DNA of 64,000 bases from Octopus sinensis (taxonomy: Eukaryota), in the NCBI RefSeq assembly GCF_006345805.1, contig NC_042999.1, positions 124,000,001 to 124,064,000 of the forward strand, read 5' to 3'. Position 1 is the first letter of the stretch; each line of letters begins with the position of its first letter. Of the stretch, positions 1 through 64,000 are shown one piece after another. The notes beneath the pieces were generated by a model. The model had not been told where the DNA came from. It ran no database searches and saw only the letters and a list, made by a program, of their open reading frames with translations. Both the position numbers and the translations under genes were made by a program.

Positions 1-502
1 TAAATGACAACAATGAAACAAATAGTGAACAAAGTTGGACAACAACTAAAGAGTTAATAGAATTAAAACAATCAGATTCGGGCAGCTGTGCCAATTTGAT
101 TACAATAAAGTATGAACATGTTCGAAATCAGAAGTAAGAATTTCTTTCTAGTCAAGTCAACTAACTCATTCGTTTTTGAAGATAATTCAATAAATTAACT
201 AAATTTATATTTAAACAAATGAATTAGCTTCTTAATGTTTTGTTGAAATTTGTTGTTTTTATATCTAATTTCTTCTACGAAATTTGTAAGTGGTCCAGTT
301 TGACACAACTATTGTCTTGAACCATTCTAATATAACTACTTTCATAGTCTATAGAGATGTAGGTATAGAAAGAATTACATCAAAAGAACTGCATCTATTA
401 TACAGAATTTGTACCTCTTTATTCACATTGCTAATAACACTGAGAAAGGCATGAACACTACAACATTTCAGTTCTCCATTTTTTATAAGACATGCTAATA
501 CA

Positions 503-1095
503 CATCATCATTATCATCTTTCAATGTCTGTTCTCCATGCTGGTATAGGCTGGACTGTCTGAAAGGAGTCGGTCAGCTTGAGGGCTGCCCAGGCTCCATG
601 TGTCAGTTTTGGCATGGTTTCTATGGCTGGATGCCCTTCCTAACACCAACCACTTTACGGAGTGTACTGGGTGCTTTTACATGGCCCCAGCACAGGCGCT
701 TTTAAGTGGCACCAACATCAGCACTTTACGTAGCACAAACACAGGTGCTTTTACATGGCATCAGCAGCCATGAACATGTAAGACTAGAATCTCTTAGCTG
801 AGAGAGGGATGTAGACGACATACCTGTATGCATGGACAGCCACGATTTTACTTAGTTTGGCATGTCTTCTCAAGCATAGCAAACTACCAGAAGTTTCCGT
901 CTCTTGTCATCTCTTCAGTGAGGCCCAACATCTTTCTCACCACTTTATGCCATGTCTTACTGGGTTTGCCCCTTCTACACATTCTCTCAACAATTAGAGA
1001 TCGGTACTTTTTGATGCAGCTGTCCTTATCCATATGCATCACATGACCATACCAGTACAGTCTTCTTTCAGTCTACACCTGATGCATCTTATACC
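503..1095 (-). mobile_element. RTE-clade LINE, 3' fragment (end of ORF plus 3' UTR with (GAT)n tail)
   Basis: Minus strand gives a decayed WYGHVMHMDKDS-like C-terminus, matching the plus-strand copy at 53.1 kb, plus the TTAGGAAGGGCATCCAGC 3' UTR motif seen in several copies here. Confidence 0.7.
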
Positions 1096-1387
1096 CAATA
1101 TATATAACGTATATATAAGTCATGATGCATGATTTCAAGTATTCTGGTAGTGCTCATAAAAAAACCTCTTTAGTTTGTCATAGCACAAACCATATAGAGT
1201 ATATGGTAATATACATGAGGAAACAATAAGGAGAATATAAAGATATAAATAGTGGAGAAATATCATTATGAACTTTACTTAACAATAGACATTGATGTTT
1301 ATTGTTAAATAAAGTTCATAACATTTCTCCATCATTTATAGCTTTATACATATATATATATAATATATATATATAATATATATATAT

Positions 1388-1422
<35 letters not shown>

Positions 1423-1456
1423 TTATTTTTAAATTAACGATCTTACCCATATATAT

Positions 1457-1970
1457 ACTAGCAGTATCGCCCGGCGTTGCTCGGGTTTGTAAGGAAATAA
1501 CTATATAAGCATTTTTAGAGAGTTACTTTCCTTATAGATGCCAATTCGGGCTTTCTTAGCCATTTCTGTTTTGGTGTCTTCAAGCCATGAAGTCGTTGTT
1601 CTAAAAGAACGCTAGTCTCCTTGACAACGCTTTACGACGTTGATTTCCTTACACTCCCTTCCCCACAGCTTCACGAGGGAGGGAAGAAGGGGGAGAAGCA
1701 AACAGGTGCAGGTGTGACCATGGACGCCAACTCCGCCACCATCGACACACGAAAAATTATACATTAAAATGGAATAAAAAATGATGTTAAATTATTTTTT
1801 AAATCGTAGACTCATCGTAGACGCGCGCTAATAGTCAGACGGGCTTGATATGAATCACGACTATAAGATACCTGAATTTGGTTAAACTGCACCGCAAAAT
1901 GTGGGAGTAGTTAGGAATCTAAATCGAAGGGGACAGACACTCACACAACTACAGTTTTATATATATAGAT
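1457..1970 (+). mobile_element. Non-autonomous Helitron/Helentron-like element
   Basis: Starts ACTAGCAGTATCGCCCGGCGTTGCTCGGG, ends GACAGACAC...TTTTATATATATAGAT, GC-richer than flanks. Architecture resembles Lep1/DINE-type rolling-circle elements (recalled). Confidence 0.55.
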
Positions 1971-2726
1971 GTCTTCCACAAATTACCCCCAGTGCTTCTT
2001 TAAAGTAAGGTACTTATCCTGTCATTAAGCTACAGGGGATTAAGCAAACTAAAGTTAGTTTTCCAGCTGGTGGCTGGTGTGTGACACGCACAAACACACA
2101 CACGTGTGTGTGTAAGTGTGTGTTTGTGTGTGTGTGTGTGTTTGCCCTCACCACCTCTTGACAACTGGTGTTAGTTTGTTTATGTCCTAGGGTTGGTATG
2201 TGTGACTAAGCCCTTCAAGGTGGTGCTCTAGCATAGCTGTGAAAGACAAAAGATATCTGATAAATTGCAATAAATACTTTACTCTTAAATGTGTAGATTT
2301 TACTCCTTTTGCAAATTTAAAAAAAAACATTTTTATATGTGTATCAAAATTCAGCTTCCTCAGGGTGTCAGTAAACCCCCAGAAATGGTCCTTTATATGA
2401 AAAGAGGAGGCAACAACTCTTCATAGGCTGCTCATGCCATCAACAAGTATAAGAAAAAAACACTTCTTGCTTCAAAATGATTTTCACACATACAGACTCA
2501 CAAGCACAAAAACACGATACACACATACACTCACACACACACACACATACATGCACACATACACACACTGTGCATAACATCATATCACATCACCCCAAAC
2601 ACATATAATATACATAGATCATCAAAGATGCATGCTAAGGATTAATTTATAGTCATAGCTTGCTTTCCATCCATCCATTCATCCATTCATCCAGCTATTG
2701 CAATCATCCACAACCAAATAGTTTTA

Positions 2727-2736
2727 CAAAACAGTT

Positions 2737-2781
<45 letters not shown>

Positions 2782-2885
2782 CACTACTACTACTACTACC
2801 ACCACCACCACCACCACTACTACTAATACTACTGCTTCCATTACTACCAACACCACCACTGTTACTGCTACTGTTGCAGCTGTTG

Positions 2886-2924
<39 letters not shown>

Positions 2925-2925
2925 A
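2727..2925. repeat. (ACT)n/(ACC)n trinucleotide microsatellite
   Basis: Directly visible; explains the poly-T, poly-S and poly-V ORFs. Confidence 0.95.
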
Positions 2926-3229
2926 TGATACTGCTTTCCTGTATGACCCAAACATAGAACTTGCTTCCATGCCAAAATACACGCATCATCAATTACTTCT
3001 CTAAGACTAAACTCTGCTGGATTGACAAGACTGTTTAATAAATTCTGAGGAATACACTCCAATCCACACACACACACACACACACCCACACACTCACTTG
3101 CTCACTCACAGAAACATAAAAATACACACATGAACAAAACATACACACACACACACAGGGCTTACATAAAAGGAGGAAAAGAAAATGCAATATCCCATCC
3201 AAAAATCAAAGTATTTAAAAAAAATAAAA

Positions 3230-3560
3230 AAGTATGAAGATGACTCTGGAACCTGGTATATGCATTCTTCACTGTCTCTGGAAAGATCTTCAAGCACTTC
3301 CTTGATCTTGGCCTCCACCTCAGCCTTGGTGTTGCCAGTAGAGCATTTGATGTCTTTCTCAACCATGCCACACACATAGTAATCCATGGGATTACAATCA
3401 GCAGGGTTAGGAAGCCAGAAACTGAGTCTGGTGAATTCATAGAAATTCTCAAACAACCTTTTCTGACTCTCTTGAGGTTAGGCAAGGAGCAAATCCTGCT
3501 ACCACACATATGGCCTTCCAGCTGCAACCCTCTCCAGCCAGTGTTTGACTGTACTCCTCA
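3230..3560 (-). mobile_element. Tc1/mariner-superfamily (maT-like) transposase, decayed C-terminal fragment
   Basis: VKHWLERVAAGRPYVW*QD and FWLPNPADCNPMDYYVCGMVEK resemble the YVWQQD and WPPNSPDxNPxDY catalytic motifs. Contains stops and frameshifts. Confidence 0.75.
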
Positions 3561-3637
3561 TCAGCTTAGTTTGAGGTCCTGTTCAAAATTGTCTCGATAA
3601 ATTCTGATAAGTAGACTGTTATAGAAGAATCCTGAAC

Positions 3638-4040
3638 GCAGGAGTGGCTGTGTGGTAAGTAGCTTGTTTACCAACCACATGGTTCCGGGTTCAGTCCCAC
3701 TGCGTGGCACCTTGGGCAAGTGTCTTCTACTATAGCCTCGGGCCGACCAAAGCCTTGTGAGTGGATTTGGTAGACGGAAACTGAAAGAAGCCCGTCGTAT
3801 ATATGTATATATATATATATATATGCATGTGTGTGTTTGTGTGTCTATGTTTGTCCCCCTAGCATTGCTTGACAACCGATGCTGGTGTGTTTATGTCCCC
3901 GTTACTTAGCGGTTCGGCAAAAGAGACTGATAGAATAAGTACTGGGATTACAAAAGAATAAGTCCCGGGGTCGAGTTACTCGATTAAAGGCGGTGCTCCA
4001 GCATGGCCGCAGTCAAATGACTGAAACAAGTAAAAGAGTA
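3638..4040 (+). mobile_element. tRNA-derived SINE, family A
   Basis: Box A/B-like head (GGCTGTGTGGTAAG...GGTTCAGTCC), body CCTTGGGCAAGTGTCTTCTACTATAGCC, internal TA/TG microsatellite, tail GACTGAAACAAGTAAAAGAGTA. Many homologues in the window. Confidence 0.85.
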
Positions 4041-4339
4041 TCTCCATGTGACTGAAGGTGGACTGATTACAATAAATAGGAACTGAGTGAACTGTTGGGT
4101 GAGCAGTAATTGACAGTGTTAGTTCAACTGTATTGGTTGATGGTGTTAGTTCAACCGTAATGGTTTATGGTGTTAGTTCAATGTGTGTTGGTTTAACAGT
4201 CAGTAGTTGAACAGTGAATAATGAGTATTGTACCTACATTCAAGTAATACAGAGTGCATTCTTTATTAACATATATTTCTGCAATAGCCTATTTTTAGAT
4301 AACCACAACCAACTATTTATTTGTGTAATACCATTTTAC

Positions 4340-4560
4340 ACCAGATGTGTATACCTACGTCATACCACAGACACAGTCAGAACACCTGCTGTATCCATTT
4401 CTGTGAGCCATGGGTTTGTAGTTTCCATTACAGCTGTCCGTGTCATGTCTCAGCCTTTACAGTGCTCACAGAGCATTGAGCAGTTGTCATGATGTCAGCA
4501 TTTTGATACCCAGTACAAATCTTCATGATACAGGTAACTCTTTCCCAATATTCAGATGGT
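4340..4560 (-). mobile_element. Probable N-terminal fragment of the same maT-like transposase
   Basis: PSEYWERVTCIMKICTGYQNADIMTTAQCSVSTVK is HTH-like and lies upstream, on the same strand, of the catalytic fragment. Confidence 0.5.
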
Positions 4561-4764
4561 TCCCAGTCCTCTACATCGTTTGAGCTTTTCTCAATTACTG
4601 CTTTAATATTTATGCTATCCAATGCTATTGACTGTTTATCAACACATTAAGCTGTTCTTGAAAAATGGAGACATAAAAACATTATCAAATTTAGCCTGAA
4701 CACTTTGTATGTATGTTTATCTTTTATTCTTTTTGTTCTTTTACTTGTTTTAATCATTAGAATG

Positions 4765-4960
4765 CAGCCAGGGTGTAAACACACCACCGATTACCAACAC
4801 TGGTTGGTAATCGGTGGTGAGGAACAAACACAGACACAAAGACAAACATACATAGATATAGTAGAAGACACTTACTCAAGATGTCACGCAGTGGATCTGA
4901 ACCCAGAACTATGTGGTTGAGAAGCAAGCTTCTTACCACACATCCACACTTGTGCCTGCA
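4765..4960 (-). mobile_element. SINE family A, partial
   Basis: Reverse-complement match to the head and body of the 3638 copy. Confidence 0.7.
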
Positions 4961-5779
4961 CCTACAAATGAAAAAAATCAATGAGTACTGGAGTTGAGTC
5001 ATTCAACTAAAATATTTTCAAGGTAGTGCTCTAGCATGGTTGCAATCTAATGAGTGAAATGAGTAAGAGCTAAAAGCTAAATGATATACCTATGTAAGAG
5101 ATCGTTAAAGAAAATTCATTGTTTGAAATATCATGTCTAACACCTTGACATTGTTTCTTATTTCCTGTGCATGCAAAAAGTTAGTATGGTGGTGACCTTT
5201 CAAGCTATCAAATGTCAGAGGTCTTGAAGGAAAAGGGAAAATGACAGGGAAAAGATGGCAGAGGGAGTGAACAGAAGGAGAAAGATGAAGAGAGAGAAGA
5301 CAAGCAGAGGAGGAAGAAGAGGAAGAGGTTGTTACTGTTGTATAGACTCAGCATCACATTTTACTTGTTGCTTCTCTATTCAAGACAGGGTTTATTGTTT
5401 GCATCTGGATAGGTTCTGCAATTTTCTTCAGCAATTTTATATAGGATTCTGGTGTATATATTTTAAACTTTTTATTTATGTATGTATTTATCTGTTTAGT
5501 TATTTATTTATTTTATGTGTAAGAATTCTTTTCTGAATGTTTAAAATATGATACAGTCATGTTTTTAATATGGCATGACTTTAAAAAAAGTTACTTCCCA
5601 TACACACACAAACACACACATGGATGCACATGCACACACACACACACAGACATGTACATATACAGATATAGTAAAAACAGATGTGACTACGATGATGATG
5701 ATAACGACAACAATGACAATAACATACACCATACAGAAGCTTTAGTTTCCAGCAAAGGAATGAATTATACACGTGTGCA

Positions 5780-6101
<322 letters not shown>

Positions 6102-7372
6102 TGAGGTCATCTCATAAGTTATATCTGAATTTTGAATAAAGAAAACAAGTGATCAAATGTTATATTTAATTGAAATTTGATCATCAATGCACTTTCCCTG
6201 ATTATCTATGACTTTCTTCCATCTATTTACAAGCTTTTTAATCCCATCAATGTAAAACTCTTTTGGTTTCAAAGTGAAGAACTCTGAAATGTCAGTTTCG
6301 ACCTTCTCCTGGCTTGCGAAAGCTATGTCCCTCAAATGATTCTGTAAACTATGAAACAAATGGTAGTCTGAAGGAGCAAGGTCAGGAGAATAAGGTGGAT
6401 GAGGAATTTTTTCCCAACCAAGCTCTTCGATCTTCTGTGATGTTGTCTTTGCAGTGTGGGGGTCATGCATTGTCCTGATGAAATATCACTCCTTTTCGAT
6501 TCACTAAAGCGGGTCTTCTTTTCTTCAAAGCTTGATTCAAATGCTCTAATTGCTGACAGTAGACTTGAACATTGATTGTTGCATTAGGCAGTAACAATTC
6601 AAAGTGAATTACTCTTTTGCAATCCCACCAGATAGAAGAAAAGAACCTTTTTCCTATGAAGTTCCCTTCTCAGTTGTGTTTGAGCTTCTTCCCTTTTACC
6701 AAGCCACTGTTTACAACATTTAACATTTTGATACAAGATCCATTTTTCATCACCAGTCACAAGTCGATCCAAAAAGGGTGAAATGAGTTCACAAGAATGG
6801 AGAGAAGAGCACATGTCAACTCTGACCATTCATGAGGACCCCATTTTCCAAGTTTAGGAACCTTTCCAAGTTGTTGAAGATGATGATGAACAGTTGTATG
6901 GTTTGAACTAAGCTTTATTGCAAATTCTTCAACTGTTAATGCAGGATTTTCTTCAAATAATGCCTCAAGGAGCTATTCATCAAGCTCAACTGAACATCCT
7001 GTTTGATCTTCATCTTCAAGGCTGAAATCTCCACTTCTGAATTTTGCATACCATCTTCTGCAAGTTCTTTCATTCAAGCATTCTTTCCCATAAACTGAGT
7101 GTATGTTTCAAGTCACTTTGGCTGCAGAGTTTTCTTTTTTGTACTCATAAAGCATTAGGTGCCTCAAATGCTCTTTGGATACTTCCATGTTAGAAGGGGT
7201 TTTAATCAAAGAAATTTTAATTCTATTATTCTGTAAAATAATATTTAATTATTTTAAATGTACACAAATGCATAAAAATAATTTTTAATTCCATTAGACA
7301 TTCTAAAATACTATTAAATTTCATTCAGTTTTAAAAAAGGTAAAATCAGACAGAACTTATGGGATGACCTGA
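6102..7372 (-). mobile_element. Mariner (DD34D) DNA transposon, full length but decayed
   Basis: TIRs TGAGGTCATCTCATAAGTT / AACTTATGGGATGACCTGA, TA on both sides, 1271 bp. Motifs LVTGDEKWILY and HPPYSPDLAPSDYHLF. Confidence 0.92.
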
Positions 7373-7381
7373 TACATATAT

Positions 7382-7564
7382 ATAAATGAAAAATGCATTA
7401 AATACTACAGAGCATACATGTAGGACTGACATAAGGACCCTAATCCTTCAGTTATTGACTCAAAATACTAATACACAGTTTTGGTCAATAACTGAGGAAG
7501 GATTAGGGTCCTTGTGTCTGTCCTATATGTACCTTATGTAGTATTTAATGCATTTTTCATTTAT
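7382..7564. repeat. Foldback element with about 84-bp imperfect inverted arms and about 13-nt spacer
   Basis: ATAAATGAAAAATGCATTAAATACTAC...CAGTTATTGACTCAAAA versus TTTTGGTCAATAACTG...GTAGTATTTAATGCATTTTTCATTTAT. Confidence 0.8.
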
Positions 7565-7654
7565 GGAATAACTGAACGCCATGCACCCCAACTTTGTTAT
7601 ACATACATATATGTATGTATGTATGTATGTACATTATATATATATATAAATCGA

Positions 7655-8023
7655 AATCGAAATCTTTCAACATCAATGGAAATTGTAGCTGAGATACCAG
7701 TGCTGGTGGCACGTAAGAGAACTGTCCGAACGTGCCTGTTGCCAGCGCCGCCCCGACTGGCCTCCATGCCAGTGGCATGTAAAAAGCACCATCCGATTGT
7801 GGCTGTTTGCCAGCCTTGTCTGGCACCTGTGCAGGTGGCACATAAAAAGCACCCACTACACTCTCGGAGTGGTTGGCGTTAGGAAGGGCATCCAGCTGTA
7901 GAAACACTGCCAGATCAGACTGGGCCTGGTGCAGCCTTCTGGCTTCCCAGACCCCAGTTGAACCATCCAACCCATGATAGCATGGAAAACAGACGTTAAA
8001 TGATGATGATGATGATGATGATG
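7655..8023 (+). mobile_element. RTE LINE 3' UTR fragment
   Basis: GTGGCAC...AAAAAGCACC repeats, GGCGTTAGGAAGGGCATCCAGC motif, (GAT)n tail. Confidence 0.75.
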
Positions 8024-8044
8024 ATATATATATATATACATGTA

Positions 8045-8117
<73 letters not shown>

Positions 8118-9779
8118 GATATATACATATATCATCATATTCTCTTCATAATCATCATCATCTGATTTTCCATGTTGGCATAGATTGTATAAGTCTTCTT
8201 GTGGCAGCATTTTACAACCAGATGCCATCCCTGGTGCCTTTCTGTATTTGGCTTATTTTCAGATATGGTTAACTGCTTAGTAATTTTAGACTACGCTTTA
8301 TTAGCAATGAGTTTGTTTGAAAAATAACTGGGAGACATATGTACCTGAGGAATTTTGTTCAAGCTCCTAATAACTCTAAGTAGAATGCAAAGACAATGTT
8401 TACAGGGGCACTACATTTCAACTGAAGGATGTATGAGAGCAAACACTATCCAAATCTCAACAAGTTAAACATCTAATATCAGTCAGCAAACTTTCCTAAA
8501 GCTATATGTTGTTTATTTTGTTTAGTCGTCAACTGCTAAGAAGGAGACATTGTAAATTTGTGTTTATTTGCAAAGGTTTATGAAGAAAAGCAGTGACTTT
8601 TCCATCTCACTGTTTTCCATTTGATATCTACCTATGCTGTACTGCAGTACAATGTATGTCGATATGAAATAGAAAATGAGTTACTGAGAAAATATCTACA
8701 TACTCATTCACTTTGCAAGAAATTGCTACCTAATCTGCCTCAAATTACAGCCTTTCATCTTAAAAATGAACAACAGAGAGATAATGAAGTCTTTGGTCCT
8801 AATGGTAGTCTCACAGAGTCAAAAAAATTTTTTGATGAACAATTTTTTGCTGAGCAATTTTTTACTGAACAATTTTTTGCTGAGCAACCTGTAGAAATGA
8901 TTTGTTAGTAGTGATCAAATGTTTGTGCTGTACATTAGATCATTCCCACCATCAATTTCATGTTGCCTGCTACATGTGAGGAGTTGAAGTAACCACAGAG
9001 CAATGCAAGATGAAGTGTTTGCTCAAGAATGCAATGCATCACTTGGTCCAAGAATTGAAACCACAATCTCATGATAGTGAGTGGAACATCTTAACCACTA
9101 GGCCATGTGCACACATAGTATTAAGTATAATGTCTGAGAAAATTAAAATTAGACAGCAAGAGAATATTTGATAAATAGCTTTTCAGGGATTAAGACAGAT
9201 TAGGGCCAAATAACAACTGCAGCAGAGATAATATAAATGCATTATACAGAAGCATGTCAACCTTTTCTTTCACATGTTGACGAGTTTTCTTGGTGACTCT
9301 TGAAGAAGTGGCCTGGCTCTGATGTTCTGATGACACAGAACATCTGATGTTCTGTCTCATTTTCAGTATGTAGAAGTCTTGTGTCTGTCAAGATGTAATG
9401 CACATTATTGATCGATACGATTTCTTTTGGCTGGATGTTGTTGGCAATTTACAACATTAGAGCTCTAAGATGTCTGTGTATCTTCAAAATACACTAGGAA
9501 TAGTATTGATATAATTTAATATGCTTGTACTATACCAAACATTGCACAGAATAGTTGAAAGAGAAATTCTCCCTTTGCATTAGTTCCATATCAACTAACA
9601 AAAGTTATACATTCTTATGCTGTCAGGTGTTGTTGTTTAGCCCCAAATCAACACCTGATCAAGCAGATCAATAATCAACACCATTTCAGGCATGGCCATT
9701 TGCACCTAGTTATAGTGAATTTTGACATTAATATGCATAAGTGTTATTAGCAATAACATGTTAATATTTTTGGTATTGT

Positions 9780-11240
9780 GAGCTGCAAGCTGGCAGAATC
9801 ATTAACACACCAGCCAAAATGCTTGGTGGCATTTCATCCATCTTTACATTCTGGGTTCAAATTATGCCAAGGTCAACTTAGACTTTCATCATTTTGGAGG
9901 TGCTAAAATAAGTACCAGCTGAGCACTGGGGTTGATATAACTGACTTACACCTGCCCCTGAGCTTGCTGGCTTTGTGCCAAAATTTGAAATCAATATTTT
10001 TGGTATCGTGCGGGCACATGTCATAGAGCTCAGAGTGTTGCACTCATAATTGCAAAATTACAGATTTAATTCCCAGACTGTGTGGTGCATTTTGTTCTTG
10101 AGAAAACCACTTCATCTTAAGTTGCTCTATGATCACTTCAACATCTGATGTGTGGCTCACCATGCACCTATTCAGGCATAGTTGACTTGAATGAGGGAGT
10201 GAGATAATGTGTTGCACAAACATGTGATTACTGTCATCTGTGCAGGTTGTTCAGCAAGAAATTGCAGAACAATCTTTCACAAGCTCTAAGAGATTACCTT
10301 GCATATATTCTTGATGTAGAAGGTATACTAGGGGAGCAAGCTGTTAGAATCATTACCATGCTGGGCAAAATGCTTACCAGCTTTTCATCCATCTTTATGT
10401 TATCACTTCAAATTCCACCAAGGTCAACTTTGCCTTTCATTCTTTTGGGGGTTGATAGAATAAGTACCATCTGAGCACTAGGGTGAATGTAATCAATAAG
10501 CTTCCTCTCTCAAAATTGTTGGTCTTGTGCCAAAGTTTGAAACCATTATGTACAGGGTGTATTAGAACCAAGGATGCTGGCTTCAGATTTTGGCACAAGG
10601 CCAGCAAGTTTGGGGTAGGAATTAAGTTGATTACATCAACCCCAGTGTTCAACTGGTACTTATTTTATCAACCCCGAAAGGACGAAAGGAAAAGTCAACG
10701 TTGGCAGAATTTGACATTAGCACTGTATTTCTATCCCTTTGCATCCGCTATGAGAAAGATAAAGTCATTGTCTAGGCCCACTTTCTACTTTTGTACAGAA
10801 ATATCATCAATTTATTAATAATAAATATTCATAAGGTGGTGAGCTGGCAGAAACGTTAGCACACCAGGTGAAATGCTTAGCAGTATTTCATCTGTTTTTT
10901 TACATTCTGAGTTCAAATTCTGCTAAGGTCGACTTTGCCTTTCATCCTTTTGGGGTTGATAAATTAAGTACCAGTTTCGCACTTGCGTGGATGTAATCGA
11001 CTTAATCCATTTGTCTGTCCTTGTTTGTCCCCTCTGTGTGTAGCCACTTGTGGGTAGTAAAGAAATAGGTATTTCGTCTGTCTTTACATTCTGAGTTTAA
11101 ATTCTGCTAAGGTCGACTTTGCCTTTCATTATTTCAGGGTCGATAAATTAAGTACCAGTTACTTACTGGGGCTGATCTAATCGACTGGCCCCACTCTCCC
11201 CACAAAATTTCGGTCCTTGTGCCTAGAGTAGAAAAGAATA
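9780..11240. mobile_element. Cluster of tRNA-derived SINEs (family B in both orientations, one family C)
   Basis: Family B head GAGCTGGCAGAAACGTTAGC and core CCTTTCATCCTTT-GGGGT-GATAAATTAAGTACCAG at about 9780(+), 10330(+), 10580(-) and 10834(+). Family C at about 10015. Confidence 0.8.
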
Positions 11241-11976
11241 ATAAATATTCATAACTTTCTTGATTTCTGTAGAGTTATTTGAGATTTCATTGATGATTCA
11301 TACCAAATAAACTGATTGCCTTAATACATAATGAGAAGCTCTCTAAGGATATTGCCTTTATTTTACGAATTAATCGGAGGAAGAAATCAGTGTTCATGAC
11401 TTTTACAGGCCCTCCAGAGTCAGTGAGAATGACAAAACTAATGACTGCATAGCCTGCTACTCAATGACTGCAAGAAAACCAAGGACTGGATCTGGCATTG
11501 TTGTTATGTAGATGAAATTCTCAGAAAATGCATTTAAATTCTGAAGTGGTAATGGTATTTCTGAGGTTTCCTGTCAATGCCATCACTTTCTAGAAGTTAG
11601 AAGCAGAAGTTCTTTGCTACAATGATAACAAAATACTTCTGTTATTTATGTGGCTCTGCAATGACTTTCTAGTGATTGTGTGATAGTGTTTTGTTGCTGT
11701 TTTTAAAAATTTTATTTTTTGTGTGATTAACTTTATAGTATTCATCGTCTGACAGTCAAAAAACTGGAATATGCATCCAAGATGAATTATGCATAGAAAA
11801 TCATGAGAGAAGCAGAAGAAATTTAACAAGTAAAATACTTTTATGAAGAATTTTGGTTATTTTTATGCAACACCACTTTTCAACATATTGTCAGACTGAA
11901 GACTACTTTGGTTAGTATAAGAAGAAGCAACATAGATAGCCTAACACGTTATGCATTGAGAACATACTGTAAAAAC

Positions 11977-12021
<45 letters not shown>

Positions 12022-12283
12022 ATATATATATATATGCACATATATATCTATGTAAATACATATATGTACATGTATTCATACATACATACATGTATATATA
12101 TGTATGTACATACATATATGTACATATATATATATACACACACACACACATATGTATATAAAATATATATAAACATATGTATATATATATAGGCATATAT
12201 ATCTATATATATTTATACATACATGTATACATATAAATATACATACAAGCATTTATTTATATATATGCATATAGACCCACACA

Positions 12284-12319
<36 letters not shown>

Positions 12320-13132
12320 TGTGTGTGTGAGCACATGAACATGTACATGTGCACTTGTGTGTTCTGACAATGTGAATTACATAAGAATATTTTGAACTTT
12401 GATATATTTGATATAATCAATACAGAAAAATCTGCAAACGTGTGTGGCAATTCACAATGCAGACAATCCATTTACTGTTTGTTTTCGATTGGAAACTAAG
12501 AGAATAATCTTTCCGGAAGAATTGTAGCTAATGTGTAAAACACCAATTTACAAATTGTCAACTATATTTTTGCATATGATGATCTTCTTTATATGACTAG
12601 AAGAAATGAATAAGAATTGGTTAAACAGAATATCAGAATATAGTATGTAATAGATATGAATGTGTGTGTGTGTATGTGTGTATGTGTGTTTTATTTTATT
12701 TTATTTTATTTTACTCATGAGTTAATCTATATTTTTGTTTTCTTTATATGTTAGCAGGTTAGAATTTGAGTGAGTTATCAATGGGGATTTCACGTAAGTC
12801 TAGAAGTAAATTAGTTCTGACATTTCATGATAGAGTTACCACTTGAGATTACTTTAATTTTCTTTTAATGTCATAAATAAATAATACCTTCTTAAAGTAA
12901 AATATATAAATTATTGCCAATATAATTTTTCTTTTCTACAGATAATCCAGATAGAATTGTCATAAATACAATACTGATTCAGACAATAACATTTTAAGTG
13001 TGTATATCATTTCTTTGATTCTATGTTTATATGCATATATATATATGTATGTATGTGGGTGTGTATGTATGTATGTATGTATGTATGTATGTATGTATGT
13101 ATGTATGTATGTGTGTATATAGTATTATGTTA

Positions 13133-13690
13133 TGTCAGGTCACTTTCGAGTGCTACTGGTAACATGTAACCCAATACAACCTGTAGCATGGTCGGGTCAT
13201 CGGCGACTAAACCGGCAACCTCACCAAGCTTGCTTGGTGAGGAGGGTGTTAACTGGACACCCTGCGGGATGAAAAACAAAACCCTTCAAAGGGCAGAGGA
13301 AGTCTTGAGAGTCAACAGCCATCCAACCAATAAATGTCTTAAGGCTGTATCATGTGCGGGGACATAGAAATAATTGGACTGAATACCCGATCGTGCGGTT
13401 AAACCATTGGGAGTGAAGGACTCCTAGCCTTTGTTAGGGCATCGTTCTAGGAGAAGGTAACTCAGGTAACTGGGATAACTCCAACATAAAACCTGCAGCT
13501 CAGTGGTTACCGATGATGTTGACTTGTTCTTCTTTTCGGATTATGGCTGCTGTTGCTTAGTGAGTGAGATTGACTCAGTACACAGCCTTTCCTCACTTTA
13601 AAAAAAATCTTCTTGCACAGGCATTGCACGATAACAACATTGATTAAGCTTCATGCAATGGCCATACTCGATAACAAGGGGGCAGCCACC
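13133..13690 (+). mobile_element. Isolated 5' UTR-like segment of an RTE LINE, or an RTE-derived SINE
   Basis: GC-richer island between (ATGT)n tracts. GGGCATCGTTCTAGGAGAAGGTAACTC resembles RTE 5' UTR motifs (recalled). Several strong hairpins. Confidence 0.45.
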
Positions 13691-15259
13691 ATGTGAGTTT
13701 GTATGTATGTATGTACGTATGTATATACGTATGCAGGCATGTATGTATGTATGTATATGACTGGGTGGCTAACCCTTCCAGGGTTCATTCCTACTGGCTT
13801 GGTACTTGGGCAAATATCTTCGAGTGCAGTTTTACTTGCCCAAAAATTTTTGAAATTAAGCTTGATACAAATTGTGAGTGCTTGTCAAATGTGTGTCTGT
13901 ATGTGTATACATACACACACACACACGCACGCACATATATACGGTGGAGGTGCATAGCTTAGTGGTTAGGTAAGATTATGGTTTTGATTCCTGGACTGGG
14001 TGACACAGTCTGTTCTTGAGCAAAGTACTTCATTTCATGTTGCTCCAGTCCACTCAGCTAGCAAAAATGAGGGAAACATTTTCTCTATGGTAAATGCAGT
14101 GAATTTCCGTTTTAGCAATTGAAATAATGTCACAAACATATTTTAACTAACCTAAACTTTGCTTAAGTCTAAACACTGCTTGATGCTAATATTTTCTTAT
14201 ATATATATATAAAAGAAATAATTGAGATTCAATTGAATTAGTCATTTAAGTTGAAGCACCAAGCCAGTCCAGTATTATCCACACAGCCCTAAGGAAGGTG
14301 AATAAAATCAAAATAAGTAACAGGATATCAAATAGTGATGTAGTATGACTGTTTCAAGTGGCTCCATTTAATTTAACAATGCAATCATAACATCAATTTA
14401 AATGCAGTGCCATCTTCAGCTGCACAAATATATGGAATTTTAACAAGTAGGACACATTAATATAATTTTTCTCAAATATTTTAACACACCAAGAAGGTGT
14501 TGTTGATATGTTTATATATATACAATGAGCTTCTTTCAGCTTCCACTTACCAGATCCACTCACAAGGCTTTGGTTGGCCCAAGGCTATAGTAGAAAAGAC
14601 TTGCCTCAGATGTCAAACTGTGGGACTAAACCCAAAATCATGTGGTTGGAAAGCAAGATTCATACCACTGCCACATATGCAAAAGACATTTGTTTACAAC
14701 AGTTTCCATCACATAAAGATAATTGAAATGAGGATGATAGGCTCATACTTAGTAAAGTTATGCACTCATATTTTCTTTTAGATATCACATTTTTGTTGAG
14801 AGAAGGCAAGAGCCATCTGAAGAAGTCACAATTTGAGAGTGATGGCATGTACACCAGCAATACTGATTTCTATTGTTCAGCTGAAGGAAGCTTTCAGTTT
14901 ATGTCTGAATATTTGTCAGTTACATAACATTTTATTATTGATATGTGTGTTTAGAATGAAGACACAAATCAATGTCAGCTGTAGATATTAAACACATGGC
15001 AATTGTGCCATGAATTTAGCACTTTAATAACTCATACTGAGTTATCATGACTTGGCCAAACATATAATAAAATAGCCATAGAAGAATATGAACTCATATT
15101 TCAAGAGAAAATAGATTCATATCTTTTCCATTTGCCACTTCACCTCAGAGTTCTCTCCCTCTCTTTCTCTCTCTTTTTCTCTGTCCCCTTCTTTCTCTCT
15201 CACTTGCTCTTCTCTTCTTCTCTTTTCTCTCTCTCACTCTTTCAGATATATGTACATAT

Positions 15260-15314
<55 letters not shown>

Positions 15315-15367
15315 AGATAGATAGACAGATAGATCGATATATATATACATATATATATATTTCTTTA

Positions 15368-15590
15368 CTACCCACAAGGGGCTAAACACAGAGGAGACAA
15401 ACAAGGATAGACAAACGGATTAAGTCAATTACATCGACCCCAGTGCGTAACTGGTACTTAATTTATTGACCCCAGAAGGATGAAAGGCAAAGTCGACCTC
15501 GGCGGAATTTGAACACGGAACGTAATGGCAGACGAAATATGGCAACGCATTTCACCCGGCGTGCTAACGTTCCTGCCAGCTCACCACCTT
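15368..15590 (-). mobile_element. SINE family B
   Basis: Reverse complement of the family B head and core. Confidence 0.85.
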
Positions 15591-15596
15591 GAGATC

Positions 15597-16562
15597 TGGT
15601 GCATTATAATCCTGAAAGATTGTTTCCCTCCGGAAACAGTTCTGCAACCATAGGATGAATTTGATCAGATAAAATGCTTAAATAGACTTGACTATTAATT
15701 CTGCCATGAAGGGAAACCATTGCGCTGGTGGATTTCCAAGGCATAGCCCTCACCCCAGATCATCACAGATCCTCCTCCATGTTTAACAGTTGGAAGAAGC
15801 CAGTATGGGTCAAATTCTTCTTTTGGCTGTCTCCTCATGTATACTTGGCCAGTGGTTGCGAAGCATTTAGAGTTGGGTAAAAACCTATAGAATTGGTCCC
15901 TAGAGCAGTGGAAGAATGTTATTTTCTTGGATGAGTCATCCTTTACCTTATTTCCAACCACCGGCCAAGTATACATGAGGAGACAGCCAAAAGAAGAATT
16001 TGACCCATACTGGCTTCTTCCAACTGTTAAACATGGAGGAGGATCTGTGATGATCTGGGGTGAGGGCTATGTCTTGGAAATCCACCAGCGCAATGGTTTC
16101 CCTTCATGGCAGAATTAATAGTCAAGTCTATTTAAGCATTTTATCTGATCAAATTCATCCTATGGTTGCAGAACTGTTTCCGGAGGGAAACAATCTTTCA
16201 GGATGATAATGCACCAATTCACACAACTAAAGTTGTTACTGGATGGCACGAGGAATATTCTTGTGAAGTTGAATATCTTATCTGGCCACCACAGTCCCCA
16301 GATCTCAATATTATTGAACATTTATGGTGCATTTTAGAAAAACATGTAAGGAGTCGATATACTCTACCATCATCACTACAAGAACTGGAGGTTGTTTTAG
16401 CTGAAGAATGGACAAAAATTCCTTTGGAAACGATTCAAACTTTGTACGAGTCCATACCTCATAGAATTCAAGCTGTAATTACTGCCAAAGGTGGTCCTAC
16501 CCTATATTGAAATAAATTTGTTTAAAATTTTAAGGGGTTTCCATTATTTTGTCCAACCCTTG
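15597..16562 (+). mobile_element. Tc1 (DD34E) transposon 3' half with a 262-bp inverted duplication replacing its 5' end
   Basis: Motifs IFLDESSF, TVKHGGGSVMIWG, IFQDDNAPIH, WPPQSPDLNIIEHLW, AKGGPTLY*. 3' end TTTTGTCCAACCCTTG followed by TA. 15597-15858 is the reverse complement of 15955-16216. Confidence 0.9.
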
Positions 16563-17439
16563 TATATATATATATATCAATACATATGCCAACCCATGTT
16601 CCCATGGAAGATGGAAGTTAAATGATGAAGAGGATGTTGATTAATATATACATACATTAGATTATAACTTAGTTTTCCAACAACAGCATTGTTAAAGATG
16701 GATCGACACTGATTCTCACCTGACTTTTGGCCCCAAGACCATTGTCAGCCACACCTTGGTAATTGTTTCTGTTTGTAGGCTACACTTAGTGAGGGACTGA
16801 ATGCTAGGCATCGACAAACATTTCTAAGGCTCATTGAAATGTCATAATAGACAAACAAACAAGTATATATATACAAATATATGCATATATACAAATATAC
16901 AGATATATACATGTATATGTATATATACCCTCGCATAGTTGCCCAAGGCAGGGCATAGGAAAAAAAACACATTCAGTATAAAGTGACAGAGTAGGTATGT
17001 TATTAATACAGCATTATAAGCTAAGCATTGTAAAGAGGCAAAATTTTACCTGATGGTTTCATATGAAATTAGGTTTGCCTAAAAGTAAAGAATAATTTGA
17101 TAATAATCAGGCCTGTACTGGCTTGGATTTTTGGCACTGAAATGTCAAAAGAAAACATCTGGTTAATAAATCAAGGAAACCTTGTCATATACACTTATAT
17201 CTTTATTCACAAGCAAGAAGTTCATTTGACCAAACAACTGAATCCTCATCACTGAATGATGGAAATCTACTACCAACACATCTAAATGTGTGTGTGTGTG
17301 TGTGCATGTGTGTGTGTGCACGCACACACACACATGCATATGAACATGAATGACTGTGTAGTTAAGAAATTTTCTCTGCAAACACAAGATCTTAAGTTCA
17401 GTCCTACAGAGCAACACATTGGACACTTGCCTGCTACTA

Positions 17440-17645
17440 CTGATTTCAATATTTTGGCACAAGGCCAGCAATTTCAGAGAAGGAGTACATTGATTACATC
17501 GGCTATAGTATGCAGCTGGTACTTATTTCATCGACTCTGAAAAGATGAAGGGCAAAGTTGACTTCAGCAGAATTTGAACACAGAACGTAAAGATGGAGAA
17601 AATGCTGTCCAGTGTGCTAATAATTCTGCCAGCTCACTGCCTGAA
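17440..17645 (-). mobile_element. SINE family B
   Basis: Reverse complement of the family B core and head. Confidence 0.75.
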
Positions 17646-18581
17646 TTATATTCTACTATTGCCAAAAGCCATCCAATGCTTTGTGGATGAAATTAGTAGA
17701 AGGAAAGTGCAAGGAATCTTGTGTATGAATGTGTCTTTGTATGTATGTGTGAGTGTATGTGTGTTTGTGCATGAAAGCTAATATTTCTGTTCTTTCATGA
17801 CTGTCTGAGGGGAAGAAAACAGTGTTGCCATGCTTACATTTCTGGTAAACCTTACGTTCCACAGGTCTGCATTTTAAAGTGGTGAAATGATATCTCCATG
17901 ACATGTAAAACATAAAAAGGTTATTGACCAGAATAGCATCAAGGTGTAAAAATACTGCCTCAGATAAATTTCTACTGAACCAATGCCATCATACAAAGAA
18001 AATGAATATAGAACTTTTTATTGTGACCACATATATTTAATTCAGACATGATGTTGGGGTTCTTATTTAGATATAAAGATGCTTCACTTCAGATATTTAG
18101 GACTGAACTCTTATTACACATATATTTAGTCGAGACTAAAACCAATAAAATGGCATCCAACTGATAGCCTTCCTTTACTAACATGATAGCAACTAGCTTT
18201 CTTACCCCTTGTATTTTCATGGGCAAAAAATTGGTGAAATTATCATAGCATTGGATAGAATGCTTTGTGATGTACATTTTTGGTTTTCCATTCAAATTTG
18301 AACTCCAGTTCAAGTCATGCTGAGATCATTTTTGCCTTTGATCCATTGATCTTTTCATACTTGCTAAATACAATACCATTCCAAGGTAATATTGTATTTG
18401 GCAAGTCTGAGATGTAGAATTGTTAAGGGTTCAAATAAAATACCTTGTAGAATCTTTTCTGGCACTTTCACTATATATATAGTACGGAATTTTGTATATA
18501 TATATATATTTATGTATATAAAATATAAATTAGAGATAAAATTAGATATATATATATACATATATATAAGCAGCATGGAAT

Positions 18582-18632
18582 TTTGTCAGTGAACAGGTCA
18601 CAGTCTAAAAGGGACGAAAATATTTTGGCAAA
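18582..18632 (+). ncRNA. Decayed copy of the G3-C8 hammerhead-like fold
   Basis: TTTGTCA GTGAACA G GTCAC agtctaaaa GGGAC GAA AATATT T TGGCAAA; one mismatch in stem II and a G.U pair in stem I. Confidence 0.45.
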
Positions 18633-18872
18633 TTAAATTTAAATGTTGAAGTGTGTTTTTAAATGGCTTATAAGCACCTTCCACGCTGCAATTGTTTTTG
18701 TTTAAGCACACAATCTCAGATAAGGTCACTTGCTATGCAAGTACATCTCCATAATATATATATATATATATATATATTACGGAGATGTACTCGCATAGCA
18801 AGTGATTTGATCTGAGATCGTGTGCTGAAACGAAAACAATTGCAGCGTGGAAGGTGTTTGTAAGCACGGATT

Positions 18873-18922
18873 TTTGTCAGTGAACAGGTCGCGGATTTTA
18901 GCGACGAAAATATTTTGACAAA
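18873..18922 (+). ncRNA. Minimal type I hammerhead-like fold with G3-C8 core (GUGAACA)
   Basis: Stem I TTTGTCA/TGACAAA, core GTGAACA, extra G, stem II GTCGC/GCGAC, GAA, palindromic stem III AATATT, H17 = T18915. Confidence 0.65.
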
Positions 18923-19116
18923 TTAAACTTAAATGTTGAAGTGAATCGAACGGCTTTTGGGTGTTTCTTAAATGGCTTACAAACACCTTCCAAGCTGCAA
19001 TTGTATATACATATATATATCTTCACTGTATCTTCAATTTTACTACAAACACTCCTGTAATTGGAACCAAAAGCACTAAATATGACAAATGAAGATAGCA
19101 ATATGAGTTTAACCAA

Positions 19117-19370
19117 ATCATCATCATCATCATCATCATTATCATTATCATCATCATCATCATCCTTTAACGTCCATTTCCCATGCTAGCATGGATTGGA
19201 TAGTTTGACCAGAGTTGGCAAGCTGGGAAACTGCTTCCAGTTCCGGTCTGATTTGGTTTGGTTTATACACCTGGATGCTCTTCCTAAAGCCAACCACTTT
19301 ACAGCATGTGTTGGGTACTTTTAACATGACACCAGCATGAGTGCTTTCATCTGGTGTTGGCACAAGTGCT
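19117..19370 (-). mobile_element. RTE LINE 3' UTR fragment
   Basis: (CAT)n tail then TTTAACGTCCATTTCCCATGCTAGCATGG, reverse complement of the RTE 3' end. Confidence 0.7.
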
Positions 19371-20793
19371 TTTTACTTCACACCAGGAGGAATGAAAATT
19401 GATGGCAAGAAGTTAGCATTAATAAAAGGTGTCCAACATATATTGAAGTCTCCTTTTTTTCATTTTCTGAGATCCAAATTGAAAAGTGAGGATAAAATCC
19501 TTGCACATTTAGATTTATTGACGTTGGTTTGAGTCTGTATTTTTTAGGTTTTAACATCCTTAAAAATAAAAAACTATATGTATTATGATTTAGTATTTTT
19601 TTTTAGGGATCTTTGAAAATATCAAAATTTGAAAATATTCTACTTTACGCATTGTTTACTTCACAATAATATTTACATTAAATTATTCTAATTTTATTTT
19701 TCATTTTACTTTGATACATACAAAATATAGTAACTTCTTTAGACTCCCTTCTTATATCAAAGTTCCTTCATGTTTTACATCATTTTGTACAAAAGAGTTT
19801 TTGAAAAATATCCACACTGATTCACACTATTCACTAGAAAACGACATTAGTTTATTATTTATTTTGTATTAAAGAATTATGCTTCATTTAAAACTAAAAA
19901 TAAAAGTAAACATTTCAATCTTCAGAAGGTTTTATATATTTCTATGAATTGCAAGTAGATCAACTGAATGTAAACTGATTAGTAGACATTGTTACGTATT
20001 TTAAATCTTATTTACACACAGTTTCACCCAAAAGGTCTTGGGATATGTTAGTAGTATCTGACCTGTTTATAGTATAGTGTAGTAATACAGCTCTGTCTGA
20101 AAATGATGTCATTCACAGTCAGTCATTTTGCAGACAGAAAATAAATAGTTTATGTTTAGATTTTGTCTGTGGATGAACAATGCATTTGTGTTTGAACAAG
20201 CAGATAAAAACTAATAAAAGCTTATAAACATCACCATTCAAAATATCACATTCCTTTATTTTTGTGATACTTCCATGAGTCTGAAATGATGTTTTTAGCC
20301 TTTGTGTCTTCCCTTGTTAATTTTCTTCATTTCCCACAACCCTCATGAGTGAACTAACTTGTTTACATGTGTCTTCTAGATCTGATCTTTGACTCCTGAC
20401 TCTATTCTAATCCTTATTTACTATTATATAACTGTTCATCTCTCAGTTCTCAACGGCCATTTGCTTTCCCCATTCATAACTGTACCTCTGAAGCTTGCAC
20501 ATCTCCTTCTTTTACTGCCCCTGTCATTTCCTTTCTCCCTCTGTATGTTTGCTCATCATCATCATCATCATAAATATATCATTATTATTATGAGCTGGCT
20601 GAATCGTTAGCCTGCCAAGCAAAATGCTAAGCAACTTTTCCATCCAGCTGCACATTCTGAGTTCAAATTCTGCCAAGATCAACTTTGTCTTAAGACTTTG
20701 TCTTAAAATAAGCATCAGTTTTGCACTGGGGTCGATGTAATCAACTAGCCCCTCAACACCAAAATTTCAGACCTTGAACCTTTAGAAGAAAGG

Positions 20794-20794
<1 letters not shown>

Positions 20795-20850
<56 letters not shown>

Positions 20851-20862
20851 GTTATTATTATA

Positions 20863-20899
<37 letters not shown>

Positions 20900-20925
20900 T
20901 ATTATTATTATTATTATTATTTTAT
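20795..20925. repeat. (ATT)n microsatellite at the 3' end of a family B SINE (about 20590-20790)
   Basis: Directly visible. Confidence 0.9.
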
Positions 20926-21085
20926 AACAGTTTGATTTGGTTCCATACAACTTACAAGCCTGTCCCTTTCAGGCCTTAGATTACCAAATGGAGAGATACT
21001 GAGCAACATGGAACCAAATAAAACTGTTTTAAATAATACATATAACTCCTAATAAACGAGCTGAGTGCCTTTTTTTTTCATTTGT

Positions 21086-21171
<86 letters not shown>

Positions 21172-22149
21172 GTAGAAACAATGGATTCAGAAGATAGGGT
21201 GTACTGGAAACTTTATTTATCACAACGTTTGTTTCAACACATCCTGCACCTCATAGGTGGGAAACTATATAATGAATTACAATGCACCCCACAGAGTGCA
21301 AGCATTTCTTCAGGTGATGCAACTCAGTTTCTCACTACATAAGTAATGTTTCGTGAAGTATTACTTCACAAAAGTTTTCAGTATACTCTATCTTCTGTAA
21401 TAATTGTTTCTAGTATACTCAATGTGTACTTAGGAATCCCTAATGTAGATCCAACGACGATTGTGTTATTATCATGGATGATGCTAGGTAGCCATAGGCA
21501 GTAAATGTGCTTTGTTGGCATACTAATAGGGACATACCCAAAGCTTAGATTAAGTTTTGAATTTAAATCTAAATGTTAATTTTAACTTATATATATGTGT
21601 GTGTGTGTATGTACACACACACACTCACACACACATATATCTATACACATGCATGCACACATATATATAGATATATATACATATACATACACACACACAC
21701 ACATATCATCATGATCAAAATAAGACAAAAGAAAAGAAATAGATGATTTTAAGTAAATGAAGATGCAATAAACTTGTTATATTTTTAAAAATAGATATGA
21801 AATGTAGTAGTTAAGAATATGAAATTATCAGAGACAGTGCAATAGAGTCCATTTCGTAAATCAATCCAAAGATAAGATAAAGAATGGCAATTCTTGTTTT
21901 CCAAGATTGAAAGATATATATAAGTCATAAACTTTGAATAAATATGAAGATACCAGAAGAAGTTATAAATGTGTAGCATCTCAGCAGCCAAAGTATAATC
22001 AGAGGGCATGGCCATTATTTGAAAAAACGTTACAAAATTATTTTTTGTGACAGGAAACAACACCAATTTTCTAGAGAAAAGGAATATAGATTACTCCCCT
22101 GGAAGAATGAAACACAAAACCAAGGTAGGATTTGAATGCAGAAATATGA

Positions 22150-23420
22150 GGCATCAAAATAGATGCCACAAAGAATTTAACTGAGAAGGTGAACTATCTA
22201 CATTTTATATGTATTCTGTAATAAGGGGCAGTATGTCTTTCCCAAAAACATAACACAATGCCAACAACTGAGATGTAATGTATACAATAAACAATGTCAA
22301 TTATAATCACATAACCACAGTGGCTATTGATTTTTAACTCTATAGTTTTCTTCCTACCTAAAATTGATGGTTGTGAATGGACATTGTTTCATCAATTTCT
22401 ATTTGTGTAGTTCATTTGCTCATTCTTTTTAAATCTTCTCTAATGTTCAATTACTCTAATCATTCAAACAATAATAATAACTACATGCATTTTAATAGGA
22501 ATGGTCGTTATATCCCTTAAAATTGATGGCTACTGCTTTTCTCCAATCGTTTATGAAATTAACTTGGGGAATTATTTATAAAACCTCTAATACAACTCAC
22601 TTATACCTGTTCAAACAATCCCATTAAATAATTATTCAAATTAGCTTCCAAACAGCTATAAACTGCATCACAAAAATGTCCCTTAATGATTTCTATTTAT
22701 TCCCTTTCTTTTAATGCAGCCTCTTTTAGAAAATCTCAGCCAAATTTTAATCCATTCATCTCACAGCAACATTTCATGTACTTCTTCCAAGTAACTCAAT
22801 ATAAAATCACCCACTTTACCCTTCCAGCATAGAGATTTTGGTTTGATTTTGGCTTCCATTTCATCTTCTATTTCTTTTAACTTAAACACCATTGCCAACT
22901 GCAATAGTAGTGATTTGTTCAATAGAATCAAATACTTCCTGAAAATGGTTTATTGCCAATGTTTCAGTGGCTTTCCTTTAATTTCATTCATTGTTATCTT
23001 ATTCGACTTTCTTCCGTCTGGTTAATTGAAAGAGTTTGTGTAGTGACACCTTTCATTTCCAAATAATTCTTGCATCTTTGATTTAATCTTGTTAGAAATT
23101 TCTAGTAAAGTTTTCAATGATTTTTAATTCAAGGTTTTAGCTTTGGAATTGTTCAAATGTATACACATTTTCGTCAGAAATTGTATAGGCAGCTTCATAA
23201 TTGTTAGCTTTTCCTTATGGGAGTTTACACACTAAGCTGATAACTTTGATGTTAATTCTTTATGAAAATTCTCTGATTGCTTAGTTATTTTCTCTAATGA
23301 TTTCTTTAATTAGCTTGTGCAATCATCTACAACAGTGTTAATGTTTCTTGATTTGAAGAACATAGGATCAAAGTCATACTATTGTCCAGCAAGATTCTTC
23401 TGCAAAAGTGATATCTAGTA
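22150..23420 (-). pseudogene. Heavily decayed AT-rich coding remnant; distal part possibly a Merlin/ISXO2-like transposase
   Basis: Protein-like stretches broken by stops (LLLQLAMVFKLKEIEDEMEAKIKPKSLCWKGKVGDFILSYLEEVHEMLL). TQIEIDETM and ILPLITEYI lie about 55 codons apart, like the VEIDES...TLLPII spacing recalled for ISXO2-type transposases. Confidence 0.3.
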
Positions 23421-24111
23421 AGTAACACTGACCCTAGAATATATATAAAGCAAGCCAGCAATAAAAAGTTTCATTGTTTATCCTCTATGTTATCTTTAAA
23501 GTAAGTAGTACAACCTAGAAATTACTTCCTTTTGAAGTAAATGAATAAAATTAGTATGAATAATAAGATAATTATAATTATAAATGAATATTAAAATTAT
23601 TATGATGAAATTAATAATAATAATAAAGCAATTTCTAATATTGGTATAAAGCTATACACTTTAGCTTGAGGTCACATAGTATTACTGGTACTTATTTTAT
23701 ATGTCACAGAAAAATGAAGGCAAAAATCAACCAAGGTCACACATGAATTAAGAATATAAAAGTGTACTAAATACTGGAAAGCAGATACTACACTAAAGCT
23801 GATGATGCTGATGATGATAATGATGATGATGATGATGAGGAGGAGGAGGAAGAGGAGGTAGAGAAGGAGGAGGCTGAGGTGGAGGAGGGTGGGTGGTGTG
23901 ATGGTAGTTTCTAATTTAGGCAGAAGGATGGCAGTTTTGTAGGGAGGGGTTACTCGATTCCATCAACCCAAGTAATCGACTGGTACTTTATCTTTCACAC
24001 CTCATCAGGATTTGAAATTTGATATTAAAGAGCCGGAAAAAATTCCAAAGGGCATTTTCGTGATGCAACAATAATTCTTCAAGATTGCTGCCTTAATGAT
24101 GTCAATAATAA

Positions 24112-25037
24112 CAAGAGCACTCAGAGAGTGCAAACCTCCACTAAGGCAACATCAACGTCTTCTCAACGATGATTTTTAAAATGAGAATATCTGAAATAAA
24201 CTCCACTGCTCTCACAAATGAGAATACTAAAAATGAACCTGATCACTCTCAAACATTAAATAAAAAAAACCAGAAAAATAATCCAGAATCCTTGTCTAGT
24301 ACCTGATCAATCCCAATAGTAGTCATGGAAAGTGAAGGTGGCAGTAGAAAATTTAGTAACAGTAATAAATAGTTTATCCTTATTTAATACAAGCAAAAGT
24401 TAACAAATTCACCATTCAAAATAGTTTCAAATGCAGGGGCAATAATAATAAGTTCTACATAGGAATTTTTAAATGAATAGTATGAGACCTTTTGGTTTTT
24501 CGTTCTCTTAAATTCTGGTCTTCCTTTAGTATCCCTGTTGTTTTAGATTGATGTATAGATGTATGTATATATGTAAGTATACTGTAAAGTGTTAATATGT
24601 ATGTATAATATATAATATATATTATAAAAAATATGTTAATGTTATTTAATTTCTGAAGAGTTTTGCTGCTGTTTATTTATGTAGTTTGGTTTCTTTATAA
24701 ATCAGTTTCTAAGATAGAGATGTGAGTAAAATTAATAATAGAGAAATGAAAATAAAACTTTGGAAACAGCCTAAAGGGAGATAATTGAGAAAGACTTAAA
24801 AGTCAGAGTAAGGTCATAATCATAAAAAGTAAAGTAAATATAACAAATAATCCAGAATTCTTGTCCAGTACCAGATCTATCCCAAAATCTAATCAGTTTG
24901 TGCCAGTCATGAGGCCAACCATCTCTGAAAGTTTCATACCAATCCATCCAGCAATTCTTGAGATATCTTGTCCATGGACAAACAAACAAACAGACACAAC
25001 TGAAACAATAACTCTGACTTCACTAAGTCAGAGGTAA
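24112..25037 (+). mobile_element. Helentron-associated-like element in two pieces (about 24112-24317 and 24836-25037)
   Basis: 5' ACAAGAGCACTCAGAGAGTGCAAACCTCC, 3' (ACAA)n and terminal hairpin CTCTGACTT cact AAGTCAGAG. About 35 bp AATAATCCAGAAT...ATCCC duplicated at the break. Confidence 0.5.
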
Positions 25038-25069
25038 TAATAATAATAATAATACTAATAATACAAATA

Positions 25070-25574
25070 ATAATAATAATAAGGATGATGATAATGATGA
25101 TAATAATAATGCTTTCAAATTTTGGCAAAAGGCCAGTAATTTTAGGGTAGGGGATGAGTCGATTACATCGACCCCCCAGTGTTCAATTGGTACTTATTTC
25201 ATCAACCTTGAAAGGATGAAAGGCAAAGTCAGCTTTGGCAAAATATGAACTAAGAACAGGCAAAATTCTGCTAAGCATTTTGCCCGGATTGCTAACAATT
25301 CTGCCAGCTCAAGTAATAATAATAACAACAACAACAACAATAATAATAATAATCCTTTCTACTAAAGGCACAAAGGCTGAAATTTGGTAGGAGGGGACTA
25401 GTCAATTACATTGACCCCAGTATTTCACTGGTACTTAATTTTTTTACTCTGAAAGGATGAAAGGCAAAGCCTACCTCAGCAGAATTTGAACTCACAACGG
25501 GAAGATGGATGAAATACTGCTGAGCATTTTGCCCAGTGTGCTAGCAATTCTGCCAGCTCAACACCTTGATAATG

Positions 25575-25607
<33 letters not shown>

Positions 25608-26194
25608 GCAACAACAACAACAACAACAACAACAATAATAATGATAACAATAATAATAATAATAATAATAAGGATGATGATAATGATGATAATAATAATG
25701 CTTTCAAATTTTGGCAAAAGGCCAGTAATTTTAGGGTAGGGGATGAGTCGATTACATCGACCCCCCAGTGTTCAATTGGTACTTATTTCATCAACCTTGA
25801 AAGGATGAAAGGCAAAGTCAGCTTTGGCAAAATATGAACTAAGAACAGGCAAAATTCTGCTAAGCATTTTGCCCGGATTGCTAACAATTCTGCCAGCTCA
25901 AGTAATAATAATAACAACAACAACAACAATAATAATAATAATCCTTTCTACTAAAGGCACAAAGGCTGAAATTTGGTAGGAGGGGACTAGTCAATTACAT
26001 TGACCCCAGTATTTCACTGGTACTTAATTTTTTTACTCTGAAAGGATGAAAGGCAAAGCCTACCTCAGCAGAATTTGAACTCACAACGGGAAGATGGATG
26101 AAATACTGCTGAGCATTTTGCCCAGTGTGCTAGCAATTCTGCCAGCTCAACACCTTGATAATGATAATAATAATAATAATAATAATAATAATAG

Positions 26195-26225
<31 letters not shown>

Positions 26226-26255
26226 AATAATGATAACAATAATAATAATAATAAT
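25070..26255. repeat. Direct tandem duplication of about 590 bp (two family B SINEs plus AAT/AAC tracts per unit)
   Basis: AAGGATGATG at 25081 and 25670. Units look identical apart from microsatellite unit counts. Confidence 0.9.
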
Positions 26256-26256
26256 A

Positions 26257-26289
<33 letters not shown>

Positions 26290-26312
26290 TAATAATAATA
26301 ATAATAATAATA

Positions 26313-28090
26313 ATCAAGCAATTTCAAAAGATTATTATTACTTGATTTTCAAATTGCTCTTTCGAAATTGCTCAATAATGTACTATATGGCTATAAAATT
26401 TTTGATATTCAGTGATAACATCAGGATGCAATTTGGCCTTGATAAATGTGCAAAAGCTATCTTTATCAAAGAAACATCCAATGTTAATCTTGACCAGCAA
26501 AATGTCATAAAGGAGTTAGTACCAATGGAGAGCTACAAATACCAAGGGGTATCTGAAGGGGATGGAATCAAACATTCAGTGATGAGGGAAAAGATCAGAA
26601 GAGAATGTTATCGCAGGGTAAGGGCAATACTCAAGACAGAGGTGAATGCAAGAAACAGAATTGAAACAATCAATACATTAGCAATACTGGTCATGGCTTA
26701 CAGTTTCAATATTATTAACTGGTCAATTACTGAAATCTGTAATATTGACAGAAGAATACGAAAATTGTTGACAATGCATAGAATGCACCTTCCTAAGGCA
26801 GATTTAGAACAACTTTACCTGTCAGTGGCTCTGGACTTTTACAAGTGGAATTAACAATGAAGATTACTACAAGTGGCCTAGAAATATGCCTGAAAATCTC
26901 TAATGACTGGATGTTAAAACTTGTCTTAAAGCATGAAAACAAGAAAACATCCTACTCAGTAACAAAACAGGCAAAGGAATATCTTAGTGAATTCCAAATA
27001 CAAGAAATCCCAGAATTATACGTACTGGAAACAAGCACAGAAAAAGCTAAGTGTAAGAAAACCCATGCTAAAACTGCTGCCTTAGATATTCTTACTAATA
27101 AATGGCAAGAAAGAGCTAATAATGCCAATGTTGACAAAGCCCTTATCCATCAATAGTTAGTGCCTTCTGGCTTAAAATCGTAGCAGCCCAAGATAAATGC
27201 CTACCTACAAGAAGCTACTAGGACAACATCTTAAAGAATGGCAGTAGCCCAACATGTCGTGTATGTAAGCAACAAAATGAAGCCATTGATCATGTTGTCT
27301 CCATGTGCCATCTTCTTGTGCCTACAGAGTATCTGAACAAGCATGATAGAGCAGCACAGTATATTCACTGGGTAATTTGCAAGACTTGGACCTGCCCATG
27401 ATAAAAAGTAGTGGAGGCACAAACCACTGCCAGCGTTTGAAAATGACCACATCTCTGGAATTTCACCATTCAAACTGACAGAAACACAAATGCAAATAGG
27501 CCAAACATTATATTGAAGGATTTCAGATAAAAATTATGCCTCTTCAACAATATGACTGTCCCAACTGACATAAATGTATGTGTCAAGACCTACCAAAAAC
27601 TGAGCAAGTATAAACATCTTGAAATAGAAATTGGAAATGTGGAACCTCAAGACTAAAACAGTACCTGTTTTCATAGGTGCACTAGGAATGATAGCAAAGG
27701 GGGCTGATTGCTATCTGGGTCAGAAACCAGGAAATCCAAAAATGGAAAAAAATTTTAAAAACAGTGCTCATGGGAACTGCCCATTCCTACATAAAATATT
27801 GACTGTGTAATCCCCAAAATATTTCAAACATTATCAAAATACATTTAAATGTACATAACAACAAACATGTTTTACTATCCTCTTAACATCAGACTATCTT
27901 ATAATCAAATTACTTTTAAAACAAACTTCTAATTTACTTGTGTTTTGACAGACATTCTCTAAAACAGTACTCTGTACAAAACCAAATATATGGCACCCTA
28001 CTCATAACACCAACTTGAACTTCTAACTTGTCTCTTGAGGTCACTGGGTGAGTCTTGAAGTCAACTTGTACAAATACAAAGCAAAAGCCA
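26313..28090 (+). mobile_element. R4/Dong-type non-LTR retrotransposon, 5'-truncated and decayed, next to (TAA)n
   Basis: MQFGLDKCAK, KIRRECYRRVRAILKTEVNARN and MHRMHLPKADLEQLYL are homologous to the 54.8-kb copy. Many stops and frameshifts. Confidence 0.8.
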
Positions 28091-28157
28091 GACATGTGTA
28101 ATAATAATAATTATTGTTATTATTTGGGCCCTTGTGGTTAATATTTGGCCCTTGTGG

Positions 28158-28206
<49 letters not shown>

Positions 28207-28739
28207 GATCATCATTATTTTGTGAGCATATAAAATCCTCCACCAGGCTTCATGAAGCAGAAGAATGTCACCTTCAACTCTGATTATCACTGAATAAATT
28301 CCAAGAACATGGAAGCATTCTCTTTATTTAACATACCACTATCACTTCTTCCTCATCTAAAACCTCTCTTTAAGCTGATAATGCTAGTATAGTTGTTGTT
28401 AGTACTTTTGGTAATCATGTATAAGTGTGTGATATTGTTTTTGTTGTTAATATTTTTGTCTATGCCATGTGCATTTTTAGATGTTTGCATTTGTAAAATT
28501 ATCTGCATGTTCAATTGTCATGATTTTGTTTATATTTTTATCAAATTTTCTTTGTTTTCGTTTAAATTCAATTTCATTTATTTGAAAATTATTTCGTTTT
28601 TGATCACAAAAATCAATTGCTAATTCCTTTGTTATTAGCACCTTATCCCATTCCTCTAATAGAGGAAGCCATATTAAATTAAATGTAAACACAAGATAAA
28701 ATGCTTCGGCAAAAATAAAATAATGTCTAAAAGACAAAC

Positions 28740-28847
28740 CTCTTGCTTATGCCAAGTATTGAGGTAGAAGACCACATGTTCCAAACTATTCTCTTTCCAA
28801 AATAATCCAGAATAGAAAATGTCCAGTAAGTAAAAGCTTGTGATTAT
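28740..28847 (-). CDS. Candidate isolated 108-nt exon (IITSFYLLDIFYSGLFWKENSLEHVVFYLNTWHKQE)
   Basis: atacag| acceptor, GAG|gtttgt donor, open phase 0-0. No homology recognised; could be chance or part of a decayed ORF. Confidence 0.25.
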
Positions 28848-31249
28848 CTGTATTTCTAGAAGTAATCTCAACCACAAACACAACCGTTCACCCTCAAAAT
28901 CAAGAACAAGAGCAATAATTATTTCTGACATATGCACAAGGTCTGAAATTTGTGGGAGAGTCAATTAAATAAATTGATTTAAGAGTTTAACTAATATTTC
29001 TTTTTACTAACCCTAGAAGGATGAAAAGCAATGTTGAACCTGGTTGGATTTGAACTCAGAACATAAAGAACCAGAACAAATACCATAAATTCCACTGCTC
29101 TAAATATTCTGTCATTCTTTCTTTATTTGACACATTGCTGTCAGAGCTCATTCATTTCTAAAATAAAATATTATATAAAGGGTTTATAGGACATGTGGGT
29201 AAGCACAAACATGTATGTGGAAAAATTGTCATGCAATATATAAGGATAGATGAAAAGTCAAGATTAACAAGCAAATAAATAAATATAAAAGACAGCAAAA
29301 ACAGACAGACAAGCATACAAACAAACAAATGAAATGAATAAAAACAAGGACAATCTGCCCATATATGTGGGAGAGCAACCCACAACTCTGATTACCTTCC
29401 ACTCATAATTCAGAAAATTTCTACCAGCAGTTTTGGTTTTGGACAGAACGAGAATTTTCCTGTATCCCCTAGATTCTCACATTTTAGCTGTTGATATACA
29501 ATTAATGGGGTTTACCAATAGTCTGTTCTTGAAATTTTTATTAAGTCAGATGCTATTCACTTAGGACATCCATCAGTTCCTCATTTGCTACTCAAAGAAC
29601 TGTGAATGCCATTAATTTCCAGAGGAAGATAGACTCTTCCTTGTATACTCTTTACTCTTTTACTCTTTTACTTGTTTCAGTCATTTGACTGCGGCCATGC
29701 TGGAGCACCGCCTGTATGTCTAAACATTGATTTGCATTCTCCAGAATCTATTTGCCCAATATCAACATATGACATTGAGGGTGTAATGGGGAGAGGAAAT
29801 CTCAAATTCCTAGACATCAGCTTCTGAGATTGAGAATGAAGTGATTTTTTAATGCACTCTTTGAAGTTAGAAACAGCAACTTCTGAGGCCTGTTGTTGGT
29901 TTTTGCTTCAACTGCTACAGACAGCTTTTTAGTTGTCCTCTCTGCTGAATTGAAATCCTTCATATGGTTCTAATTCCCACACATAGAGGAACTGGACTTT
30001 CTACCCAGCACCATAAGTGTGAGTGTTTTCAGTTTTTTGGAATAGCATTCTGGTTTGGGGAGTTATCTAGACTTATATGCCCTTACATAAACCAACCAAA
30101 CATTTTATGCTAGCACTACACTGACTCCCAGCCCATATTGTGCCTAAATAGCAAGAATGAACCAAGAGCAAATATCACTACTAATGTTCTGGGTGTAGAC
30201 CCTTGTACTCTGGCTCCATAATTATTGTGGAGCCAGCTTTGAATAGGCATGATGCACATCAACCCTGTGTCTTCTTGCCTCTTCGTCAGTCTTAAAGACC
30301 ATATATACTCTTTCATATACAATTTTCTAGTCAATAAAACACACCATTCCACACACCTGCATGGCTGATGCAATATGAATTACAACAATAATAACAATCA
30401 TTCAATTATTTTCAGTTTAACACCAATGATTGCATCTCTTGTATATGGAGAAAAGTCCTTTGCTAAGCATTAGCAATGTTAAATATAACAGCATCATTTT
30501 CAAAGTATTAAGAGTTAAACCAATCTAAAAATGAAACCAATGTCAGGTTATTAAACATTGGCTTACAAGTAGTTCTGAAATACCTTGTAATTTCCTTTTG
30601 ATAGTTCTGTCGAGCATTTTCCCAGCAAATTTAAATCATCAATACCTAAGGCTATCATTAAATAAGATAAATGCCCTTTGAAATAATCATTTCGCATTTT
30701 TAGTGCTATTTATTTTTATAGATTTATTAATAATTTTAAACTTCTATGAAAAAAATTTGGAAAAATGTTGAGTTGTCAATTCATTTTTATTTAGCATTAA
30801 TTTTGGAAATTGTGATGAATTGAATTATTCAATATTATCTGGTGACGATTGTAATTAAACTACAAGAATATTAACACAGCCTACTCAAGACTTATATCAA
30901 ACATTTTTATTCAGACAGAAGACTATATTTAGAACTACATTATTCAATGAAAACTTGCTTCTTTTTTTATGACTGTGGGGATATGATTTAAGGGAAATTT
31001 GGTTGCTATTTCTGGTAGAACAACGGGTGAGTGTGAATATCACTGTTATTATTGGTTGTTTAACCCCAGGCCAGCCCTGATATTGTTGACTTATAAGGAA
31101 ATGTATTACTGCTAGCTGCAACTATGCTATCTCATTTTTCTGACACCCATCAAAGATAATATTGTATCCTTTTTAAAAATGATATGAGAGATTTGGCTGC
31201 TGTTGCATGTGACAATATAGAAGATAAGTTAGAACATTATAATACAGTT

Positions 31250-32230
31250 AAGCTTTATTTTTTGACTGTAGCCATGCTGGGGCAGCACCTTGAAGGATTT
31301 TAGTTGAACAAATTGCCCTCTGGACTTTTTTTTTTGAAGCCTAGTAATTTTGCCAAACTGCTAAGTTATAGGGACATAAACACATCAACACTGGTTCTCA
31401 AGCAGTGTGAGGGGACAAACACAGACACAAAGACACACACACATAGATATATACACACATATATGATATATTTATATACAAAGACACACACACAAATAAA
31501 CAGGCATATGACAGCCTTCTTTCAGTTTCTGTCCACCAAATCTACTCAGAAGGCTTTGGCTGGCCTCAGGCTATAGCATAAGACAGTTACCCAAGATGCC
31601 ACACAGTGGGACTGAACCTGAAACCATGTGACTGGGAAACAAACTGCTTACCATACAGCCACTAAGCCTCATTGTTTAAATGACAGTATGTTAGGTTTCT
31701 TTAAAGTTGCAAGCTAGCAGAAACGTTAGCATGCTGGGCAAAATGCTTAGTCGTATTTCATCTGTGAGTTCAAATTCTGCCGGGGTTGGCTTTGCCTTTG
31801 AGAAATGAAGTAAACGTAGCTGCCTTTTATCTTTTATGATTTATCTGGTTCAGGCATTAGACTGTGGCCATACTGGGGCACCACTGAAGTTTTAGTTGAA
31901 GAAATCAACCCCAGTACTTTTTTTTAAGCATGGTACTTATTCTATCAGTCTCTTCACCAAACCACTAATTTATGGGGACATAAACACACCATTACCGGTT
32001 GTCAAGTGGTGGGGACAAACAGAGACACAAAAACGTATCCATACACACACACACACACACATTTGTCTTTATATATGTGTATATATGCTGGGCTTCTTTC
32101 GGTTTCAATCTATCAAAACTACTCGCAAGGATTTGGTCAGCCAAAGGCTACAGTAGAAGACACTTGCCTAAGGTGACATGCAGTGGGACTGAACCCATAA
32201 CCATGTGGTTGAGAAGCAAGCTTCTTAGCA
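31250..32230 (-). mobile_element. Two family A SINEs (minus) flanking a family B head
   Basis: Reverse-complement matches to the 3638 copy at about 31250-31660 and 31840-32230. Confidence 0.75.
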
Positions 32231-32670
32231 CTCTAAATATATTCACTTGTTATCATGAAACAGGTAAATTGTAAGTCAACAATGGAGTTTCTACATGGTT
32301 GTACATCCTGCTAGAAATATCAGCTAAATCTCATCTCTTTCGATCACACCCTACTGTCTGAGAAAAGAAGACATCGGATAACTCAAACTTGGTTTCTCTG
32401 TGTATAGGATTGTTACACAAGAATAAATTTTGATCATAGGTCATCATGGTCCATAATGATTTGGGTCTTAGGTAAACTGAGCAAGAGAAGCCCAATTATA
32501 GTAATCTGTGGCAGCTTTGGAACATCTACTTGGAAATAATTAATAATCACATTGGAAAGGTTTAGCACTCACTATATACATGCATAGGATTAAACAAATA
32601 TATATGTGTGTGTGTGTGTGTATTTATATATGCAAATGCATACATACACACACACATATATAAATGTATG

Positions 32671-32679
<9 letters not shown>

Positions 32680-32701
<22 letters not shown>

Positions 32702-33002
32702 CAAGTGATGCATATATACACACGTATATATATATATTTACTTACATACACATATACATATATATATGCACATATACTAACACATATATGTGTGTGTGAG
32801 TCTATATATATTCGTCATGATAGATTGGTAGCCACTACACATTCTTTATTTTCTCTTCTTGTTTCTGTCTGTGTTCCTTCTGTGGAAGAGCGTCGGCTCA
32901 AAACGTTAAAGACTTTTTTTCACTTCCTGGGTGTCATACTAATATATCTGCTTGTTGTCTACACCACCTGTCTTCATCTTTTGTTTTTCTGTGAATTGTC
33001 CC

Positions 33003-33049
<47 letters not shown>

Positions 33050-33350
33050 CAAGTGATGCATATATACACACGTATATATATATATTTACTTACATACACA
33101 TATACATATATATATGCACATATACTAACACATATATGTGTGTGTGAGTCTATATATATTCGTCATGATAGATTGGTAGCCACTACACATTCTTTATTTT
33201 CTCTTCTTGTTTCTGTCTGTGTTCCTTTCTGTGGAAGAGCGTCGGCTCAAAACGTTAAAGACTTTTTTTCACTTCCTGGGTGTCATACTAATATATCTGC
33301 TTGTTGTCTACACCACCTGTCTTCATCTTTTGTTTTTCTGTGAATTGTCC

Positions 33351-33355
<5 letters not shown>
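32680..33355 (+). repeat. Tandem duplication (period 348 bp) containing a PLE 3' end with a degenerate hammerhead motif
   Basis: TCAAGTGATG at 32701 and 33049. Each unit holds CTGTGGAAGAGCGTCGGCTCAAAACGTTAAAGAC, homologous to 35058-35091. Confidence 0.9.
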
Positions 33356-33390
<35 letters not shown>

Positions 33391-33429
33391 AAACAAAATA
33401 TTATGAGAATTTAAGCTCCCCAAAGGTCA

Positions 33430-33950
33430 ATCACAAAAAAGATAGATGGCATGTCAGACCTTGACTACTGGGGTAGACTAGAGAAGCTGAAATTGTATTC
33501 ACTCCAACGACGCCGTGAACGCTACATTATCTGTATGATGTGGAAAATATTCCATCAGCACTGTCCGAATGATGTTGGCATCACCTTCAAAATGCATCCA
33601 AGACTTGGACCACGTGCCATCCGTCCACAACAAAAATCTAAATCGCATCACATAACGACAATACGGCACAACTATTTCACCTCAATTGGACCCGCTCTCT
33701 TCAACATTACACCAGGACACGTCAAAAAAGAAACTGACCACACAAAATTCAAGAAGTCTTTGGACAAATTCCTTCAAACAGTACCGGACAAACCACCCAC
33801 ACCCGGATATGTCTCCGCAAACAATAACTCTCTGCTCGAATGGGCCTTGGTGCCCAAATCCTGAACTGAAAGACTTCGCCAGGTGGTGCTATTAAGTTAG
33901 ACATGGCCTGGGCCAATACTGGCCAAAAACCTTTCTAAGTTTATTTAAGT
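33430..33950 (+). mobile_element. CR1/L2-like LINE 3' end
   Basis: LDYWGRLEKLKLYSLQRRRERYIICMMWKI and FKKSLDKFL resemble the post-RT C-terminus of CR1/L2-group LINEs. Short 3' UTR runs into (TA)n. Confidence 0.7.
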
Positions 33951-33982
<32 letters not shown>

Positions 33983-35190
33983 CACCGGTCTCACGCCATT
34001 TCCGCTCCACCGGTCACTCCTTGCAACACCTATCTGTGTTCGGTTTGTCCTTACACAGAGGCCATCCGGATTCCCGTTTGCGCCGTGAACAGGAATTAAT
34101 CTTCTCTCTTCGCTCTTATACGCCATTTGGTCTCAACTCTCCCCCCCCTCCTCATCTAACCCCCCTCTCCCCCCCCTCCTCACCTATCCTTTCTCCCCCC
34201 GACCCCTACTTCTTCAGTCCTTCATCCTTTCACCCCTACTCCCCTTCCCCTTCCCTCTTTCTCCTCCCTCTTCCCCTTCCCTCTGCTCCCTCACTCCCTC
34301 TCTCCCCTTCTCTCTCTCCCCCTCTCCCTCTTTCCTCTCCTTCATCCCCCTCCTCACCTTCCTTCTCCCCCATCGTCTCCTCTTCCCCCTTCTCCTCCCC
34401 CTCTTCTTCTTCCCCCCCTTCTCTCCCCCCTCTTCTCCCCCTCCCCCTCTTCTCCTCCTTCCCCTCTTTTCCTCCCCCCTCCCCCTCTTCTCCTCACTAC
34501 ACCACATGACTTTACACATCACATCACATATGATGTGCCATACTAATACCACACCAACTATACATACGAATACGTACTAATACATACTAGTACATACTAA
34601 TACTTACACCAACCCTATACATACACACGTCCAGACCCCGCATACGCACTTATACTCTCTCTCACACACACACACACACCTATACATACCAATACGTACT
34701 AATACATACTAATACATACTAATACATACACCAACCCCATACATACGCACGTCCAGACCAATCTTACGCACTAATACTCTCTCATACACACCCCACCACA
34801 CACACACACACACACACACCCGTATACATACTAATACATACACCAACCCTATACATACACACATCCAGACCCCTCCCACGCACTTTTAGCTGGTCACTCA
34901 ACCCTTTTATCAACCCTATTATCTCCCCTTATTTCGCTCTCGCGTCTCATGTTTGATCTTTGACCTCTGGCGAATAGATCGCCATGTTGATTCGTTAGCT
35001 ACTGCACGCATTTTTTTTTCTCCTTCTTTCTGTGTTTTTCTCTCTCTGTGTATCTTTCTGTTGAAGAGCGTAGGCTCGAAACGTTAAAGACTTGTTTTAT
35101 TTATATTTCCTGAGCGCCATACTAATACAATTGTTCGTTTGTCTTCCACCTGCCTTCGTCTTTTGTTTATTTTCATAAAGCTTCCCGTTA
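33983..35190 (+). mobile_element. Penelope-like element, 5'-truncated: GIY-YIG C-terminus plus pseudo-LTR region
   Basis: TPVSRHFRSTGHSL...RREQELIFSLRSYTPFGLNS matches the PLE endonuclease end (PVxxHF...E..LI..L....P.GLN). Followed by CT-rich and CA-rich tracts and a hammerhead-like motif; (TA)n on both sides. Confidence 0.85.
35053..35090 (+). ncRNA. Minimal type I hammerhead-like fold with A6U core (CUGUUGA)
   Basis: Stem I TCTTT/AAAGA, core CTGTTGA, extra A, stem II GAGC gtag GCTC, GAA, palindromic stem III ACGT, H17 = T35085. Confidence 0.55.
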
Positions 35191-35206
35191 TATATATATA
35201 TATATA

Positions 35207-36797
35207 TTGCTGTGGGCACAACAAACACCATCCGATCGTGGCCGTTCGCCAGCCTCATCTGGCACATAAAGACACCATCCGAAGACCCGGCGACGTAGTC
35301 AGTCCACCTGTGCATACCTTCCCTCTTATGACACTTGTGAAGACCTGTTGAGGCAAGTGTGTGACACTTGTGAAGACCTGTTGAGGCAAGTGAAAATCAA
35401 AAATCAAAAAAAAATCAAAAATCAAAAATCAAAAATCAAACCAAATCAAAATAGATGAATATCAATGGAATTTGTATCTTTGTGGTTCCAGTACCGGTGG
35501 CACACAAGAAAACCATCCGAAGTGGCCGTAGCTGGTACCGCATCGACTGGCCTCCGTGCTGTGGGCACAACAAACACCATCTGATCGTGGCCGTTCGCCA
35601 GCCTCACCTGGCACCTGTGTCGGTGGCACATAAAAACACCATCCAAAGACCCGGCGACGTAGTCAGTCCACCTGTGCATACCTTCCCTCTTATGACACTT
35701 GTGAAGACCTGTGAGGCAGAGGCAAGTGTGTGACACACTTTGTGAAGACCTGTTGAGGCAGAGGCAAGTGTGTGACACTTGTGGAGACCTGTTGAGGCAA
35801 GTGTGGTGACACGCGTGACACTTGTGAAGACCTGTTGAGGCAATGAAAATCAAATCAAACCAAATCAAAATAGAGAACATCAATGAATTGTATCTTTGTG
35901 GTTCCAGTACCGGTGGCACACAGGACACGCGTGACACTTGTGAAGACCTGTTGAGGCAAGTGAAAATCAAACCAAATCAAAATAGATGAACATCAATGGA
36001 ATTTGTATCTTTGTGGTTCCAGTACCGGTGGCACACAAGAAAACCATCCGATCGTGGCCGTTCGCCAGCCACATCTGGCACCTGTGTCGGTGGCACATAA
36101 AAGACACCATCCGAAGACCCGGCGACGTAGACAGTCCACCTGTGCATACCTTCCTTCTTGTGACACTTGTGAAGACTTTGAGGCAAGTGACACTTGTGAA
36201 GACCTGTTGAGCAAGTGAAAATCAAATCAAATCAAAACAAATCAAAATAGATGAGCATAAATGGAATTTGTATCTTTGTGGTACCAGTGCCGGTGGCACA
36301 CAAGAAAATCATCCGAACGTGGCCGTAGCCAGTACCGCATAGACTGGCCTCCGTGCTTTGGGGACGTAACAAACACCATCCGATCGTGGCCGTCCGCCAG
36401 CCTCACTGGCACCTGTGTCGGTGGCACATAAAAACACCATCCGAGCGTGGCCGTCTGCCACCTCGTCTGGCACCTGCCAGCCTCATCTGGCACCTGTGTC
36501 GGTGGCACATAAAAACACCATCCGAGCGTGGCCGTCCCCAGCCTCGTCTGGCACCTGTGTCGGTGGCACATAAAACACCATCCGAGCGTGGCCGTTCGCC
36601 AGCCTCGTCTGGCACCTGTGTCGGTGGCACATAAAATCACCACTACACACTCTCGGAGTGTTGGCGTTAGGAAGGGCATCCAGCTGTAGAAACACTGCAG
36701 ATCTGACTGGCCTGGTGCAGCCTTCGGGCTCCCCAGACCCCAGTTGAACCGTCCAACCATGCTAGCATGGAAAACGGACGCTAAATGATGATGATGA
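35207..36797 (+). mobile_element. Reiterated, rearranged RTE 3' UTR array ending in a normal (GAT)n tail
   Basis: Modules GTGACACTTGTGAAGACCTGTTGAGGCAAG, (AAATC)n, ATAGATGAACATCAATGG and CACCATCCGA..GTGGCCG..GCCAGCCTC..CTGGCACCTGTGTCGGTGGCAC recur several times. Confidence 0.8.
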
Positions 36798-36812
36798 TTA
36801 TATATATATATA

Positions 36813-36855
<43 letters not shown>

Positions 36856-37604
36856 ATATATATATGTATATATAATATATATTATATATATATTATGCAC
36901 ACACATAATTGCATACATATACATTTGTACACACACACACATACATGCACAAACACACACACACACACAAACATACATACACACAAACATACATACATAC
37001 ACACACACACAAACATACATACACACAAACATACATACATGCACACACACATGCACACACATACGTACATACATACATGCTTGACTTACTGATTGTTAAT
37101 ATGGTTAAGGTTGATTAGCAGAACTGGTACATCTTTAGTAGATAAAATGTCTGTATGTCAGTCTAGTACTGGGGTTGATCTAATATTAGATTATTGGTTA
37201 TCAATTTTCTATGCTGTTGATTTCATCTCGCTTCTGAAAAAGTTTCTCATTGACTCGTTTGTTCTTCAGTGTGGAATAGGAAAGCGAGAAACAATGCTAC
37301 TAAGATAAACACAAAACCATTGATTTCTGATATCTACATATGTAACATGAAAAAGAAAAAAAAATGCAATTTTGAAATTTAAAATATAAAAGTTATAAAA
37401 TGTGTGAAATTTATGCAGTTATATCATCATGTACCACTGTGATGCACAGTTTCAAAATGTTGAGTAACAGCACAAAATCAGCAATTTTGATATATGTTGC
37501 TGGCTCTATATTGCATCCTGAAGACAGCTTGCGAAAACAGTTCTTATGTCTTAGATCAAATAGGTAATCCTAGGTTGCTAAACACTGCACACAGTGGTCA
37601 CTAA

Positions 37605-38690
37605 TACACACCTTCTCCTTGACTTATAACCTATGTAGCTTATGACCATCCATACTTATGACCACAAGAAGTAAATAAATAAAAAATGCATAAATAAAAA
37701 AAAAATTTTTAAATCAATTTTCGGATATTGGGCAGCTGCATGTACTATAATTATGGCAGCATCTGACAACGCAGGCCTCCCTCAGACCCAAGCGTCCACT
37801 GCTTGGGTCTGAGGGAGGCAATGGACTCTAATGTAGAATGCTTTGCAAAAGTTCAACATATCATTCAAGATGCTGTGTGTTATAAGAGATATTACTCTTT
37901 ACTCTTTTACTTGTTTCAGCCATTTGACTGTGGCCATGCTGGAGCATCACCTTTAGTCAAGCAAACTGACCCCAGCACATATTCTTTGTAAGACTAGTAC
38001 TTATTCTATCGGTCTCTTTTGCTGAACTGCTAAGTTATGGGGACATAAACACACCAGCATCGGCTATCAAGTGATGTTGGGGGGACAAACACAGACACAC
38101 AAACGTATACACACACACATACATATAAATATATATACATATATACAATGGGCTTCTTTCAGTTTCCATCTACCAAATCCACTCACAAGGCTTTGGTCGG
38201 TCCGAGGCTATAGTAGAAAACACTTGCCCAAGGTGCCATGCAGTGGGACTGAATCCAGGACCATGTGGTTCATAAGCAAGATACTTTCCACACAGCCACT
38301 CCTATGCCTGAAAAAAATCAAAAAACTATTTAAAGTTCACCATGTTCCTCAAAAAACCATCTACCTCAACCCATGGACATGACTGTGAAGACTAAAATTT
38401 TATTTTTAATTGCACTTTTTTTCCCAGGAACAACTTTTTTATTGTATGTATGCAGAATTTTATTTGCATTAATTTTTACATTAATTTTAGATTGAATTTT
38501 TTTACAGTACAATAGAGTATATATATTTCACATTATGTACAATAATTATGGATTGAATTTTTGTGTTTTATATTTTTATAACCCATTTGAATGAAAATAG
38601 TGTTGAAAAATATAAATCCAACATACGATCAAATCAACTTATGACCTCTCAGTCAGAACATAACTTGGTCATAAGTCAAGGTGGTGTACT
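37605..38690. mobile_element. Possible pogo/Tigger-like non-autonomous remnant interrupted by a family A SINE (about 37880-38305, minus)
   Basis: Imperfect inverted ends TACACACCTTCTCCTTGACTTATAACC / GGTCATAAGTCAAGGTGGTGTA and internal CTTATGACC repeats. The SINE is clear, the host element less so. Confidence 0.4.
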
Positions 38691-39147
38691 TTTGCCATAA
38701 TTACAGCCAGTTATTTAATAATATTGTGCTAACATCATGTTTGGTACTGTTTGTACTATTTGAAGCAAGTATTAATATGGGTGACCACATTGGCAGTAAG
38801 GTAACGGTGTAAAACAGTGGATGGACAACTTATATCCCTCCTGTTGAGATACTGCAATGAAGCAAGTTCTTGTGATGAGTTCTTGTCAAAGCAATCATCA
38901 AGAGTCATTCAACCAACCTCACAGAGAAAGGGAGAAGATATCATAATGGAGCAATCAAAATTTCTAATCTGAATAAACTCCAGTCAAAAATTGGGATAGA
39001 GTTTTTGCCATAATGAAATAGATTAGGAAAATATTCAGAAACTCAGTATATTATTTATTTGAGGAAAACTGAGAAATTGTTTATGGTTTAATCTCCTTTT
39101 ATAAGTGTTGAGGTGTTGGATATATTTACAGTCCCTAGTTTATTTAA

Positions 39148-39369
39148 CCCTATAGCATTTAAGCTAGCCATATCTGGTCCAAATGTTCTACCTGTTTTAT
39201 GTGCCAACTGGCCAGATGTAACCTCTCACACTTACCCAACAATGTCATACTAAAAATAAACAATCACATCATCAAAATCTCAAAGCTATGAGATAATGTA
39301 TGATTAATTCAAACTTTATTTATGAATAAGTAAGATCTACATTTGACAGAGTAATCTGAATGCAAAGGG
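39148..39369. mobile_element. piggyBac-like MITE
   Basis: TTAA|CCCTATAGCATT ... AATGCAAAGGG|TTTG: short imperfect TIRs, TTAA on the left side only. Confidence 0.5.
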
Positions 39370-39666
39370 TTTGTGTCTAAAAGGGGTAGTTTATTTCAGA
39401 AAGAAACAAGTAGAACTATAGAAAGAGTGTGTGTGTGGGGGGGGGTATGCATATATGTGTGATTGGTGAGTATCTTAATGGTTCCATATAAAATTACTCT
39501 TTGGGTAAACCTGTTGCTTCACTATTTGCATGATGTATCCTTACAAAATACAGCCAAGAGTGTTGAATTCACTTATGTTGCCTTCTTAGGCAACTTTAGA
39601 TCAATTTTCATGACATGTAGGCCATGTACTTTAGATAATATGAACACGTAACTACTTTATACATAC

Positions 39667-40350
39667 AGCAAAGAATTTTCTACACACATTATTTGGTAAT
39701 GGTCGTCTTGGAATAATTTTCTCTACACCAGATTTTACAACAATCTTCGAAAAGGAATATTTATGTTAGGAACAGACCTAACCTACTTTACATGGTCAAA
39801 ACGAGTAGCTTGTTTGACAGCCACCAACTCTCATTATGTTTCCATGCAGTCAAATGGGATTTTCTACAACAGAACAGAACAGGAAATGCATAAAACATAC
39901 TTACACATATATAAAAGGAAATGCAGAGAAAATTGATGTAAGCATGCTAACGGCTACACATATTTTATAGAAGTTTAAGAGGTTATAATAGTTGGTTCAT
40001 AATGCTTGATCACCATGATAGATGTATGACATATAATAAGAGATACAGTATTAATGCATTGTTTCCGGCTCTGAGTGGATTTTTGTTAGCTGTTGTAAGT
40101 AGAAGCATTTTTCATTTTCTCACCAAGGCCATTGTGAATGCTGTCAATAACAACATTCTTTAAATCTCATTTAAACGTATACCACTTTCCTTTTACGCCA
40201 CTTACAACGTTATGCTTTCTAATTTATCTGCATTATTATCTCAGAAAAAGACCATCCATTAGCCAAATGCTTATGTCATACTGTATAATAGAGCATTCCC
40301 GAAGTATTATACATACTCTGGACATGCATATCATAACATTTTTCAAATTT
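39667..40350 (-). CDS. Candidate small exons of an unidentified gene (40317-40350, 40206-40227, 39792-39863, plus one ending at 39667)
   Basis: Acceptors ttgtattcag, atgcag, ttctgttgtag; donors gtatgt, gtaagt, gtaaag, gtatgt. The first three join as KFEKCYDMHVQNKLESITLKSHLTAWKHNESWWLSNKLLVLT; the acceptor and frame of the last exon are ambiguous. Confidence 0.3.
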
Positions 40351-40604
40351 CTGAATACAAATAAGATCTATAACCTATGTGTTTTCTCGTGTTCAGTTTG
40401 ACTCTATTATTGACTATATCTTCATGTTTTATTCTGTGTATCTTGATATAATGACAGGACAAAATAAAAATTCGTAATGTGATGATTCTTCAATGTAGAG
40501 CTCAAAGCTTCTCTGATTTTTTACAACTATTTTTCATGAAAATGCTAATGGCATTGTTTCTCTCTGTTGCTTGTATATACATCAAGGGGAACCAGATTAT
40601 ATAC

Positions 40605-42250
40605 ATACATATATATTTTTCTTGTTTCAATCACCAAATTGCAGTCATGCTGGAGCACTGTCTTCAGCTTTTAGTCAAATGAATCAAACCCAGTATTTAT
40701 TTTTTTTAATGTGTGGCACTTATACTATCGGTCTTTTTTTGCCAAACAGCCAAGTTAGAGGGATATAAACACATCAACACTAATTGTAAAGTGGTGATGG
40801 GGTACAAACACAGACACACACACGTACACACATACACACACACACATGCACACATACATACATATGCATTGGGTTTCTTCAGTTTCTGTCTATCATATCC
40901 ATTTACAAGGCTTTGGTCAACTTGGGGTTATAGTAAAAGACTTGCCTAAGGTGCCACACAGTGGACTGAACATGGAACCATGTGGTTGGGACACAAGCTT
41001 CTAACCACATAGCCATGCAGCCCACAGATGGGTTGATGAACTTCCTCACTCATTCCATTTTAGGCATGTTATTTTCTTAATAACTTGATCCTCACAAGGT
41101 ACATTTTCTCATTGCGCCAGCATTAGAGAGGTAGTCTCATTCCCAGCAAGATGAAAGAGTCCTCTGTATCTTAGGTTATCCCCTTTCATGCATTCATGAA
41201 TACCAGAGGTTTGTTTCCTCCAAGATACAGTAAAGAGTTTTCCTTTCTTCTTTGCATTGTTTCCATATATCCATTTCTTTCTTTCCCGCACATGTAGCTG
41301 GGAAGAGACACAGAACAAATGGGTAGTAGAAGATAAAAAGAAGAGGAAAACTGAAGTGATAGAAGCAAGAGGACTTAGAAGATAGGGAAACAGATGAAGA
41401 GAGGAATACACAGTTAGATAAGATTGTTGACAAGGAGATTGAATAAAAAGAGTATGAACAATGCAATGGAGGAGAGAGAGTGACAAAAGGGTGCAGTGTG
41501 ATAGAAGACAGATATTAAAAGTGCAAGACTGGGATGTGGGGGAGAGTGCAATGAGAAAGTTTATGGAGGTCAAAATATAGCAGAAATGAAGCATGTACAT
41601 GTGCGCATGTACACACACACACACAATGGGCTTCTGCAGAGTTCTTGTTTCTAAATTCTACACAAAAGTCACTGGTCAAACTGAAACTATTATAGAAGTC
41701 ACTTTAGCCCACGTAATACACACATACACACACACATGTATATATGAATGTGTGTATGTATGTATGTATGTATGTATGTATGTATGTATGTATGTATGTA
41801 TGTATGTATGTATGCATGCATGCATGTATGTATGTATGTATGTATGTATGTATGTATGTATGCATGCATGTATGTATGTAGGTGTGGCTGTGTGATAAGA
41901 AGCTTGCTTCCCAACCACTATGTGGCACCATAGGTAAGTGTCTTCTACTATAGCCTCAGGCTGACAAAAGCCTTGTAAGTGGATTTGGTAGATAGAGACT
42001 GAAAGAAGTCCATCGTATATGTGTGTGCGCATGTGTGTGTGTGCATTTGTGTGTGTCTGTATTTGTCTCCTACTATCACTTGATGTCCGATGTTGGTGTG
42101 TTTGCATCACTGCAACTTAGCAGTTCAGCAAAAGAGACCAATAGAACAAGTACTAGGCTTACAAAGATTAAGTTCTGGGGTTGAATTGCTCAACAAAAGG
42201 TGTGCTCCAGCATGGTCACAGACAAATGACTAAAATAAAAGAATAGAGGA
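40605..42250. mobile_element. Family A SINEs at about 40605-41015 (minus) and 41880-42250 (plus), with (ATGT)n at 41750-41880
   Basis: Homology to the 3638 copy. Confidence 0.75.
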
Positions 42251-42751
42251 ATAAAAGAATGTATGTATGTACGTATGTATATGTGTGTGTGTGTGTGTGT
42301 ACACAGATAGAGTGATATCTACATATATATATGTACATGTCTATATACAGATATCTAATGGCAACACACACACATGTATATATGCACATGTACCCATGCA
42401 CACACACACACACACACTCTCTCTCTTGCTCTCACACACACACATACACACACATACACACACATACACACACATATATACTGCTATTAAATGCAATCAG
42501 ATTTCTATGAATCAGGGGGAAAAATGAAATCTTGATATAATTTATAATTTAATGCACCTTTTCCATCATAAAATAGAGAAGTCAGCTTTAACACTAGCAA
42601 GCATATTGTTTTCAAGCATTTATGCACTACATACATATGCACTGCATACATATGCACTGCATACATATGCACTGCATACATATGCACTACATGTTCGCAT
42701 TGGAGCAGTAATTACTTTAACATGCATCAACTAATATTTCCAACACTTAAC

Positions 42752-43830
42752 CATTTTCTTAGCCCACTTGAATTCAGTCTCTCCTGTATATTTCCATCAT
42801 CCGTACAACAAATTATACTCAGGTGGTTCCTGTATAATTCTTGAATATACTTTACTACTACTACTACAACTACTATTACTATTGTGTATAATTCACTGTC
42901 AAAATATGATCTAGTATTGCTGAGATATGCTTCATACTTTAATCTTCTTTCACACGCTTTATACTATACCCAACTCACCGTTCTGATTCTGTTCCATTCC
43001 TAATATTAACTAGTTGACGTAAGATAAGAAAAGTTATCAATTATTTCTAGTGGATCTATTGACTTTAGTCATAAGTTGCTTGCATCAGTGCACATAATGT
43101 ACTAAAAGTATTGACTTTTCATCTAATTACATAAGATCCCACAAAGATTATTTTACAACCAATGCACACCAGTGCGACTCTCCTTAAGTCACACTACATA
43201 CTGATTCTAGTTACTTCCTGAAATAACCAATGAAACAATGACCTGGGGTAAAAGTCCTACTCAAGAGCTGCCTACCAGAATTTTTATTCCTTTAAAAAGT
43301 CTCAAGCGAGTAGTAAGGACTGAAATGACAGCGCTAGATTATAATAGGTTAAATACAAATTATTCTAATTTCCCAAACAGCTAAAAGAAAAGATATCACA
43401 GTAAGATTGCATGAGAAATTATATGTAGCTTTATGAAACTAATAATGGAAAGATCTTGATTTTGTACAATTACTCAGATGAGGTAAACCTGAAATTTGAT
43501 TAACATTCTAGTTTTATTAAGAAAACAATTTTCCTTTCAATTTTATTTCCCAGTTTTTTTGTTTTGCCATCAAGTTTACATATTTTTTAAACATGTATTT
43601 TTATTGTTGGTAAATAGCATCAGTCAGATTTGAACCTTTCATTTCCACATCAGTCAGCTCTAAGACTATACAACACCACAATAATGTGGGCAGAATTTGA
43701 AACATAGTATGCTGTTGCTCATTTTGTTCTTAATTTCTTTTTTACTTCTTGGTCAATGAAAGAAGAGTAAACCCCATATTTTTTCATGCGTTCCCCCTCC
43801 ATACTAATGGAAGGAAGGGAGAAAGTTACC
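42752..43830 (-). CDS. Candidate micro-exon cluster: 43805-43830, 43636-43659, 43474-43488, 43276-43319, 43202-43217, 42979-43009, 42752-42829
   Basis: GT-AG boundaries (three consecutive tttcag acceptors; donors gtatgg, gttcaa, gtaatt, gtaggc, gtatgt, gtgagt, gttaag). Joins without stops: VTFSLPSIKLTDVEMKGLPHLILTTRLRLFKGIKILEVTRIINIRNGTESERNHLSIICCTDDGNIQERLNSSGLRK. Region lacks recognisable repeats; product not recognised. Confidence 0.45.
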
Positions 43831-44199
43831 CTAAAAATCAGAGACCTGGCCCAAATACTTGCAACATAGAGAACTCTCCTAAAGATACGCAAGGATTGGG
43901 CAATCTAATGATGCAGTATCAGCTGTAGTGGGAATAGTCAAGGTGGACTTTGTCAGCTCATCACAGACATTATTATATTAGAGTATTTTAGAGATGATTA
44001 ACAACCTACCACAAAGTTTGATTCTAGTAAAGCAATTAAAATTGTAGATGTTTTAGTTTGTACAAATATTTTGTGTTCAGTTTTAATTGGGAGACTTTGA
44101 CATTTATTTTCAATAAAAGTATCAGTCATGTTCTGGGGTTAATATAATTGAGTATGTCCTCTCTCAGAGTATAAAGTTTTATGGCCATGTTAGGAATCA

Positions 44200-44560
44200 T
44201 CATCATCATCTTTTAACATCCTTTTTCCATGCTGGTATGGCTTGGATGATCTGGCCAGGAAGAAAAGCTTTGGCAAGCAGGAGAGCTGCACCAGGTTCCA
44301 GTCTGATTTGGCCTGGTTTCTATAGCTGGATGCCCTTCCTAATGTCAACCGCTTTACAGAGTGTGCTGGGTGCTTTTAAAATGGCACTGGTATGAGAACT
44401 TCGTGCTGACACAAGAGCTTTTACATGGCACCCACACAGGGCTCTCACAGGCTAATCCTCTTCATCAAGGAGAGTGGCATTAACACTTCTGCTTTGGAAG
44501 ATGGGGTCTTCTTGAGTATAGCAATGCGCCAATGTTTTTATTTCAGTAAATGACTTATAT
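44200..44560 (-). mobile_element. RTE LINE 3' fragment
   Basis: (CAT)n tail and GCTGGATGCCCTTCCTAA motif. Confidence 0.65.
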
Positions 44561-45384
44561 GCTTAGTGTCTAAAGAACAAAGAGTGCTCATGATGTCTAA
44601 CTAAGTGGGGCTGTGGCAAAGTGTCTGGGTGTTCTAGGATAAATGTAGGACTAGGATAATCCACATAATGCTTATAAACTAATTACATGATTTTTTCTAT
44701 TTTGCTCAATTCCTAAGTGATGCTTAACTATTAATGTGGGTGGTGTGTGAATGGTGTATGTGTAACTGGAATGTTATAGGATGTTATGGAATGTAAGGCA
44801 AGGTTACAAAAAAGAAATACCAATCACAGAATTCTGAAGTACTGCAGAGAATGCATGGGATTAGTTTTTGTAATACTGTTAATCTGTTCAAGTGCTGCTA
44901 GAACTTTAATTTGCAAATGTATTGTTGGAATTCTATATGGCTATAACCTAAGTGTAATAAGATGAGACTTTAATGTTATTCAAATAAAAATGCTGTCTCC
45001 TGCTGAAGGGAGAGATAATGTGCTGAGAATTTAAAGGGAATGGGCTGCAGGGATAAATTAGGCTTTGAGTGGATGCTATTAAGGGAGTTACAGATGGTGC
45101 AAGTTTTACTGCTGTATACATATAATATAGACTTAAGTCTCTAGGAAAATAGCAAAACAGACAAAATGCATAGTTGAATCTGTATAATATAGAGTAGTGT
45201 ACTCCTCAAAAAAATTTCATATGTATATATATATATAATTAAAGTGGAAATCCTGATTTAAGCTTAAAATTTAAAGATAGAAACCTTCACAATAAAGGCA
45301 ATATGAATGCTGATTGAAAACAAAAATTAAATTATGTTTGATAAACATTCAAGCATTTGTGTTATATATGTTTTGCTATACTAG

Positions 45385-45462
<78 letters not shown>

Positions 45463-45464
<2 letters not shown>

Positions 45465-45878
45465 ACCACCGTACATGTCTCTATGAGAGATTTAGAAATT
45501 CAATATTTCTTATTTTGATAATCAGTGAATAAACTTCACTGAGTATACATATATACAATTATGAAGTCGAGGCAAATATCATCAGCCGACCGGTGTCTGC
45601 TACTCTAGGCCGATGAAGGACAATGATCCTGAAACACAGTGTCCCTAGATGCGGTTCCGGCGGTTGGGGGTGTTTGTCTCCCCTTCGTATATGTATATAA
45701 GGACACAGGGAAAAAATGTATCGAAGCTGTCAGGAGGTGTTCGATGCCTCCTAGGGCTATACAACGGTGGTGTACCCCCTACTGTCACGTTCTTGTTAGA
45801 TTGACAGTATACAACCATTCTATCGCCCCACCACCGTACATGTCTCTACGAGAGATTTAGAAATTCAATATTTCTTAT
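45463..45878 (+). mobile_element. Retrozyme-like element: 365-bp unit with 51-bp terminal direct repeats and an internal hammerhead
   Basis: 45463-45513 and 45828-45878 match with one substitution, TA repeats on both flanks, no credible ORF, hammerhead fold at 45604-45649. Confidence 0.7.
45604..45649 (+). ncRNA. Minimal type I hammerhead-like fold with U4C core (CCGAUGA) and GUC cleavage triplet
   Basis: Stem I TCTAGG/CCTAGA, core CCGATGA, stem II AGGA caatga TCCT, GAA, stem III ACA cag TGT, C17 = 45643. Confidence 0.7.
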
Positions 45879-46446
45879 ATATATATCAAAGAACACAAAT
45901 GGTGGTTAAAATTTATGACAGCTGTTTCAGTAGAATTTTATTAATGTATTTATAGATTACATCATAACATATAACCCCCCATTTTCAGCTAAAATTCTAA
46001 ACTGGTATGCCACACCTGTATCTCCAGAGATTTAAACTGGATTTGGTGGACAGTAAGTAGAGATGGCTAAATAAAACAGGAGACACCATTAAGAAAAACA
46101 AATCCAGTACTTACGGGAAATATACCTCTTGGTGTTAATTCTGACTCTGTTGCTAATATGTATTTTTTAATCCATTGTCAAAACCAATGAAGGTCGAAGT
46201 CATGTAATCTGGTGGTCTTGGAACTGAACATGGTGGGGATTTATTTCACTGCTAGCATTATAAATAAGAGTGCATTTTGCACCAAAATTCAATATGATAG
46301 TTTCTTTTATAGTATCTACTGTGGTATAGTTTGTTCTAAAAGAACATATACATTAAAGTGGGGATAAAAATATCACACTCTCGATATTGGAAATATTGCC
46401 CCAATATTTTTCTTTCTCAAAGGTCTAGGCCCTAAGAGGAATAACA

Positions 46447-49433
46447 ATGGCTTCAAGAAAGTACTCAAGCAGATGCCAGAAACTAAAAATTAAGGAAAAG
46501 CAATCCAATGAAATTTCTAAATGTCAAAAACTATCAAACTATTTTACAATGTCAAGTAAATGTTTGTCAAACCTGCAACTGAAACAAGCCAAGCAAATGA
46601 AATCAGAGATAGTGCACAAACCACGAGTACTCTGTTTAGTAATAATCAACCTACTGCTGACACTTTTGATGCAGATGATGATCAGTGGTTAAGAACTTCA
46701 AGAAAAGAGAGAGCAGAAAAAGGCTACAGGAAGCAAATTTAGTGATTTCAAAGAATACAGTGACTTGGCTAACAAGTGATAATAATTTCATACAAAACTG
46801 TTTAATGCAAAACATCAGTTTTCTTTTTAAAATAAAAGTTAAAAAAAAACCCCAGATAATGTCTATACTGAATTCAACAATATTTACTAACAGCAAAATC
46901 GAGGTTTCCCAAACAAGTACTTTGAAAAAAAGATTGAAAAATGGTCAGACTGTGATGAGATCCTGGTTAGTTTACTCAAAGAGCAAACTCTTTTCTAAAT
47001 GCCAAATATCACTTACAATGGGTGGGTTTTCTGATTGGATGAATATATGCAGAACTCTAGAAAATCATGAAGACATATGGAACATAACAGGACGATGTTG
47101 AGCTGACTAACACAAAAATCAAATAAAACACTGTGGATCAGCAACTTGAGGAACAGTTGAGAAAAAACATGCAGCACTATTTTGAAGTACTAAAAAGAGT
47201 TGTAGCAGTTATAAAGCTTTTAAGTGAAAGAGGTTTAGCATTTAGAGGTCATGAGGAAAAGTGGGGCTCCCCAAACCATGGAAATTTCATGGGGGTTATT
47301 GAGCTTATTGTGGAGTTTGACCCATTTTTACTTGAATATTCAGAGAAATGTACAAATCCAAATCCATGTATAAAGAATTGATTGAAATCATGTGAAAGAT
47401 GAAGCGGTGAATCAGATCAAATACCTAGACACCAAATACTACTCAACTATTGTTGACTCTACACCTGACGGGACAAATGTTGACCAGCTGGTAATTGTGA
47501 TTTGATACTGTTATAATGGAAAGCCCTATAAGAGATTTTTAGCATTTTTGCCAATAGAAAACCATTCATCCACGATCTTGTTCAACAAAATAACTCACTT
47601 TCTGGGGGAGCATAAGCTTTTACTTGAAAATGTCCATTGCCAATTGTAGAATAATGCTTCCAACATGAAGGGCTCAGAGATAGAGCTACAAGCACTTCTT
47701 AAAAACATTAACAGGTACACAAACTGTGTACCATGTGCAAGCCATTCACTCAACCTTGTTGGAGAAAAGGCAGTGTCTATTGTACCTGAAGTTATTGATT
47801 ATTTCGATATCTTGCAGCAGCTGTATGTTTTCTTTTCTGAATCTCCTCAAAGATGTGGGATTTTAAACATACAGGGCAATCTAGTCTTTACTTTAAAGAG
47901 CACAAGTATAACTAGATGGTCTGGACACCATGAAGCAGTCCAAGCAATTAAAAATGGTTATAGGGATATTTTACAAACTCTCAAATATATGTTTGAAGAG
48001 TCAGAAGAGAAGCCTGAATGTAAGTGAGATGCAAAGAATTTATACCACGAGTTGGTAAAATTGGAACATGCTGTTTTAACAGTCATTTGGGAAGTAGTTA
48101 TGAATTGCTTTAACAAAACAAGTAAGAAACTCCAAACCCTTGGTTTTGATTTAATTGAAGGTTACCTTCTGCTAGCAACTTTGCTTTCATTTGTTAAAGA
48201 ACTACAAGAAAATTCAGCCGACAGGATTGAACACTATGAATCAGTAGCAAAATGTTTATGTGAATACATCACCTCACATTATTCTGATGTTTCCAAATGC
48301 ATTGTTACAAAGAAATTTGCAGATGGAACAAGTGATAGAGCTTCTTTGAAAGGGACTGAAAAATTTAGGATAGAAGTTCTAAATCAAGTCTATGACTGCT
48401 TGATAACCCGGATAAGGAAGAGGATGAACCCATATGAACAGATTGCGACAAGGTTCAAGTTTCTTTCAGAACTGATGAACAATTCAGAATATGATGAAGA
48501 CAGTATCAAACTTATAATATTGCATTACAAAGATGATATTGACCACAAATTGATAAAAGAGTGTTATCAGTTCAAAGAGGAAATCTTGAAAGATTAGGAA
48601 ATCTTGAAAGACAGAAGAAAACACACCATCTAGAATACAACGCACTGAAGTTCTTCAGCTTATTTATGAGCAACAATTAATTGAAGTGTTTCCTAATACT
48701 ACCACTGCACTTAAGCTGTACTTGACAATGCCTGTTATGAACTGTGAATAAGAAAGGAATTTCTCAAAGCTTTTCTTCATAAAGAATAAATTTCAATCTA
48801 CCATGACAGAATAGTGCTTAAATTCTTTATGCATATTGTCTCTAGAAAATGACATTGCAAGGAAGCTCACATATGACAAAACTGTAAGGGAATACGTTGC
48901 TACAAAAAAACAGAAAAGAGAGTATTTTGTATCATATGTATCTTAGATATAAGATTAATATTAGATTATATTAACTGATATTTGTTATGTTTTATGTCTT
49001 TATTCTATGATGCATCATGCATGTATATAACATTTCCCTAATTTTCAATCCCCATAACTCTAAAAGAATAAGGCATAGCCTGGAAAATATTTGTTCACAC
49101 TAGTGACATTGCGTATCACAATCTGAAATGTAGTGCTTAAATTTGTAAAGCAAATTGTGGTGATGTACCAAGGAACAATGATATCGACAAAGATATTGGT
49201 GATTACCCACACCACGTTTTTGATGGAAAGAGGGCTCACTGTCAGACTCATTTTTAAGGACTCTACATCACCACTCCACCAATTGGGCTATCAGAGCCTC
49301 TTGGATGGAATTCCTTGCAAGGCCACGAAAATTCTTTGACCCTTGCCGGATGTTACCCTACTGTTGCTGGTTGCAAAGGGGGGCCCTATAACATTTGAAG
49401 CTTCAGGGCCCCAATATTGTAGATCCACTACTG
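46447..49433 (+). mobile_element. hAT DNA transposon (ZMYM1/Tip100-like transposase), decayed
   Basis: GLAFRGHEE...NHGNF, IVDSTPD, NASNMKG, CASHSLNLVG, SITRWS and a C-terminal FPN...LTMPV...ERNFSKL block. Many stops and frameshifts. 3' end GGGCCCC...TAGATCCACTACTG; no matching 5' TIR found. Confidence 0.9.
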
Positions 49434-49974
49434 CCTAATTGTAGAAAAGAATACTTTTAAATTGAAGAAAAGTATAAGAGGATGAGAACTATTTTGTTTT
49501 CTCCTCTATCAATAGTTTTCACAGTAGCACCTTATCCCAAGTAAAATCATATACTTTTGTTTTTGTCTAGTGTGGGACATGAACAAAAAGCAATATGAAA
49601 TTAGATTTGGTGGGAATTATGCCAATTTAAATAAGGTAAGTGATAATGTATTCTTGTTTTTCTCTTAATTTAATTTTTATATCATACAGAAAATTATTTT
49701 TACAGCTTGGTAAAAGTATGAAAGAAAAATAAAGCAAAAACAAAAAAGATAATTTTAATCGAGAAATGTACAATGTAGAGGTTGGCTGTTGAAAGTTTTT
49801 GTCTTGTTTTATTTTAAGTGTGAATTTCAAATGTTTTAGAATAAGGAATACAATAAAATGACTGACAGTAGCGGACAACAAAAGTATTTTGGAGGTGGTT
49901 GCTGTTTTAGGGGTGAGTGTCAATGTTCAAAATACATGAATTTAAGTATTTTCTTCCTCTAGCAACTTTATGTT

Positions 49975-50305
49975 TCATTTGTGGCACTCCGTCAGTTATG
50001 ATGATGAAGGTTCCAGCTGATCTGATCAAAAGAACAGCCTGCTCATGAAATAAAACATGCAAGTGGCTGAGCACTCCATAGACACATGTAGCCTTAACGT
50101 AGTTCTCAGGAAGATTCTGCATGACACAGAATGTGACAAGGCTGGCACTTTGAAAGATGGGTGTTACTCACTTTTGCTGGCTGAGTGGACTGGAGCAATG
50201 TGAAATAAAGTGACTTACTGAAGGACACAACACTGCCTGGAATTGAACACATGACCTTACAATCATAAACCAAATACCCTAGCCACTAAGCCATGCACCT
50301 TCACA
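49975..50305 (-). mobile_element. tRNA-derived SINE, family C
   Basis: Minus-strand head GTGAAGGTGCATGGCTTAGTGGCTAGGG...GTTCAATTCC and body CTCCAGTCCACTCAGC. Homologues near 8950, 10015, 13945, 59985 and 63900. Confidence 0.8.
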
Positions 50306-50603
50306 TGTTTCATAATATGGAATGTACTAACAAGAGGAGAAAAACCTTTTCTAATACTGATAAGCGTCATGGAGGTACGAGGTGGAGAAAAGAAGATAGT
50401 GACATTTTTAAAAAATCATAGATTTAAAAATGTTTTTAAGAAAAAACCTCCCCCACATCATTTTGTAATGAATAGGGGGAAAATATGGAAAAAATCTCAG
50501 CAAAGATGAGAAATCCAGATTATGTAGAACAGCTATTCTGAAAGGCCACTTGTGTGAGCGTGTGTATAGCAAGAGAGAGACTCATGTACATAGATAAATA
50601 TCC

Positions 50604-50642
<39 letters not shown>

Positions 50643-50659
50643 ATATGGCAGATGCTTAC

Positions 50660-50714
50660 CAGCACGCACATAAAAGCTCCTGTACTACTTGTTGCTGGCT
50701 ACCATATATTAATC
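50660..50714 (-). CDS. Candidate 55-nt exon upstream of the micro-exon cluster (LIYGSQQQVVQELLCAC)
   Basis: ctaac branch-like motif, tgttag| acceptor, CTG|gtaagc donor. Only one frame is open and its end phase (2) fits the 43830 exon, giving Trp at the junction. Confidence 0.4.
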
Positions 50715-52879
50715 CTAACATGTCAAGTTAGTTGTATGGAATTGTTACATATGTTCAGTACACTACATGGACTACCTATATATATATATATATATATATA
50801 ATAAAAAAGGGAGGGTTCCCAATGAAGTAAAGCAATAAAAAAGACAGAAAACAAAATAGATTTAAGACATATAAACATAAAAAGAAAATTGCTTGCTATA
50901 TTATTACAGCTTTCCACTGTCAATATCTTAAAGCAGCATTGGATCTTCCCAATTCTGAAAAAGAAACAAAAATAAATCGGTTGACTTTGTCATGAGGATC
51001 AAAAGCTAAAACCAAAGAAAGAACATCTGTCCAATAATTAAAATTAGAAAATTGCACAACAAAGGCATTAGAAAAGATAACAAACCTAAACAATGAAATC
51101 TATTAGAGTTTGAAGAATCTAATCAGAAATGAACTCCAAAGAGCACTATACTAATAACATAGCAAATCTGATTCACTTACAATATTATGTAATATTTAGA
51201 ATCCCTAATGTATTAAATTGTTAGGCATGTCAAATATAACTCATCACTGAAAATGCAATTTAATACAGATAAATGAATAGGAGTTGCAAGACCAACCAAG
51301 CAACAAAGCAGATGAGATTTATGACTGTTGCAGCTGAATGGCCAGCTTGAGATCAAGGGAATGTTGCCGAACAAACAGTTGCTTAGATCGCCCATATAGC
51401 AGATAAAATCTAAAATGTATCCCATTATAATAAAATCATTAAGGGCTTTATAATTGTACAATGCGAAACTTCATACACATTTTAGTTTTGGATTACATTT
51501 TATTGTTTGATACCCTTCCTGGCACCAAACACTATTCCTTGGAGTGGTATGGGTGTATTTATGAAGGAACAATTATTACAATGGTTGTTCACCAAAATTC
51601 AAAGCACTCTCAATCCCCTTTGTATATGTTATATGAAATAGTTTTATGAGTGAATGTTTAAAAGTGCTATGACTGCTTAAAGTCAGCAAAGCAAGACTGT
51701 ATTGATATGAAGTCTATAGATCTAAATTCTATATGAATCAAAGGATCATGACTGATGTGATTGATTCTCAAGGCTAAAGAATAGAAGTTGTAGTATTGTT
51801 AAAGCATGATCTAATATTTGAATGCATCAATCAGCTAGGGATCAATAGAAAGTGCATATAAAGAAGAGGCTCTGTTGTAAATCTGCTGCTCAAAATTAAA
51901 GGTACATCCAGTGCAAATGTTACTAAGTCCTTAATATAGAAGGATAAAAAGAACCAACGATATGAGCAGAACTATGAACACACTTATACATCATTAGAAG
52001 TGCTCATACTATTTTTTGAGAAATATTCAGTTATGTAAAATTTATATAGTGATTTTCAGTGGTCTTCCAACTATTAATACAGTATAGTGTGCATAACTCT
52101 GAGTATATTTTTGATGATGTCAAAATCTGACCAAGCTGTGTTCATATACAAATAATATCCATATCCAACAGAATTACTTATAACCACTCATTTTTTAATT
52201 AATTACTAAAAGGATGAGAATAGGTGCAAATGTCTTGTGTAAACCCTATCAGATTAATTGATGTTCAGTATCAACTTCTGTAGGTTAATACCATTAGGAA
52301 AATACCTGTGTGTGGAAATAATTTTAAATGATTACAACTCTAGAAAGGAATGATCAGGTATGGTGATTAGTGGAAGCTCTAGAGAGTGAGACACAACAGG
52401 GCTAATGAAAGGAAGATGGATCCATTCAACATAATTCTTCAGAACAGTGATCTCAGAACACTGGACAATGCAAAGAAAATGATTTTGTTCTCTTTGCCTT
52501 TTAGCTATTTCCAGCCAAGGCAATTGCTGTTTGGACACAAAAGAGTTTGTCTTAAACTAGTAGCAACCTTCATGCATGCAGTGAATGATAATAAGTGTTT
52601 CTAACATAAATACAAAGCCTGATATTTGAGGGAATGAGTCAGGTGATAAAATTGACCTATGCTTGACTGGTACTCTATTTTATCAACCTCAGAGAAATGA
52701 AAGGCAAAGCAAGATTTGGACTCAGGAAATTGACAGAATATTTAGTAAACAGTGAACAAAGCCTGCTATAGTATGCTGCTAATGCAGAAGGCTTTACCAA
52801 AAATAGAGTTGAAAGTGCTAATGAATTCTGATCATGTATAACCAACAAGAGAGAAAAAATACTACTCTTCAAGGAACTA

Positions 52880-53035
52880 TAGGGTCAGTACTATCATGAA
52901 GCTAATAACTTTAAAAAAAAGCAGGAAGCATCATGCAACGATGAGCTTAAAAAGAGGACTGAAAGCCTGATCATTGCTACCCAGGACTAGGCTTTGAATA
53001 CCAACTCAATAAAAAGGGACATGTACCATACAAAT
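52880..53035 (+). mobile_element. Short R4/Dong-type fragment
   Basis: Decayed ESLIIATQD*ALNTNSIK corresponds to the FILAAQDQSLLTRN block of the 54.8-kb element. Confidence 0.5.
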
Positions 53036-53094
53036 GCAATGAGCTTCTGTTACCCAGCGTGCTAACAATTCAGCCAGCTCACTTCCTTAGTCAC

Positions 53095-53645
53095 ATGCTA
53101 GCAAGTCCGTTGGATGTGCAATGTGCAACAGAGTAGAAGAGTTTTAAGAGAAAAATTGGGTATAAGGAGCATCAGATGTAGTGTGCAGGAGAGAAGACGG
53201 TGCTGGTATGGTCATGTGATGCATATGGATGAGGACAGTTGCATCAAGAAGTGCCAATCTTTAATTTTTGAAAGAACATGTGGAAGAAGTAGACCCAGGA
53301 AGATGTGAGACAAAGTGGTGAAATGTGATCTTCAGATGTTCAGTCTCGTGGAGGCAATGACAAATGACTGAGACTTCTGGCGAATTTCTGAGCTTGAGAA
53401 GACATGTCAAACTAAACGAAGTTATGGTCATGGCCAGTACCGGTGACATGTGAATGGTACCTGTGCCAGGGACTCATGACAGGCATCCATGCTGGTGATG
53501 CCTAAAAGGTGCCCAGTACACTCTGTGTGATGGTTGGCTTTAGGAAAGACATCCAGCTGTAAAAAGCAAGCCAAAGTTGACTGGAGTCTGGTGCAGCTCT
53601 TCAGCTTACCATCTCTAGTCAAACCATCTAATGATAATGATGACT
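53095..53645 (+). mobile_element. RTE-clade LINE 3' fragment
   Basis: REKLGIRSIRCSVQERRRCWYGHVMHMDEDSCIKKC...RSRPRK followed by the RTE 3' UTR. Confidence 0.8.
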
Positions 53646-53664
53646 GGTCAGACACTGACCAGTT

Positions 53665-54330
53665 AAAGGTGGGCTGGCAGAAACATTAGCATGCCGGGCG
53701 AAATGCTTAGCAGTATTTTGTCTGCCACTACATTTTGAGTTCAAATTCCGCCAAAGTGGACTTTGCCTTTCATCCTTTCGGGGTTGATTAAACAAGTACC
53801 AGTTATGCACTGGGGTCGATATAATCGACTTAATCCATTTGTCTGTCCTTGTTTGTCCTCTCTGTGTTTAGCTCCTTGTGGGTAGTAAAGAAATAAGATA
53901 ATGATGACTGTTGGACTACAAAAATATCTTGTCCAGAATAACAGAAAATTACTATTCTATGTCCAGCATTCATTTGCTGCACATCACTTTGCAAAAGATC
54001 ATACTGATCATCTATTTAAATTGCTAATATTTACAAATATGCTTATTTTCATTTGACAAAAATTTGTGTACATGTGGCTGTTTTTGTTGTTGTTGTTGTC
54101 TGCCTCTTGTTATAAATGTTCAGTTATCATTATTACAATGATAATTATGATGGCGAGCTGGCAGAATCATTAGCACACCAAGCATTTTGTCCGTCTTTGT
54201 GTTCTGGGTTCAAATTTCACTGAGACTAACTTTACCTTTCATTCTTTCAGGATTAATGAAGCAAGTACCAGTTATGCACTGAGGGTGATGTAATCAACTA
54301 GCCCCCTCCCCAAAAATTTCAGACCTTGTC
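53665..54330 (+). mobile_element. Two family B SINEs (about 53665-53900 and 54150-54330)
   Basis: Family B head and core motifs. Confidence 0.8.
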
Positions 54331-54822
54331 ATTATTTTCTTTGCACATATCTGAAGTTATTTCTTTTTTCTCTGTGACATTAGATTTCTTATTTTTCTCT
54401 TTCTTTCTTTCTTTTCATACAATCAATGCAAATATTTTTTCCACAAAGTTTGCAGCAGTGGTGGGATGCTTTGGTTTATGTCAGTCCAACCACCACTGTT
54501 GTCAAAGAAAGTGCCTTTTTCCTACATCCCCAAGACAAAAACCATACAAAAATATGAGTGTGTGAACTGTTTTACAAATATAAAGATGTAAAATGGAGGA
54601 ATACATACTTTCATTATTCTACCTGAGGGCAAAACTGAAGAGGACACTAAAACAGTTCCAAAGTCTTCTATTGGTAAATAATTATCCAAAGAAACTTTCT
54701 TTCATTGAATACAATCAAAGTAAATTCAGTTCCTGTACACAACCAATCCAAACACATTCATGCAATCCAAATCACAAATAATAATAATAATGATAATAAT
54801 AATAATAATAATGATAATAATT

Positions 54823-57800
54823 ATCGTAGCACCAAAATGTTTTTGGAAACTAAAAGGAAAACTAAATCAGTATACCAAATCGCTTGTCCTATGGTTAATC
54901 TGGAAGCGCGTCCCCCAGGGAAGAGCCAGCCTGGGATCGAAAAGTCATCAACTGGCACAAACTCTTCTCTGAATACGGACATGGATGGTCACTTGAACGG
55001 GAAATCCCCCAACTCGAGCCCTCCAAGTTCACCACCACAACCACCACAGAAAGAAAAATGTAAGCGGAACAAATGGACCCGAGAAGAGTATAAAGAAGTA
55101 ATATACGCTTATTACTATGCATTAGGTAGGCCATCTCAAGAGAGACACACCGCAAACTCTTACAGTATATGGAGAACACGGAATCAAGACAGTAGGCCCT
55201 ATTTGGACGAGAACAAATTAGCAAATGTGAGGAGGGATATCTTTAGAAATAACAGACTCACAGACAGTGAAATAAGCGCGATCAAGCACGCAACGGAAAA
55301 TGACATAAATATAAGACACAAGGGAAATGAAGAATCAGATGAACAGTATAGCCCGCCACGAGGCTTAATTGAAAGACTGCCATCTGACCAAAGTACGCAA
55401 AGGCCTGAAGATACAAGAAATTCTATTGTACCAGTTAAAGATAGCCAGGAAAACGAAAAAACAACAGTAACTGAAGATCTCGCATTTGCTGAAGAACACA
55501 GAGAGTCTATGGCAGAAATGAGGCAGAAAATCCTGAATACGCTTGAAGTTGTAAGACATACAAGTATGAATGATAGAGAACCACTTCATAAACTCTCAAA
55601 TACAAACCAAAATAAAAAACAAATCCAAATTGGCAACTATGTAACAAATGAAATAATACGAGAATTAAAACCTGATTTTACTGAGTTAAATGAAATTATT
55701 TACGCTTCTGCTAGGGCAATTGAAACCAGCTGTATGCCCCCAAAAAAACAAAGAAAACAAAACCTGGGAAGAAATCAAACCTGGAGAAGTAAAATTGAAA
55801 AAGAGATTGAATTTATGAGAGGGGAAATATCAATATTAAATGAACTAATATGTGGAAATGATGTAAGATCCAGAACAGGAAGAAAGATGAAGAGAAAATT
55901 TGGATCCTCACCAAGAGAACTGATATCAATAAAAGAAACGCTGAAACAAAAAGTCCAAGCAAAAGGCCAAAGAATACGAAGATTTGAGAAGAGAAACAAG
56001 TTTTACAAGCAAAATAAGCTGTTCACATCCAATGCCAAAAAGTTCTACAGAGAAATAGGGAAGGAGAAAGTAACCATTGAAGACCCCCCTCCCATGGAAG
56101 AAGTTCAAAACTTTTGGAAAAGGATTTGGAGTGACAAGAAGACGTACAACATAAATGCAGACTGGATTATACAAACTGAAGGATCCTACCAAAATTTACA
56201 ACAACAAGCATGGGAAGACATCACAATAGCAGACCTAAGAAAGGCACTCACGAAGGCCCATAATTGGAAATCCCCCGGTAAAGATAGGGTGCCGAATTTC
56301 TGGCTCGCATCGCTCCCATGCGCACACGGTAAGCTAGTTCAGCTGCTCAATGGAATTATGAGAGACCCAAAGAAAACACCTGAATGGTTAGCAAGTGGCA
56401 TTACTTACCTACTCCCAAAGAATAACGAAACCAACCTTCCAAAAAACTATCGGCCTATAACCTGTCTATCCACCACGTATAAAATCCTAACATCTATCCT
56501 GGCGGAGAAAACATATGCATTCATGGAGAAGAACGATATTTTCCCCATTGAACAAAAAGGGTGCCGCCGAGGCTCTTACGGATGCAAAGATCAACTGCTA
56601 ATCAATCGTATGATCCTTGAGAACTGTCACAACAAGCGCAGAAATCTCAGCACCGCATGGATTGGCTATAAAAAGGCCTTCGACAGTATACCGCATCCAT
56701 AGATCTTGAGATCGCTGGACATCTTCAAAATTTCCCCTGTGATTTCAAACTTCCTGAAGCACAATATGTCGTTGTGGAATACGAATCTCCAATTGTACCA
56801 CTCTAATGGAGTACTTGCCTCAGAAAATATAAACAACAACTGTGGAATTTTTCAAGGTGACTCACTTTCACCTTTAATATTCTGTATAGCCCTAATACCC
56901 CTTACAAGTGAATTAAACAGAACAGGGTATGGGTATAAAATTGCCAATAAAAAAATAAGCTATCTATTTTATATGGATGACTTAAAACTTTATGGTAAAG
57001 ACAATAATGAACTTGAAGGCCTATTGCGCACCATGAAAGCATTCAGCGATGACATCGGGATGGAGTTTGGACTTGAGAAGTGTGCCAAGGCCACTTTCCA
57101 GAAAGGGAAAGTGAAGACCACAAATTCAGTCTTGTTAGATATTGACACAGTCATAATAGAGCTTGAGCAAGAACAAACATACAAATATTTAGGGATAAAT
57201 GAAGGCTCTGGTATTCAGCATACAAGCATGAAAGAGAAGATCAGGAAGGAATGTTATAGGAGAGTTCGTGCAGTCCTGAAATCTGAACTAAATGCACGTA
57301 ACAAGGTGTTAGCTATAAATTCCTTAGCAGTTCCAGTTGTTACTTATAGCTACAATGTGTTGAACTGGAATATGAGTGAAGTAAAGAATATAGATAGAAA
57401 AATACGCAAGCTGCTGAGTTGTAATAGGATGCACCACCCAAAGGCAGACGTAGATCGCCTTTACCTTCCCAGAGCCCAAGGAGGTCGAGGCCTGATCCAA
57501 TTTGAACTAGCTTACAAAACAACCACAATTGGACTGGCCAAATATCTCGAAATATCGAATGACTGGATGCTAAAGCTCGTGGAAAATCACGAGAGACGAA
57601 AGAAGCTTCATTCTATCATCAAGGAAAGCAAAAAATTTGCTATTGATCTCGTGCAGGATACCCAAACTGAACAACCCGAGGGAAGTACAGCAACTATTGT
57701 TGCAAAGAAGGTGAAAATGATGGCAATGAAAAAAGCGCACGAGCAATTGGCTGATAGGTGGGAGGAGAAACCTCTGCACGGCAAATATGTGACCCGCAGC

Positions 57801-58705
57801 AAACAAGCTGATGTTGACCAGAAGCAAACCCATCAGTGGCTGCGGAGCTCAGGGCTAAAAGCAGAGAGCGAAGATTTCATCCTGGCTGCTCAAGACCAAA
57901 GCCTATTAACCCGGAACTACCAGGCCAATGTGATGAAAAATGGAGCAGACCCAAAATGCTGATTCTGCAACGACATGATTGAAACAGTGGACCACCTAAT
58001 CTCTGGATGTAAAGTCTTAGCACCAGTGGAGTATAAATTAAGACATGACAGAGTTGGCCAATATCTCCACTGGCTAATAAGTCGGCATTACAATATCAAA
58101 ACTGCCGACAAGTGGTATAATCACCACCCTGAGGCTGTAACTGAAGGAGAAAATGTAACCATTCTGTTGGACTTTCCAGTACATACAGACCGAACCATCA
58201 AGGCCAATAAACCAGATATTGTTGTGAAAGACCAAAACAATAAAGTTTGCTTATTGATCGACATGAGCATCCCCTGTGATCATAATATCTCAGCGAAAGA
58301 GTTTGACAAGCTCAGAAAATATGAAGACCTACTCATTGAAATTGAGAAAATGTGGCATCTCAAGGCGGTTACAATACCAGTGATCGTAGGAGCACTAGGA
58401 ATGATCAAGAAGGGAACCGAAAATTATATGAGAATGATCCCTGGCTTATCATCCCTGCAAGAAGTGCAAAAGATTGTCTTAACTGGTACATCACATGTAT
58501 TGAGAAGAGCATTGTCGATGTGAGAACTGTTGCTGCTCATGTATTTTAATTTAACTTTAAAAAAGAAAAAAAAAAAAAATGAACGAACTACTGAGTTTGG
58601 TTTAATGGCCTACCAATATACACTATGAGTTTCTTTGCCCTAGGAGTCGGGAAGACACTCGGCAAGAAATGGAAGAAAATTTGAAAGAAGAAAAAAAAAG
58701 TATTA
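54823..58705 (+). mobile_element. Near-full-length R4/Dong-type (RLE) non-LTR retrotransposon inserted in (TAA)n
   Basis: Single long ORF with RT, CCHC and PD-(D/E)xK endonuclease motifs. (AAT)n tracts at 54779-54822 and 58706-58768. Confidence 0.95.
54837..58523 (+). pseudogene. 1228-codon RT/RLE polyprotein ORF with two in-frame stops
   Basis: The three ORF-track segments share one frame. Motifs KWTREEY, KSPGKD, PITCLSTTYK, QGDSLSP, YMDD, C*FC...DHLISGC, RHD, KPDIVV...IDMSIP. Stops at 56700-56702 and 57960-57962; WIGYKKAFD has G where Asp is expected. Confidence 0.9.
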
Positions 58706-58710
58706 TAATG

Positions 58711-58765
<55 letters not shown>

Positions 58766-58769
58766 TAAT

Positions 58770-59110
58770 GTAGCCATACGAAATGACATGAATGTTGTGA
58801 GTAAAGAGGTTGAAAAAATCACCAAGAACTCTGAATTAAAAGTGGAAATGGCAAGACAGTATGGGATGCGAGAGGGTAATGTAACAGTGATAACAGTGGT
58901 GATCAGAACATTGGGCTCAATCCCATTGAAACTTCAAGACTTCTTAAGGCAACTGGAAATCCCATGCAAGATTGATGTCTTGCAAAAAGCAGCCTTGTTG
59001 GGCATAGCACACATCTTAAGGAAAGTATTATCCTGTTTGAGGTCCTTGTGACTTGATAGATGACTAAAATCTCCGGTGCATTTTTACCTACACTGTGTTA
59101 GAAAGGAATG
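58770..59110 (+). mobile_element. 3' fragment of a different R4/Dong-like subfamily directly after (TAA)n
   Basis: EKITKNSELKVEMARQYG...VITVVIRTLGSIP...LQKAALLGIAHILRKVL resembles the RLE C-terminus. Confidence 0.65.
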
Positions 59111-59931
59111 ATAATGATAATAATTCCTCAATAGTTCTTTTACATACCTTTCTATTAATAAAAGTGCTGTGAATATAAGAGAAATATCAGAAGGACCTGT
59201 TTTTCATTCATAGGTAATCCACCTATTTTCTGATTGTAATAAGACACTCATATAATTGTCATGCTGAAAGGAGGATGACAAACAGCAATCCATAGTAACT
59301 GTCTCCTTAGATAGTTTTGGCTTGGGAAATTTCTAGAAAGCATTATACATTGCATGACAATGTTTAAGATGTTAAATAACATTTACCCTCAGAAAAAAAA
59401 AGAAAATTCTTCAATCATTCAGCACATGATTTCTCAGAAAAAAAGAAAAAAAAAGGAAAGATCTTTTACAATGATTCATTGTGTTAGTCCTTCGCAAAAT
59501 AAATGTATTTTAAGGAAGAACTACATTCAACAACATCTTTCTGCAGAATACAAAACAGAATGTCATTGATGGGCATCAAAAGCTGCAAGTCAATCAATAT
59601 AACAATTAATTCAAATTTGTTGTTTATAGAAACACATTGAATTATTCATGAATATCAAAAGAAAGGATTTCAGTGTGATGCTTCTCAAACCAAATCACTT
59701 ATCAATGTGCAAATAATATGTTCATTCACTGTTTATCAAATATGTTTGTTATGTCACATTAATGGCATTAAATGGCATTAAAACATTCATGAATTCTCCA
59801 GTGATCCTTAAAGGTTGTTTTATCACTAGAATACAGATGTTGTTTTTGTGACTTCCATAAATTCTTTAGACAATACATTTTTGTAGTCATTGAAAATATT
59901 TTCAGATTATTAAACTTTATATATAAACAAA

Positions 59932-59985
<54 letters not shown>

Positions 59986-60279
59986 TGGGGGCACACAACC
60001 TACTGACTAAGTTGTTGCACTCACAATTGCAACACAGCGGTTTCAATTCCCAGTCAAGTGATGCATTTTTTTCTTGTGCAAAACAGTACATTTTATGTTC
60101 ATTCAGTCCACTCAGCTGTAAATGAGTAACCCTGAAATGAACCTTCGTTTCATTCAAGGGTGATGTTGGCCTGCCAGCCTAACTTGTTGGGTAACATCAT
60201 TCAAAAGCTACAACAATGCAAGGAAGCATATGGTGACCAACAGTGTGTAACAACATCAGATAATCTGGGTGGTATAGTG

Positions 60280-60314
<35 letters not shown>

Positions 60315-60406
60315 ATATGTAATTGTTAAAGAGGACAACAAACGTTGAGGCAAGGCAAACATCTCAAGTCACATACATTATTATTATTATTGGAAAAAGA
60401 TTCAAA

Positions 60407-60462
60407 GTCTTACAGGTGTTTCTGGGATATCCCAGAGTATGGAATATTCCATCATCGAAGAT
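60407..60462 (-). ncRNA. Decayed hammerhead-like fold in the left arm
   Basis: Minus strand: TCGATGA TGGAATATTCCA tactc TGGGATATCCCA GAA ACACCTGT A AGAC. Confidence 0.45.
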
Positions 60463-60607
60463 AAATAGGAAAAACGAGAGTGGTATAGATTAATGAAATG
60501 ATGACATAGAGGAGCTTTTATGCTTCTTTTTTCATCTCCTTATTTCTTTTCTCCTGTCCTCTATGTCATCATTTCATTAATCCATACCCTTCTAATTTTC
60601 CGTATTT

Positions 60608-60663
60608 GTCTCCAATGATGGAATATCCCATACTCTGGGATATCCCAGAAACAGCTGTAAGAC
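60608..60663 (+). ncRNA. Hammerhead-like fold in the right arm (inferred ancestral core CCGAUGA)
   Basis: Stem I GTCT/AGAC, core CCAATGA, 12-bp stem II with one mismatch, GAA, palindromic stem III ACAGCTGT, GUA triplet. Confidence 0.6.
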
Positions 60664-60897
60664 TTTGAATTTTTTCCAGTAATAATAATGTATATGACTT
60701 GAGATGTTTGCTTTGCCTTAACATTTATTGTCCTCCTTGACAATTATATATCCACTATATTGGAAATTTTCATTGGCTCCATAACAGCCGTCTCAGCTAT
60801 AACCTTGGTGCCCTAGTAATCCATTACAGCATTTACCTAGTGTATCTAATCATTTAGATCACCTGTGAATCAAACCCCAATATTTTGTATATATATA

Positions 60898-62451
60898 CAG
60901 CCTTGGTCAAAAGTATTCGGCCACCCCAATGTTTTGGAGTTCTGCTGTCTCAATGTTAATGAAACTCATGCACATGGTAGATTATGGTATATTTCACAAT
61001 ATACATTAGTTTTAATATCTGGCTGACCCTCCTTTCGCACGAATTACCACTTTTATACAGTTAGGCATTGAATCAACTAGCTTCTTGCAAGTGCTAAGTG
61101 CAATTTTACTCAATTCTTTTCTCAACTGTTGGTACAAATGCTCTTTATTTTTAATTGCAGTGTTCCTGATAGCTTCATCAAGAGTTCTCCATAGGTGTTG
61201 GATTGGATTTAGATCAGGACTTTGAGCCGGCCAGTCCATGGGAATAATATCTAGTTTCTCAAACTACTGACGAGTATTCTTTGCTGTATGGCACGGGACC
61301 TTGTCCTGTTAAAAAATAACACTGTTTTTGAACACTCCTGGATGCAATTTAGCAATTGATGGCTCTAAAACATCCGATAACATAGAAACATAGGTAGCTG
61401 AATTCATCCTTCCCTGACATAAAAACATTTCTACGGGTCCTGTGGCATACATGCAGGCCCACACCATGATAGAACCACCCCATGTTTTACGGTTGGTACC
61501 AGACATTCAGCCTTAAATGCTTCCCCAACTCTGCGATGCACGAAAGTTGCACCAGATGTACCGAAAACCAGAGTAAAAACATAAAAAATAATATTATCTT
61601 TATGTTGGATAATTTTTTATATATTTTGGCCAAGAAACCAGTTACATTAAGTTTATATGTTGATTGAACAAATGTACTATCTTACATCATAGTTACTTTT
61701 ATCAGACCCTATGACTTTCGACCATTGCTCACTGGTCCAATTTGAGTGGTTTTCGGCCCACTGAAGACGTTTTTCCATATTCACTTCAGAAACCCCTGGC
61801 TTCTTCCTGGCTTTACAGCCTTTCAGACCATACTCTGTAAGCCTTCTTCTAACAGTTCTGGTTGATATTTGTGAAGTACTTGCTTCGTTGAAGTCCACAC
61901 AGAGCTCTGACGATGTTTTCCTCCTGTTTCTGAGTGACTGACGGATGATAGATCTATCCTCTCAAGGTGATGTAACCTTTTTTATACCTGTTCTTTGTAT
62001 TGTCTTTGCATCTTTTGTCTCTCTGAAGTGCTTGAGAGTCGTTTGCACCACACATCAAGAACATTTCATCTGATGAGCGAGTTGCCTTTGAGATATTCCA
62101 TCTTCACGATGAGCTATGATATGACCTCGTTCACACTCACTCAACTCCCTTGTTTTAGGCATTTTACTGTTTATTAACTATATCAACGACATATTTTAGC
62201 ATAAAACTCTGAAATAATCAAGGAAACATAAGTTAATATAATTTAATTTTGGACGCTCGTTTTACTCATAATTGGTAGCATATGTACAGTACAGTATAAA
62301 AGCAGTAATTGATGCTAAAGGAGGGTCAACCAGATATTAAAACTAATGTATATTGTGAAATATACCATAATCTACCATGTGCTCAAGTTTCATTTACATT
62401 GAAACAGCAGAACCCCAAAACATTGGGGTGGCCTAATACATTTGGCCAAGG

Positions 62452-62454
<3 letters not shown>
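60898..62454 (-). mobile_element. Tc1 (DD34E) transposon with long TIRs, full length but decayed
   Basis: TA|CAGCCTTGG...CCAAGGCTG|TA, TIRs of about 140-160 bp. Motifs TVRRRLTEYGL, WGGSIMVWACM, WPAQSPDLNPIQHLW, AKGGSARY*. Confidence 0.92.
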
Positions 62455-62489
<35 letters not shown>

Positions 62490-62496
62490 TATATAT

Positions 62497-62711
62497 AATA
62501 TTACATTATATAATTAGGGCTTAGTAAAATAAATTACTTTGCCACATACTGAACTTTCTAGAAATAGCTGCCAAAAAGTTTTTTAGCCATTTCCACTACT
62601 TTAAGAAAATTTCTCTCAGATAATGTTTACTCAAAAATAAAATTTTCTAGAAAGTTCAGTATGTGGCAAAGTAATTTATTTTACTAAGCCCTAATTATAT
62701 AATGTAATATT
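62497..62711. mobile_element. MITE/foldback with perfect 68-bp terminal inverted repeats
   Basis: 62497-62564 is the exact reverse complement of 62644-62711; 79-bp spacer. Confidence 0.85.
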
Positions 62712-62798
62712 TTGAATTCGCCTTAAATGGTCCTTTTACATACTGAACACTACTTTGGTGAAATTGATTAATAACTAATTAATTTTACCCTCAATTGT

Positions 62799-62841
<43 letters not shown>

Positions 62842-62842
62842 T

Positions 62843-63279
62843 AATAAGAGTAGAAATTAATATTGTTAATTAATGTCAATTTCAGCCAGTGGTCAGCAAA
62901 CTTGAAAAAACGTCCGAGGACAGTGAATTCTATTTAATATAAACAATATGAGAGACCACTATGTGGATCCCTTATATGCTAAAATTAGATGTCAAACCAT
63001 CTTACCATGAAATTTGTGTTTTCAAATTAGCAAGACACTAGATGTTTACAAGCTAGACAAATGAAAACAAATAAACATAGCACTTAATTCCATACCTTAA
63101 GGTTTTGACATGAACAATTCAATAATTGTCTGTGTCTCCCAGTGAAATCGGTGCTGACACAGCAATGGAACTGGACACCACCCATCTCCGTGAGAGGATA
63201 TGAATGTATAGAGTTTTAAGTATGCTGACTACTGGTTGAAATTGATATTATTTAATAATATTAATTTCTACTCTTATTT
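62843..63279. mobile_element. MITE/foldback with about 50-bp imperfect inverted ends
   Basis: AATAAGAGTAGAAATTAATATT...CAATTTCAGCCAGT versus ACTGGTTGAAATTG...AATATTAATTTCTACTCTTATT. Confidence 0.6.
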
Positions 63280-63899
63280 AATTTCAAACATCTGTGTTCT
63301 CTACCCAGTTGATTCACTGCTGAATATCATTCATTGCATTTATTTTCTGGCTTAGCATGCTTGTACAAGGGTGTTTGAACCAAAGTTAAAATACATGATA
63401 TTGGAACTCAATACATTCCAGCAGAAGGTCACTCACCTTCACTGCTCCATTGACCCAAATACTTAGGAGACAACTACCAAGGACCACTCAAAATGGAAGT
63501 GTGTCATCACCAAGGGAACAGACCAGATGGAAAATAACATTCGTCAAAAGGTAGAGATCAAATGCAAAGAGCAACTTACACTTCCTCATCCCCTGCCAAC
63601 TCTCTCTTGTGATAAATGTCCTAGCTCTTCTATACCACCCTTGGTCTGAACAGCCACCTCAAGCACCAGCACCCTTCATACCCATCAAAGTGAAGAAGCT
63701 CAATCACTCAATACAGGTCTACTATTCAGATATGGGTTAATGCCATCAATGACAATATATACACAGCATAATATAATACTTCATTTATAATATGTATATA
63801 TTACAGGGTGTTCTCCCACACATGATGTACACATCTTATGAACTGAAAAAATAATAGAAACTATATTATCTATTAGCATTTTTTTATTAACTCTAAAAT

Positions 63900-64000
63900 G
63901 GAAGCACTCCGTCGGTTACGACGACGAGGGTTCCGGTTGATCCGAATCAACAGAACAGCCTGCTCGTGAAATTAACGTGTAAGTGGCTGAGCACTCCACA
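63900..64000 (-). mobile_element. SINE family C, cut by the window edge
   Basis: GCACTCCGTCGGTTACGACGACGAGGGTTCC matches the 49975 copy. Confidence 0.75.

What the first reader, a model, noticed from the sequence alone, without database searches (positions are those of the whole stretch)
15597..16216. Near-perfect 262-bp inverted duplication inside a Tc1 transposase (Mu-killer-like hairpin)
Seen: 15597-15858 mirrors 15955-16216 with three mismatches by my count, around a 96-bp spacer that is itself transposase sequence. The 5' end of the element is missing. The arms look much more alike than the decayed ORF is to an intact transposase, so the inversion is recent or homogenised. Established: maize Mu killer is an inverted duplication of a transposon whose hairpin RNA silences the family in trans. 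Inference: read-through transcription here could give siRNA against this Tc1 family.
Basis: partly seen in the sequence, partly recalled or inferred. Interest (0 to 1): 0.7.

Follow-up and report, generated by a model that had tools for sequence, protein, structure and literature searches.

The report
Repair-scar hairpin in a dead transposon
A decayed, 5'-truncated Tc1-type transposon carries a real, recent 262-bp inverted copy of its own middle part; the junctions look like a DNA-repair accident tied to a neighbouring SINE insertion, and nothing shows that it works as a silencer.

Summary
Arms 15597-15858 and 15955-16216 are 262 bp, ungapped, with 3 mismatches, around a 96-bp spacer of transposase sequence. 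This is the longest and cleanest inverted repeat in the window.

The element is the 3' 704 bp (aa 128-343) of a ~1.2-kb Tc1-like transposon with DD36E spacing. Its 5' ~490 bp are absent from the whole window. Both arms share a +4-bp indel, a -2-bp indel and 12 substitutions against two relatives, so an already decayed copy was duplicated locally. All 3 arm differences are derived in the left arm.

The junctions suggest the origin:
- The inner joint has 4-nt microhomology (GTTG/CAAC).
- The outer joint carries a 6-nt filler templated 84 nt further along the Tc1. The 11-mer CCAGATCTCAA occurs only at these two places in 64 kb.
- The filler abuts the exact 5' end of a full-length SINE.

Best reading: one snap-back, template-switching repair event, probably during SINE integration, which also deleted the Tc1 5' part.

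The Mu-killer analogy holds for structure only. There is no promoter, no terminal repeat in the arms, no other family copy nearby and no expression data. This is a known kind of structural variant, of low to moderate interest.

The parts
15145..15357 (.). Microsatellite block, (TC)n, (AT)n and (ATAG)n, abutting the SINE 3' end. Possibly the left part of the (TA)n tract into which the Tc1 originally inserted.
   Evidence: Tandem Repeats Finder; sequence. The matching (TA)7 on the other side of the Tc1 starts at 16563.
15358..15590 (-). Full-length ~233-bp SINE-like retroposon. Its head AAGGTGGTGAGC... is at 15590 and its 3' end ...GTAAAGAAATA at 15358. It points away from the hairpin.
   Evidence: Alignment with two other full-length copies, 10833-11065 and 53668-53895. 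It keeps 13 of 17 CpG sites against 5 and 6 in the others. No tRNA or Rfam call.
15591..15596 (-). 6-nt filler (GATCTC on the minus strand) between the SINE head and the left arm. It was copied from Tc1 positions 16301-16306.
   Evidence: The 11-mer CCAGATCTCAA (15589-15599 minus) occurs in the window only here and at 16298-16308 plus; 0.03 expected by chance.
15597..15858 (-). Left arm: the new, inverted copy of Tc1 positions 15955-16216.
   Evidence: It shares the +4 bp and -2 bp indels and 12 substitutions with the right arm. All three arm differences are derived here.
15855..15858 (.). Inner junction microhomology GTTG. It is at once the reverse complement of the right-arm start CAAC (15955-15958) and the collinear Tc1 sequence preceding the spacer.
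   Evidence: BLAST to L001 and L002 extends to 15855/15856. The alignment shows L001 CGTTGCAAAGCG against window GTTGCGAAGCA. L002 has ATTG there, so the overlap is 3-4 nt.
15859..15954 (+). Spacer / loop: Tc1 transposase sequence (about aa 128-159, includes the first catalytic D in FLDESSF), collinear with the right arm.
15955..16216 (+). Right arm: the original Tc1 segment (about aa 160-246, ends in the DDNAP motif). It carries two frameshifts.
   Evidence: It has the ancestral state at all three arm differences.
16217..16562 (+). Remainder of the Tc1 remnant: transposase C-terminus (open to the stop at 16508-16510) and the 3' terminal sequence ...GTCCAACCCTTG.
   Evidence: ORF 16166-16510; Pfam DDE_3, E = 1.3e-16; alignment to L001 and L002.
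16298..16308 (+). Donor site of the outer-junction filler: CCA (microhomology with the arm end at 16214-16216), GATCTC (copied), AA (shared with the SINE head).
16563..16564 (.). TA next to the Tc1 3' end (expected target dinucleotide), continuing into (TA)7.
   Evidence: Sequence; alignment of the 3' ends.

Best explanation
The hairpin is a scar of one complex DNA-repair event in an old, already decayed Tc1-like (DD36E) transposon copy.

Proposed sequence of events:
1. A break inside the element was resected.
2. The exposed 3' end of the minus strand folded back on itself through 4 nt (CAAC on GTTG), leaving a 96-nt loop.
3. It copied 258 nt of its own strand (259-262 nt if the overlap is 0-3 nt).
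4. It slipped 84 nt forward through a CCA microhomology and copied 6-8 more nt.
5. It was joined, through an AA overlap, to the exact 5' end of a SINE.

The simplest way to have a DNA end that coincides with a SINE's 5' end is that this end was the SINE cDNA made during its integration. On that view the SINE insertion, the loss of the Tc1 5' ~490 bp and the inverted duplication are probably one event.

Shown: the anatomy, the shared decay of both arms, the microhomologies and the templated filler. Inferred: the order of the steps, the polymerase, and the coupling to retrotransposition.

No function is indicated. If a read-through transcript ever crosses the locus it would form a 262-bp double-stranded RNA. 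In an animal, and especially a cephalopod, that is more likely a substrate for ADAR editing or a source of piRNA than a Dicer-type silencer of Tc1.
For: Local duplication of a decayed copy: both arms share a +4 bp insertion, a -2 bp deletion and 12 substitutions absent from relatives L001 and L002. No other family copy is in the window.

Inner joint: GTTG overlap.

Outer joint: CCAGATCTCAA occurs only at the junction and 84 nt downstream of the arm end in the Tc1, with 0.03 expected in 64 kb. This is a templated insertion flanked by microhomologies, as described for polymerase-theta-type and foldback repair (PMC4912351, PMC11724301).

SINE involvement: the SINE is full length and its head begins exactly at the joint.

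Timing by CpG decay: the SINE keeps 13/17 CpGs and the arms keep 5/6 since duplication. The Tc1 had already dropped to 3 of 11 CpG sites before duplication (Fisher p = 0.02 for SINE vs Tc1, p = 1 for SINE vs arms).

A second case: the SINE copy at 53668-53895 has a clean 14-bp target duplication plus an 18-nt filler holding a perfect 9-bp snap-back hairpin at its 5' junction.

Copying errors possible: all 3 arm differences are derived in the new (left) arm. This fits error-prone copying but is not significant (p = 0.25 two-sided).

Precedent: small inverted duplications (median 284 bp) with 1-15 bp microhomology are the commonest inversion-type variant in human long-read data (PMC12350158). 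Experimental LINE-1 integration produces target-site inverted duplications and foldbacks (PMC11702581).
Against: The SINE shows 16 private differences in 233 bp against the two other copies, about 10 of them outside CpG and partly clustered. That is far more than the 0.6% per arm. Unless these differences mark a subfamily, the SINE is older than the duplication and the coupling fails. More copies could not be obtained.

A 262-nt snap-back tract is much longer than typical polymerase-theta insertions (median 7 bp, PMC4912351), so another polymerase or a replication-fork template switch may be responsible.

The focal SINE has no recognisable target-site duplication. Its 3' side is buried in microsatellite, so the hallmarks of target-primed reverse transcription cannot be shown.

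The 4-nt inner microhomology depends on inferring the ancestral sequence from relatives; L002 supports only 3 nt.

No read-level confirmation of the structure was possible.
Confidence: 0.6

Rival explanations
1. The same foldback / template-switch origin, but unrelated to SINE integration. A replication-fork template switch (FoSTeS/MMBIR type) or ordinary break repair joined the new arm to a SINE that was already there, or the SINE arrived later.
For: The SINE's 16 private differences in 233 bp suggest it may be older than the arms. Small inverted duplications with microhomology arise without retroelements in humans (PMC12350158).
Against: It needs the break end to coincide, within about 2 nt, with the natural 5' end of a full-length SINE. 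CpG decay puts the SINE and the duplication at similar ages, both much younger than the Tc1. A later insertion would leave the rest of the arm upstream of the SINE, and it is not there.
Confidence: 0.2
2. A Mu-killer-like trans-silencer. Read-through transcription yields a hairpin RNA whose small RNAs silence active members of this Tc1 family.
For: The hairpin would be extremely stable. 33 of 242 arm 21-mers match the open-frame relative L001 exactly. Inverted duplications of transposons do start silencing in maize (PMC3440606; bioRxiv 10.1101/2020.01.07.897926).
Against: No promoter or gene context was found. The arms lack the terminal repeat and 5' region. No other family copy is in 64 kb and no intact near-identical copy was found. 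There are no expression or small-RNA data. Molluscs show no dedicated endo-siRNA pathway (PMC12479628), if the host is one. Hairpin-capable palindromic repeats are common in this window, so hairpin potential alone is not distinctive.
Confidence: 0.07
3. An assembly or sequencing artefact: a chimeric foldback read, or a strand-displacement amplification chimera.
For: Foldback chimeras with microhomology are known artefacts of some library methods (own knowledge). No reads were available to check.
Against: The structure is internal to a contiguous 64-kb window with unique flanks. The arms differ at 3 sites, including a CpG-to-TpG change. The design is asymmetric, with a 96-bp spacer and a multi-step outer junction ending at a SINE head. 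The window has no N runs.
Confidence: 0.05
4. Two independent Tc1 insertions, head to head or nested, later trimmed by deletions.
For: Tc1 elements often insert near each other (own knowledge).
Against: Both arms carry the same two frameshifting indels and 12 substitutions not seen in relatives. Both arm ends are internal to the transposase, with no terminal repeat or TA. The inner joint is a microhomology joint.
Confidence: 0.02

Closest known systems
Small inverted duplications formed by microhomology-mediated template switching or foldback (human long-read structural variants, PMC12350158; yeast foldback insertions, PMC11724301; polymerase-theta snap-back synthesis, PMC4912351)
   Same: Size class (262 bp against a human median of 284 bp). 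Short microhomology at the joints. A templated filler copied from nearby. Inverted orientation next to the source with a short spacer.
   Different: The tract is much longer than typical polymerase-theta or yeast foldback insertions (5-34 bp). Here one joint is the 5' end of a retroposon.
Target-site rearrangements made during LINE-driven retrotransposition (deletions, inversions, inverted duplications, foldbacks; PMC11702581)
   Same: The retroposon 5' end sits at the joint. Target DNA was lost (the Tc1 5' part). Target DNA was duplicated in inverted orientation. There is microhomology at the 5' junction.
   Different: That work used human LINE-1 in cultured cells. Here the element is a SINE of an invertebrate-type genome, the hallmarks of target-primed reverse transcription cannot be read on the 3' side, and the coupling is inferred.
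Maize Mu killer (PMC3440606) and Ac/Ds inverted duplications that trigger silencing (bioRxiv 10.1101/2020.01.07.897926)
   Same: A partial inverted duplication of a DNA transposon's transposase gene that could give a long hairpin RNA.
   Different: Mu killer includes the terminal repeat and the 5' part of the gene, gives a ~4 kb hairpin, is transcribed from a flanking gene, and has a demonstrated heritable effect. Here the stem is 262 bp of the internal catalytic region, no promoter is evident, and there is no evidence of RNA or effect. Plants also have an RNA-directed DNA methylation pathway.
DD36E / Incomer family of Tc1/mariner transposons (PMC6875036)
   Same: ~1.2-kb element, ~343-aa transposase, 36 residues between the second D and the E (read), short terminal sequence, TA at the end. 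Spider and frog relatives are among the hits.
   Different: No phylogeny was run. Only the 3' 60% of the element is present. The paper lists no molluscan hosts.

Membership tests
Mu-killer-type hairpin silencer locus | Inverted duplication of part of an autonomous transposon | tested here: met
   262-bp arms, 3 mismatches, 96-bp spacer.
Mu-killer-type hairpin silencer locus | The duplicated part includes the terminal repeat / promoter region and the 5' part of the transposase gene (PMC3440606) | tested here: not met
   The arms correspond to aa ~160-246 of 343. The 5' ~490 bp of the element are absent.
Mu-killer-type hairpin silencer locus | Transcribed through from a flanking promoter | not testable with these tools
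   No RNA data. No gene-like ORF within about 5 kb. The neighbouring SINE points away.
Mu-killer-type hairpin silencer locus | Small RNAs from the arms and heritable trans-silencing of active family members | not testable with these tools
   No small-RNA or genetic data.
Mu-killer-type hairpin silencer locus | Active, near-identical target elements in the same genome | tested here: inconclusive
   None in the 64 kb. The closest public relatives are a 5'-truncated open frame (L001, 90.7% nt) and a frameshifted copy (L002, 87%), both from unnamed metagenome contigs.
Tc1/mariner transposon (DD36E / Incomer-like) | DDE_3 transposase with a D..D..E triad and 36 residues between the second D and the E | tested here: met
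   Pfam PF13358, E = 1.3e-16. 75% aa identity to aa 128-343 of an intact 343-aa protein, without gaps. The spacing was counted from DDNAP to NIIEHLW.
Tc1/mariner transposon (DD36E / Incomer-like) | Terminal inverted repeats at both ends, flanked by a TA duplication | tested here: not met
   Only the 3' end (…CCCTTG|TA at 16562-16564) is present; the 5' end is missing. This is a remnant, not a complete element.
Tc1/mariner transposon (DD36E / Incomer-like) | Groups with Incomer elements in a transposase phylogeny | not tested
   No reference Incomer sequences were fetched.
Microhomology-mediated foldback / template-switch inverted duplication | The inverted copy lies next to its source, with microhomology at the joints | tested here: met
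   GTTG at the inner joint; CCA and AA at the outer joint.
Microhomology-mediated foldback / template-switch inverted duplication | Templated filler copied from nearby sequence | tested here: met
   GATCTC plus flanking microhomologies form an 11-mer found only at 16298-16308, with 0.03 expected.
Retrotransposition-associated target-site rearrangement | The joint coincides with the retroposon's 5' end | tested here: met
   The SINE head AAGGTGGTGAGC starts at the joint, as in two other full-length copies.
Retrotransposition-associated target-site rearrangement | Endonuclease target motif and/or target-site duplication or deletion at the 3' junction | tested here: inconclusive
   The 3' end of the SINE runs into ~210 bp of microsatellite and no duplication is recognisable. 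Loss of the Tc1 5' part fits a target-site deletion but is not proof.
Retrotransposition-associated target-site rearrangement | Retroposon and rearrangement have the same age | tested here: inconclusive
   CpG retention agrees: 13/17 for the SINE against 5/6 for the arms. Non-CpG private differences of the SINE disagree unless they are subfamily markers.

The most novel reading that the evidence does not exclude
An integration accident of one mobile element (a SINE) built a hairpin gene out of another (a Tc1/Incomer-like DNA transposon). That hairpin is transcribed and feeds small RNAs (piRNA or Dicer products) or ADAR-marked double-stranded RNA that restrain the Tc1 family. This would be an animal, possibly cephalopod, counterpart of maize Mu killer, made by retrotransposition. 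The second SINE copy with a 9-bp snap-back filler at its 5' junction hints that this SINE's integration machinery makes such foldbacks repeatedly.
Probability: 0.05. Interest if true: 0.65.

Novelty: new member of a known kind. Interest (0 to 1): 0.25.

Why it matters
As it stands, this is a well-preserved single-locus example of how short inverted duplications arise. Every joint is still readable: 4-nt foldback priming, an 84-nt slip with a 6-nt templated filler, and a join to a retroposon 5' end.

It suggests that retroposon integration in this genome can leave foldback scars of very different sizes, 9 bp and 262 bp within the same 64 kb.

That matters for two reasons. Such scars are one route by which genomes acquire long hairpin-forming loci. 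They are also easy to mistake for assembly errors or for purpose-built silencers.

If the locus were shown to be transcribed and to yield small RNAs against an active Tc1 family, it would be a rare animal parallel to Mu killer. Nothing here shows that.

Tried and rejected
Independent copies of the locus:
- Exact-product look-ups gave nothing on record for the window ORF 16166-16510, the junction-spanning ORF 15695-15976(-) and the outer-junction ORF 15525-15653.
- A degenerate inner-junction pattern had 0 hits in the metagenome contigs.

More SINE copies to date the insertion:
- A conserved 19-mer found 14 metagenome loci, but none is a real SINE copy.
- A full-text search for SINE sequence strings in papers found nothing.

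Host identity:
- The reverse-transcriptase search gave only unnamed ENA hits.
- The hAT search named both Octopus species (75-80% aa, partial) and the catshark Scyliorhinus torazame (74% aa, near full length).
- An octopod host is therefore likely (35% GC, microsatellite-rich, and a SINE that I recall from octopus genomes) but not proven.

RNA-family checks:
- Rfam gave MIR821 hits on both strands of the hairpin at 128 bits against a gathering score of 249. I rejected these as generic long-hairpin matches.
- ARAGORN and Rfam do not recognise the SINE as tRNA-derived.

Alternatives rejected:
- Two independent Tc1 insertions: rejected because both arms share the same private indels.
- A foldback or MITE-type mobile element: rejected because there are no terminal repeats or target duplication at the arm ends.
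- The nearly intact LINE at 54705-58523 as the SINE's partner: the SINE has no BLAST match in the window beyond 54294, so no 3'-end similarity to the LINE (which ends near 58523) was seen.

Full report
**1. Observation**

The repeat finder gives arms 15590-15858 and 15955-16223, 96 nt apart. Pairing base by base shows the true duplication is 15597-15858 against 15955-16216. That is 262 bp without gaps and with three mismatches (15608/16205, 15741/16072, 15851/15962). Similarity collapses immediately outside both ends.

It is the longest and cleanest inverted repeat in the 64 kb. Transcribed as RNA it would fold at -530 kcal/mol, against -174 +/- 7 for shuffled sequence. The window contains no N runs.

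**2. What the element is**

- The plus-strand sequence from 15855 to 16562 translates, after bridging two frameshifts and one stop, into the C-terminal 216 residues of a Tc1-type transposase.
- Pfam finds DDE_3 at E = 1.3e-16.
- The remnant aligns without gaps to residues 128-343 of an intact 343-aa protein at 75% identity.
- Counting from the D of DDNAP to the E of NIIEHLW gives 36 residues. With an element size of ~1.2 kb and ~343 aa, this matches the DD36E/Incomer family (PMC6875036). I ran no phylogeny.
- The 3' end is ...GTCCAACCCTTG followed by TA at 16563-16564.
- The closest DNA relatives are two short metagenome contigs. L001 is 90.7% identical over 735 bp, with an open but 5'-truncated frame. 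L002 is 87% identical and frameshifted.
- BLAST of both contigs against the window finds no trace of the element's 5' ~490 bp and no second copy of the family.

The spacer (15859-15954, about aa 128-159) and the right arm (about aa 160-246) are collinear with the rest of the element. The right arm is therefore the original and the left arm is the added, inverted copy.

**3. The arms are a local copy of an already decayed element**

Against both relatives the two arms share a 4-bp insertion (GTGA), a 2-bp deletion and 12 substitutions. They also share the loss of most ancestral CpGs, with 3 of 11 CpG sites left. This rules out two independent insertions.

At all three positions where the arms differ, the right arm has the state seen in L001 (and in L002 at two of the three) and the left arm is derived. 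One of these is a CpG-to-TpG change. Three out of three on one arm is not significant (p = 0.25 two-sided). It leaves open that some differences are copying errors made when the arm was synthesised, in which case the event could be even younger than 1.1% divergence suggests.

**4. The junctions**

Inner joint. The last four bases of the left arm, GTTG (15855-15858), are two things at once. They are the reverse complement of the first four bases of the right arm (CAAC, 15955-15958). They are also the Tc1 sequence that naturally precedes the spacer: L001 reads CGTTGCAAAGCG, and BLAST homology runs to 15855. L002 has ATTG there, so the overlap is 3-4 nt.

Outer joint. Read on the minus strand it is ...ATAATGCACCA | GATCTC | AAGGTGGTGAGC... 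The 11-mer CCAGATCTCAA spanning it occurs in the window only here and at 16298-16308 in the Tc1, 84 nt beyond the arm end. Chance expectation is 0.03 occurrences in 64 kb, and no shuffle gave two. So:
- CCA is microhomology with the arm end (16214-16216).
- GATCTC is a templated filler copied from 16301-16306.
- AA overlaps the next partner.

That partner is the exact 5' end of a full-length ~233-bp SINE-like retroposon on the minus strand (15358-15590). Its head, AAGGTGGTGAGC, is defined by two other full-length copies.

**5. Mechanism**

These features fit a single foldback (snap-back) event on the minus strand. The steps below are inferred; the anatomy is shown.

1. A break occurs in the Tc1 near 15854/15855.
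2. Resection of the plus strand exposes the minus strand.
3. The minus strand's 3' end ...CAAC pairs with GTTG 96 nt upstream on the same strand.
4. Synthesis copies 15959-16216.
5. The end dissociates and re-anneals through CCA 84 nt further on.
6. It copies GATCTC(AA).
7. It then pairs with, and continues on, the DNA end that carries the SINE.

Written out, this reproduces the observed sequence exactly.

Repeated anneal-extend-dissociate cycles with short microhomologies and locally templated fillers are the described behaviour of polymerase-theta-type end joining and of foldback repair (PMC4912351, PMC11724301). Those tracts are usually 5-34 bp, so a more processive polymerase or a fork template switch may have made the 262-nt tract.

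Small inverted duplications of this size are ordinary. In 1,019 human long-read genomes they are the commonest inversion-type variant, with a median of 284 bp, mostly with 1-15 bp microhomology, and are attributed to replicative mechanisms (PMC12350158).

**6. Is the SINE part of the event?**

For:
- A DNA end that coincides with the natural 5' end of a full-length SINE is what a completed SINE cDNA provides. For an unrelated break it is an unlikely coincidence.
- On the CpG clock the SINE (13 of 17 sites kept) is indistinguishable from the arms since duplication (5 of 6 kept). It is clearly younger than the Tc1 before duplication, which had 3 of 11 left (Fisher p = 0.02). The other two SINE copies keep only 5 and 6.
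- The SINE copy at 53668-53895 has a clean 14-bp target duplication (GATAATGATGACTG). Between that duplication and its head lies an 18-nt filler containing a perfect 9-bp/3-nt-loop snap-back hairpin, ACTGGTCAG-ACA-CTGACCAGT, partly built from the target duplication itself. This is the same kind of 5'-junction foldback in miniature.
- Both sides of the structure end in (TA)n (15337-15359 and 16563 onward). That fits a Tc1 that sat in a TA microsatellite and lost only its 5' part when the SINE integrated.
- Experimental LINE-1 integration produces target-site deletions, inverted duplications and foldbacks through resected ends (PMC11702581).

Against:
- The SINE has 16 private differences in 233 bp relative to the two other copies. 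About 10 are outside CpG and they are partly clustered. Unless these mark a younger subfamily, the SINE is older than the arms.
- I could not obtain more copies to decide this.
- The SINE's 3' junction is buried in microsatellite, so no target-site signature can be read.

I put the coupling at roughly 55-60%. I put a microhomology-mediated foldback origin, with or without the SINE, at about 80%.

**7. Function**

Nothing in the sequence indicates one.
- The element's own 5' end, where a Tc1 promoter would lie, is missing.
- The SINE points away from the hairpin.
- No gene-like ORF lies within about 5 kb.
- The neighbourhood is a mosaic of retroposons, a LINE, a hAT remnant and microsatellites.
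- Other hairpin-capable palindromic repeats occur in the same window, at 18666-18865 and 60395-60675. Hairpin potential alone is therefore not distinctive.

A transcript crossing the locus would certainly form double-stranded RNA. 33 of 242 arm 21-mers match L001 exactly, so trans-targeting is physically possible. But no autonomous near-identical copy is known.

The host is probably an octopod. This rests on hAT relatives named from Octopus species (although equally from a catshark), on 35% GC, and on my own recollection of this SINE from octopus genomes. That recollection is untested. If the host is a mollusc, a survey of 32 molluscs found no evidence of a dedicated endo-siRNA pathway and abundant piRNAs (PMC12479628). 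Across animals, double-stranded RNA from young inverted repeats is the main ADAR substrate (PMC9989829). The more likely fate of any transcript is therefore editing or piRNA processing, not Mu-killer-style siRNA.

**8. Comparison and verdict**

The Mu killer analogy is structural only. Of its defining features:
- The inverted duplication is met.
- Inclusion of the terminal repeat and 5' region is tested and not met.
- The presence of active, near-identical target elements was tested and is inconclusive.
- Transcription, small RNAs and trans-silencing cannot be tested here (PMC3440606).

The locus is best filed as a new instance of a known kind: a microhomology-mediated inverted duplication, probably retrotransposition-associated, in a dead DD36E Tc1-like element. 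An assembly artefact is unlikely, given the three arm differences, the asymmetric spacer, the multi-step joint and the unique flanks, but only reads can exclude it.

Interest is low to moderate. The value lies in the unusually legible junctions and in the hint that this SINE's integration repeatedly leaves foldback scars.

Noticed in passing
window 53626-53910: The SINE copy at 53668-53895 has a 14-bp target-site duplication (GATAATGATGACTG). Between the 5' duplication and the SINE head lies an extra 18 nt containing a perfect 9-bp stem / 3-nt loop hairpin (ACTGGTCAG ACA CTGACCAGT). This is a small snap-back filler at the 5' junction.
   Followed up: partly
window ~47300-48597 (+): A decayed hAT / ZMYM1-like transposase (DUF4371 + hAT C-terminal) has its best named relatives in both the catshark Scyliorhinus torazame (74% aa over 99% of 401 aa, many copies on chromosome-size scaffolds) and Octopus bimaculoides, O. 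sinensis and O. vulgaris (75-80% aa, partial). This is a candidate horizontal transposon transfer between a shark and octopuses.
   Followed up: no
window 15855-16562: The Tc1-like remnant has 36 residues between the second D and the E, which is the DD36E / Incomer spacing. The paper that defined the family lists vertebrates, insects and arachnids but no molluscs (PMC6875036). If the host is an octopod, this extends the family's range.
   Followed up: partly
window 15358-15590: This SINE copy keeps 13 of 17 CpG sites, which looks young. Yet it has about 10 private non-CpG differences from the two other copies, several clustered within 7 nt (alignment columns 94-100 and 125-127). This may reflect a subfamily difference or error-prone synthesis; it is unresolved.
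   Followed up: partly
window 60888-62464: Inverted repeat with 174-nt arms (91%) separated by 1229 nt, with weak Tc1-like similarity inside (61458-61523, 62300-62342). It is probably another Tc1/mariner element with long terminal repeats.
   Followed up: no
window 18666-18865 and 60395-60675: Two palindromic, MITE-like repeats. One has 100-nt arms (90%) around a (TA)n centre. The other has 119-nt arms (89%) with a 43-nt spacer. Hairpin-forming repeats are common in this region.
   Followed up: no
window 54705-58523 (+): A LINE-type reverse-transcriptase element with three long consecutive ORFs (665, 418 and 182 aa). A 97%-identical relative sits in a public ENA contig, so the element may have been active recently. 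No similarity to the SINE 3' end was seen.
   Followed up: no
window 25157-26158: A ~589-bp unit containing SINE-like segments is present twice in tandem (25157-25569 and 25746-26158), next to long (ATT)n/(GTT)n tracts.
   Followed up: no
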